Virus record (IMG/VR): IMGVR_UViG_3300044711_000058
Span: 1-46,813 of that record
Strand: one strand, 5' to 3'
Length of the DNA: 46,813 bases
DNA from: a virus
Taxonomy: Duplodnaviria > Caudoviricetes
Positions 1 to 46,813 of the stretch are shown here, one piece after another (within the stretch, counting starts at the first letter, position 1; the number at the start of each line of letters is the position of its first letter). The notes below the pieces were generated by a model, which saw nothing but the letters and a program-made list of their open reading frames with translations, had not been told where the DNA came from and did no database searches. The position numbers were made by a program, and so were the translations under genes.

Positions 1-118
1 TTTTTAAACCGCCATCCCTCTCGATCTATTCCCACCTTCCCCCGACCCCGTGCCATCTTTATTTGCGTGCCAACCGTCATCCTTGTCGAGATTGGCATTC
101 CTTGTTTGGTGCGCGTGA

Positions 119-850
119 TTACTCTTGACATGCGGCTAACTCGTTTCTGTCAAGTACTTTATTGCTGCCTGTTGGGTAGTACGTCCTTGCAATGTGGCGC
201 GCTAATGGCGCAGGGATCTTCGCTATTTGCGCGGATGCCGCTTTCCTGGCTGGCGACTTCGAACTACTGCGCCGCGACATGCTCGTTGGGTCATCGAACC
301 AATCGCCCCCCTGTTTAATGCCGTCATTGGGCATGTATTCCGTGTTGTGCGCGATGTTAAACCACGATCCGCCGTCGTTCTTGATTGCGAGCGTCATCGG
401 CATCAGCGCCGGCACGTCTCCCCACAGGTAGAAGCTGCCGTAGTGCCACCGAGCTCTCCCGACGTACTTCTGCGCCCCTCGAACGTTCTCCTGCACCATC
501 GGGATGAAGTGGCCCGCGGCTTCGATCGCCTCGCGCTGAATCCGTTCCGCTTGGGCGAACAACTCCATTCCGAGATACGGCGGCGGCGCGGCCTTTGCCA
601 GTTTCCACGGCATCGCGCGCCAGCTGAATTCTTGGCACGGCGAGGACGCGACGATCAGCGAGGCGTGCTTGAACTGCGCGCCGTGGATTGTCCGGACGTC
701 CTGCAACACGAGCTGGGCTGGGTAGCGATGCTCTCCGTAGGCGTGTCGCTCGATGTCGAAGCCTGTGACATCCCAACCTTCGGCGAGAAGACCTTCCGTC
801 CAGCCACCGAGGCCGCAGAACAGGTCAATCGCGCGCGGCTTTTTACTCAC
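119..850 (-). CDS. DNA (cytosine-5) methyltransferase, short phage type
   Basis: Motif I IDLFCGLGG, motif IV SSPCQEFS, motif VI ENV. Confidence 0.88.
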   Translation of the reverse strand: MSKKPRAIDLFCGLGGWTEGLLAEGWDVTGFDIERHAYGEHRYPAQLVLQDVRTIHGAQFKHASLIVASSPCQEFSWRAMPWKLAKAAPPPYLGMELFAQAERIQREAIEAAGHFIPMVQENVRGAQKYVGRARWHYGSFYLWGDVPALMPMTLAIKNDGGSWFNIAHNTEYMPNDGIKQGGDWFDDPTSMSRRSSSKSPARKAASAQIAKIPAPLARHIARTYYPTGSNKVLDRNELAACQE

Positions 851-1353
851 ATCGCCTCATGTGCTGCGTACTGCCGGAGTCTGTCGAGATCCTTGGATGC
901 CACGCCGTACCGTAGGCCGCTCGCCGTGGGAACCTTCCGTATCTCCACCTTGTACGGATTCTGACGCAATCTCCGGATCAGCCGGCCGACATCTGCGTCC
1001 GGCCCCATACTCAACGCTCGCCTGATCTGGTGCTGGTGGTAAAGCTTCCCGTCGCTCAGCATCTCCGCGAGGCGCACGGTCGTACTACTCTTCCTCTCCG
1101 GCTTGTAGGTCAGTGCCTGGGCGAGGACTTCGAGCACTTCATCAGGAAGGCCGGGCCGCGATTCGACGAGGCCGCAGTCCCACAGGAGTTGACCTACTTC
1201 GTCGAGCTTCAGCCCTCTCTTGGCCACGTAGCTCTTCATTAGGTTCGGCTCGTCGAAGGCGTGTCGCATCTCTCCGGCGTACTGGCCTGCGATGGCTACC
1301 TTCTGGCGGCGGAGTAAGCCGCGGAAGTAGGGTGCGCGTTCAAGATGGAGCAT
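847..1353 (-). CDS. Hypothetical protein, possible C-terminal winged-HTH
   Basis: 168-aa ORF coupled to neighbours; LAEMLSDGK...IRRLRQ helical pattern. Confidence 0.6.
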   Translation of the reverse strand: MLHLERAPYFRGLLRRQKVAIAGQYAGEMRHAFDEPNLMKSYVAKRGLKLDEVGQLLWDCGLVESRPGLPDEVLEVLAQALTYKPERKSSTTVRLAEMLSDGKLYHQHQIRRALSMGPDADVGRLIRRLRQNPYKVEIRKVPTASGLRYGVASKDLDRLRQYAAHEAM

Positions 1354-1696
1354 TATTGAGCCTTCTCGGCGGCGTCCGATAAACTACCTGCTGCTTCAGC
1401 GTGTCAAACCTCTCGCACTCGCAATATGACGTTACGGACGCTCCAATAATGGCATAGCATCGATACCCATCCGTGCGGTCGTGCGCAGAAAAGCCATGTC
1501 CACAACCACACGCACCACTCCCGCAAAATCCAAGCTGCCTGAGGAGCTTTCTTTCGAATTTAAGAGCACCGCCAGCAGCATGCGGGTTATTGCGAATGCG
1601 CTGGCATATGCGGCACGTCCCGTTGGAAGAGACCGTGTCAACGGTACGCAGGTGTCCACGGATGCAATGCGTTTTGTAGGTCCGGTGGAGCGTCAT
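1340..1696 (-). CDS. Cys/His-rich zinc-finger protein
   Basis: KTHCIRGH...CRIC motif and CGCGH...H...C...CECERF motif; GAGG upstream. Confidence 0.7.
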   Translation of the reverse strand: MTLHRTYKTHCIRGHLRTVDTVSSNGTCRICQRIRNNPHAAGGALKFERKLLRQLGFCGSGACGCGHGFSAHDRTDGYRCYAIIGASVTSYCECERFDTLKQQVVYRTPPRRLNNAPS

Positions 1697-1707
1697 TTTT
1701 CGCCCTC

Positions 1708-1755
1708 AAAAATTGGGGCCGAGCGACCGATGGAGGGTCAAGGCCGCCCGGCCCC
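1708..1755 (-). terminator. Intrinsic terminator/attenuator-like hairpin
   Basis: Minus strand GGGGCCGGGCGGCC-loop-GGTCGCTCGGCCCC followed by AATTTTT. Confidence 0.5.
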
Positions 1756-1909
1756 GTGCCTTACGTGCGCGATGAAGAACTGACTGCGTGGGTGGTCCCG
1801 CCTATTTTCCAGTACTCATTCAAAACCAATCAGAGAGAAGTAAGGGTGGGGCGTCACGTCTGGCACTTCAAGTTGAATTACGGGTGAGGTGGTGCCGCGT
1901 CGTCGCCCA

Positions 1910-2191
1910 TCACGATTCCTTGGTCGGACACATCCCGATCGCAAAGAAACTTGGCATCGGGTCGGATGTGGTGCCGCTGGCGACGGCGCCGCATGCGCCA
2001 TCGGTTGGTGTCGGACTGCCGATCCTGCTCACTGTTGCGAGGCATTCACGCCGCTCGTTCGTGAGCTTGGACAGGAGCGGGCTCCACGCCTCGAAAATGG
2101 CGTCGATCTCCCTGATACGCGCCTTGTTCCGCTCGCGGATGTTGTCGAGTGTCCGCTCGTCGTAGGTGGCCTGATCTTCGCCGCGGCTCAT
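1910..2191 (-). CDS. Hypothetical protein
   Basis: ATG overlaps stop of upstream gene (ATGA); helical N-terminus MSRGEDQATYDERTLDNIR. Confidence 0.55.
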   Translation of the reverse strand: MSRGEDQATYDERTLDNIRERNKARIREIDAIFEAWSPLLSKLTNERRECLATVSRIGSPTPTDGACGAVASGTTSDPMPSFFAIGMCPTKES

Positions 2192-2433
2192 TCCGGGCCT
2201 CCGGGCTGCGTGTGGCCGGGCCACTGCGCCTGATTTCTCGCATGGGCTGCCTCGATGTCGCCGGGAGTGACCGTTGAGCCGGTGAGGGTCGCGTATTCGT
2301 TGTAGAGGGCCGCCAGCTGCGCCGTGATGGCCGGAATGTCTTCGGCTTTGGCGTGCTGAAGCTGGGTCCATAGGCCGAAGATTTCGCCGATGATGATCGC
2401 TGCGCGGCCGGGATCGATTGCGGGCGTCGTCAC
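2188..2433 (-). CDS. Hypothetical protein
   Basis: GTGA coupling, GGAGG RBS. Confidence 0.65.
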   Translation of the reverse strand: MTTPAIDPGRAAIIIGEIFGLWTQLQHAKAEDIPAITAQLAALYNEYATLTGSTVTPGDIEAAHARNQAQWPGHTQPGGPE

Positions 2434-2774
2434 TTGGACACCTCCGAAGCGAGATTGATGACCTTCTGCTGAGCGGAACGAAGAGTGGCCGCGAGTGCGT
2501 CGAAATCAGCCGGCTTGACGTTACTGGCTCGCCAACTCGTGAGCGCCGCGTGCACGGCGTTGTCAGCGGCCCGCACTTCGGCCTGCGCCGTCATGAAGCG
2601 CGCATTCTGCTCGGGGGTGAGCGAGTGCGCCTGCACGGCGTTTCCTGCGTTCAGGTAGGCCTGCGAATCGATGTCGTACGCCTGCGATGCTGCGGCGTAC
2701 CCGGAACTGACGCAGCTGGTAAGGATGAGTAGCGCGATGAGCGCGAGCGTGTGAATCCTTGCGAGTCGCTTCAT
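2430..2774 (-). CDS. Putative lipoprotein
   Basis: Basic N-terminus, hydrophobic core and lipobox LTSC; GGGAG RBS. Confidence 0.7.
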   Translation of the reverse strand: MKRLARIHTLALIALLILTSCVSSGYAAASQAYDIDSQAYLNAGNAVQAHSLTPEQNARFMTAQAEVRAADNAVHAALTSWRASNVKPADFDALAATLRSAQQKVINLASEVSK

Positions 2775-2974
2775 TTTTCTCCCTTTCGTGCCATGGAACC
2801 ACTGTTCGGCGAATTGAGTATCTTCTCGAATGCGGCGATCGCGTCCCTGATCGCACGCGCCATGAAGTCCGTCATGTGCTCGCCGTTGTATCTGGCGTAC
2901 TTATAGATTTTCCGGTGATCGGATGGCTTCACGACAACCTGGAGCCTTCCATTGAACTTCGGATGAGCGGCCAT
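2771..2974 (-). CDS. Ribbon-helix-helix DNA-binding protein
   Basis: RLQVVVKP beta strand then two helices ending MTDFMARAIRDAI. Confidence 0.6.
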   Translation of the reverse strand: MAAHPKFNGRLQVVVKPSDHRKIYKYARYNGEHMTDFMARAIRDAIAAFEKILNSPNSGSMARKGEK

Positions 2975-2978
2975 GACG

Positions 2979-3212
2979 TCATCCCTTCAGCGGAAAGTCG
3001 GCGAGAACGTTCCGGAGATCGTCACGCTTGCGAAGCTCCGCGTCGGATGTGTCTTTGTCGAAGCGCGCCGCCGTGTATTTCTCGTCGGCGTACGCCTTCA
3101 GCTCGCCGATGAACGGGAAGAGCCGGGAGAAGTAGGACTGCTTTCCGCGCTGCCGCTTCGCCGGGGTCGTGCTGTCGGTGTTGGTGTCGTTGGATGTCGG
3201 TTTCTTTGCCAT
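2979..3212 (-). CDS. Hypothetical protein
   Basis: AAGGAGG RBS; promoter-like TTGACG upstream. Confidence 0.65.
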   Translation of the reverse strand: MAKKPTSNDTNTDSTTPAKRQRGKQSYFSRLFPFIGELKAYADEKYTAARFDKDTSDAELRKRDDLRNVLADFPLKG

Positions 3213-3265
3213 GGTGTTGTGTTGCCTCCTTGGTCGCGAAGAATTGCATATGTGTTATGCGTTCG

Positions 3266-4084
3266 TCAAGAGGAATCTGCTCGTTCTCCGAAGTGCCGTA
3301 GTGTGACCTCCACGCTTTGCCGTGGATTCGGGCAATCCCACTCGTCTTCGTGTCGCTGCTTCAGCATCGTGGTCGCGTAGGCCGGACTCTTAGCTTCTTT
3401 CAGTGAGCCGTTCGCGTCGATGAAGGCAGCGCAGATCCACCATGCGTCTCGGCCTGCTGCTTTTGCGTCTGCTCGCCAGTTGTCGATGTTCCGCAGCTCG
3501 ATCTTGCGCATCTTTGGCGCGGTGATTCTCAGCACATCGCGAATGAGCTTTCTTTCGGCATCGTCATCCGGCATCGTCTCGTGCGCACGCGCGGAGGATG
3601 TTTTAGAACCCAGTGTTTCTTTCTTGGGAGACGAGAGATTAGAACCTGTCTTTACTTCCGGTTCTTTTGTTAGGTTGGAACAGTCAGCGTTAGGTTGCGT
3701 TAGGTCGTCTTCCGACTCGTCTTTGCTCTTCGCGTACCAGCGTTGCTGCCGGAGTCGGTTGAAGAACGCCTTCCGCTCCTTCAGGTGGGCTTCCCATGCT
3801 ACGATGGTGTACCAATGGGGCTCGCCGGGAACGGGCACTAGGCGCCGGCCGTCCTGATCCTCGGTCGCGGAGTCGGGATCGGGCTGCTGGTAGAGCTCCA
3901 GCGCCTCGCGCGCTTCCGGGATGGTGATTCCGGCCATCGTGGCGAAATCGATCGGCGGCAGATGCGCCTTGCCGCGGAGTTTTTCGGCTTCGTAGAGGAC
4001 GACGTCCCACGCGAGGCGAGCATGGTAGGGGAGGCCTCGCAACGAGCCGGTGAAGCGCCTTCGCGAGAAGACGGCGTACTCCAA
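3266..4084 (-). CDS. Phage replication initiator / replisome organiser
   Basis: N-terminal wHTH-like domain, NRLRQQRWYAK basic segment, repeat-containing linker, position downstream of Cro-like gene. Confidence 0.65.
   Translation of the reverse strand: MEYAVFSRRRFTGSLRGLPYHARLAWDVVLYEAEKLRGKAHLPPIDFATMAGITIPEAREALELYQQPDPDSATEDQDGRRLVPVPGEPHWYTIVAWEAHLKERKAFFNRLRQQRWYAKSKDESEDDLTQPNADCSNLTKEPEVKTGSNLSSPKKETLGSKTSSARAHETMPDDDAERKLIRDVLRITAPKMRKIELRNIDNWRADAKAAGRDAWWICAAFIDANGSLKEAKSPAYATTMLKQRHEDEWDCPNPRQSVEVTLRHFGERADSS
3603..3705. repeat. Iteron-like repeats inside initiator gene (candidate origin)
   Basis: TTAGAACC x2 (3603, 3639) and GTTAGGT(TG) x3 (3669, 3689, 3699) in an AT-richer patch. 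Confidence 0.5.
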
Positions 4085-4345
4085 TCAAGCCGCCTTTCTG
4101 CACGCGTCGGAGCACGTGACTTCATCGACGATGTCATAGCCGCACTTCTTGCACTCGCAGGTGCCGAACCACTGCCATTCGTCGGTCCAGATGCCGGTTT
4201 TCTGGCAGCGCGAACAACGCCAGATGCGCGTTCCGTCTTTTTTGACGCCCGCTACGTGATCCTCAAAAATCGGGTGAATGTAGGCGCCGCCAGCGCGCGA
4301 GCACAGCAGCTTAAACAGCTTTTCCTTCGTCGCTTGGCGTCCCAT
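4085..4345 (-). CDS. Zinc-finger protein
   Basis: CSRC, CKKC, CSDAC motifs. Confidence 0.6.
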   Translation of the reverse strand: MGRQATKEKLFKLLCSRAGGAYIHPIFEDHVAGVKKDGTRIWRCSRCQKTGIWTDEWQWFGTCECKKCGYDIVDEVTCSDACRKAA

Positions 4346-4675
4346 TTAAGCGCCCTTGTTCGTCAGCACGCCGGTCCCGGCGCATTTCTTACAGGACGTT
4401 TTCAGGGCCGCGCCGCCTTCGTACCATCCGACACCGTCGCAATCATCGCAGTAGCGCCACTTCGCTTTCGGCGGCGGTGATGTCGGGCGCTCACGACTCC
4501 CGCATGTCGGGCAGCAATAGGTGCGCTGGAAGGCGTGATGAACCTTCTTGCACGCGTCCTTGTTGCTGTCGCTGCACATCCTAAACGTGAATTCGCAATG
4601 CTCCGATGGGGGCCGCGAACAGATGCCGCCCTTCTTGCCGCCAGCGCGGCCCGTGTGCATAAATTGGCACTCCAT
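4346..4675 (-). CDS. Cys-rich protein with DnaJ-type zinc-finger repeats
   Basis: CDDCDGVG and CKKCAGTG (CxxCxGxG) motifs. Confidence 0.65.
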   Translation of the reverse strand: MECQFMHTGRAGGKKGGICSRPPSEHCEFTFRMCSDSNKDACKKVHHAFQRTYCCPTCGSRERPTSPPPKAKWRYCDDCDGVGWYEGGAALKTSCKKCAGTGVLTNKGA

Positions 4676-4860
4676 CACGCCACCTTCTTTTCGGGCGTCA
4701 TGAGCCACACGAACACGCGCGCCATGGCGTCGGGATCACAGACCAACCCGCGCTCGATGCGGCTCAACGTCGCCGCGCTCGTACCGACGATCCGCGCGAG
4801 ATCGCGGAGCGAGAGGCCATTCGACTCTCGCACACCCTTCAAAAACTTGCCGAATTTCAT
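4675..4860 (-). CDS. XRE-family HTH regulator (Cro-like)
   Basis: FGKFLKGVRESNGLSLRDLARIVGTSAATLSRIERG. Confidence 0.9.
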   Translation of the reverse strand: MKFGKFLKGVRESNGLSLRDLARIVGTSAATLSRIERGLVCDPDAMARVFVWLMTPEKKVA

Positions 4861-4862
4861 GC

Positions 4863-4916
4863 TTGCCTCGCTTCGTCGTTTTATGTATAGTACGAGCCCG
4901 AAGCGATGGAGGTCAA
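4863..4916. promoter_or_regulatory. Overlapping opposed sigma70-like promoters
   Basis: + strand TTGCCT-17-TATAGT (4863-4891); - strand TTGACC-18-TACTAT (4916-4887). Confidence 0.6.
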
Positions 4917-4939
4917 CTAATCTTTGATATCTCATCAGG

Positions 4940-5352
4940 GCTCTGAGCGAGGGACAAATCGCCGGAGTGCCTGCTGAGGAGTGCCGCAATCTTGAAGGGG
5001 CTCGACCCCGTAGGGAAACGGCGGCACGACAGCGACAGGGCGGACCTACACGCTCCTTTCCACCTCGGTCCCGTAGGTGGTCGCGAAACGGGGTGACGAG
5101 CGTTGCGGCTCCGGCGCTCGGTGCAGCGAACCCGAAAGCGGGCGAGTCGGTTAATCGGTCTACTGACTGCTTCGCTACCGGAGCCGACTCGGTTCCATGA
5201 ATTCTCCTGACAACGGCAGCATTGATGAAAATGCGGCATCCAAGAACGCTGACGGAATCGCCTGATCAGCGGGACGGCAACTGCGAGACGATGCGCCCTA
5301 GGCCAAGGTACCGGCCGATCCGGTCCGTGGTCAGGAGAGTTGAGGGAATCGA
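4940..5352 (+). ncRNA. Putative large structured non-coding RNA / leader
   Basis: At least ten complementary stems found by eye, loop-loop complementarity, no credible ORF, downstream of a promoter. Confidence 0.6.
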
Positions 5353-5356
5353 AGAA

Positions 5357-5713
5357 ATGGGCGACAAGCCGAACGATGAAGCGAAAGAGGCGCCGCGCAC
5401 ATGTCCAGCATGTGGCGAGGTGTCGCCTAATTTCATGACCACGACCCGGCTGCACCGGGGCGATTGTGCGCTCGTGTCAGATGCCGAGGCATGCGACAAA
5501 CCCGAATGGATCGACGTGGAGCAGCGCGGTCTGCCTCGGCGCGGGCCTCGCTATCTCGACGTGAGGTGCCAAGCGGGCCATGTTCACCGCGTCGAGTGGG
5601 GGCCTGTCGGCTACTTCGCAATCAACCCTGATCGCCGCCTGCATGCGCCAGACGAGATAATCGAAGTGAAGGCGTGGCGCCGCGTGAAGGTGACGACGAA
5701 CAACCGGAGCTAG
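5357..5713 (+). CDS. Hypothetical zinc-finger protein
   Basis: GAGGGA RBS before ATG 5357; CPACG motif. Confidence 0.6.
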   Translation: MGDKPNDEAKEAPRTCPACGEVSPNFMTTTRLHRGDCALVSDAEACDKPEWIDVEQRGLPRRGPRYLDVRCQAGHVHRVEWGPVGYFAINPDRRLHAPDEIIEVKAWRRVKVTTNNRS

Positions 5714-6019
5714 CATGACCTACTTCATCCCTGATTCGATCCTGGAAGAGTTGCGAAGCGGAGTCGTCGATCACCTCGAATACGACGGCCCAGAAGTCAC
5801 GGCGTTCTTCGCCGATGGCTACGTGACGCACTTCAACGCGACCGCAACGCCGGAAATGATCACGGCTGATCGGCAGCAGATCCGGGAGAGCGCACGGGCA
5901 CATGGCGCATTGATCTGGAGCGGCACCATGCGCGTTACCGTGGATGATGAACGTCACGGCATGGTATTCAACCACGGAGTTTAGGATTGGACAACATGTT
6001 GACCGGAGCTAGCATGACC
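5703..6019 (+). repeat. 18-bp direct repeat ACCGGAGCTAGCATGACC (5703-5720, 6002-6019)
   Basis: Exact copies each spanning RBS and start codon of consecutive genes. Confidence 0.85.
5715..5984 (+). CDS. Hypothetical protein
   Basis: GGAG RBS, 89-aa ORF. Confidence 0.7.
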   Translation: MTYFIPDSILEELRSGVVDHLEYDGPEVTAFFADGYVTHFNATATPEMITADRQQIRESARAHGALIWSGTMRVTVDDERHGMVFNHGV

Positions 6020-6367
6020 CATCTGACGCAGCAGCAGCTTTACGATGCGATGGTGGCGCTCGACGGCATCCCTGACGACTCCGGTGATGTTCGTGCAGCT
6101 CGCGGGTCCGGCAAGACGACTACGGTGACAGACCTCATGACGCTGGAGGCGTATGACGATATTCCGCCGTCAACCAACCGTCGCGGCCGACGCACTGCGC
6201 GCCGATCGAAACACCGCCGCCGCTGGCTGCGCGAGCGAAAAGAGTTCCTGAGCCTGAAGCCCGCCGAGCCGGGAGAATGGGCCTGTCACGATCAAGTGAT
6301 GCTCGTCGTTTCGCAGCATTGGGTACGGATGACGAAGAACTACTACAATATCGAGCGGGAGTTATAG
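6014..6367 (+). CDS. Hypothetical protein with basic patch
   Basis: GGAG RBS; isolated RGSGKTT string. Confidence 0.6.
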   Translation: MTHLTQQQLYDAMVALDGIPDDSGDVRAARGSGKTTTVTDLMTLEAYDDIPPSTNRRGRRTARRSKHRRRWLRERKEFLSLKPAEPGEWACHDQVMLVVSQHWVRMTKNYYNIEREL

Positions 6368-6372
6368 TCAAC

Positions 6373-6639
6373 ATGTTGACAGATGAAGAGCTGAAGGCAA
6401 TCGAGGACAAACTCGACCGGGCGCACCCGACAACCTGCGGATGTGGAGAGTGCGTCGGCTTCGACATTTGCTACGAAGGATGCGTTGATCCGTTGCTCTC
6501 CGAGGTGAAGAGACTCCGCGCCGAGCCGCGCAACGTGGTGGTGATGATGCCGCCGATCGAAGAGAGCGCGTTCACCGAAGTCATTAAGATGCAGGCAGCG
6601 GAGATCGCCCGACTGCGGGCGCCGAAGGGTGAGCGGTGA
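6373..6639 (+). CDS. Hypothetical protein (ead/Ea22-like pattern)
   Basis: MLTDEELKAIE...LLSEVKRLRAE pattern common in phage early proteins. Confidence 0.6.
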   Translation: MLTDEELKAIEDKLDRAHPTTCGCGECVGFDICYEGCVDPLLSEVKRLRAEPRNVVVMMPPIEESAFTEVIKMQAAEIARLRAPKGER

Positions 6640-6989
6640 CTGACGAAGAGATCCAGAAGTGGCACGATTCAATGCCGGCGAACATCTGCGCGTGGGGGTC
6701 GTTCGCCCTGCGTCTCATGGATGAAGTTGCAACGCTGCGCACGGAAAACAAATCCTACCAGCGAACCATCGTCGCTCTCACGTCTGGGTGGCAGAGCGTA
6801 GCCGATGGAGCGAAGCCGGACGTCGCGTGCTGGTACGTCGCAAAGATTCAGACGCAACCGGCATCGCTTTCGAGTGGAATGACAGCATCGGTCACGTACT
6901 ACACCGTTCACGCTAGCGGATCAGAGCAACCGAGCGCCGTAAACTGCTTCCTCGTGATCCCTCCTCCTCCGATCAAGCGGGAGTCCTGA
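6636..6989 (+). CDS. Hypothetical protein
   Basis: GTGA coupling; MTDEEIQ...LMDEVATLRTE similar to previous gene. Confidence 0.6.
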   Translation: MTDEEIQKWHDSMPANICAWGSFALRLMDEVATLRTENKSYQRTIVALTSGWQSVADGAKPDVACWYVAKIQTQPASLSSGMTASVTYYTVHASGSEQPSAVNCFLVIPPPPIKRES

Positions 6990-6992
6990 CCG

Positions 6993-7340
6993 ATGCTGTC
7001 ACCCGAGCTGCGAGCGACCATCGATCGAATCAACGCATGGCAGCGCTGGCACCTTCGCGACATGATCGCTCCGTGGCGGCGCCCGCTCCGCTACTACTTC
7101 GGTTTCACCTGCGAATTCCCGACCATCGGCCCGTTCCGCAGTGTCTACGTGCGCTTCGTGTTGCCAGGCCTGCTCATCGACTACCGGGAGAACGCCGAGG
7201 ACTTCATGACGCTCCGAATCATGACAGGCTGCGGAATCTTCCTCTTCAATCCGCGCCAACTTCGCGGGGAGAACGCCATCATGCGTGGCCGATGGATCGT
7301 TGACGCCTTTCGAGAAACCGAGGAGCCGGTCCGGTGGTAA
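6993..7340 (+). CDS. Hypothetical protein
   Basis: GGGAG RBS, 115 aa. Confidence 0.6.
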   Translation: MLSPELRATIDRINAWQRWHLRDMIAPWRRPLRYYFGFTCEFPTIGPFRSVYVRFVLPGLLIDYRENAEDFMTLRIMTGCGIFLFNPRQLRGENAIMRGRWIVDAFRETEEPVRW

Positions 7341-7555
7341 ATCAACGTCTCCTCCCTCTCCATCCCGAGAGAAAGCTCCTCACCGGATGCCGACACCGGG
7401 AGCTCGTGCCGGTCTATCTCGCCTCGGCGCCACCCCTCGTCCCGCTCTACATCATGGGCTACCCCGGCGTTACTGAAACCGTGCGGAGTTGCCCGCTGGT
7501 GGGGTTCATGTGCCTCACCTGCGAGGCACAGATTCCATGGGCGTTCGCCTCATGA
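7334..7555 (+). CDS. Hypothetical small zinc-binding protein
   Basis: GAGGAG RBS; CRH...CLTC. Confidence 0.55.
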   Translation: MVNQRLLPLHPERKLLTGCRHRELVPVYLASAPPLVPLYIMGYPGVTETVRSCPLVGFMCLTCEAQIPWAFAS

Positions 7556-7749
7556 CCGACCGCCGCAAGTTCCTCCAGCTCCTCGCCTCAGCCTGCGCAG
7601 CGGTGATGTGCCGACGCCAAGCGCCAGAACAGGCCCACGCTGCCGCGGCGGGGCGAATCGGCACCATCCGGACCGCCTCCTACGTGTTCCTCAGCCCGGA
7701 AGGCATCTGGGAGCTCTACGACGACGGGACGATGGTCCGCGTCGGGTGA
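7552..7749 (+). CDS. Small protein with twin-arginine signal-like N-terminus
   Basis: MTDRRKFLQLLASACAAV; ATGA coupling. Confidence 0.55.
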   Translation: MTDRRKFLQLLASACAAVMCRRQAPEQAHAAAAGRIGTIRTASYVFLSPEGIWELYDDGTMVRVG

Positions 7750-7886
7750 CGCCTCGCGAACTCGGCGTACCTCCGCTGTAGAGGCTCTACCGGCTTCGCC
7801 ATCTCTTCCTCAACCTCCCGAGCCAGCCTGTCGCGTATCCAACCCACCGCCTCACTCAGCGCCTCTCGATCGTCGGAATCGCTCAT
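7716..7886 (-). CDS. Hypothetical 56-aa protein (not in ORF track)
   Basis: MSDSDDREALSEAVGWIRDRLAREVEEE...; weak RBS. Confidence 0.4.
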   Translation of the reverse strand: MSDSDDREALSEAVGWIRDRLAREVEEEMAKPVEPLQRRYAEFARRHPTRTIVPSS

Positions 7887-8242
7887 AAGGTACTCATCCT
7901 ACAGGATTTTTCGTCGCGTAGTCCGAGAGGGTTCCGCGAAACCGGTGCCAAGTTCTCGGGTGGGGTCTGGGGTAGGGGTCTAAATGCGGAGTGACGTCCT
8001 TAAATCCATCGCGAATAAACGCTTTACTCTTCTTACGTTTAGTGGGTGGAAACGTGTCGGCGAGGTGTGAATACGCGGGGGTTCTCAGCCCTGAAATGTG
8101 ATGCCAAGAGCTGATCAGTGCCAAGTCTTTGAAGCGTTGGCTCCATCGACACTTGTCGAAGGTGGGTGGGGGATCGGTAGGTTTGTCAAGTGTTTCCCCG
8201 AGCGGAAGTGTTGAGGATCAACGGTAATTCTCGGGGTTAGTG

Positions 8243-8271
8243 TTGACAAGCGGGCGCGGCGAACCTATCTT
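8243..8271 (+). promoter_or_regulatory. Strong sigma70-like promoter, probably leaderless transcript
   Basis: TTGACA-17-TATCTT, 6 nt before ATG 8278, no RBS. Confidence 0.75.
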
Positions 8272-8277
8272 GTGGGT

Positions 8278-8541
8278 ATGAAGAACGCAAACGCGCTCCG
8301 CTCTCTCACCTACGGCATGGACGACGTCCAGCTCTGCAACGTGAAGGCGAACATCCAGTACCGGGCCGAGAATGGTCAGGCGCGGGCGATCGGGCGCCGC
8401 TCGGCCGTGCGTGTCGTGGTCGTGGATGCCTTGCAGCAGGAGCGCAGCTACGACTCGACCATGCCGCTCCCGAGTCCGGCGCAGATGGTAGAGCTGGCCG
8501 CGTTTGCTGCCGGTGTTGGGGTAGAGGAGGTGGGATCGTGA
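8278..8541 (+). CDS. Hypothetical early protein (cassette A gene 1)
   Basis: Follows promoter; last 82 bp duplicated in inverted form at window end. Confidence 0.7.
   Translation: MKNANALRSLTYGMDDVQLCNVKANIQYRAENGQARAIGRRSAVRVVVVDALQQERSYDSTMPLPSPAQMVELAAFAAGVGVEEVGS
8460..8541 (+). repeat. Inverted repeat copy 1 (82 bp)
   Basis: Exact reverse complement of 46732-46813. Confidence 0.97.
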
Positions 8542-8733
8542 GGCAATTCGCGGAAAGAGTGGCGCACCGCCGTAGAGTACCGCCTCAGCGAGCTTTACGA
8601 CCATCTGGCGCACTGCCCGCTCTGCTCCTCTGTCGTGGAAGGCGACTTCTGCACGGAGCGGCAAGCGAGGCGGGCCAAGCTGGAGGACGCCCTCGACAAG
8701 ATGGAGATCGCGCCGGCCGAGGAGAACACCTGA
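8538..8733 (+). pseudogene. Frameshifted or recoded CxxC protein (cassette A gene 2)
   Basis: Protein-like frame NSRKEWRTAVEYRLSELYDHLAHCPLC...CTERQARR is one base out of register with GTG 8538. Confidence 0.5.
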
Positions 8734-8734
8734 C

Positions 8735-9025
8735 ATGGCTTATCAGCACCACATTTGCCCCTTCTGCGAAACCTCATTCCCCGTCGCTGCTTCGGGGCGC
8801 TGGACGCACGAATGCAACCCGGGTGATGGTCTGCACGTGGTCGTGACGTGTGATGCGCCATGGACTGCCCCTTGGGGCCCAGAGCACCCCTACGCCAAGG
8901 ACATCTGCGACGAGTGTGGCGACTACAAGATCGACCATGCCGACAAGGGCGAGGGCCCATGCACGCTCGGGGCGAACTGCAACAAGCCTACCTGCATGCG
9001 CTTCAGAGAGGAGATGCCCTTCTGA
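8735..9025 (+). CDS. Zinc-finger protein (cassette A gene 3)
   Basis: GAGGAG RBS; CPFC, CDECG...H...C...C...CMRF. Confidence 0.7.
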   Translation: MAYQHHICPFCETSFPVAASGRWTHECNPGDGLHVVVTCDAPWTAPWGPEHPYAKDICDECGDYKIDHADKGEGPCTLGANCNKPTCMRFREEMPF

Positions 9026-9207
9026 TGGATCTGATGCTAAAGATCAAACGGGCGGCCGGGAAGCAGAAGGGCTTACTCCTCTCCCCTCAGGATGTGTCGG
9101 AGTTAGCGGAGGTGACTAGAGAACTCGCTCTGTTGGCGGAACAGGCTAGGGTGGAGAGACGGAGGAAGCAGTGGAGGGACTCTTCCTCTAAGGCGCGGAT
9201 AGGCTAA
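9025..9207 (+). CDS. Hypothetical protein (cassette A gene 4), paralog of 45951-46148
   Basis: IKRAAGKQKGLLLSPQDV...RELA...ARVERRRKQWR. Confidence 0.7.
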   Translation: MDLMLKIKRAAGKQKGLLLSPQDVSELAEVTRELALLAEQARVERRRKQWRDSSSKARIG

Positions 9208-9501
9208 TTAACGGGTTTCCATCAGGCTTTCCGGCATGTTCTCCACGAGCCACTTCGCCAAGAACTCCTCCCGCCGACTCTTGAACGTGTTGCACGCCTT
9301 CGGATGGACCAAGCCGCGCAGCAACTCGGCCAGTCCGACGCCCCACGACTCCGGTACCTTGACGATCGACGCTTCGTACAGCTCGCGGCACCGTTCGCAT
9401 CGCCCGTTGCCGAGGATGTCATAGCATGTGTGGCCGTCCTCTCGTGCTGCACGGACGCGCTGCATGAACGCCTCCAACTCAGCGTCGTCAACGAAACTCA
9501 T
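9208..9501 (-). CDS. Hypothetical protein
   Basis: GAGGAG RBS; HTC...CERC. Confidence 0.65.
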   Translation of the reverse strand: MSFVDDAELEAFMQRVRAAREDGHTCYDILGNGRCERCRELYEASIVKVPESWGVGLAELLRGLVHPKACNTFKSRREEFLAKWLVENMPESLMETR

Positions 9502-9527
9502 TCGGTACTCCTCAAAGGTGGGTTCTC

Positions 9528-9625
9528 AGCTACGGCAATGGTGCGCTACGGCATCGTCGCCACTTGCGTGACCGCCAGTTCCCGCCCGACACGAACGTGT
9601 CGGCCGATCGTCCATTACCGTAGCT
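9528..9625 (-). ncRNA. Putative ~100-nt multibranch structured RNA element
   Basis: 14-bp closing stem, internal GCAA-capped and GTTC-capped hairpins. Confidence 0.5.
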
Positions 9626-10215
9626 CAGACCTCCACTACGTCTATGCCTAACACTGCCTTCATCAACCGTTTCTTGGCGGTGAACAGCCGGTAAGCGACA
9701 TCCTTCGATGACTTCCGCCCCTTCACGTCCTCAACGATCATCGTTGCCGCACCCGGCAGGTCCAATCCGCGGATTGCCGCGTTGACCGAGCCATCGTTCT
9801 TAAAGTAAGCGAAGTCGGCGATGTATGCACAGATATCAACCCCGTTGACCTCTAAGTTGAACCGCTCGTGCGTCCGTAGATCACGGATCATCCCGCCGCG
9901 CTCCATCAGCTTCAACTCGGCGTACCTGTCCGCCTCTTTCTTCGATGCGAACTTGATTCCGTCTACTACAGTGGGCTCGTTGCGGTACTTCGGGGGCTTC
10001 GCGGTGGTGAACGCCATCTCGTCAGCCGCTGCCGGACTCGTTGCTCGATATTGATCGGTGATCCGGGCATACGCTGCCACCTTCGCGCAGTCGTCCTTCC
10101 CGCATGTCCAGTTCAGGCCGATCGGAGTAAACGGGTCTTTCGACTTCGACACGTCAACTTCCGACACACGTTTGCATCGGGAGCAGCGGACCTCCTGGAT
10201 TAGCTTTCGTGTCAC
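9625..10215 (-). CDS. DUF1064-family endonuclease with N-terminal zinc finger
   Basis: KYRNEPTVVDGIKFASKKEA...YIADFAY...VEDVKG. Confidence 0.85.
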   Translation of the reverse strand: MTRKLIQEVRCSRCKRVSEVDVSKSKDPFTPIGLNWTCGKDDCAKVAAYARITDQYRATSPAAADEMAFTTAKPPKYRNEPTVVDGIKFASKKEADRYAELKLMERGGMIRDLRTHERFNLEVNGVDICAYIADFAYFKNDGSVNAAIRGLDLPGAATMIVEDVKGRKSSKDVAYRLFTAKKRLMKAVLGIDVVEV

Positions 10216-10367
10216 GACACCTCTATCCACGCAGATCCGTCTTCTTCCCACACCTTGCGTTCTACCTCGAAATTGACAATGTTCGGGTTCACGTCGATGT
10301 AGCCGATTCCGTCAGAATCCAGCACGCCCGCTGATTCGATGGCCGCCTTAAACTCGCCCCACGTCAT
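10212..10367 (-). CDS. Hypothetical small protein
   Basis: AGGAGG RBS; MTWGEFKAAIESAGV. Confidence 0.6.
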   Translation of the reverse strand: MTWGEFKAAIESAGVLDSDGIGYIDVNPNIVNFEVERKVWEEDGSAWIEVS

Positions 10368-10457
10368 TTCCCGACCTCCTGTGTCAGCTTGCGCATCACG
10401 ATTTCCGAACACGTGTCATCATCACGAACCCTTCTCCATCTTGCCGCGTCACGAGTC

Positions 10458-10640
10458 TCATTTGCGATACAGCTCCACCTTCGGCTTCGCGCCGATCATC
10501 TCCGAAGCTCTCACCTCGATCTCGCACATCTTCAGGTGCCAGTCCCGTTCCCTTCCATCAAGGGCGGACTTTCGGACTCCTCGCATCAGTTGGGCGAGGT
10601 CGCGGATCAGAGTCAGGATCTCGTCATCACGCGTCGGCAA
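10458..10640 (-). CDS. Hypothetical protein
   Basis: GGAGGTG RBS, helical 60 aa. Confidence 0.55.
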   Translation of the reverse strand: MPTRDDEILTLIRDLAQLMRGVRKSALDGRERDWHLKMCEIEVRASEMIGAKPKVELYRK

Positions 10641-11064
10641 CGATCACCTCCGCATTCTTCGGGTCCCATCCGCCGAGAGAGTCGCCACCGTCAAGCGTGC
10701 ACGCGAAATCCTCGATGCGAAAGACACGAATCGCCGCGAGCCACGCGAACGGAGAGTACCGCGATCCATCTTCGCGGATGTGTGGCATCTTTTCCATCTG
10801 CTCCGAATCCAGCGCCGTGCCGCTGCCCCATGTGAAGATCGCGCGATGGCCGTCCTCGACGCGCTTCACCAGCTCGGCACGCAACTGATTCTGCGCCTCG
10901 TTCAGCGGGTCACCGACCGCCAGCACGTGGCCGATGTAGGGTTGATACTGGTAGTCATTGCTGAGTAGCGTCTCTCCGCCCGGAACCTTCTTTAAGCGGT
11001 CTACGATTCTCACGATCACGCGGCCCGGCATCGGGTCAAGCTGGGGTTGTTTCATGCGGTTCAT
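10627..11064 (-). CDS. GroES/Cpn10-like co-chaperonin
   Basis: LDPMPGRVIVRIV...GGETLL...PYIGHVLAVGD matches GroES N-terminal strands and mobile loop; AAGGAG RBS. Confidence 0.7.
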   Translation of the reverse strand: MNRMKQPQLDPMPGRVIVRIVDRLKKVPGGETLLSNDYQYQPYIGHVLAVGDPLNEAQNQLRAELVKRVEDGHRAIFTWGSGTALDSEQMEKMPHIREDGSRYSPFAWLAAIRVFRIEDFACTLDGGDSLGGWDPKNAEVIVADA

Positions 11065-11377
11065 CTCCTTCGCCGCGCGTCAGAAGGCGCGGCGCTTCAA
11101 GTCGGATGCATTCGGCGCCGATCTCAACGAGGAACTTCAGCGGATCGTCACGCAGCGCCTGCTCGATCCCCACACCAGCCTTGCCGAGTAGGATCTTTGC
11201 CGAATCATCGCCGAGCGTTGCCAGTTCACTCATGGGGATTGCAATCTCCGCCGCGAGCCTAACCGACCCGCGAATCACGAGCTGCGACCTCTCCGGCTCC
11301 GCGTATTGACTGAATGTGATGTGGCGATCCGAAAGCACTCTTACCTCTCCGCCGCTTTCCGCCGAAACGTCGCCCAT
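11036..11377 (-). CDS. Hypothetical protein
   Basis: AAGGAG RBS, 113 aa. Confidence 0.65.
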   Translation of the reverse strand: MGDVSAESGGEVRVLSDRHITFSQYAEPERSQLVIRGSVRLAAEIAIPMSELATLGDDSAKILLGKAGVGIEQALRDDPLKFLVEIGAECIRLEAPRLLTRGEGDEPHETTPA

Positions 11378-11511
11378 GAAGTCTCCTTCTTTCCCGAGCC
11401 GTGACGCTCAAACCGTCGCTTGCATCGCTTGCACAGGTTCAAAGTGCCGTGCCAGCGCTCGGCCTTTCGTCTGCAAATGTCATCGGGGTTCTGGCATGTT
11501 GCCGCGCTCAT
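11341..11511 (-). CDS. Small zinc-finger protein (not in ORF track)
   Basis: MSAATCQNPDDICRRK...LCKRCKRRFERHG; directly behind a promoter. Confidence 0.55.
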   Translation of the reverse strand: MSAATCQNPDDICRRKAERWHGTLNLCKRCKRRFERHGSGKKETSWATFRRKAAER

Positions 11512-11519
11512 GAGTCACG

Positions 11520-11636
11520 AGAATATCAGCGCCTTCGCCCGATTGCAACCCGTACCGGAACATTCCGAGACGTACCGGAACGTTCCGGCCTATCTAGCCT
11601 CGCCACCTTGACCGTCCTACGTCCGCCCCTCACCCT
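11520..11636. promoter_or_regulatory. Divergent promoter region with twin palindromic operators
   Basis: - strand TTGCAA-17-TATTCT with TG; + strand TTGACC-17-CACCCT; CGTACCGGAAC(A/G)TTCCG x2 between them. Confidence 0.6.
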
Positions 11637-11644
11637 AACTCTCA

Positions 11645-12217
11645 ATGGTCGCAAGGGTTCAATCGGCCGACGACATCGACATCCAGATAGCCATCTATGG
11701 CGCGCTGGGCCTCCCCGTCGATGCCGTCGCCGAGCGTGTGAAGCTAACGCCTGAACAGGTGCAGGAGCGCCGCTCTGGACCGAAGGCAAGCCGCATTGAT
11801 GCAATCGCTGCATGGACCAAGGACGCCATTCACGAACGTCTCGACGTCGAGATTGCATCGGTAGACGTGAAGCGGCGCATCAACGAGATGTCCTACCAGC
11901 TGATCGAAAAGGGCCTCGCCGCTGCGCTCGATGGTGTTGATATCCCGTGCATGGAATGCGGCAGGAAACCGTTCATTACCACCGCGCAACTCACCGCCGC
12001 GAAAGAAGGGCTCGACCGCACCGAGGGCAAGGCGCTCGATCGCAAATCGATCCTCCAGCAGCACACGGGCAAGGTGGAGCATCAGTGGCGCGTCGAAGAT
12101 GAGGATCTGCGCTCGTTGCTCGACGGCATCGCCCATCAAAACGCTCTCTTCGAACGCTTTGCTGCTGCGAGGCGCGCCAACACGGAACCGGATGAACCTC
12201 AAGAACCGACTAACTGA
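11645..12217 (+). CDS. Terminase small subunit (putative)
   Basis: N-terminal HTH-like segment, AKEGLDRTEGKA motif, immediately upstream of large terminase. Confidence 0.7.
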   Translation: MVARVQSADDIDIQIAIYGALGLPVDAVAERVKLTPEQVQERRSGPKASRIDAIAAWTKDAIHERLDVEIASVDVKRRINEMSYQLIEKGLAAALDGVDIPCMECGRKPFITTAQLTAAKEGLDRTEGKALDRKSILQQHTGKVEHQWRVEDEDLRSLLDGIAHQNALFERFAAARRANTEPDEPQEPTN

Positions 12218-14105
12218 GCAGCGAGACGCATCGGATGCGCTCGACTCGCGCGACCGTCGTCTCTCACTCTCGACGACGCAGGCGGAGAATCTGCGCGCCG
12301 CACTTCTCTCGGATTCATACCTCTTCGCCAAGAAAATCTGCGGCCACGAAGACCTCATTGATGAATACCACATGGTCCTCTCGTACGCAGTGTGCGGCCT
12401 CTTCGATCGGCTGATCGAAGTGCTCGACGCGGACGGCTTCAACTCGTACGTGCTTGATCAGTTTCGCGATGGCCTGCGCCAACGCATCGGCGATTGGCAC
12501 GGCGCAGCTGGCCGAGCCAGACTCGAAGATGCGCTGTCCTGGCAGAATCATCGATGGTCGCGCGCTACGTTCAAGTCTTCTGATATCACGCACGCGGGCG
12601 CCACGTTCATCGCGACCGTCAATCCAAACCGGACGATCAAAATCACGCACGCGGTTGACCCGAAGGCATGGGCTTTCTGCGAACAGATCGGGAACACAGT
12701 CAAGTCGGGCCGTTACCGTGATCTCTTCCCTGATCGAATCCCGGCAAATGAAGTACGCGATATCACCATCAAAGCCATCAACCTCGGCGGGCGCACGATC
12801 TCCCACCCCCAGAAAACGATCAACGCAGCGGGGTACAAATCAAAAGAAGAGGCGGCACACTTCGACACCTTCTTCACCGACGATCTCGTAAACGAGGGCA
12901 ACTCTTCACCGCAAGAGTTGAGCGGCGTCCGGCGTTGGCTCTCTGGTTTGTCCGGCATGTTCATGCCGACGAAAAATATCTGGCGTATCGAAGTCGGAAC
13001 CAAGCACGACGAAGAAGATGATGATGAGTGGCTGACACATGGCGCACGCGCCGATACCGTTTTCACCACGCGCGTTCCGATCGAAGTCCACGATGGGCCG
13101 ATCAAGAATCTCCTGAAGCGCGGCCGTCCGACGCTTCCGCTGCTGTTCGATGAAAAGAAAATCACGAAGCTTCAACGGCACGTTCTTGCCGATGAGAACG
13201 AGGTAGACGGCGCGCAGTCGTGGCGCTGCAACTACCTTCTCAACCCGTCAGCCGGCGGCGGCCGACTCTTCCCGCCCTCACTCATCGATAACCCAGATCA
13301 CTGGTGGCTCGGTCCCTTCGAACATCCGCGTAAGGGGATGCGCGAGATCGATCACTACCTCGTTGCCCGCTTCAAGCGAGACGAAGAAGGGAATCCGGTT
13401 CCGAGGAGCGGACGCGTCATCTTCGATGCTGATGGAGAACTGCTTCCTGACTGGCGCGCGAACGCGCTCCGTCTCGTCTTCGACCCGTGGGTTGATCTCG
13501 ATCGCGTCGGCCTCGTAGATCCGGCTTTCGCGAGCCGCACAGACGCGGAGATCACGAAAGACCCAGACAACTGGGCGGTATCTGCTGTCGCGACCGACCA
13601 CGAAACTGTCGGCCTTCAGCTCGAAACGCAGGCCGATCGAACCGGTATCGAAGGATGGATCTCGGCGCTCGCAGAGATGGACAGCTTCTATCACTTCCGC
13701 ATCATCGCGTTCGACGGCACGGCATGGCAGGACACGCTAGTCCAGAACCTCATGAAGACCGATCCGCGTCTCCGCAAGCTCCGCAGGCGCATGGTGCCCG
13801 TGAAGGCGCGCAACGTTCAGAAGGCCGCACGCATGCGTGCCGGCCTCCTCGAACCGCTTCTCCGCTATCAGTTCCTCCTCAGGCCCGACGCGGCCGGACT
13901 CGCCACGCGAACCGAGTTGAAGAACATCCGCGGCCTCGATAACGACACAGACGGAATCGCTGATTCACTCTCGATGCATCGCGCGGTCAACAAGCCGAGC
14001 CAGAGCAAGGCTCAGCGGAAACGCGCTGAAGAAGAGGCGATCCTTAACGCCGTCGCGAAGAACCGCAGCATCAATCCGTACCTCGGGGTGCCAACCGCCG
14101 CATGA
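12192..14105 (+). CDS. Terminase large subunit
   Basis: Walker A-like SRATFKSS, Walker B-like HFDTFFTDDL, GT coupling motif, nuclease VDPA and terminal DGIADS. Confidence 0.88.
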   Translation: MNLKNRLTEQRDASDALDSRDRRLSLSTTQAENLRAALLSDSYLFAKKICGHEDLIDEYHMVLSYAVCGLFDRLIEVLDADGFNSYVLDQFRDGLRQRIGDWHGAAGRARLEDALSWQNHRWSRATFKSSDITHAGATFIATVNPNRTIKITHAVDPKAWAFCEQIGNTVKSGRYRDLFPDRIPANEVRDITIKAINLGGRTISHPQKTINAAGYKSKEEAAHFDTFFTDDLVNEGNSSPQELSGVRRWLSGLSGMFMPTKNIWRIEVGTKHDEEDDDEWLTHGARADTVFTTRVPIEVHDGPIKNLLKRGRPTLPLLFDEKKITKLQRHVLADENEVDGAQSWRCNYLLNPSAGGGRLFPPSLIDNPDHWWLGPFEHPRKGMREIDHYLVARFKRDEEGNPVPRSGRVIFDADGELLPDWRANALRLVFDPWVDLDRVGLVDPAFASRTDAEITKDPDNWAVSAVATDHETVGLQLETQADRTGIEGWISALAEMDSFYHFRIIAFDGTAWQDTLVQNLMKTDPRLRKLRRRMVPVKARNVQKAARMRAGLLEPLLRYQFLLRPDAAGLATRTELKNIRGLDNDTDGIADSLSMHRAVNKPSQSKAQRKRAEEEAILNAVAKNRSINPYLGVPTAA

Positions 14106-16285
14106 ACGACGACATGGCCCGCTTTGACATGATCCTCGGCGCCGAGATGGATTCGATCAAAGTCGAGCAGGATGCTGACGGTCACATGCGCGTCCTTCTG
14201 GAAGGCGCGCAGCTCGAAGCGGTCAACTCGTACCTCACCGACGAACTCACGCGGGCCTACGACGAGCACGCGCCGATGTGGCTGAACGCCGTCGAGAACA
14301 TCGAGACCTACAAGGCGATCCAGAAGCAGATCAAGGGCAGCGGCCCAGCGATGTACCCGGCACCGCTCGCGCGCATCCCGGCGGATCAGGTCATCGCCTC
14401 AACCTACAACTCCGCGATGCGCCCGCGCCCGATCATGTCGATCGATGCCTACCTCAACGCGACCTATGAAGTCCCTGGCGAGGAGACCGTTGGCATGGGC
14501 GCGAGACCCGGCCAGCCGATCCCAACGCAGCCGATCACGGCCGAGGAGATCGGGAAGACGCTTCGCCAAGGTTACGAGTTCATCGCCCGCGAGCGGATTC
14601 AGATCGGCGCAAAACTCCTAAAGGCCATCGGCAACGCGGTCAAGGGTTGCCCGAGCTATTGGAAAGTTGTCATCAACCCCGAGCAGGCGACGAAGCTCAC
14701 CGCGAAGACCTCGAATGGAGCGGTGGACACGGGCGAGCAGTACGAATCCACACGCATGCGCGGCGACATCGTCGGGCACTACCTCGTGCCGTACTTCAAC
14801 TGCATGCGCCCCATCGATCAGGATGACGTGCAAACCGCCGATTGGTTCGCAGAGCGCGAGACGAAGAATCGACCCGACGACATTCTGAAAGAGTACGTAG
14901 CGAAGAAACTCTTCCTCATCAAGGACGACGCCGAGGCGAAGCAGCTCGCTGCCAGCAACGTGGACATCTACGACCCATATCGAGAACGTCTGGCCGCGAC
15001 AACGGAGAAGAAGGGCGAGGCGCAGAAGCCGACGCAAGTCTGCGACCGCTGGTTAGTCTGGTTCTACTGGACGACGAACTTCGCGAATCCGCTAACCGGA
15101 GAAAAGGGCGTCAAGAAACTGAACTGCGTCGGCTCCTTCCATCGAACGAGCGGAAAGCTCATGAATTGCTTCCTCAACGGCTACGAGCATCAGGAGCGGC
15201 CGTATGAGCTGTTCGATCAGTTCGACGACGGCGGGTCAACCGTCGAGAACATGCGATACCACCAGAACGTGTTCACGCACACGATTCAGGCGGAGATCAA
15301 AAACGCCTTCATCTCGAACAACGTGGCGATCTGGTACGACCCGGAAAACGCGCGGCTAACCGCGTGGTTCGAGGCGAATCCGACGATCGGTCCGCTCGAC
15401 AAGATCCCCGGCGAGCTGGGTGAAGACTGGGGCACCGTCGTCATGGGCGAGCAGCACGACTCTATGCTTGAACTGCTCCGCTTCATCCTCTCAATGTCGC
15501 AGCTCGACTCCAAGCAAAACAAGTACAGCTCAGGCGATCCGGGAGGACGCACGCCAGCCAACACCATGGCCATGGCAATCGAGCAGGCCGGGCAAGAGCC
15601 GCATCTCTTTCTGCATCGAATCTCGATGAAGCTCTCCCGCATCTTCCGGCTCGACATGGAGACACGTCGGCAGTTCCAGCCCCTCGGCGAGACGCTGCCG
15701 ATCTGGAACGGCAAAGAGAAAACGCAGATCCCGTTCCGCTTCCCGGTCGGTGATGTGCTGGACAACTTCCGCATCGCCCTGACGGCCTCTGATGAAGCAC
15801 TGGCGCGCGAGCAGGACCAACAGAACGTCATGATGCTGAAAAAGGCGCTGATGGACGACGGCGAGTACGTCGCCAAAGTCCTCGGCTCCATCATGAACCT
15901 TCAGACGCCGCTGCCGCCCGAGGGTGTCGCCGCCTTCGCCAAGATCATCAAGCGCGACCAGAAGGCTTTGATGGATCTCCTTGGCAACGTGACAACGGAC
16001 GTCGATCAGTACGACCTCACGGCTGAAGTAGATGCGCTGCTCGACGCGCGCAACAGACAACTCGAAGCGCAACAGGCCATGCAACTCGAAGTGCAGCACG
16101 CCAGAGCAGCAGGAGGAATGAATGCTCAGATGTCGCCTGCCGGACCCGGAGCAGCTATTCAAGGACCGGGCGGAGCCGGTGGAGGTGGAGGCGGTCCGCA
16201 ACCTGGAGGACAACCCGGCGTTCCGCCGGCTCCTCCTCAACCTCCAGCACAAGGCGGCCAAGCTGTCGGAGTCCCCATACAGTGA
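14102..16285 (+). CDS. Portal protein (P22-like, long low-complexity C-terminus)
   Basis: 727 aa after terminase; SGDPGGRTPA motif; Q/P/G-rich tail. Confidence 0.8.
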   Translation: MNDDMARFDMILGAEMDSIKVEQDADGHMRVLLEGAQLEAVNSYLTDELTRAYDEHAPMWLNAVENIETYKAIQKQIKGSGPAMYPAPLARIPADQVIASTYNSAMRPRPIMSIDAYLNATYEVPGEETVGMGARPGQPIPTQPITAEEIGKTLRQGYEFIARERIQIGAKLLKAIGNAVKGCPSYWKVVINPEQATKLTAKTSNGAVDTGEQYESTRMRGDIVGHYLVPYFNCMRPIDQDDVQTADWFAERETKNRPDDILKEYVAKKLFLIKDDAEAKQLAASNVDIYDPYRERLAATTEKKGEAQKPTQVCDRWLVWFYWTTNFANPLTGEKGVKKLNCVGSFHRTSGKLMNCFLNGYEHQERPYELFDQFDDGGSTVENMRYHQNVFTHTIQAEIKNAFISNNVAIWYDPENARLTAWFEANPTIGPLDKIPGELGEDWGTVVMGEQHDSMLELLRFILSMSQLDSKQNKYSSGDPGGRTPANTMAMAIEQAGQEPHLFLHRISMKLSRIFRLDMETRRQFQPLGETLPIWNGKEKTQIPFRFPVGDVLDNFRIALTASDEALAREQDQQNVMMLKKALMDDGEYVAKVLGSIMNLQTPLPPEGVAAFAKIIKRDQKALMDLLGNVTTDVDQYDLTAEVDALLDARNRQLEAQQAMQLEVQHARAAGGMNAQMSPAGPGAAIQGPGGAGGGGGGPQPGGQPGVPPAPPQPPAQGGQAVGVPIQ

Positions 16286-16400
16286 AAAGGTTACCGACAA
16301 AACGCCCGCCGTTTACGTCGCAATTGGCGCACGCCTAATGCTGAAAGAAATCGACGATCAATTAACCGTCATGAGAAAGACAACCGATGAGCAAGCGTAA
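16122..16400 (+). CDS. Small helical protein overlapping portal 3' end
   Basis: AGGAGG RBS; LEDNPAFRRLLLNL...AIGARLML reads as folded protein; typical position between portal and scaffold. Confidence 0.65.
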   Translation: MLRCRLPDPEQLFKDRAEPVEVEAVRNLEDNPAFRRLLLNLQHKAAKLSESPYSEKVTDKTPAVYVAIGARLMLKEIDDQLTVMRKTTDEQA

Positions 16401-17346
16401 AGTCCTCGACGCAGAAGGCAAGGAAATCGACGCGGCGACGAATCTGGAAGCGTTCCTTCAAGGCATCCCGCAATCCGAACTCGACGAGGTGGGCGCGGCT
16501 CCTTCGTGGGAAAACGTTACGTTCGAGGTGGACGATCCCGACCTCAAGGGCAAGAGCGGGAAAGACGTCCCCGCCCTGTTCGATCAGGTACGCGCCAAGG
16601 CCAAACAAGAAGAAGAGCGGGCCGCCAATCTCGAAAGGCAGCTGGCGCAAGAGCGTCAGAAGTCCGAGACGGAAGCAATCACGCGGCGCGTAATTCAAGA
16701 GCAGCAGGCCAAGCCACCCGAGCCCGAAATTCCGGCCGAAGATCCCCGGCAAGCCAAGATCGACGAACTGTGGTTCACCGATCCGCCGGAGGCACGCCGA
16801 CTTCTCCGCGAGATGAACGACGAAAGTGCCGAGGCAAAGGCGGACGCAAAGGCTAAGGAAGTGGAAGCGAAAATTATGCGCGCGCTCGACGATAAAGAGA
16901 AGCGCAAAAATGCCTTCAACTCTTTCGGCGCCGCGCACAATCATCTCCTCGCCGAGGGTCTGGAGCTCGACCAATTGAAGGCCGCGGCGGTCCTCCAGCT
17001 GGTAGGTAATCCCGCCTATCCGTATTTCAACAATGGCGGCCTGTATAAAGCGGAAAACCTCATCCACGCCGCGCATACGCTGTTCGGCAGGCCAGCCGCC
17101 CCAGCGCAGGCCGTGACGCAGGCGCAGGCCGCCCCGCCTGTCGTATCGCAACCGGCCGCGCCGATCGTGGTCCCGCCGGGCAGCTCGAAGCCGGCTCCAG
17201 CGGCAGCGCCCGCACGAAAACCAGCGCAGGATATCGATCCACGCATGAAGCGCGATTACGAACACATGGCAGAAAACCACGGTCTTGACCCAGCAAAACT
17301 ACTGGCACGCCGCGCCGCAAGACTTCAGAGAGAAGGGGACCACTAG
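16387..17346 (+). CDS. Capsid scaffolding protein
   Basis: Coiled-coil, A/P-rich linker, short C-terminal helix pair; between portal and capsid. Confidence 0.7.
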   Translation: MSKRKVLDAEGKEIDAATNLEAFLQGIPQSELDEVGAAPSWENVTFEVDDPDLKGKSGKDVPALFDQVRAKAKQEEERAANLERQLAQERQKSETEAITRRVIQEQQAKPPEPEIPAEDPRQAKIDELWFTDPPEARRLLREMNDESAEAKADAKAKEVEAKIMRALDDKEKRKNAFNSFGAAHNHLLAEGLELDQLKAAAVLQLVGNPAYPYFNNGGLYKAENLIHAAHTLFGRPAAPAQAVTQAQAAPPVVSQPAAPIVVPPGSSKPAPAAAPARKPAQDIDPRMKRDYEHMAENHGLDPAKLLARRAARLQREGDH

Positions 17347-17347
17347 C

Positions 17348-17884
17348 ATGGGACGCAAGAAAGCAACATCAACCTCCGCAGCAACAGCAACGGCGGCGCC
17401 GAACTACGGCGACTGCTCGCTTGGTCTCCCGCCCGACTGGAGCCGGGGAAGTCTCGCATCCGGACAAGACTTCATGCGGACCACGATCGGCCACGAGAAC
17501 GGCGTAGCGGATCTCTATCTCAAAGACGATCCCGGCGCCGCGCATCAATTCGCATGGTGTGACCCGAAGGATACGGACCGCCGCGACTACCTTCGCTCGG
17601 AAAAGTTCGTCTGGGTCAAAGGCCACGACGACGAAGGCCCATGGATCAAGAATCCCGATCTGTGGGAATGGGACTCCGAAGGCTACGTCTGGCACAAGGG
17701 CCAGCGCGCCATGGCGAGACCGAAAGAACTCTGGCTGGCCGCTGAAGCCGCCAAGCGTCAGATGGAGCAGAAGAAGCGCCAGCGGCTCGACGAATTCGAC
17801 GCGGCCGCGATCAAGCTGCTGCGCGAGAACGCGCTCGACGAAAACGGACGGCCGCTCAAAAAGGTAGCAGGGGCGAGGGGGTAA
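17348..17884 (+). CDS. Hypothetical head-module protein
   Basis: AAGGGG RBS; conserved position before capsid genes. Confidence 0.7.
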   Translation: MGRKKATSTSAATATAAPNYGDCSLGLPPDWSRGSLASGQDFMRTTIGHENGVADLYLKDDPGAAHQFAWCDPKDTDRRDYLRSEKFVWVKGHDDEGPWIKNPDLWEWDSEGYVWHKGQRAMARPKELWLAAEAAKRQMEQKKRQRLDEFDAAAIKLLRENALDENGRPLKKVAGARG

Positions 17885-17887
17885 GCG

Positions 17888-18598
17888 ATGACGGCTCAGG
17901 TCGAAGCAACTCTACCAACGACATTCGGCAAGGAAGGTTTCGGTACCACGCACGCCGCAGTCGATACGATCGATGAATTCAGTCCGGGCGTGGGCGTCAC
18001 CGCTGACGGCGTGCTGCTCAAAGACGGCGGCGCAACGCTCACCGGTGCGCTCGTCGGAACGACCGGCACATTCTCCGGCGCCGTGGCCGCCACCGGTGGC
18101 GTTTCGCCAGCTGGCGGGTTCACGCTCGCGCCGCGCGGCGTTCACTCCGGCGGCATCACCGCTACTCAGGTATCGGACGGCAACGACACCACGCCCTCCG
18201 TAACCGAGACTTACATTTGCGAGGTCATCATCCCCGCGAATATGACGATCACCGGAATCGCATTCTTCAACGGTTCCGCTGTAGGCACAGACAAGCTCGT
18301 GGGTATCCTCTTCAACTCCGCCGGAGTTGTCGTAGCGAACACCGCCCTTGCTGGCACTACGGCGACCGGCACGGATGCGTTTCAGCTGATCCCGCTCACC
18401 GCGACGTACGCGGCGAAGGGTCCGGCAACGTACTACATCGGCCTTCAGGTCAACGGCACGACATACCGATTCAATTCGCACATCCTCGGTGTGTTCGGCG
18501 CGTCGAAGAAGACCGGCGAGACGTTCGGGACTCCCACCACGATTACGGCGCCTACCACATTCACCACTGCGTTGGGGCCGATCGCAAGCCTGTACTAA
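17888..18598 (+). CDS. Putative head fibre/decoration protein
   Basis: G/T/A-rich beta protein in head module. Confidence 0.55.
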   Translation: MTAQVEATLPTTFGKEGFGTTHAAVDTIDEFSPGVGVTADGVLLKDGGATLTGALVGTTGTFSGAVAATGGVSPAGGFTLAPRGVHSGGITATQVSDGNDTTPSVTETYICEVIIPANMTITGIAFFNGSAVGTDKLVGILFNSAGVVVANTALAGTTATGTDAFQLIPLTATYAAKGPATYYIGLQVNGTTYRFNSHILGVFGASKKTGETFGTPTTITAPTTFTTALGPIASLY

Positions 18599-18622
18599 AC
18601 GGGAAAGCGAGGGGAGGGAAAC

Positions 18623-19108
18623 ATGGCCACCACTGGAAAGACTTCAACGATCCCGCGACCCGGCAAGCGGAAGACTGGCGCTATCGTCAACACGCTGCCG
18701 GAAGTCTCGGCCGCCACATGGCCCATCGGCGCCTTTCTGATTCGTACTGCCGGTTCGGTCCGCATGGGCGTCACCGGCACCGTTCAGAGCACGGGCCTCG
18801 TCGGCATGGCCTGCAACACGGGCCAGAGCTTGACCACGAACGGGATCGCGAAAGCCGCGTTCTACGCGTTCGAACAGGGCAAGCCGATCAAGATCACGTT
18901 GCCGGGCACATGGACCGGAAGCGCGCACCGCGGCGTCACCGCGGGAATCACGATGAACACGGCCGGTGTCGTCGTTCTCCAGACGACGGCGGGCGGCTGC
19001 TTCACCATCGACAAAGAGGTGGAATGGGACACGGGCGTTGCCGTCGCTGACGGCGATGTCAACGTGGTCGTCTACGCCATCCCGCTCGATGCGGCAATCG
19101 CGGTGTAA
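18623..19108 (+). CDS. Putative capsid cement/decoration protein
   Basis: 161 aa, beta-rich, immediately upstream of major capsid, strong RBS. Confidence 0.6.
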   Translation: MATTGKTSTIPRPGKRKTGAIVNTLPEVSAATWPIGAFLIRTAGSVRMGVTGTVQSTGLVGMACNTGQSLTTNGIAKAAFYAFEQGKPIKITLPGTWTGSAHRGVTAGITMNTAGVVVLQTTAGGCFTIDKEVEWDTGVAVADGDVNVVVYAIPLDAAIAV

Positions 19109-19120
19109 GGGGAGGGCGAG

Positions 19121-20065
19121 ATGACTTACTGGAGCAAAGCTGAATTCATTCCGATCATCCGCGATCTGATCGATGAGGCGTGGGAAGCCGAGACGCCAGA
19201 TCAGGAAGCGTGCTACCCGAAGTACATGAACGTGGGCAACTTCAATCGCGGCGAGTTCGTTGACATTCAGGTCAGCGGCCTCGGCATGCCGTTGGAGCGC
19301 GCCACGCTGGAAGACATCGACTACGACACCTACGACATCGGTCCCGAGCTGCGCGTGCTCCCGATCAACTACGGCCGTGGGTTCCGCATGGCACAGGAAG
19401 ACCTCGATGACATCGCGGACTCCGGGCCGTGGGATGGTGTCGCCGCCGCCAAGATGGGCAGCTATCAGGACGTCATGAGACGCTGGAAGCGGTCCGCAAC
19501 GGTGCGCGTCGAAACGGCGTGCGCCAACAAGATTCTCAACGGTACGACCGCCGGCGCCTACGCTGGCCGCGACGGTCTGGCCTTGCTGACCACGCACACG
19601 ACGCTGAAGAACCCGCCGCAGTCACAGGGCAACGTCACCACCGGTACGTCCGTATCGCAGCAGGCGATCTACAACGCCATCACCGCTCTCGATACGCAGC
19701 TGGACGATCGCGGCGACTTCATCGAAAACACGGGCGGCTACATCCTTCTCTACGCGCCAACCAACTGGGCGCGCGTCGGAGAGGTGCTGAAGACCGATCG
19801 TCAGGTCGATACCCACAACTGGAACACCAACCTGCTGAAAGATCAGGACATCACGCCGGTCTCGTGCAAGTACCTCGGCGCGTCGTACACCGGATGGTGG
19901 CTGATCGCGAAGAACCGCAACCCGCTGCACTGGCGGTGGCGCCAGAAGCCGAAGTACGACCAGAACGAAGACTTCGATGCGAACGCCGTGAAGTACAAGA
20001 TGACCATGCGCGGCGTGACGTATCACCGTGACTGGCGCGGCATCGCAGGATACCCGACGACGTAA
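19121..20065 (+). CDS. Major capsid protein (HK97 fold, Mu gpT-like)
   Basis: 314 aa; SGLG...E, YGRGFRMAQEDLDD, GRDGLAL...H, DWRGIAGYP; followed by terminator. Confidence 0.88.
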   Translation: MTYWSKAEFIPIIRDLIDEAWEAETPDQEACYPKYMNVGNFNRGEFVDIQVSGLGMPLERATLEDIDYDTYDIGPELRVLPINYGRGFRMAQEDLDDIADSGPWDGVAAAKMGSYQDVMRRWKRSATVRVETACANKILNGTTAGAYAGRDGLALLTTHTTLKNPPQSQGNVTTGTSVSQQAIYNAITALDTQLDDRGDFIENTGGYILLYAPTNWARVGEVLKTDRQVDTHNWNTNLLKDQDITPVSCKYLGASYTGWWLIAKNRNPLHWRWRQKPKYDQNEDFDANAVKYKMTMRGVTYHRDWRGIAGYPTT

Positions 20066-20075
20066 TCTGATCACC

Positions 20076-20101
20076 GGGGGCGGGCAACCGCCCCCTTTCT
20101 T
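20076..20101 (+). terminator. Intrinsic terminator after major capsid gene
   Basis: GGGGGCGG-GCAA-CCGCCCCC-TTTCTT. Confidence 0.85.
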
Positions 20102-20106
20102 AGCCA

Positions 20107-20709
20107 ATGACTCACCTCCTGCTGAAACGCGCCTCGGAACCTGAACTCTACGACGCTAGAGCCCAGCGCTACCGTATCCTCAAAACGGGGCGCGGTAAGC
20201 GTTGTGGTACATGCACGTTTGAGGTGCCGGAAGAGGACATCGTTATCGAGGACGGACAAGAACGCTGCCCGATGTGCAGGGACACGCTGACGGCAGCATG
20301 GAAGGCCGCAGAAGAGCAGAGCGTTGCCGCCGTCAAGGCCGCCGCCTATCGTGCGCTCTTCCAGCCGCCCAAGTTCTCTGTTCGGCCGTTACAGGAAACG
20401 ATCCCCGCTGCCGTGACAGCGATCCGCGATGTAAACGGGCGAGACGTCCATAGTAGCGCGCCACTCTCGTTACGTATCAATGACTTCACGCCGACCGTTC
20501 CACAGCCGCCGACGCTTACATTGGTCGGTCAGCGGTTCACGGCCGCCGACACCGTCACCTTACCGGCTGGCTTCGTGAACGTGGATGTGGACATAGTGAG
20601 CACCAGAATCAATTTAGTGTTTTACCCTGGCGCGTTCGTCGCTTCTGGCCGTTACGCGATCCTATTCAACGGCCATTCATTTGGCAATATCATCATCGCC
20701 GTGCCGTGA
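20107..20709 (+). CDS. Zinc-finger plus Ig-like domain protein
   Basis: CGTC...CPMC then beta-rich TLTLVGQRFT segment. Confidence 0.6.
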   Translation: MTHLLLKRASEPELYDARAQRYRILKTGRGKRCGTCTFEVPEEDIVIEDGQERCPMCRDTLTAAWKAAEEQSVAAVKAAAYRALFQPPKFSVRPLQETIPAAVTAIRDVNGRDVHSSAPLSLRINDFTPTVPQPPTLTLVGQRFTAADTVTLPAGFVNVDVDIVSTRINLVFYPGAFVASGRYAILFNGHSFGNIIIAVP

Positions 20710-20724
20710 CGCCAAGGAGTTCCG

Positions 20725-20883
20725 ATGTCTAGACTGTGGAAATTGAATTACGAAGGGGCCGACTTGGATGAGTTCGCCCCGCAAGATGTCGATTCAGTGC
20801 AGGGTCGCGCATACATCCATGAAGAGGTGGATGCCGTGCTCGACGCACCCGGAACCAAGATCACCATCGAGCCGGTGCCGTAA
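20725..20883 (+). CDS. Hypothetical 52-aa protein (not in ORF track)
   Basis: AAGGAG RBS; fills gap; MSRLWKLNYEGADLDEF. Confidence 0.6.
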   Translation: MSRLWKLNYEGADLDEFAPQDVDSVQGRAYIHEEVDAVLDAPGTKITIEPVP

Positions 20884-20885
20884 CC

Positions 20886-21731
20886 ATGGCGGTGCGTGCA
20901 AGAGTTGTTGCGGGCGGACGCCAAAACGAGGCGGCAACGTCGTTTGCCCTCGAGAACATCGCGACCTACGAGCAGACGAGGGGCTACCGCGAGCTCGGCA
21001 TAATGTGGATCATGCCGTCGCGTGGCACGCTGCCGACAAGCGTCATGGTGTCGCTGTTCGCGTTGCAGTGGCCCATGAATCAGTTCCATACGACCCCCCT
21101 CATCGCCGAGTCGATGGAGGTCGGAGCGGCCTATGCGGCCCTTGTTCAGATGGCGCTTGATCGCAAACAGCTCGTCTCCATATTCGGCAAGGAACACGGC
21201 GAGGCCGCATACAAAGCGCCGTTTATCCTCACCACGGAAGAGGACAATCTTCCGCCGTGGGATGCGGTGCTTCGGTTGTGCTCCGATATCTACAAGTGTC
21301 CGGACTGCGGCGCCGAAGTGGGGACCACTGAAGAGGCGTTAGCTCGATGGGAGTGCGCGAAGGGGCATCGAGGCTTTGACGCCGTGTCTGGGCTTTACTT
21401 CGTGAAGACTGATCCTCCGATTCCACAAGCGTGGGGACGGCCGAAGAAGGGTAAGGACTTCGACTTCAAGCCGGTGTCCGTGGCGCAGGCTATCAAGCGA
21501 GAGAAGGTCATCGAAGTCAACGGCATCGGAATGGGCTGCGCCTTGTGGCGCAAGGATCTATTTCGGCGCGTCTCGAACACTCCAGAGAATCCATGGTTTG
21601 AAACCCCCGTAGGCGGGACACAGGATCTGCGCTTCTGCAAACGCGCCAAGCTGGAAACGAAGGCTCGCTTTGGCGTCGATTGCGGACTCCACGTCGGGCA
21701 TATCAATACTTCCACCAGTCAGGTATTCTAG
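20886..21731 (+). CDS. GT-A fold (GT2-like) glycosyltransferase
   Basis: ILTTEEDN (DxD position), VSGLYFVK, GIGMGCALWRKDLF, PWF, QDLRFC, VDCGLHVGH. Confidence 0.75.
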   Translation: MAVRARVVAGGRQNEAATSFALENIATYEQTRGYRELGIMWIMPSRGTLPTSVMVSLFALQWPMNQFHTTPLIAESMEVGAAYAALVQMALDRKQLVSIFGKEHGEAAYKAPFILTTEEDNLPPWDAVLRLCSDIYKCPDCGAEVGTTEEALARWECAKGHRGFDAVSGLYFVKTDPPIPQAWGRPKKGKDFDFKPVSVAQAIKREKVIEVNGIGMGCALWRKDLFRRVSNTPENPWFETPVGGTQDLRFCKRAKLETKARFGVDCGLHVGHINTSTSQVF

Positions 21732-21747
21732 GGAGGACTAGCGAGCC

Positions 21748-22125
21748 ATGGGTACAGCCTTTAATCTCAACCTCTCCGCTGACTGGGGAATGTTCGTAAA
21801 CTCGGGGCTCGGTTCGTCTGACCTTCTCCAGAATCTCCGCGCCGACAAGGACTACTTCCGCTATCTGCCGACGACGGTCAAACGACTGACTGGCTCGCCA
21901 GCGGGTGGCGTCGTCCTCCCCACGGAGGCGCGTCACGCCATCCTGATTGTCGCGAATTTCCCGGTTCGGATGAGGATCGGCGTCACCGACGCCACGGCCG
22001 CAGAAGGGTTTCTTGTGCCAGCTGGCTTCTATCTTTTCGAGGATCAACGTGCCTTCCTAGAAAGCGTTAGCTTCATCGACACTACTGCGGGGGCCTCCGA
22101 AGTATCTGGAATGTACGGATGGTGA
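21748..22125 (+). CDS. Putative structural protein
   Basis: GGAGG RBS; beta-rich, virion module. Confidence 0.6.
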   Translation: MGTAFNLNLSADWGMFVNSGLGSSDLLQNLRADKDYFRYLPTTVKRLTGSPAGGVVLPTEARHAILIVANFPVRMRIGVTDATAAEGFLVPAGFYLFEDQRAFLESVSFIDTTAGASEVSGMYGW

Positions 22126-22129
22126 TCTG

Positions 22130-22756
22130 ATGCCAGGAATTAGTGGACAACCAACACCAACTGGGAGCGGCGGCGGCATCACCGCCCTGACTGGCGACGT
22201 CACCGCGTCAGGCTCAGGATCGCAAGCTGCAACAATCCCGACGTCTGTCATTTCGACGTTCATGCGAACGGTCGCCGACGATGCCGACGCCGCTACCGCC
22301 AGAACGACGCTCGGTGCCATCGGCGGATCAGTTGGCGCGACCTCGACGGCGATTCCGGTGGCGAGCGGCACAGGTGGTGCAACCCTCGCGGCTTCAACGG
22401 TCCTCATTTTCAACAATAACCAGATGAGCGGCCAGTTGCTACGCCCGCGTACGACGGGGACAACGCTGGCAACGACGGACTCCGGGCGTCTAATGACGAT
22501 CCCGAGTGGCGGCGGAGCGGACGCCTATACCCTGCCGGCCTCGCCAACAGCCGGAACCGTTTTCGAGTTTGCCGTCATCGGGTCAGACCAACTCACAATT
22601 CAAGCGCAGGGCTCTCAGGTCATCTACATCGGAGGCTCAGCGTCAACCGCTGGCGGCTCGGCAGCTAGCTCGACGCAGGGAAGTTATCTGCGCATCGTGT
22701 ATGTCGCAACAAATCAATGGCACTGCCTCGCGGCAGGCACTTGGACGCTCGCATGA
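22130..22756 (+). CDS. Tail fibre-like protein
   Basis: ITALTGDVTASG and ADDADAATARTTLG fibre motifs; TLPASP...W C-terminal module. Confidence 0.7.
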   Translation: MPGISGQPTPTGSGGGITALTGDVTASGSGSQAATIPTSVISTFMRTVADDADAATARTTLGAIGGSVGATSTAIPVASGTGGATLAASTVLIFNNNQMSGQLLRPRTTGTTLATTDSGRLMTIPSGGGADAYTLPASPTAGTVFEFAVIGSDQLTIQAQGSQVIYIGGSASTAGGSAASSTQGSYLRIVYVATNQWHCLAAGTWTLA

Positions 22757-23130
22757 TTGTAAGCTGCGAAGATCAGACGTTCCTGGGAAAGTTCTCATCT
22801 GTGGACATGAACGCAACCGGCGATCAACCGATCATCCTCCGAACCGGAACGGCCGGATATCTGATTGAGAAGATCATCGTAACCAACGCCAGCGCGTCAC
22901 TCTCGCTCGCTGCTGGCGGCGTTTATACGGCGGCATCGAAGGGCGGCACGGCCATCGTGGCGGCCGGCCAGTTGTACTCCGCTCTCACCGGAAGCACGAA
23001 GCTTCTATCATTGACGCTCGCGGCGTTGACGGACGTACTGACGACTTCGCCAATCTATCTATCGCTGACGGTCGCGCAGGGCACCGCAGCAACTGCCGAC
23101 ATCTACATGTTCGGCCGCATCTTAAACTAA
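22753..23130 (+). CDS. Putative structural protein
   Basis: ATGA coupling, beta-rich. Confidence 0.6.
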   Translation: MIVSCEDQTFLGKFSSVDMNATGDQPIILRTGTAGYLIEKIIVTNASASLSLAAGGVYTAASKGGTAIVAAGQLYSALTGSTKLLSLTLAALTDVLTTSPIYLSLTVAQGTAATADIYMFGRILN

Positions 23131-23143
23131 GGGGACTTACCGC

Positions 23144-23566
23144 ATGTGGACCAACGAAACTCCGACGATCTCCACCTATGGCGATGCCGCATTTACCGCC
23201 GACGTAGACCGCTACGCCTATAAGGTGCTCGACACCGATACGCTACTGCTCAGCGTCAATCTCTCTAACGGTGCGGTAGCGGCCGGGACCAACACCGCGC
23301 AGATCACGCGCTTTTCGATCTCCATGCCCAACGGGTATGTCGCGGCATCCGCCCAGCGGTTCGGGGTGATGCTGGCGCTCGGCAACGGACAGGCGTTTGG
23401 CGGTGAGGCGTACTTCCCTTGCGACCACGACACCGGGGAAATCATCGGAGACGTGCTCGTCATCAGCTATGGCGGCGGTATGTATACCGACAACATCGGC
23501 GGGGCGGCCATCGGCAACAACCTGCACGTCAACTTCAACGCCGCGATCGAAGTGACTGCCGCGTGA
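23144..23566 (+). CDS. Putative fibre/receptor-binding domain protein
   Basis: RYAY...LLSVNL...ISMPNG...FNAAIEV resembles fibre tip domains. Confidence 0.5.
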   Translation: MWTNETPTISTYGDAAFTADVDRYAYKVLDTDTLLLSVNLSNGAVAAGTNTAQITRFSISMPNGYVAASAQRFGVMLALGNGQAFGGEAYFPCDHDTGEIIGDVLVISYGGGMYTDNIGGAAIGNNLHVNFNAAIEVTAA

Positions 23567-23599
23567 ACCGAAAGATGTGGAGCTGAGCGAGCCTAACAA

Positions 23600-24343
23600 A
23601 TGGCATGGACCGAGGTTGACTCCGCCGCCACGTCCCCGGTAGAAACGGGGCTGACCGCCACCGTCATGACGGCGGACGTCATCCGTAACTGCAACAACCT
23701 CCCGCCCCAGCACCCGCACTACTCCTCGATCCTGAAGTACATCAACGAGGCCAAGGACGAGTTCATGACCCTGATGGTGACGAGCCATCGGGGCCTGCTC
23801 TCGCTCATGCCACGTCTTCAGAACTGGCGCTGGTATGACGTCACGGTTGACGGTCAGGGCTACTTGGTTCTCCCGCGCATGATGCTCACCCTCGAATCGG
23901 TGAGCTATACCAAGCTCACGACAGCCTACGTGCCGGGCAGCACGACGGAATACCCGACAACTCTCGTCTCTGATCCGGCGCTCTTTGGACAATTCCCCAA
24001 GCCGGTTACCGGCTGGCCCGTTCAATACCGGCGCAACGGCTCACGCATTGACCTCTGGCCGACGCCGGACGCATCACCGGTCAACTACCTGACGCAGGTT
24101 GTGCTTCGTGGCACACGTCGGGAGGACGACATCGCCACGATCGCGACCTACAAGATGGATGAGAAGCTGCATCCGATGGTCGTCGAGCTCGCAACGGCGA
24201 TCGCCATGGAAAAGATGGGGTGGGACGAGGCGCCAGCACGCCGCGCGAGCATTGAAAAGCGGCTGTCTCGATACATGAACGTCTCGGCCGCCGAGAATCA
24301 ACGCGCTTCGATGCCCACAGCGATTGCAGGGTTACCGCGATGA
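23600..24343 (+). CDS. Head-to-tail adaptor
   Basis: ILKYINEA, GWPVQY...IDLWPTPD, LHPMVVELA motifs. Confidence 0.75.
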   Translation: MAWTEVDSAATSPVETGLTATVMTADVIRNCNNLPPQHPHYSSILKYINEAKDEFMTLMVTSHRGLLSLMPRLQNWRWYDVTVDGQGYLVLPRMMLTLESVSYTKLTTAYVPGSTTEYPTTLVSDPALFGQFPKPVTGWPVQYRRNGSRIDLWPTPDASPVNYLTQVVLRGTRREDDIATIATYKMDEKLHPMVVELATAIAMEKMGWDEAPARRASIEKRLSRYMNVSAAENQRASMPTAIAGLPR

Positions 24344-24654
24344 GCAAGCCAGAAGCGATCATCGGCGCGCCATCGGTCGATCAGATCAACGCCGCGATCG
24401 AAGGCAACATGAAGCGGCTCATCGTATGGAGCGACGTCGAGACGGTCACCGTGGACGTGACGATGATCGCCAACGATGCGCCCGTGATCGTCGCGCACAA
24501 TCTCGGTGACGTCCCGACCGACATAAGCGTTACGCCGTGGCAGTTCGCCACGTGGTGCGTCACGGTGGCGGATCGCAGGCACTGGAACAGGCACACGATC
24601 CTTTTCCATGCATCGGCCGAGGGCCGCTACGACGTCAGGGCGGGACTACGATGA
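24340..24654 (+). CDS. Small tail-associated protein
   Basis: VAHNLGDVP motif; coupled both sides. Confidence 0.6.
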   Translation: MSKPEAIIGAPSVDQINAAIEGNMKRLIVWSDVETVTVDVTMIANDAPVIVAHNLGDVPTDISVTPWQFATWCVTVADRRHWNRHTILFHASAEGRYDVRAGLR

Positions 24655-26894
24655 CGCAGACCGGGCCACGCACGGCAGTAACGCCGATGCTCTTCAGTAA
24701 AGGCATGTGGAGTTCTGGCGATCCATCAGAGATGCCGGATGGGTACTGCCGCTCACTGCGGAATTACATGCTCCGCCCGCTTCGCGCAGATGGCCGTCCG
24801 CCGTTCGTCTACGACGGGCTTATGGCGACGGCTAACTTCCTGCGCTGGGAAGACAACACGAATCAGGTGACGCGGACGCTGGCGATCGATGCCTCACAGA
24901 ATCTGCTGACAAAGGCGCTCAGCGGCGTGGCTTACGGCGCTGATATCATCACGGGTAGCCCGACCGGGCGGCTTACCGACTTCGCGAATTTCATGAACAA
25001 GGCTTACATGATGTTCGATGACGGCTCGGGGACGCCAGCCAGCGCGGCGGTTTACGACGGCAATACCGTTTCTACCGCGCCGTTCAATACTACACTCTAC
25101 GCCAGAACCGTTACGCCGTTCATCGAGCGGATATTCTTAGCGTTTCCACGGGTGCCAGTTACCAATCAGCTCGGGACTACGAAAGCCTATGTAGCCTCGG
25201 GCGGCGCGTGGTCACTCGCGAACGTCGAAACTGATAACGTCGTCACCGGCTCGGCATCGACCGCCCGCCTTACGCCGACCGACACAACGACGGCCTATGC
25301 CTACACACAGGCAGAATCCGTCGTGGCGCTGGCAGCGGCAGCTAAGCGTGTTTACCGTTCTGACCTACAGGCGGTGTCCGCAACGTACGACATGCCGCTT
25401 ACGCTGAAGGTGCGACTGTCGGCGCCATGGTCCGTGGCTGACGGCGTGTCGGCGGCCTCGCTGCGCACACCGTCAGCGTCGAATGGCTTTATCTATCGAG
25501 CCGATGGAGCGGGGACCACCGGCGCCGTGGAGCCGGTCTGGCCGACGACGCTACGTGCTACGGTTGTTGACAACGGCATCACATGGCGCTGCTACGCGTC
25601 GGATGCGCTCGGCGTATCTGAGACGTTCGTGCTTAACACCACCCGCATCGCCGGCTGGCAGCCGACCGAGGTGGCGGCTGATCTGCCTCCGACGCCCGAT
25701 GATTACGTTGTACACGCAATGATTATCTTCGGAAACTCGGCACTCCGCACGTATGAGCTAGCCCCTATTAACTTCGGCTACAAGGACGGACTGGCCGACT
25801 CGAACCCGGCAAAACAGAATTACGGCCAGCAATACACGGTTGGGGATTTCTCGTTTCCTTTCTTCAATGCTGAGTCGTCGTCATCGCGAACGATAAACCT
25901 AGAGGCGATCATCTGGTCCGAGATTCAGGAGCCTCGTCGCATCCTCGGCCGCAATGCGTTTACGCTGCCAGAAGTTCCCGGCCTACCCACCGCTGCTTGC
26001 GTCATGGCAGGGCGCTACCTGGTGTTTAAGCGCCGCGGCTTCTGGGTATTCAAACGGCAGACCGACAAGAACAACCCGATTTTGCCGGAGAAGCCTGCGA
26101 ATACAGAGGTTGGCTGCATCGGTCCACGCGCATGGGACATCTTCAACGACCAAGCGTTTTGGATTGGCGAGAATGGGATTTACGCCATGGGCTCCGACTG
26201 GCAACCGGAGGAGATCGGCGGCCCTGCGATGCGCGAGGAGATCATGGCTCGCGGCTCGAACTGGGTAGAGAATCAGGCCACGTACAACGTGCCATTCCTC
26301 GTCGTCGAGCATGCCAACAAGGAAGTTTGGGTCTACACGCAGAAGGGCAAGATTTACGTCTACCACATCCCGACGCAGGCGTGGACGACGCTCGACGTGT
26401 CGGGCTCGCCGCCGGTGCGCTCGATGTTCTACGATTATACGGGTGGCCGAATGCTGGTAGCGTTCGGCGGGTTCGGCGCAACTCGCTTCGATGAGACATC
26501 CACGGCAAAGGATACGACCGACAACACCAACACGCCGCTCTCGATCACGAACGACGTCATTTTCAAGCCGCTGGAACTGTTCGCGCCTCGCTACGAGGCG
26601 GCCTTGGAAGAGGTGGGCATCTTCCATAACGCGACCGCATCACAGACTGGCCAGACGCTGGCCGTGGCCTACTCGCTTGATCGCGGCTCGTCGTACACGA
26701 CGCCAACAGGGTACCCCGCAACGGTCAGCCTCGCATCCAATCGCGTTCCGTTGCCGGCTAGCACGGTCGGACCGTCGATCATGATTAAGGTCACGAGGGT
26801 GGGAAGTGGCGGCGCCGCGAACTGGTCAATTTCGAAAGCGGATGTTAAGCTACAGGTGAAGCGCGGCGAGATTCCTTGGGCGACGGCGGTGTAA
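24651..26894 (+). CDS. Tail nozzle / stabilisation protein (P22 gp10 / T7 gp12-like) with inserted domain
   Basis: IIWSEIQEP, YLVFKRRG, EVGCIGPRA, FWIGENGIY beta-propeller motifs. Confidence 0.8.
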   Translation: MTQTGPRTAVTPMLFSKGMWSSGDPSEMPDGYCRSLRNYMLRPLRADGRPPFVYDGLMATANFLRWEDNTNQVTRTLAIDASQNLLTKALSGVAYGADIITGSPTGRLTDFANFMNKAYMMFDDGSGTPASAAVYDGNTVSTAPFNTTLYARTVTPFIERIFLAFPRVPVTNQLGTTKAYVASGGAWSLANVETDNVVTGSASTARLTPTDTTTAYAYTQAESVVALAAAAKRVYRSDLQAVSATYDMPLTLKVRLSAPWSVADGVSAASLRTPSASNGFIYRADGAGTTGAVEPVWPTTLRATVVDNGITWRCYASDALGVSETFVLNTTRIAGWQPTEVAADLPPTPDDYVVHAMIIFGNSALRTYELAPINFGYKDGLADSNPAKQNYGQQYTVGDFSFPFFNAESSSSRTINLEAIIWSEIQEPRRILGRNAFTLPEVPGLPTAACVMAGRYLVFKRRGFWVFKRQTDKNNPILPEKPANTEVGCIGPRAWDIFNDQAFWIGENGIYAMGSDWQPEEIGGPAMREEIMARGSNWVENQATYNVPFLVVEHANKEVWVYTQKGKIYVYHIPTQAWTTLDVSGSPPVRSMFYDYTGGRMLVAFGGFGATRFDETSTAKDTTDNTNTPLSITNDVIFKPLELFAPRYEAALEEVGIFHNATASQTGQTLAVAYSLDRGSSYTTPTGYPATVSLASNRVPLPASTVGPSIMIKVTRVGSGGAANWSISKADVKLQVKRGEIPWATAV

Positions 26895-26910
26895 GGCGCG
26901 GGGTGGCGAT

Positions 26911-27756
26911 ATGGGTAACTCGGACTATGGTACAGACGTCGCGAATCAGTTCGACTGGGACGAAACCAAGAAGCTGGGGGCCGAGCCGTTCAGCTTCGAC
27001 ATGAACGCGACGTACAACCCCGCTACGCATACGTGGGGTAGTACGCATGTAGATAGCGGCGTAGGGCAGGGCGGCGGCCTGCCGTTCACGTGGGGCGGTG
27101 GTAACTCCGGCACGGCAATCGGCGCGGGCGCCCCTGGGACCACGGGCACGCTCGGGACGACAGCCGGAGCAGTGGTGCCGATGACTACCCCGTGGTGGCA
27201 GTCGTCAACCATCCCCGCACTCATCAATGCCGCGATCGCAATCAAGGCTATGCGCGATCAGGGCAAGAAGCCGAACTTCTATACCGCCCCGCAGACGCCG
27301 CAAGACATCTGGAAAGAGGGGAAGACGCGCGACCTCTTCGACTTCTACAGCAAGCTGTATGAGCAGATGATCGCCGGTTCGGGGAATTTGAATCCGAACT
27401 GGCAGATGCCGAATAGCGATATCGGGAACCCGGCCTTCATGGGCGGCGTGAGGGTGCCGACGTTCGACCCATCGAAGCTCGGATCAATCAGCAATCCAGC
27501 CGGCGCGACGACTACACCCACTCCTTCGGGCGGTGATGGCGCACCGGTGAAGAACATGCAGTCCGCTCAAATCGTTGACTGGAACGCCATTAAGCCTTAC
27601 GGCAGTGGAGCCATCACGTTCGCGCAACAAATGCAGGAGGCGGGGCAGGACGGGCCGACGATCGTGGCCACGGTTAAGAAAATCTTTGGCGGTGGACCGC
27701 CAGAGAAGGCGCCCGCCGCGGCTACGAATCCATTTGAAGCAGCAATGTACGGATAA
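26911..27756 (+). CDS. Putative internal virion (ejection) protein
   Basis: G-rich, hydrophobic helix, position after nozzle. Confidence 0.6.
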   Translation: MGNSDYGTDVANQFDWDETKKLGAEPFSFDMNATYNPATHTWGSTHVDSGVGQGGGLPFTWGGGNSGTAIGAGAPGTTGTLGTTAGAVVPMTTPWWQSSTIPALINAAIAIKAMRDQGKKPNFYTAPQTPQDIWKEGKTRDLFDFYSKLYEQMIAGSGNLNPNWQMPNSDIGNPAFMGGVRVPTFDPSKLGSISNPAGATTTPTPSGGDGAPVKNMQSAQIVDWNAIKPYGSGAITFAQQMQEAGQDGPTIVATVKKIFGGGPPEKAPAAATNPFEAAMYG

Positions 27757-27761
27757 AGCGC

Positions 27762-29816
27762 ATGCCAATCACTCAACAATTCCAAGGCATCGTTCCTGAT
27801 CCGTTCCAAGGGCAGCAAGCTGGCGATTACGGCAATGGGCTTTCGGGCTCCCTTACCCCGACGTCACAGGTGAATGCTGCCAATCAGAAGAAGGTAACCG
27901 GGAATCCATTCTCCGATGCGCTCGCGGGAGCGGCCACATGGCAACCGTTGAATTTCGGCGCCACGACCACAACGCCAGCTCAGGGCGCGAGCAATCCATT
28001 CGCGACAGCATTCGAATCACAGCCGGATGGCGAGGCTGGTGGTGGTGCCATCTCGCAGACAACCGGTGTCGTTCCAGCGGCAGGCGCGGCGTGGGAGCCG
28101 ATGGCGTCGGTTTCATATAGCAATGTGACGCCGCCAGCGCCAGCGCCGACTAACCCAGTATTTACGGGCTCCTCAAACAGCACGTTCAACGCTGAATCAG
28201 ATAAGACGCGCGCCATCACGCCGCCAACTGACCCGCTTTACGCGAAACTCTACGAGTACGCAGCCGAACCGGGTTACGAATATCTGAAAGACAAGCCGGA
28301 CCTTCTGCGCGGCTATTATCAGTACGTTGATGATCTGCGCACGCGCTTGAAGCAGGTAGGGTTTGACGGCTCCGCTGCTGATCGGCTCGACTTCGTCGAT
28401 TACCTAAAGCATCAGGGGCAGGCGTCTCCGCTCGCTGGCCGCAATGGTTACGACACGTGGACCGACATGCCCGCCGCACTTGATCCGAACTGGAAGTCAA
28501 GCGGCGGGAGCGGTGGCGGCGCGTTTACCACGTACGGCGATCCTGCGCAAGGCCTCGACCCGGCCATCGCTGGCCTCGCCCAGCAGTACGCCGTTGATGA
28601 CCCACGCTATAGCTGGCTCATACAGTCGCCCGTGGCCGTGCAGGAGTATCAGACTTGGGCGAATCAGACCGGCAACACGGACGTCGATATCGTCGATTGG
28701 CTGAAGCATCAGAGCGCCTACGCGAATCGAGAGAACCCGCTCGTCGGCCGCCGAGGGTACGACACCTTTCTGTACAAGAAAGACGCAAACGGCCAGCTCG
28801 TTCCCCGTGGCGCAACGTCCACGCCAGCGGCGGGCACCCCGCCGCCCGGCATGACGTACACCGAAAGCGGCGGATCTGGCGGCGGCATGCTCACCGGCAC
28901 TGCACCGCCAGCACAACCTCCGGCGGTGCCGGCTACTGCGACCACCGCTCCACCTCCAGCGGCCGTCCCCCCGCCCGCTGCGCCGCCTCCGGTCGCGACC
29001 ACACCGGCTCCGCCTCCATCGAGCACGCCTCCGCCAGCCGCCACGCCTCCACCCACCACGACAGTTACGGGGCAAGTTCCCGCGGCTGAGATCCAGCAGT
29101 TGATCGATATCTACCGCAAGGAATACCAGAGTCAGCAACCCGACATCGAGGGCTTGCTGAATCCGATGTTTGCGCGACAGCGGCAGAACCTGATCGGAGA
29201 CCTCAACGCGGACGCAGCCGCTACGGGAGCGATCCACTCGGGCGGGTTCGGCCAGACGAAGGGTGATGCGCTCGCCAATCTCGGCGAGAAACAATCGGGC
29301 ATCCTCGCTGACTACGCGTCAAAGCAAAACCTCGCGCAGATGGAGCAGAACACGGAACTGGCGAAGCTCTCGACGAGTGCGGGGATGCAGCAGTTCCTAG
29401 CCGAGATGAATGATTCGCTCCAGCGAGATCAGATCAACACGAACGCCGATCTTCAGAAATGGCTGAGCACGGACGACAACACGCTGAAGAAGTACGGCAT
29501 TGACGCTCAGGCCGTGTGGGAGAAGTACCAGTCGGACATAGGGCTTAAGGGCAAGCAGATTGATGCGGCGGCCTCGATCGACGCGGCTAAGCTCCACGCG
29601 GCAGCAGCGAACGCAGCAGCCGGGGCGCAGGCTCGCGTCTCATCGGAGAACGCACGCCTTCAGCATCAACTGGGCCTCGACCAGCTCGGCGTTGCCCGCG
29701 AGAACAACATGGGTAATTTCATTCTGGGCATCATGTCGCTCATTGCCGGCGGCGCGGATAATCTCGGCGACATCCTGAAGAATCTTCCGACCGGCCTGGT
29801 CGTTTCGACACCATGA
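27762..29816 (+). CDS. Putative internal virion (ejection) protein with duplicated domain and Pro-rich linker
   Basis: AAATGAIHSGGFG motif, Q/A-rich helical C-terminus. Confidence 0.65.
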   Translation: MPITQQFQGIVPDPFQGQQAGDYGNGLSGSLTPTSQVNAANQKKVTGNPFSDALAGAATWQPLNFGATTTTPAQGASNPFATAFESQPDGEAGGGAISQTTGVVPAAGAAWEPMASVSYSNVTPPAPAPTNPVFTGSSNSTFNAESDKTRAITPPTDPLYAKLYEYAAEPGYEYLKDKPDLLRGYYQYVDDLRTRLKQVGFDGSAADRLDFVDYLKHQGQASPLAGRNGYDTWTDMPAALDPNWKSSGGSGGGAFTTYGDPAQGLDPAIAGLAQQYAVDDPRYSWLIQSPVAVQEYQTWANQTGNTDVDIVDWLKHQSAYANRENPLVGRRGYDTFLYKKDANGQLVPRGATSTPAAGTPPPGMTYTESGGSGGGMLTGTAPPAQPPAVPATATTAPPPAAVPPPAAPPPVATTPAPPPSSTPPPAATPPPTTTVTGQVPAAEIQQLIDIYRKEYQSQQPDIEGLLNPMFARQRQNLIGDLNADAAATGAIHSGGFGQTKGDALANLGEKQSGILADYASKQNLAQMEQNTELAKLSTSAGMQQFLAEMNDSLQRDQINTNADLQKWLSTDDNTLKKYGIDAQAVWEKYQSDIGLKGKQIDAAASIDAAKLHAAAANAAAGAQARVSSENARLQHQLGLDQLGVARENNMGNFILGIMSLIAGGADNLGDILKNLPTGLVVSTP

Positions 29817-29826
29817 GGTAACCCGA

Positions 29827-31269
29827 ATGGCCGAATTCGTACAGTTGCAGCGCTCCGGTCCCGATCCGTACTCCCTGCTCACGCATGCCGTCAGTCAGTA
29901 CGAGGATGCGCAGCAACGCCAGCGCGAGGAGAGGATGAAGGGCCAGCAGCTCGACCTCCAGCGCGGCCAGCTCGATCTGCAAGGCAAAGAGTTCGCCTCA
30001 AACGACGCATACCGGTCCGGTAATCTGAAGCTCGGACAGGACACGCTTGCGGACCAACAGAAGAAGGCGCAGGCGGAGCAGTTCATCGATCTCCACGTTA
30101 AGCCGCTCTTCACGGCGGGAGACACGGCTGGCGCGGCGAAATTGGTGCAGGACTTCACGACAGCGCACCCCGACCTCGTTCCGTACCTCGCCGCTGCGGC
30201 GCAGAGTCGCGCAGCAACGCCAGCAGAAGAGGCGTCCGGCAACACGGGCAGATTCGCAAGGACTCAGACCGGCATCGCCGCGTCAGGCGGTACCGATCCA
30301 AACGCGGTTAACTTCACGACGAAGGCTGCAACTGGCGCATTCATGCCAAATGAAGGATTCGCGCAGCAGCAGGCGACGGACCTCGGCGCTCGCATGAAGG
30401 CTGGCGAGCCTGCGCCGAACCTAAAAGGTGGTATTCCTCGACCGAGCGGTAACTCGGTAACTGACTACGAGTCGCGCTCTACTGGCGCCATGACCACGGC
30501 GCCACAGAACCAAACGAGCCAGACGAGTATCACGACAGAAGGGATGCGGGAGGCTGGCGCGAACAAACGACAGGCAATGATAATTCAGGGCCAGAAGGAT
30601 CTCGCACTGACGAAGACAACCGGGGCGGGGAATCCGCAAGTCGTCGCGAACTACATGGCCGCGATAAACGGCGCCGTAAAGAACGGCCGGGACGCAAGCG
30701 GCATCCTGAAATCAATCAAAGATCCAAAGGTAGCGCAGGCCGTCTCCGAAGAGTTGGCTAAACCGGAGAACGCATCGCTGTATCAGGCCGCGCTCATCCC
30801 GCCGACAGCGCGAGAATCAATCGCCGCCATCGATCCGTTGATCGCACAGGCGCGCAAAGTTCAGAGGGCGTACGAAAAGCATAAGGGCGAAAATAACCTC
30901 TTTGATCGCGACACAATCGACTACGGCCTCTACCGCGCGGGCAAGAAGCCGCCCGACAACTCTCCGATTGCCGAAGTAGCAAATACGCAGATGCTCGGCA
31001 TTCAGGCAGGAGCGCGGCTCCTGAAGGGCGGGAGCAGAGCATACCCCGCGCTGAAAATGGCGATGCAGCACGCACCGGATGGCGCGATCGACACGCGCGC
31101 GAATATCTACGACAAGAGCGGCAAGCTCATCACTCAGCTCGTAGCTGTGCACAACTCGGAACTCGGATGGGACGGCGGCAGCGAGGCCCCGCCGGTCGGT
31201 GCTCTGCGATCTTTCCCGAATGGTGCCCTCGGTCGGTGGGATGGTCACGGATGGGCGGAGGAGCCATGA
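29827..31269 (+). CDS. Putative internal virion (ejection) protein
   Basis: Q-rich helical N-terminus; C-terminal GRWDGHGW hairpin motif. Confidence 0.65.
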   Translation: MAEFVQLQRSGPDPYSLLTHAVSQYEDAQQRQREERMKGQQLDLQRGQLDLQGKEFASNDAYRSGNLKLGQDTLADQQKKAQAEQFIDLHVKPLFTAGDTAGAAKLVQDFTTAHPDLVPYLAAAAQSRAATPAEEASGNTGRFARTQTGIAASGGTDPNAVNFTTKAATGAFMPNEGFAQQQATDLGARMKAGEPAPNLKGGIPRPSGNSVTDYESRSTGAMTTAPQNQTSQTSITTEGMREAGANKRQAMIIQGQKDLALTKTTGAGNPQVVANYMAAINGAVKNGRDASGILKSIKDPKVAQAVSEELAKPENASLYQAALIPPTARESIAAIDPLIAQARKVQRAYEKHKGENNLFDRDTIDYGLYRAGKKPPDNSPIAEVANTQMLGIQAGARLLKGGSRAYPALKMAMQHAPDGAIDTRANIYDKSGKLITQLVAVHNSELGWDGGSEAPPVGALRSFPNGALGRWDGHGWAEEP

Positions 31270-33507
31270 GTGCCGTATCTCGACGACAGCGGTAACAGGA
31301 TCGGCGCGCCATCGCCGCAGGCCGGTCCAGTAATGGGCGCCGGAAAGCGCTACCTCGACGATAACGGAGAGGTGCAGACCTCGGCGCCGTCGAGCGTAGC
31401 GGAGCAGGCGCGCACCCGTCTCGCTTCGCAAGGCGTGACGCCCGAACAGGTGAAGGCAAAGACAGGAGAAATCCCGCCCGCTCCGGACTCGCTGCCGGAT
31501 AGCCCCTTCGTTCGCTTCCTCCGCGGAATGGGCGTCCCCACAAGTCGGGCTGAGATGGAGGCGATCGGACGTCACTTCGATCCGATCGGCGGCACGGTCG
31601 ACGACATCAAGAACAGGAACTACGGTGGCGCCGCGTCCCGCCTTGGTGGGCCAGCCGGGCAAGCCGCATACGACCTCCTACACACGATCGGGCAAGAGGG
31701 CGGACAGCAAATCGGCCAAACGATCGACGCCGCTCAGGAAGCAAAGCAGAAACTCGGCGAGGGCGACAGGCACGCAGCGGTGACCGCTGGAGAGAAGTAC
31801 CTGGGGCACGGCCTCGGCGCCGCTGTGCCGCTCGTAGGGCCTCCAGCGGCCGAGGGCGACCTAGCAGGCGCGGGAGGGCGGCTTACCGCCTTGGCGGCAC
31901 CAGAGCTGATTAAAGGCATAGCCCCAACGCGGGCGGGCGCCATCGAAACGTATGGGAAGACATTCGGGCCGAAGGCTGATCCCACGCTGATCAACGAAGT
32001 AGTGCCGCGCCTGCTCGACGAAAGGAAGATCGTCAGCGACCCGGAAAGCCTTGCCGCCTACGGCGAGCGTCTTCAGAAGTCAGGCGGCCCGGTAGGCGTC
32101 GACGGCAAGCCCGTGACGACGATCGACCCGGTGACGAAGAAGTTTCAACCCCGAGCCGCAAATCCTGACGTGAAGTTCGGCGAACAGCTCAGCGAGCTCG
32201 CAGACAGCGCGCCGGGCACAAAGGGCGGCGCACTCGGCGGCGTCGGTTCGATGGCGGCCGGATACCTCATTCACAAGCTGATGCCGGCGGGCTGGTTCAT
32301 CCCCGGCATGGCCGAGACGATCGGCGCCGCGAAGATCGCCAAAGCTATCTATACCAGCCCGCTCTTCCGGACTACCGCTGCCGTCGTGAAGGATTCGCTG
32401 GCAAAGGCCCTCCGCAACGGTAATACAGAGGCGGCGCTTCAGATCGGCTCGCGGATCATTGGCGGTCACGGGCTCGACGACGAATACGGCCATGACCCGG
32501 CGATCCATTCAGCGGTAGACGGCGCCTTCGCGAAGGCGGACGGCAACCCAATGGTAGCCCGCCAGTTGCTTCATTCTCAGGAGGCAGTCTATGTCAACCC
32601 AGACGGGAGCGAAGTCCGCGTCCCTCACCACGTCCTCAGCTCCTTCGTCAACGCCATCCCAGGGACCAATCTACAACACGCCGATTCTGGGATGGCTCCG
32701 AGCAATGCGCAAGGCGGGACAGGTCAAGCCGGGCGGCAAGCTGATGTTCCGCAAGCGGGGATGAGCGGCAGCACTCGCCTAGACATCAAACAGAGCAGCC
32801 CCGGTGATTCATCTGGCGGCGGCCTCCCCATTCTTGAACGGGCCAGCCATCGACCAGATGCCGAGTGGCCATCTAACCCGAAAGGCAACAACGAAAACGA
32901 CGCGATGCTTCTCAAAACCATCCCGTCGAAACTCCTGCCGCCACAGTTCAAGAACGCGCGTGATGTTACGTACGGCTCCCGGATTGACGGCAAGATTCCC
33001 GTTGACCCGAGCGCGTTCGCCGTTTACGGGGCGGACTTCCCGTCAGGCGAGCTGACGACCGTCCTCAACGGCGGCGACTATCCGAACAACATCCTGATAT
33101 CTCGGAAAGGCGCGGACGCAACGGACGTCTACGCGCACGAAACCGGACACGCGATCTATGAAAAGGATCTGACGCCAGCGCAACGGCAGGAATGGGAGCG
33201 GCACCACGCACAAGTGCTCTCCAGCGTCAAGAGCGAGCTTTCGCGATCCGGCATCACGTCGCCCCGCGATCCGAACTTCAAAGCCGCACTAAGCCAGGTC
33301 ACGGCGCACTACCCGCGCGCCATCGTGAATTATCCCGACAGCCCGCAGGAGTCATTTGCCGAATCGGTCGCGCAGTACATGTCAAACCCGAAGGCCTTCC
33401 GGGCGGCCCACCCTACGGACTACCACCTGATCAGCGACTTCTTCGGGCGTCGTGACTACACTGGCGGGAGGGCTCTCGATCCGCCTCGGGACGACGCGGC
33501 AAGGTGA
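31270..33507 (+). CDS. Large internal virion protein with C-terminal zincin metallopeptidase domain
   Basis: YLDDxG x2 N-terminus; YAHETGHAI (HExxH) and QESFAES third-ligand helix. Confidence 0.75.
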   Translation: MPYLDDSGNRIGAPSPQAGPVMGAGKRYLDDNGEVQTSAPSSVAEQARTRLASQGVTPEQVKAKTGEIPPAPDSLPDSPFVRFLRGMGVPTSRAEMEAIGRHFDPIGGTVDDIKNRNYGGAASRLGGPAGQAAYDLLHTIGQEGGQQIGQTIDAAQEAKQKLGEGDRHAAVTAGEKYLGHGLGAAVPLVGPPAAEGDLAGAGGRLTALAAPELIKGIAPTRAGAIETYGKTFGPKADPTLINEVVPRLLDERKIVSDPESLAAYGERLQKSGGPVGVDGKPVTTIDPVTKKFQPRAANPDVKFGEQLSELADSAPGTKGGALGGVGSMAAGYLIHKLMPAGWFIPGMAETIGAAKIAKAIYTSPLFRTTAAVVKDSLAKALRNGNTEAALQIGSRIIGGHGLDDEYGHDPAIHSAVDGAFAKADGNPMVARQLLHSQEAVYVNPDGSEVRVPHHVLSSFVNAIPGTNLQHADSGMAPSNAQGGTGQAGRQADVPQAGMSGSTRLDIKQSSPGDSSGGGLPILERASHRPDAEWPSNPKGNNENDAMLLKTIPSKLLPPQFKNARDVTYGSRIDGKIPVDPSAFAVYGADFPSGELTTVLNGGDYPNNILISRKGADATDVYAHETGHAIYEKDLTPAQRQEWERHHAQVLSSVKSELSRSGITSPRDPNFKAALSQVTAHYPRAIVNYPDSPQESFAESVAQYMSNPKAFRAAHPTDYHLISDFFGRRDYTGGRALDPPRDDAAR
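32591..32764 (+). CDS. Candidate nested 57-aa gene in +1 frame
   Basis: AGGAGG 6 nt before ATG; stop overlaps an in-frame ATG of the host gene. Confidence 0.4.
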   Translation: MSTQTGAKSASLTTSSAPSSTPSQGPIYNTPILGWLRAMRKAGQVKPGGKLMFRKRG

Positions 33508-33986
33508 GCGCGATGTGTAGCAGCAAGTTGCATGTTGTGGGTAGGGAAACGCCAGAATCAGACACACCTAGGGTGTGCGGAGGAGGTGAGGCGTTGGCGG
33601 AGATTGGCGAAGCGCAAGAGCGGCGTAGCGGTGACGATCGACGCGAATCGGCGCCGCCGGTCGCAGTCAAGCCTCCATCAGCATGGGCAGACCCACGCAC
33701 GTGGATCTCGATCTGCGGCATCCTCCTCACCATCTGTCTGGCAATCGGCGGGTTCATCGCATCCAAGCTGTCCTCGATCGACAGTGCGATGCAGCATCTC
33801 CTCGTGAGCCAGACTGAGACGACGACACGCCAGACCGAGCAGATTAACCAGCTCCGTGAAAAGCAGGCAGAGTTTCAAGGGAAGCTCGACAAGACGATCG
33901 CGGACCAGACCGCTTACAATTACGACCTGATGAAGCAGCTTACGGCAATCAAAACCGAGATGAGCATCCGGAACGGGGGCAAGTGA
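33504..33986 (+). CDS. Membrane protein with coiled coil (lysis-module candidate)
   Basis: ERRSGDDRR, one TM helix, long coiled coil. Confidence 0.65.
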   Translation: MSAMCSSKLHVVGRETPESDTPRVCGGGEALAEIGEAQERRSGDDRRESAPPVAVKPPSAWADPRTWISICGILLTICLAIGGFIASKLSSIDSAMQHLLVSQTETTTRQTEQINQLREKQAEFQGKLDKTIADQTAYNYDLMKQLTAIKTEMSIRNGGK

Positions 33987-34255
33987 TGTGCGTCAAATGT
34001 ATCGTGGATTCGCAGCACACGACGGCGGTGGCCACTTACCTCATCGAGAAGCAGCGCGGTTGGAAAGAGACCCTGAACCGTCTCGACGACGCCAACGAGC
34101 TCGACGAAGAGGACTACAAGCTTCTTCTGCCGATGGCCGACGAGATGTGCTACGAGGGCACCGAGTGGATGGAGAACATCAACAAGTGGGATGAGGTGAT
34201 TCGCACGATCGCGAAGAAACACAGCCCTCCGAAGCACATGAAGGCTCACAGCTAG
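33983..34255 (+). CDS. Hypothetical protein
   Basis: GTGA coupling; CVKC. Confidence 0.6.
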   Translation: MMCVKCIVDSQHTTAVATYLIEKQRGWKETLNRLDDANELDEEDYKLLLPMADEMCYEGTEWMENINKWDEVIRTIAKKHSPPKHMKAHS

Positions 34256-34259
34256 GCAC

Positions 34260-34461
34260 GTGAACAAGAAAGAACGCTGCATCCGGGGGCACCTTTGATC
34301 CGCCGCGTACGAAGCGTGGGCAGTGCAAGCTGTGTCGTCGCGGCTTCACACACGGCGCGCGCCTGCCGTGACTGCCTTCGCGCTGTCGCGCCTGCGGCCA
34401 TCTCGCGCACGGCCTCTTCTGCCGATCGCGGCGACGTGGCGGCTGCGAGTGCGAGGGGTAG
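34260..34461 (+). pseudogene. Interrupted or recoded zinc-finger gene, paralog of 1340-1696
   Basis: KERCIRGHL, +1 shift, GQCKLC, in-frame TGA, CRACGH...C...CECEG. Confidence 0.6.
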
Positions 34462-34464
34462 TTG

Positions 34465-34839
34465 GTGAACTACGCCCTCATCTTGCTCGTCGTCGATGCC
34501 GTCGCCTCGCCGGTTGCGCCGTGGTGGGGGCCGATGGTTGAGCACATCATCCAAGCGCTTATCGTCTCCTGCGTTCCGGTGGCTGCGACGATCATTCGAG
34601 GTGTCATCAGCCACCGGGAGCACGTACAGAATCTTGAGGTGGCGCGCAAGGCAGTTGAGGGCCGCGACGAGATCAAGGCGGCCATTGAGGTAGTCCACAA
34701 CGATGTGAAGACGGCGAACGCGCTCAGTATGGGTCAGCTTGCCGATGCAGCAGAGACGCGAAGAGTGGACGACATTCCGGCCGCCAATCGGACCGCAGCC
34801 GAGCAGGGCCATCTCGACGCGGTGCCGCCGAAGTCGTAG
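34465..34839 (+). CDS. Membrane protein, holin-like
   Basis: GAGGGG RBS; hydrophobic segments then EVVHNDVK pattern. Confidence 0.5.
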   Translation: MNYALILLVVDAVASPVAPWWGPMVEHIIQALIVSCVPVAATIIRGVISHREHVQNLEVARKAVEGRDEIKAAIEVVHNDVKTANALSMGQLADAAETRRVDDIPAANRTAAEQGHLDAVPPKS

Positions 34840-34902
34840 CGGCCCACGTCGTGCAGTAGAATCTCCCAATCAACCCTCCCGGAGGTGCCCACAGGTGAAA
34901 CG

Positions 34903-35217
34903 ATGAAACTCAGCATCAACGCCACGATTCACATCCATCACGAACCTTCAACCGCAGTGCTCGACGCAATCGCGTCACTCGAAAGGAAAATGACAATGGC
35001 CTTCGCCAAGGAATCGGAGTTCATCTCCGCGCTCAACGAATCCACCAACCTGCTCGCCACGCGAGTGCAGGCGCTCCTCGACGCCGCGAAGGATCGGCCG
35101 CTCACCCCGGCAGAGCAGGAGGCGGGTCAGGCCATCATCGATCACCTGAACGCCATCGGTACCGTCGCATCCGATCCGATCCCCGATGTGCCGCCCGAAA
35201 CGGCCGTCACCCCGTAA
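34903..35217 (+). CDS. Hypothetical coiled-coil protein
   Basis: AGGTG RBS; IHIHH...LERKM pattern. Confidence 0.65.
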   Translation: MKLSINATIHIHHEPSTAVLDAIASLERKMTMAFAKESEFISALNESTNLLATRVQALLDAAKDRPLTPAEQEAGQAIIDHLNAIGTVASDPIPDVPPETAVTP

Positions 35218-35292
35218 CTCCGTCCACACCGGGAGCTCGCCCCGGCTCGCCGCGCTCTCCTCGTCCTCGTCGCATGCTGGCGAGGACGAACC

Positions 35293-35814
35293 TTACTCGG
35301 GGCGTGTCCGCGCGACGTTACACGGACATTGACCGCTACGTGATCTCGCGCCGCACGGTTGGCAAGTATGTTCACCCGTCAGCCGGTAGTGTTCGGCGTT
35401 TTGGTTGCGGCGCAGGATTCGGCATTCGAAGCAGCAGTCCATCCTGTTACGAACGTTGTTGAGTGAAGCCGTGCGCCTCGCCTCGTAGCAGCCACACACG
35501 CAGCGGCACGACCAAAGCGCGCCACGATCACTCCTCTTCGAAGTACGCCGGTCGTGAGCGCCCTCTATCAGATCGATGACCGTCAGCGATCCAACAACGC
35601 GCCCGATTAGATTCGGGAGCCATCGAGGCCAGAACTGGCGCGGTAGCGGTGTTAACGGTCCGACGCACGAGTGCAGTTGACGACCGCGATTCGGAGGGTC
35701 GTACCCTTCTTCGCTGACGTGAAACAGGTCGGCGGCGGCGTTGGCATCGATCGGCCGCCGGTGCAGGATGTGCGCAAGCTTCGTAAGCGTCTCACCGTCC
35801 GTTTCGCGCTTCAT
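35293..35814 (-). CDS. Cys-rich protein with HNH/AP2-associated N-terminal-type domain
   Basis: NLIGRVVGSLTVI...WSCRCVCG motif; AAGGAG/GGGAG RBS. Confidence 0.65.
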   Translation of the reverse strand: MKRETDGETLTKLAHILHRRPIDANAAADLFHVSEEGYDPPNRGRQLHSCVGPLTPLPRQFWPRWLPNLIGRVVGSLTVIDLIEGAHDRRTSKRSDRGALWSCRCVCGCYEARRTASLNNVRNRMDCCFECRILRRNQNAEHYRLTGEHTCQPCGARSRSGQCPCNVARTRPE

Positions 35815-35865
35815 CTCCCTCTCCTTCTGGCCCGCCCCTTGCTCTGAACCGAGCGGAGGCGTCCC

Positions 35866-36018
35866 ATGCCCATGCTCGTGCCGTTCCTGCTCATCTTGGC
35901 ACTGGTTCTCTTCATCATCGCCGCTGCGTTCAATCCACCGCCTTGGTGGAATCGTCTCATTGCAGCTGGTCTGGCGTCGGCGATCCTGGCGTTTCTGCTG
36001 ACGCACTGGCCGAAGTAG
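35866..36018 (+). CDS. 50-aa two-TM membrane protein (not in ORF track)
   Basis: GGAGG RBS; MPMLVPFLLILALVLFIIAAAF-NPPPWWNR-LIAAGLASAILAFLL. Confidence 0.7.
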   Translation: MPMLVPFLLILALVLFIIAAAFNPPPWWNRLIAAGLASAILAFLLTHWPK

Positions 36019-36235
36019 GCAACCAATCTGACCACGTGATCAGCTCCGTGCCTGGATTGGAGTGATACGGTACGCCAGCGATCTGCGCTTCTTCATCGAA
36101 GCACGTCGGGCATAACACATTCCAGCGTCCGCGCACTACGGCGATCCACACGGCGTCGAAAACATCCCACGCCACGACGTTTCGGCGATTGCAGCGTCCG
36201 CACCATGGTCCCGGCCATCCTTGGCGATACGTCAT
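35957..36235 (-). CDS. Zinc-finger protein
   Basis: CGRC...VFDAVW...LCPTCF. Confidence 0.65.
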   Translation of the reverse strand: MTYRQGWPGPWCGRCNRRNVVAWDVFDAVWIAVVRGRWNVLCPTCFDEEAQIAGVPYHSNPGTELITWSDWLPTSASASAETPGSPTPDQLQ

Positions 36236-36245
36236 GATCCTCTCC

Positions 36246-36455
36246 TCACTCCGTCACCGGCTCTGCGGGATCTTCCACGCTCTCGATCGCCGCGAGTATC
36301 TGTCGTGCCGTCTCGCCGGGCTTGTCCAGCAGCAGCACGGCCGGCCCGTGATCGCAGCCGATGATTCCGATGCGCATCGAGCGTGTCGCCTTGTCGTACT
36401 CGTACGGGCCGGTGATCGTCGGGTGAAGTTCGATCGCGTTGCTCCAGTCGGTCAT
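36246..36455 (-). CDS. Hypothetical protein
   Basis: GGGAG RBS. Confidence 0.55.
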   Translation of the reverse strand: MTDWSNAIELHPTITGPYEYDKATRSMRIGIIGCDHGPAVLLLDKPGETARQILAAIESVEDPAEPVTE

Positions 36456-36497
36456 TGCTCCCACCGATCGCGATTCTTCTGTGTCCACGGCATCGGG

Positions 36498-36689
36498 TCA
36501 CTTCCTCGCCGCACATGCACCGAAGTAGCGATGCAGTGCAAACGTCGCCTCCTCCATCAGCTCCGATCGGCGCCTCAGCGTCGGCTTCTGCGCCATCTCG
36601 AAACAGATCGCGTGAACGGAGTCCATCCATTCCTCTTCGGGGGACTTCGGCGTGTCCTGGTCTTCGACCAGGCGGATGCGGATGCTCAT
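36498..36689 (-). CDS. Hypothetical protein
   Basis: ATGA coupling. Confidence 0.55.
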   Translation of the reverse strand: MSIRIRLVEDQDTPKSPEEEWMDSVHAICFEMAQKPTLRRRSELMEEATFALHRYFGACAARK

Positions 36690-36937
36690 GAGCGATCGCC
36701 ACCGTCCCCGCCGTCGCTAGGTATTGCGATGTGCGCAACCTCTTGCTGGACGAAGTAGCTGCCATCTGCCGCTCGCTTCCGGACGCTGATGCTGGCGCCG
36801 GCACCGCCGAACAGGATGAGTGTCTCGCGCGGCCATTTCTTCGCTAACCGCATGAGCGATTGAATAGCGGCCGTCTCGAAAATGTCGAGATCGATGCCGT
36901 TCTCATGATGCGTGAAATAGCTCTCGTGTCGGTTCAC
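36686..36937 (-). CDS. Hypothetical protein
   Basis: GAGGAGG RBS; LAKKWP...DGGD. Confidence 0.65.
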   Translation of the reverse strand: MNRHESYFTHHENGIDLDIFETAAIQSLMRLAKKWPRETLILFGGAGASISVRKRAADGSYFVQQEVAHIAIPSDGGDGGDRS

Positions 36938-36977
36938 AAATCCTCCTCAGTGGCCACTTCGGTTACGAGAATGGCGC

Positions 36978-37184
36978 TCATGCGCTCAACCCCAGCGTGC
37001 CGTCAATCGTAATGCGTACGTCTTCGACATCAAGGCAGTTTGTCGAGTTTCCAGTGATCGCTCCGTATAGTATTTGCGCGAGCGCGGTGGGAATCCCGGT
37101 CTCGTTGACGGTCACGCGCTTCACCTCCTTGGCCGTAGTAACGAACGAAATTGTCACCTCGTGGTATTCGACTTCACGTTTCAC
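36978..37184 (-). CDS. Hypothetical protein
   Basis: AGGAGG RBS. Confidence 0.6.
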   Translation of the reverse strand: MKREVEYHEVTISFVTTAKEVKRVTVNETGIPTALAQILYGAITGNSTNCLDVEDVRITIDGTLGLSA

Positions 37185-37212
37185 GGTTTCCTCCTGCGCG
37201 CCGCGCTCTTGT

Positions 37213-37587
37213 TCACTCCTTCACGTCCAGTTCGCACGGACGGTTGTAGATCGAGTTGTGCTGTTGATCAATAAGACCGGCCAACTCGGCAACGCCAAAG
37301 ACGTTTCGGTTGAGCGAAACCAGCCCTCGCACCGCCGCGGCGAAGCGGGCGTCACGCTCGGCACGCTGTTCCAGTTCGGCGAACTCGCGTTGAAGTCCTG
37401 CGAGCGCGTGAATCTCGTCGTGCATCGTCAGGATGATTTGCACGGCGACATGCGCGACGGCTAGCAGTGGATCGGGCGATGTTGGGTAGCTGGACCGTGT
37501 GGCGAACTCCAGCACCTCCCGTGCGCTGTTGCGATCAATGCCTTCTGGTAACTGGAGCGCTCGGCGCTCAGCGCGGACGAAGTTCAT
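37213..37587 (-). CDS. Hypothetical helical protein
   Basis: GGGAG RBS, ATGA coupling; MNFVRAERRALQLP. Confidence 0.6.
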   Translation of the reverse strand: MNFVRAERRALQLPEGIDRNSAREVLEFATRSSYPTSPDPLLAVAHVAVQIILTMHDEIHALAGLQREFAELEQRAERDARFAAAVRGLVSLNRNVFGVAELAGLIDQQHNSIYNRPCELDVKE

Positions 37588-37763
37588 TCCGTACTCCCGC
37601 TCGGCAGTGCATTCGCGCATTTGGTGTGAATGCGCCGCGCGTATCCACCGTCGTAGTACGTTTCGCCCAACCGAATGTCGCCGCCGCAAAGCTCGCAATA
37701 GTGCAGGGTGCGGCAGGTCCGTATCGGGTACTTCCGCCAATCCGGCGGCTTGCGCATATTCAC
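37584..37763 (-). CDS. Small zinc-finger protein (not in ORF track)
   Basis: GGAGG RBS; HYCELCGGDIRLGETY...HTKC, similar to 43529-43825. Confidence 0.65.
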   Translation of the reverse strand: MNMRKPPDWRKYPIRTCRTLHYCELCGGDIRLGETYYDGGYARRIHTKCANALPSGSTE

Positions 37764-39442
37764 CCGCCACCTCCACTCGGCCTAATCCGTCCCGGCTCCG
37801 TCTTCCAGAGCCATCCACCGGGACCGGGGATGATGTGCGGCTCCTTCCCCGGAACCAACGGCTCGCAGGGATAGAAGAATTGAAACCAACACTCGTGACC
37901 CGGCTCGCATCCGATTGGTGACACGCGCCAGAATACAGGCTCATGATCGTTCCACTGCACCATGACCGCTTCGAGCTGCGGCCTGACCTTCCCTGCTGGC
38001 CAGCCTTCAAGCGGGCCGTACTTCGGACAGACGCCGTGGATCGGGTAGAACTTCGAATAAAGCAGCGACGGGTAACCCTGATCACAGAGCCACCGCGTCA
38101 CATTGGAGTCGGTCGGCCGCCCGTTCTGGTACCACCGCAGGACGATGTCTCCGCCGGCGCAATCTGCCAAGTACGAGTAGGCCGTACACGCTTCAGCCGA
38201 GTAGTTCGCGCAGATGTTCACTGCCCACGAACTGGCCTTCTCCGCTGCCGCCATCCATGCGGCGTTCGTGATGTGTGGCGCGTCGGAGTGCGCAGCGTAG
38301 ACATAGGTGATGCAGTCACGCCAACGGGCCGAGTTGATTGCTGTCTCGCTGACTCCTGAAGATCTGGCAACGGCACGCGGTGCAACGGCCCCAACCGCCG
38401 CCGACTCGGATGTGAACGAAGCGGATGCAGTCGCAGATGCAGCGCTCGCGGTCCCCGGCATGAACGGAGGGATCTCGGTCCACTTTCGGTTTACCCATGG
38501 GTCGATTCCTTGTTGACCCGAAGCAGCGCGTTGTTCTCTGCCCGCAGTATCTCGATCGAGTTGCCGATCGGTCGTAGAAGATCCTCCGACAGCGTCGGAC
38601 CCTTCGCTGCCAGCGCGATGACGATCGCCTCCTGGAGCGGCAGGATTGCGGTCCAGAGCTGATTCAACTGCTCGCGGATTTCCTTGGTCACCATTGCGTA
38701 CTCCTTTCGCCGTAGAGCTACACGTCGCGTTCCACACGAAGTGGAGTTCGGACGGATGTGAGATAGCCTCGAACTGGTAAACGCCGCTCGCGTTGAATGG
38801 GGCCTCACCTTCCCATGTGGCCCGGCCCGAGACGTAGGTCAAGGTGCGGCGCCGGGCCGGTGCGCTCGTCGGCCAGATATCGACCGACTTGTCACCTGCG
38901 ATTGGGACGGTTGGGGAGGCGACGAGACAGGCGGTGTTGCTCGCCGCCGTGATCACGCCCGCCGATAGTCGGCCCTCCGCTGCCGCATAACCCGTAACTC
39001 CTCGCTGATCTCGGCCACCTCCGCTTCGCAACGATCGAGATCGATCTCCGACTTCTCGACGGCCTTCGCCATCCTGTTGATCGCCAGCAGGATTCTCGTG
39101 CGCGACTGATTGTCGAGGTAACTCGACGGCATCGCTAACCTCCTTCTGTAAATCCGCCGCAGGCGCACTCAAATCCGTACGCAGCATGACGCCTGCGGCG
39201 GTGGGAGTTGGGGTTATCCGCGTTCGACCATTCACCACCCCCTTATCCGAATCTCGCCGAGGTGCATCAGCTGCACCGCCATACAACGGCAGCTTCGATG
39301 AAGTCCAGTTCTTCACCTCGGCCTGCTGATGCACCTCGGCCGGATGCGGAGATCGGCCCTTACAGCTGCCGAGCGGGAGGGTGAGCATGGCCGCCATGAA
39401 CGCGGCGATGGAGATGGCGGCGCCTTTCGATTCGGTGGTCAT
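37760..39442 (-). CDS. Long ORF, lipoprotein-like N-terminus and Cys/Trp-rich C-terminus, containing nested genes
   Basis: ATGA coupling; LTLPLGSC lipobox-like; uninterrupted 560 codons. Confidence 0.5.
   Translation of the reverse strand: MTTESKGAAISIAAFMAAMLTLPLGSCKGRSPHPAEVHQQAEVKNWTSSKLPLYGGAADAPRRDSDKGVVNGRTRITPTPTAAGVMLRTDLSAPAADLQKEVSDAVELPRQSVAHENPAGDQQDGEGRREVGDRSRSLRSGGGRDQRGVTGYAAAEGRLSAGVITAASNTACLVASPTVPIAGDKSVDIWPTSAPARRRTLTYVSGRATWEGEAPFNASGVYQFEAISHPSELHFVWNATCSSTAKGVRNGDQGNPRAVESALDRNPAAPGGDRHRAGSEGSDAVGGSSTTDRQLDRDTAGREQRAASGQQGIDPWVNRKWTEIPPFMPGTASAASATASASFTSESAAVGAVAPRAVARSSGVSETAINSARWRDCITYVYAAHSDAPHITNAAWMAAAEKASSWAVNICANYSAEACTAYSYLADCAGGDIVLRWYQNGRPTDSNVTRWLCDQGYPSLLYSKFYPIHGVCPKYGPLEGWPAGKVRPQLEAVMVQWNDHEPVFWRVSPIGCEPGHECWFQFFYPCEPLVPGKEPHIIPGPGGWLWKTEPGRIRPSGGGG
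38316..38498 (-). CDS. Nested zinc-finger protein
   Basis: AAGGA RBS; CICDC...H...CTACRCQIF. Confidence 0.55.
   Translation of the reverse strand: MGKPKVDRDPSVHAGDRERCICDCIRFVHIRVGGGWGRCTACRCQIFRSQRDSNQLGPLA
38491..38694 (-). CDS. Nested helical protein
   Basis: AAAGGAG RBS; MVTKEIREQLNQLW. Confidence 0.6.
   Translation of the reverse strand: MVTKEIREQLNQLWTAILPLQEAIVIALAAKGPTLSEDLLRPIGNSIEILRAENNALLRVNKESTHG
38953..39132 (-). CDS. Nested coiled-coil protein
   Basis: AAGGAGGT RBS; MPSSYLDNQSRTRILLAI. Confidence 0.6.
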   Translation of the reverse strand: MPSSYLDNQSRTRILLAINRMAKAVEKSEIDLDRCEAEVAEISEELRVMRQRRADYRRA

Positions 39443-39705
39443 TCGCTTCCCTTCATTCGTCTGATCGCGCCGCGCAGAGCAGCATTGGATCGCTCGGCCG
39501 TTTCGGCACGCGTGCATTGCTGCTTCTCTCGGTCTTCGGCGCTACGAATCCGATCGGCAGCCGAATTGCCGTAGGTCGGCATGTGGCCGTTCGGGCAGAA
39601 TCGTGTGCTGCCAAACGAGTTCCATAACTCGTTTGGCATGCCGTATAACACGCCACAGTGCTTGCACACGATGACGATCAGGTCGGTCTGAATCAATACC
39701 GTCAT
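39439..39705 (-). CDS. Zinc-finger/coiled-coil protein
   Basis: CKHCG...FCPNGH...SNAALRGAI. Confidence 0.7.
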   Translation of the reverse strand: MTVLIQTDLIVIVCKHCGVLYGMPNELWNSFGSTRFCPNGHMPTYGNSAADRIRSAEDREKQQCTRAETAERSNAALRGAIRRMKGSE

Positions 39706-40175
39706 CACTTCCCCTTCGCGTCCTGAAGTGCGGCGACCCAGCAGCCGTCGCGGTGTAACTGCCGGCCGCGCCGCCACTCTGAGCCATGGCCAGTATCGGC
39801 TTCACGAGCCGGGAGAGGATGGCACATCGGGCAGGTGTCATAGGCAGCAAAATGCGCGGCGGCCTCCCGCAGCTTCGACTCCAGTGAGGCGATCTCGGCA
39901 AGCAGGAACTCGGCGTACGTCGCGCCGATCATCACGTCGATCTCGGATGACTCGATGATGACGCGGTAGAAGTCGCGGATGTTATCGACGGTCAGCGGGC
40001 CGAAATATTCAGTGATGTACTCGCGTGTGTAGATGCGCGGATACTCTTCCTCGGGATGGTGACGTGCGATGTGCTCATCCAGCTTGCCATCCTCGTAGAG
40101 TGCTGAGTGAAAGGCCGAGGGGCCGTCAAGCGAGATAACGCACAGCTTGTTCGTGGGGATGTCGGAGTCGGTCAT
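39705..40175 (-). CDS. Hypothetical protein
   Basis: ATGA coupling; CPMC...HRDGC. Confidence 0.6.
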   Translation of the reverse strand: MTDSDIPTNKLCVISLDGPSAFHSALYEDGKLDEHIARHHPEEEYPRIYTREYITEYFGPLTVDNIRDFYRVIIESSEIDVMIGATYAEFLLAEIASLESKLREAAAHFAAYDTCPMCHPLPAREADTGHGSEWRRGRQLHRDGCWVAALQDAKGK

Positions 40176-40387
40176 GATCGGGCCTCGCGTTCCATCTCGT
40201 TCCACATATCCGCGATGGCTGCTTCGTTGGCGTCTTCCTGCGCGGCCTGTTCAGCGTTCGCTCGTTCGCACGCCACTGGGTCAGCGCATCCGCCATCGAG
40301 AGCCCACGCGCCGCACTGCTGGCAACGCCCGTTGCCTTGCGCCGGGCCGCATGATCCGCAGTAGAGATCACCGCACATGCATCTCAT
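40172..40387 (-). CDS. Cys-rich small protein
   Basis: CMCGDLYCGSCGP, CQQC. Confidence 0.65.
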   Translation of the reverse strand: MRCMCGDLYCGSCGPAQGNGRCQQCGAWALDGGCADPVACERANAEQAAQEDANEAAIADMWNEMEREARS

Positions 40388-40605
40388 AGGTGAGCCTTCA
40401 GTTCAGCCTTGCCGTCTCGTGTGAGGCGCCACGCCGACACGAACCCGCCACTTTCGCTACGCATCGAACAACCCTCGACGAGGCCCTGCCTCACGAGGGA
40501 GTTAACCGTGCTCTTCGCCGCGAACAAGCCGAGCCATGTGGCCGACACCTTGCCGCGGCTGTCGATCGCGATGAGTGCATTGTGCTGCGCATCGGATAGC
40601 TTCAT
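40384..40605 (-). CDS. Small winged-helix-like protein
   Basis: MKLSDAQ...TVNSLVRQGLV...WRLTRDGK. Confidence 0.65.
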   Translation of the reverse strand: MKLSDAQHNALIAIDSRGKVSATWLGLFAAKSTVNSLVRQGLVEGCSMRSESGGFVSAWRLTRDGKAELKAHL

Positions 40606-40808
40606 TTCGCCTTCCCTCCGTTCCCGCGCTTACGACCTCGGGACTCACGATCTCGGGTGATCTGTTCGCTCAACGCGCGTCTGATGTATTCCGAACGGTC
40701 ACGCTCTGCTACGTTCTCGTCGAGGAACGCTCGCTGTTCGTCGGTGAGCTTCACGTTAACGCCGCGCATCGGCTGATGGCGCAGGCGGATCTTTTCGGCG
40801 GCGGTCAT
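40602..40808 (-). CDS. Ribbon-helix-helix regulator
   Basis: VNVKLTDEQRAFLD...DRSEYIRRAL. Confidence 0.75.
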   Translation of the reverse strand: MTAAEKIRLRHQPMRGVNVKLTDEQRAFLDENVAERDRSEYIRRALSEQITRDRESRGRKRGNGGKAK

Positions 40809-41092
40809 GCGGCGATGCTCCGCGCCGTGTACGGATGGCTGTACCAGTCGGGAGCGAATGTGCAGGTAGCGTTTGGCGCGGGCCAGTGACGTGCGTCGGC
40901 GGCGGCCGCGTTGCAGACCGCGCCATCGGTGGCGATGAACTGACATCCCACGCGCGGCTCCTCCTTCGGAACGAAGTCGTACGCGTCGCAGTTGAGACAC
41001 TCGACGCGCGTAAGGTTCAGCGCCCGAAGTCGCTGTGAGCCGCACCGCATACACTTTCGGATGAACCGATCGTTGTTGCAGAACTCGTTCAT
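40805..41092 (-). CDS. Zinc-finger protein, probably leaderless
   Basis: CMRCG...CLNC; ATG 6 nt after -10 box. Confidence 0.6.
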   Translation of the reverse strand: MNEFCNNDRFIRKCMRCGSQRLRALNLTRVECLNCDAYDFVPKEEPRVGCQFIATDGAVCNAAAADARHWPAPNATCTFAPDWYSHPYTARSIAA

Positions 41093-41098
41093 GCCGAC

Positions 41099-41195
41099 AT
41101 CTTAGGCTCGCATCGGCACTCCGTCAAGTGGCTCGTAAAATATTTCTGGGCGTAGCGCGAAAGGTATTGCATTCCGTCCGCACGTGACCTATCTT
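41099..41195. promoter_or_regulatory. Divergent sigma70-like promoter pair
   Basis: - strand TTGACG-17-TAAGAT (41127-41099); + strand TTGCAT-17-TATCTT (41167-41195). Confidence 0.7.
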
Positions 41196-41221
41196 TGTCC
41201 TCGTACATGGAGGAGAGAGCG

Positions 41222-41434
41222 ATGGCAACACGGTGCTGGACATGCAGCAAGCCAATTGATACCGCAGCCGACACCTTCATCAAGGTTGACGAGTTCGGGC
41301 CGCGCATCGAGATGCCTGATTCTCCAGAAGATCCCAGCTTCACCGCGTGCTCGTGGCGTTGCGTGGCGGAGCAGGCGACGGACATCGCAGCCGATCTCGC
41401 GGATGCTGTCGAACTGCCCGGAGGTGAGGAGTGA
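41222..41434 (+). CDS. Small zinc-finger protein
   Basis: GGAGGAG RBS; CWTC...CSWRC. Confidence 0.7.
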   Translation: MATRCWTCSKPIDTAADTFIKVDEFGPRIEMPDSPEDPSFTACSWRCVAEQATDIAADLADAVELPGGEE

Positions 41435-41643
41435 GCCAGTCAGCTCTTGCGAAGTGCCCATTCTGCGGCAACACGCCTGCATCAGTCTCGGCGGAGATCA
41501 CTGGATCAGCCTCCACGTACGTGCGCGCGGTCTGCTGCGGTGGCTCGTGGTGGGTCGAGTGTGGCGGTTGTGGCGCACGCGGCCCGCAGTACGACCACGA
41601 AAACATCGCAGTCAGAACTTGGAATCAGCGAGTCGCGTCATGA
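41431..41643 (+). CDS. lar: Lar-family restriction alleviation protein
   Basis: LAKCPFCG...VECGGCGARGP...AVRTWNQR. Confidence 0.75.
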   Translation: MSQSALAKCPFCGNTPASVSAEITGSASTYVRAVCCGGSWWVECGGCGARGPQYDHENIAVRTWNQRVAS

Positions 41644-42056
41644 CCCTCACCCACACCAAGGGATACCAAGACGTTCTGGAAGCCGTGAAGGAGAGGGCGA
41701 AGAAGAAGGCGAAAGCATTCGGGCGCTCGCTGGTCACGGTGTCGGCTGAAGAGGTGATCCGGCGCCTAGGCTCGTTGACCGACGCTCAGGTGACGTTGGC
41801 GCATGGGGATGCCGAGGTCGTGCAACTTTCGCAGGACGAGTTGTCCGAACTTCATCTCCTCTTCGCCGAGGACTTCCTCCACCACTACCGCTACGAACTG
41901 GAACAGGTCAGGCAGGAGAGGGCCAGCACGGAAGAGAAGGTAGAGATGGCGAAGGAAGGCATCTGCGTTGAGCCGTGCGGCGTGTGCAACAAGCGACAGT
42001 GCGACGGAAGTCACCCGGGCAGCTCGGGCATACATCTCTGTGGGGAGTGCTTCTGA
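41640..42056 (+). CDS. Hypothetical protein with C-terminal zinc finger
   Basis: ATGA coupling; CGVC...LCGECF. Confidence 0.6.
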   Translation: MTLTHTKGYQDVLEAVKERAKKKAKAFGRSLVTVSAEEVIRRLGSLTDAQVTLAHGDAEVVQLSQDELSELHLLFAEDFLHHYRYELEQVRQERASTEEKVEMAKEGICVEPCGVCNKRQCDGSHPGSSGIHLCGECF

Positions 42057-42190
42057 TGACCGTCCATCTCGTCTGCCCCGACTGCCACGCCTACATGCCC
42101 GTAGCTGCTGAAAGAGATGACTTCTCCGGTGAATGGTGGCCGATCTCGAATGATGTACCGAAGCACGGATGTGAAGGAGTGAAGCTGTGA
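42056..42190 (+). CDS. Small zinc-binding protein
   Basis: CPDC...HGC; coupled both sides. Confidence 0.55.
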   Translation: MTVHLVCPDCHAYMPVAAERDDFSGEWWPISNDVPKHGCEGVKL

Positions 42191-42813
42191 AGATTGAGAA
42201 AGAGTCGGTGTGCGGGCGCCTCGGCGTGACGTCGTTCGATGAGACGACGTTAGCCAAAGTCCTTCGGCGTTTGCCCGGCGTCGAAGTCGGCGGCCCGTGG
42301 CTGGCCGGTGGCGCGGTGCGGCGCACGCTCGGGGGCGAGAAGCTGGATAGCGATTTCGACTTCTTCTTTGCGTCGAAAGAGCAGGCCGAGGCGTTCGCCG
42401 AGGCCATCATGTCGGCGGGTGGTATCCGTACGGCGCAGCGCGAGAAGGCTAGCACGTTTATCGTCCCCGCCGAGTCGCCGGAAGAAGACGTGTTCCTGCC
42501 GGAGATCACGGTGCAGGCGATTACGTTCGCTTATTTCACCGATCCGGAAGCGGTGATCGACTCGTTTGACTTCACGCTGTCGCAGTTCGCGTTTGACGGC
42601 GAATCTCTCTACGTCGGCCCGTTCTCGTTGTGGGATGTGGCGCGACGGCGGATCGTGGTCAATAAGGTGACCTACGGCGTGTCCACCGTGCGCCGCCTGC
42701 TGAAGTACACGAAGCAGGGCTACACGGTCTGCTCGGGCGCGCTGGCGACGATCCTGACGGAAGTCGTCGAACACCCCGAAGTGATCCACGCTGAGACGCA
42801 TTACATCGATTGA
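42187..42813 (+). CDS. Nucleotidyltransferase (poly(A) polymerase/CCA head-like)
   Basis: WLAGGAVRR, SDFDFFF (DxD), FDFT, RLLKYTKQGY. Confidence 0.8.
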   Translation: MKIEKESVCGRLGVTSFDETTLAKVLRRLPGVEVGGPWLAGGAVRRTLGGEKLDSDFDFFFASKEQAEAFAEAIMSAGGIRTAQREKASTFIVPAESPEEDVFLPEITVQAITFAYFTDPEAVIDSFDFTLSQFAFDGESLYVGPFSLWDVARRRIVVNKVTYGVSTVRRLLKYTKQGYTVCSGALATILTEVVEHPEVIHAETHYID

Positions 42814-43076
42814 CTCCCATGACCAACGTCACTCACATGGTCTGCTACCGCCCCTCTCCAGAAGCGGAACTAAGCAGGGAGGAACGAGCCGTATTGAGAA
42901 CCGTGAAGGATGCTCGCGGGTTGTTCTTGAGTCGTGGCCTGTCCTGCTGTGACGTGATGCAGCGTCTGAGCTGGAACGGGGCCGAGGCGCATGCAACAGT
43001 GCAGGCCATCTTTGAATCGCTGGAGCGGTTAGGATTGGTTAAGAAGTTGACGAGTGGGAACTATCGGAGGAAGTGA
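42810..43076 (+). CDS. Small winged-helix-like protein
   Basis: LSREERAVL...SLERLGLVKK...YR. Confidence 0.55.
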   Translation: MTPMTNVTHMVCYRPSPEAELSREERAVLRTVKDARGLFLSRGLSCCDVMQRLSWNGAEAHATVQAIFESLERLGLVKKLTSGNYRRK

Positions 43077-43339
43077 TGGCTAAGAAGAAGGCTGAGCGGG
43101 TCAATTTCGGGGAGCGGTTCGTGCCAATCGGCTTACCCGAGGGCTCTAACGGTATTGCGGCGTTACTGAACTGCGGGGTATGCGCCGCGCCCGGTGTGAC
43201 ATATGAGGAAGCGTTAGGGTACGTGCGCAGAACAAATCCAGCAGGTACATCGAATAACTGGGTGGCAATCGAAGACGGCCCGAACACGGTCGATTGTCCG
43301 GACGTGCCGGGGCGGAAGCACTATGTCTTCACCTGCTGA
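43076..43339 (+). CDS. Hypothetical protein
   Basis: GGAGG RBS; PAGTSNNW...CPDVPGRKHYVFTC. Confidence 0.65.
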   Translation: MAKKKAERVNFGERFVPIGLPEGSNGIAALLNCGVCAAPGVTYEEALGYVRRTNPAGTSNNWVAIEDGPNTVDCPDVPGRKHYVFTC

Positions 43340-43532
43340 CCCTCTCAACCCTTCCGCCTCTCCAGAACGGAGAGCGCGAGCGGAAGCCTTCGAACGTCTG
43401 TTCTGGAAGCAAGGCGCAGCGGTACGCGAGCATGGCGCGGGGTGGCATGAACTCAGCTTAGCGGCGTGGCTGCTGGCGTGTGAGTACCAAGAGCGCGAAT
43501 TGTATCGGCTTGAGCATGGCAAGGACATGTGA
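43323..43532 (+). CDS. Hypothetical protein
   Basis: Fills gap, coupled downstream. Confidence 0.5.
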   Translation: MSSPADPLNPSASPERRARAEAFERLFWKQGAAVREHGAGWHELSLAAWLLACEYQERELYRLEHGKDM

Positions 43533-43825
43533 TGTGTGACTATCCCGACTTCAGCACGGAGACCTACCCGCGCGCCCGAAAGGCTCACGAGTGCGAGGAA
43601 TGCGGTCAGGAGATTCGCATCGGCACGACGTACGTTCGGATCGCCGGGAAGTTCGACGGAGCGATGTTCTGCTTCAAGATGCATGAGCCCTGCTACGAAC
43701 TCTTCCAGCTGGTAGCCGGCGAGTCGGGCATCGAGTACGGCTGTCTCGATACCGAGATCAAGGACCGCGGCGACGAAGCGCTTTCGAATGAATGGGAGCA
43801 CATCAAGCGGGTGGTCGCGTCATGA
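43529..43825 (+). CDS. Zinc-finger protein
   Basis: RARKAHECEECGQEIRIGTTY...HEPC. Confidence 0.7.
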   Translation: MMCDYPDFSTETYPRARKAHECEECGQEIRIGTTYVRIAGKFDGAMFCFKMHEPCYELFQLVAGESGIEYGCLDTEIKDRGDEALSNEWEHIKRVVAS

Positions 43826-44241
43826 TCTCGAAACGCTTGCGCAACATCATGCCAAATGGCGGAGGAGGACGTGGCAACAGCGGCCGAACCTCCCGCGTGA
43901 TCGATGAGCCTTACATGGCTTGGATACGTGAGCAGACGTGCTTGTTGCGTCTTCTCGGCCTCGTCGAGAAGGGTTTGGTCATTCCCTGCTGGGGACGCGT
44001 CCAGTGCGCCCACGTGAAGAGCCGAGGCGCCGGAGGTGGGGACGATCAGACCATCCCGCTGTGCGTCAGGCATCACGGCTTCCAGCATCAGCGAGGTATT
44101 ACGAGAATCTTCACGAGCAGTGAAGTTCAGTACGTGCAGAAAGAGTGGGGCGTTGATCTACTGGCGGAAGCGAGAGCACTGCGCGCCATCTACGAGAATC
44201 AGCACGCTGAGGTTCTAGCGGAACAGGAGGAGAAGAGATGA
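43822..44241 (+). CDS. HNH-type nuclease (DUF968-like)
   Basis: YMAWIREQTC...AHVKSRGAGGGD...IPLCVRHH..QH. Confidence 0.75.
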   Translation: MISKRLRNIMPNGGGGRGNSGRTSRVIDEPYMAWIREQTCLLRLLGLVEKGLVIPCWGRVQCAHVKSRGAGGGDDQTIPLCVRHHGFQHQRGITRIFTSSEVQYVQKEWGVDLLAEARALRAIYENQHAEVLAEQEEKR

Positions 44242-44453
44242 CGGTCAAGATTGGCGATCGCGTCGAGATTGAGCAGGCGTGGGAAGACGATGATGGTTTC
44301 TTTCACGCTGCATTCGCTGAAGTGATCGGCATCGCGGACGACGGCGAACTGCGCCTCCGGTTCGAGGAGAAGGCGGTGGACGATTTTTACGGCAACGGTG
44401 CCGTGGGCGCTGGCTTCACCGAAGCCGATGTTGAGGTGGTGGAGGCGCGGTGA
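44238..44453 (+). CDS. SH3/KOW-like small protein
   Basis: VKIGDRVEI...AEVIGI; AGGAGG RBS. Confidence 0.6.
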   Translation: MTVKIGDRVEIEQAWEDDDGFFHAAFAEVIGIADDGELRLRFEEKAVDDFYGNGAVGAGFTEADVEVVEAR

Positions 44454-44650
44454 GCAGCGATCCCCGGCTCTGCGAGAACTGCGGCATGGGAAAGCTCGGG
44501 TGTGAGTTAGTGGCTGGAGTTCGCGACGGGTTAGCACGCATCGGCGTAGCTCAGGGCCCATGCTGTTCTAACTGCAAGCACCCTGAACCAAGAGAATCGA
44601 AACGAAGTGATGTTGCTCCTCGTGTGGAGCGGAAGGAGCTGGTGAACTGA
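44450..44650 (+). CDS. Cys-rich small protein
   Basis: CENCG...C...CCSNCKH. Confidence 0.6.
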   Translation: MSSDPRLCENCGMGKLGCELVAGVRDGLARIGVAQGPCCSNCKHPEPRESKRSDVAPRVERKELVN

Positions 44651-44892
44651 TGACCGCCGTAATCGTGGGGTCGTGCGTATTGGTGGCGATGCTACTGGCG
44701 TTTCTGTTCTTCATCAGTTCGGAGCGCGCCGTAACTCTGCATTGGCGTCACACGTGGTCCAAGTGGGAGATGTTCGAACAGCCGGTGATCCTATTTAAGT
44801 TCACCGACGCGTCTCAGAAGGTAACCGGCGTTGATCGCATGCAGCGGCGACACTGCGAGGTGTGCAACTTCACTCAGGAGCGGGTGATCTGA
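44650..44892 (+). CDS. Membrane-anchored small zinc-binding protein
   Basis: N-terminal TM; HTWSKW...QRRHCEVC. Confidence 0.65.
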   Translation: MTAVIVGSCVLVAMLLAFLFFISSERAVTLHWRHTWSKWEMFEQPVILFKFTDASQKVTGVDRMQRRHCEVCNFTQERVI

Positions 44893-45728
44893 TGCAGAAA
44901 GAAATCCGCCGCGTTGCCGATCGCGAGAACGACACGCTCTGCATCACGACCGACGATGAGCGGTTCTATGGGCGCGAGCTGCCCGACCCAGCGACTGGCG
45001 TCCCGCGCCGCGTGTGGGTTCCATCGATCACGTTCATCTGCTCGATGGTCCCGGCAGATAAGCAGCTCGCGGAGTACCGAGAAAAGCTCGGGACCGACGC
45101 AGCGGACGCCTACATGCGACTCCGGGGCGATCGAGGAACCAAGATCCACGAAGGCTCCACCATGATGCTGAACGGGGAGCAGATCGACTGCGAAAAGACG
45201 CTCTTCCGCAACCGGAGTACGGATCAAATGGAAGCGCTTCGGGCTGACGAGATCGAGTGCCTGATGGCCTTCGCCGACTGGCATAAGTGCGCCATCACCG
45301 GGAAGACTCACGACGCGAGCAAGCGAAGAATCCTCCCGGGCGGCTACGAGATCATCGGATGGGATGAATTGCTGTGGGATAAAGAGAACCGCTTCGCCGG
45401 AACGCTCGATATCCGCGCTCGTCGCCTCTTAGATGGCAAAGTGGGCGTGATCGACGAGAAGAACACGAAGGGCATCTACAAGTCGCACCGTGCGCAGGTC
45501 TGTGGCTACCGGCGAGCTGACCCGACGCTCGAATGGGGAGCAATCCTCCGTCTCGGTGGCGGCAACAAGCGGGGATGGTTCTTCGAAGAGGTTCCCGACA
45601 AGAAGTTCCGCCTGTTCGACGCAGCATATGAGAACTGGCTCGATGAGTACGGCGAAGAAGACTTCGTCTTTCAACGCGACTACCCCCTAACCCTATCCCT
45701 AAAGAACCCACCACTGAGGAGCGAGTAG
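44892..45728 (+). CDS. PD-(D/E)XK exonuclease (RecB/Cas4-like)
   Basis: PSITFI, RGTKIH, FAGTLD, VIDEKN, AQVCGY. Confidence 0.85.
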   Translation: MQKEIRRVADRENDTLCITTDDERFYGRELPDPATGVPRRVWVPSITFICSMVPADKQLAEYREKLGTDAADAYMRLRGDRGTKIHEGSTMMLNGEQIDCEKTLFRNRSTDQMEALRADEIECLMAFADWHKCAITGKTHDASKRRILPGGYEIIGWDELLWDKENRFAGTLDIRARRLLDGKVGVIDEKNTKGIYKSHRAQVCGYRRADPTLEWGAILRLGGGNKRGWFFEEVPDKKFRLFDAAYENWLDEYGEEDFVFQRDYPLTLSLKNPPLRSE

Positions 45729-45732
45729 AGAG

Positions 45733-45954
45733 ATGTCCAACCCCAACTGCATGCGAATCAGACGAAAGGACGATGACGCGATCTCGGTGGAGATATCGAT
45801 CGATCCGAACGATGGCCTGGTGTGCGTCGTACCTCACGAAGCAGTGTCGTTCTTTCGGACTCCTGAGGAGAAGCTGCAGCTGGCAGAAGAGCTGGAGCGG
45901 ATGGCCGGGATGATCCGTCAAGGCGTGCCGCAACATGCGTTTAAGATCGGTTAG
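45733..45954 (+). CDS. Hypothetical protein
   Basis: GAGGAG upstream; last rightward gene. Confidence 0.55.
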   Translation: MSNPNCMRIRRKDDDAISVEISIDPNDGLVCVVPHEAVSFFRTPEEKLQLAEELERMAGMIRQGVPQHAFKIG

Positions 45955-46148
45955 CCCCTCCTCCTCCCCCCGCCCCTCCTCCTCCCCTCCCTCCACTGGG
46001 TACGACGCCGTTGAACCCGAGCCTCCCTATCCAACTCCGCCAACTCTCTGACATACTCGTGCATCCAGAGGAACTCGACATCCTCATGGGAGAGCTCCAG
46101 ACCCTTCCCTTTGCCGGCCGCACGTTCGATCCTTCCCCAGACGTTCAT
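45951..46148 (-). CDS. Hypothetical protein (cassette B gene 4), paralog of 9025-9207
   Basis: IERAAGKGKGLELSHEDV...RELA...ARVQRRRTQWR; GGAGG RBS. Confidence 0.7.
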   Translation of the reverse strand: MNVWGRIERAAGKGKGLELSHEDVEFLWMHEYVRELAELDREARVQRRRTQWREGRRRGGGRRRG

Positions 46149-46337
46149 TCATTCCTCCGGAAACGGCATCAGAGCCGCCGCGGCTAGTTCCAGGCGGTCT
46201 TGGAGGGTAGGAGACATGCCAGGCCAGCCAGCGAGCTGTGCGAGGGCTTTATCGGCCTCCCAACACAGCTTCGAGAGCTCCTCCGCCGCGGCGCGATCCA
46301 AAACCAGCGTTCCATCTTCAGTGTGCTGGTAAGCCAT
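46149..46337 (-). CDS. Hypothetical protein (cassette B gene 3)
   Basis: Starts MAYQH, TGATG coupling. Confidence 0.65.
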   Translation of the reverse strand: MAYQHTEDGTLVLDRAAAEELSKLCWEADKALAQLAGWPGMSPTLQDRLELAAAALMPFPEE

Positions 46338-46735
46338 CAGACCACCGCCTTCCGGCTGCGCTTCTTCGCCCGTGCCTTCTTCAGGTGGATGGCGGGATCG
46401 CTCCCCGCGGCGAGCTTCGTCTCGTACGCCTGCCGCGCCCCTCTCTTGCGGTTCTTCGTCGAGAGCTGGTCGTACTGCGCAGCGATGGCCTTCGCGACCG
46501 CCGGCGGGATCGCCAGCCGCACGTGTCCGTCTGCTGCGGCGTACCCGACGAGGATGGTATCCCCGACCTCGCGTTGGCGGTAGGTTTCGACGATCCACGT
46601 CTGGGACAGGGAGAGGACCGGCGTTAGGGTCCGAATGGTTGTAGGCCGCGTATGCACCGTGTCGGGCAAGCCGTCGAGATGCCTGACAACCCGGTCGAAC
46701 GCGTCTCCGAGAGCGCTACTGGTTTCTTCGTTCAC
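46337..46735 (-). CDS. Hypothetical protein with basic C-terminus (cassette B gene 2)
   Basis: GAGGAGG RBS, GTGA coupling, 132 aa. Confidence 0.75.
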   Translation of the reverse strand: MNEETSSALGDAFDRVVRHLDGLPDTVHTRPTTIRTLTPVLSLSQTWIVETYRQREVGDTILVGYAAADGHVRLAIPPAVAKAIAAQYDQLSTKNRKRGARQAYETKLAAGSDPAIHLKKARAKKRSRKAVV

Positions 46736-46813
46736 GATCCCACCTCCTCTACCCCAACACCGGCAGCAAACGCGGCCAGCTCTACCATCTGCGCCGGACT
46801 CGGGAGCGGCATG
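46732..46813 (-). repeat. Inverted repeat copy 2 (3' end of a second copy of gene 8278-8541), truncated by window end
   Basis: Exact reverse complement of 8460-8541. Confidence 0.97.

Follow-up and report, generated by a model that had tools for sequence, protein, structure and literature searches.

What is encoded in the roughly 460 nt that separate two divergent sets of genes in this phage? The window, by which we mean the whole stretch of DNA analyzed (46,813 nt), is a 46.8-kb virus record with a completeness of 97%, and its terminase and virion genes begin about 11.9 kb in. Identical sequence was present in soil and rhizosphere runs from three studies, one of which is possibly the source of the record itself. 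The locus is the divergence point. An HTH gene and further genes run leftward, and rightward there are about 460 gene-free nt followed by small ORFs from 5357. The features that frame it are as follows.

4675-4860, minus strand: 61-aa XRE/Cro-like HTH gene (Pfam HTH_31, E 1.4e-9; PHROG regulators), head of the leftward, replication-side genes
4863-4891, plus strand: sigma70-type promoter-like site TTGCCT-17-TATAGT, matching 9/12 consensus positions
4887-4916, minus strand: second promoter-like site, divergent and overlapping, serving the HTH gene
4868-4906, no strand: inverted repeat around the shared -10 region, with its center where the -10 boxes of the two divergent promoters overlap
5357-5713, plus strand: opening gene of the predicted operon, encoding 118 aa with a DUF551-like lead only (SD at 5342-5347; atlas score 0.86)

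We infer that the rightward transcript starts near 4898, and the inverted repeat is a candidate operator for the HTH protein. No terminator-like or intrinsic terminator site was found between the promoter and the genes or anywhere in 4850-9700. In the closest relative, G001, two short HTH-like genes diverge at C1 2160-2680 (layout by eye), whereas this phage has a single HTH gene opposite the RNA. Searches for tyrosine and serine integrases (PF00589 and PF00239) were negative in all four records, this one and three relatives. Therefore, there is no sign of lysogeny, although the phage may be temperate in the plasmid manner.

Coding potential was scored with a Markov model of codon positions, for which 13 large genes served as the training set. 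All six frames of 4898-5356 were negative, at -0.36 to -0.56 bits per codon, which rules out a coding reading and bears out an earlier reading made from the sequence alone (the sequence-only reading), in which no credible ORF had been seen. As a control, the model returned positive scores for 9/12 other called genes, with gene 5357 among the three exceptions (-0.07). The upstream extension of gene 5357 from 5222, which had been weighed earlier as a frame that might be translated, scored -0.34, and public gene calls place the start at 5357, never at 5222 or 5225. The 4967 ORF was also negative. A tRNA or tmRNA was rejected, as none was found in the window. We also rejected a 34-codon uORF from 4992 behind GAGGAG: its frame was negative, it was absent from the protein collection, and the loose end of a contig from run X4 (see below) has no start codon there. 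A CsrA sponge was considered on account of five ANGGA sites, a number in about the top 1% of windows, but most of these sites are paired in the predicted fold.

Folded as a whole, the region (GC 61%) had an MFE of -183.7 kcal/mol and a z of -2.85. Only 2/100 shuffles were equally good, and so the fold survived the shuffle comparison that the sequence-only reading had proposed for it. The plus strand folded better in 9/9 segments, and the helices contain G-U pairs on that strand. The parts of the fold are listed here.

4931-4978, plus strand: H1, a long hairpin with the 8-nt loop GGGACAAA, which includes GACAA (z -3.3 and -3.6, plus strand favored)
4981-5027, plus strand: H2, a hairpin whose stem is interrupted by two internal loops (pair probabilities 0.89-1.0; z -3.5)
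5050-5103, plus strand: D2, a hairpin at 5060-5080 with GUCCC (5068-5072) in its loop, and a weak closing helix
5106-5186, plus strand: D3, with a 9-bp closing helix (probability 0.47) and rival pairings
5189-5352, plus strand: D4, an interrupted closing stem of ~25 bp with a multibranch interior and a 3' arm overlapping the SD (z -4.1; stem pair probabilities 0.84-0.99)

H1 and H2 are adjacent, 2 nt apart, and together (4931-5027) they had a z of -4.4; D2 and D3 had values of -1.45 and -2.1. When 200-nt windows of the genome were corrected for composition, both ends of the region ranked 7 to 9 of 1554 and the middle ranked 497 and 831. Therefore, there are two firm end modules and a soft middle. 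The region is not one uniformly folded RNA; its folding is bimodal. All of the helices that had been named earlier were located where they had been placed. Of the single four-domain fold drawn from them, both ends are stable, but D2 and D3 are weak and have rival pairings, and a fold of all four domains closed by a kissing loop is at most a possibility. Its first domain has both hairpins, but H1 reaches 4931/4978 and absorbs part of what had been described as a tandem-GA region. The 5' boundary had been set too late, since 4931 is the first base of H1 and transcription is predicted from about 4898.

Covariance models of Rfam 15, those for GOLLD, ROOL, and OLE included, gave nothing at gathering level and nothing at an E of 10, in agreement with the claim that this is not a known family. 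The hammerhead consensus runs CUGANGA, stem II, GAAA, stem III, NUH, stem I. Here CUGAGGA precedes H2, but GACA follows it, stems I and III could not both be drawn (by eye), and there was no Rfam match, so a hammerhead was rejected. Ribozyme cores were rejected by descriptor. A literature search matched four motifs of the element in no paper. The PMC10690425 supplements, as far as they were covered, held no entry for it, although it may be among the 10,000 candidates listed there. The leader is a real, uncatalogued structured element. It had been described as an uncharacterized structured noncoding element, either an ncRNA or a leader, and it is indeed noncoding, folded, and outside Rfam.

The search for homologues by BLASTN or nhmmer that had been suggested yielded no alignable homologue in the collections or in three related phages. 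Pattern scans of IMG/VR returned loci among which nhmmer or CM checks found no homologue (0/11, 0/4, 0/9, 0/39, 0/82, and 0/39). A metagenome scan found one locus, which was an identical copy, and a genome scan found one match with unrelated flanks, a chance match. BLAST against phages and plasmids gave no more than short matches, and L036-L038 and L204 had unrelated flanks on inspection. L180 was rejected as a D4 homologue because it lies within a long ORF of the opposite strand. The three related phages, G001, G002, and G003, had been found via terminase. The leader was unmatched in them by BLAST and by the single-sequence CMs R1 and R2, although such CMs are weak and G001, which is 83% complete, may lack the locus.

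Partial matches came from two contigs of other genomes, one in run X4 and one in run X1. The X4 contig (1260 nt) was identical to 4932-4981 at 48/50 positions and the X1 contig (177 nt) to 5326-5362 at 35/37, with flanks unlike the window on both sides of the X4 match and around the X1 match; each is a single contig at a depth of 3-5, and recent module exchange predicts an equal picture. The two X4 differences were absent from a second read comparison. By our own arithmetic, a few gigabases could not yield matches this good by chance. The limits of the two matches agree with those of H1 and of the 3' arm of D4 together with the SD and start codon. The X4 contig retains H1 and neither H2 nor D2. 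The HTH protein has a homologue, P0003, that is 61% identical and is encoded on a 7.8-kb contig, where a full leader homologue is most to be expected. In G002 (L032), an early-operon spacer at 8131-8357 (minus strand) has three long hairpins and a z of -5.7, and it is the top window of that genome. No Rfam family scored above threshold in this spacer, which ends in a boxA-like match, one of three such matches in 20 kb.

The relatives had other features of their own. In G002 (L032), a further ~500 nt (~8714-9223, minus strand), in which no gene is convincing, lie upstream of an early promoter-like site. An element of 64 to 70 nt stands at gene starts twice in G002 (6742-6805 and 9994-10063) and also in G003 (L078 4325-4388), and it is probably an extended promoter. 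In G003, an ORF at C1 19118-20500 (minus strand) had a weak Ro60/Rsr match (E 3.6e-7 on a part, below the cutoff). A tRNA-like T-arm sequence at ~20640-20700 (minus strand), uncalled by ARAGORN, precedes this ORF. The pair is possibly a phage Ro60 and a Y-RNA-like partner.

What might the element do? The answer that we prefer, tentatively and as one somewhat more likely to be wrong than right, is that the ~460-nt region is a lambda PL-N-like regulatory leader RNA that extends from an early promoter to the first gene. Two further features enter this proposal.

4917-4929, plus strand: boxA-like motif, ~20 nt after the predicted start and just before H1
6014-6367, plus strand: 117-aa gene, third of the predicted operon, whose product has an arginine-rich motif in its central part (residues ~55-76) and is a candidate RNA-binding (N-like) factor

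The boxA-like motif scored 10/13 against the B. subtilis boxA consensus (PMC13753749). Against the E. coli consensus, 4917-4929 gave no match at up to three mismatches. At up to three mismatches, both strands of the window together held 10 matches to the B. subtilis consensus where 6.0 would be expected, which is no enrichment, and 4917-4929 is the only one of the 10 that lies directly behind a listed promoter-like site. By our own arithmetic, the chance of a match within the first 40 nt is about 0.4%; the counts cover the window and G002 (L032), and the motif was selected after the X4 flank had been seen. It is partly paired within a weak nascent hairpin, and its 7-nt core is also present at the loose end of the contig from X4. 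The GACAA within the 8-nt loop of H1 is the sequence of the P22 boxB pentaloop as PMC12550061 gives it. The 117-aa protein matched no family in Pfam, PHROGs, or NCBIfam and no N family. Its arginine-rich segment is the best-kept part in two clear homologues among four hits (of the other hits, one was unaligned and one poorly aligned).

In the leader that we propose, host RNA polymerase would start near 4898, and NusB-S10 would bind the boxA-like motif. The operon's own arginine-rich protein would bind H1. Polymerase loaded in this way would then cross the untranslated leader and the small genes, escaping Rho termination. We favor such a cis-acting leader over a stand-alone RNA because the run from promoter to RBS has no terminator, because of the boxA-like motif, and because an arginine-rich protein is encoded downstream.

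At the other end of the proposed leader, D4 would gate the translation of gene 5357, with the spacer and the 3' portion of the SD base-paired in its outer helix. One more element bears on this gate.

5180-5196, plus strand: alternative 7-bp hairpin that can form only when neither the D3 closing helix nor the outer D4 helix does

The gate might open when this hairpin forms first or when an RNase III-type cut occurs. Opening the stretch from SD to AUG was computed to cost 10.5 kcal/mol when D3 is closed and 3.0 when the hairpin is formed. This state is less stable than the ensemble by 5.2 kcal/mol, yet the hairpin is the first to appear in prefix folding. The interrupted D4 stem consists of 8 + 12 + 4 bp, to be read beside an RNase III criterion of about two helical turns. 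In lambda cIII and adhE, an occluded RBS is described as freed by RNase III (PMC5371410). Burial of the gene 5357 RBS by domain 4 had been claimed earlier, and the site is partly paired. However, its overall opening cost of 10.0 kcal/mol ranks 11 of 34 starts, so that the burial is ordinary.

It is unlikely, but worth serious weight, that the region (~4898/4931-5352) is instead a stand-alone large structured ncRNA of a new class, processed from the early transcript, acting in trans, and held together by a kissing loop between H1 and D2. Its length and helix density fit such an RNA, as do the very high sequence conservation of H1 and a location that in a lambdoid switch belongs to the repressor gene (compare the HTH-like pair of G001, by eye). 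The 5-bp loop-loop match fits it too. This pairing, between GGGAC (4951-4955) and GUCCC (5068-5072), was part of the sequence-only reading, and the complementarity is there. GGGAC is unpaired in the ensemble, as are four of the five GUCCC bases. However, the MFE exposes only 4/5 of the latter, opening all five costs 3.0 kcal/mol, and the chance level is 1-10%: a 5-bp match arose in 4/300 shuffles and 6/292 genome windows, and a 4-bp match arose in 9.7% of shuffles. From this modeling, a real kissing loop is plausible. In the leader that we prefer, the pairing may help to set the state of the gate, and the model can dispense with it.

The surroundings of the D2 loop are soft. Its closing helix is not among the full-length ensemble helices at a probability of at least 0.15. 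D2 and H2 have 8-nt and 7-nt repeats in common, and so the D2 loop could be a remnant of a duplication. The D2 pyrimidine runs (5051-5065) resemble an anti-Shine-Dalgarno sequence. A similar pyrimidine run is present in the loose end of X4 and in a loop of the G002 spacer. What tells against a stand-alone RNA is that the middle domains fold like ordinary genome windows, that X4 keeps H1 without H2 or D2, that a terminator is absent, and that D4 extends into the SD of the gene.

We find it rather unlikely that the region is a mosaic spacer, made of exchanged modules and decayed sequence, with hairpins that shield the leader from Rho or nucleases or act as DNA. There are cassette junctions downstream, in the form of identical 18-mers (5703-5720 and 6002-6019) and 12-mers (5992-6003 and 6369-6380) at gene starts. 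A contig in run X4 holds a near-identical gene 5357 and then unlike sequence from the repeated 18-mer onward. The operon is therefore an array of cassettes. These junctions agree with a mosaic origin, and so do the internal 8-nt and 7-nt repeats, which suggest duplication, and a whole-region z of only -2.85 at 61% GC. Against it are homology edges that equal helix edges in two separate contigs and plus-strand folding that is favored in all nine segments tested.

Farther along, the stretch at ~7890-8271 is noncoding and AT-richer, and no promoter-like site of the region is stronger than the one at its end (10/12). The stretch is possibly an origin or a second early promoter. The last 82 bases of the contig (46732-46813, minus strand) are an exact inverted copy of 8460-8541 (plus strand), the 3' end of gene 8272-8541. 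Both copies lead into parallel small-gene cassettes, in which ORFs at ~9025-9207 and 45951-46148 look paralogous (by eye). The copies would stem from an inversion switch or else from a branch in the assembly.

A fuller form of the proposal would make this a new large phage regulatory RNA class. Here, in a phage distant from the lambdoids, a 460-nt machine in the place of a repressor gene would combine an N/nut-type site with a new arginine-rich family and would act on translation of the first early gene through the kissing loop and a cascade of helices. We regard this as improbable.

A put-like, protein-independent antiterminator is quite improbable. H1 and H2 would bind host RNA polymerase directly, and the remainder would be spacer and translation stem. 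Two stems 2 nt apart right after an early promoter are what such an element would present, and strict sequence conservation suits a polymerase-binding surface. However, the two stems take up 97 nt rather than ~70, they have no Rfam match, and the X4 contig has a different second stem. This reading would also leave both the boxA-like motif and the arginine-rich gene unexplained. The last reading involves a second possible partner of the D2 loop.

5269-5275, plus strand: 7-bp complement of the D2 loop, whose nested formation costs 16.8 kcal/mol

Very unlikely, finally, is a same-strand antisense switch of the P4 CI or P1 c4 type, in which the D2 loop would silence the operon by pairing either upstream with the H1 loop or downstream with 5269-5275; it has 5-bp upstream and 7-bp downstream partners (compare seqA/CI/seqC), but these pairings are short, the downstream one carries the cost just given, and there is neither a c4 or CI match in Rfam nor a sign of lysogeny.

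How does the preferred leader compare with known systems? It resembles the lambda and P22 PL leaders in having an early promoter, a boxA-like motif and then a hairpin whose loop contains GACAA, a small arginine-rich protein encoded in the operon, and a long stem beside the first RBS. The lambda and P22 leaders comprise a nut site (boxA and boxB), the N protein, and a leader stem that RNase III processes. It differs from them in its length of ~460 nt and in an H1 of 48 nt with an 8-nt loop, and an integrase was not found here. The boxB of nut is a short hairpin with a GNRA-like penta- or hexaloop, whereas H1 is far longer and has a loop of 8 nt, not 5. The boxA-like motif, unlike that of nut, is of the B. 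subtilis type. N carries its arginine-rich motif at the N terminus; the 117-aa protein has it in the middle and is encoded by the third gene of the operon, and the lambdoid N family is unmatched. Two of the features that define nut/N are thus lacking, and therefore we do not file the leader under nut/N. For reference, PMC8632103 describes N proteins as ~110 aa long, with an arginine-rich motif that acts on boxB, and boxA as 5' of boxB in lambda nut.

The HK022 putL site is described as two stem-loops of ~70 nt (PMC9378689). The leader likewise has a pair of neighboring stem-loops close behind an early promoter, but they span 97 nt and have no Rfam match at an E of 10 or less, and the second stem is missing from the sole partial homologue. 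In P4, CI is complementary to sites upstream and downstream (seqA and seqC), according to PMC4825925. With the P4 CI, P1 c4, and Gifsy-1 IsrK leaders, the region shares a long structured leader, an internal loop complementary to upstream and downstream sequence, and alternative folds of the RBS. However, its complementarity is 5-7 bp only, and it has no Rfam match and no sign of lysogeny. Its likeness to GOLLD, ROOL, and OLE lies in a structure some hundreds of nucleotides long that is carried by a phage and may include a kissing loop. Unlike them, the region has no Rfam match, no tRNA genes in its window, and a weak middle, and it continues into an RBS.

To our knowledge, N/nut and put antitermination have been described almost solely from enterobacterial lambdoid phages. 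If the region is a stand-alone RNA instead, it would represent a new large phage ncRNA class. If the leader reading is correct, a leader of boxA plus hairpin with a new arginine-rich partner would extend the antitermination strategy to an unrelated soil phage. It would also provide a new RNA-peptide pair and suggest a role for some of the long structured leaders of uncultured phages.
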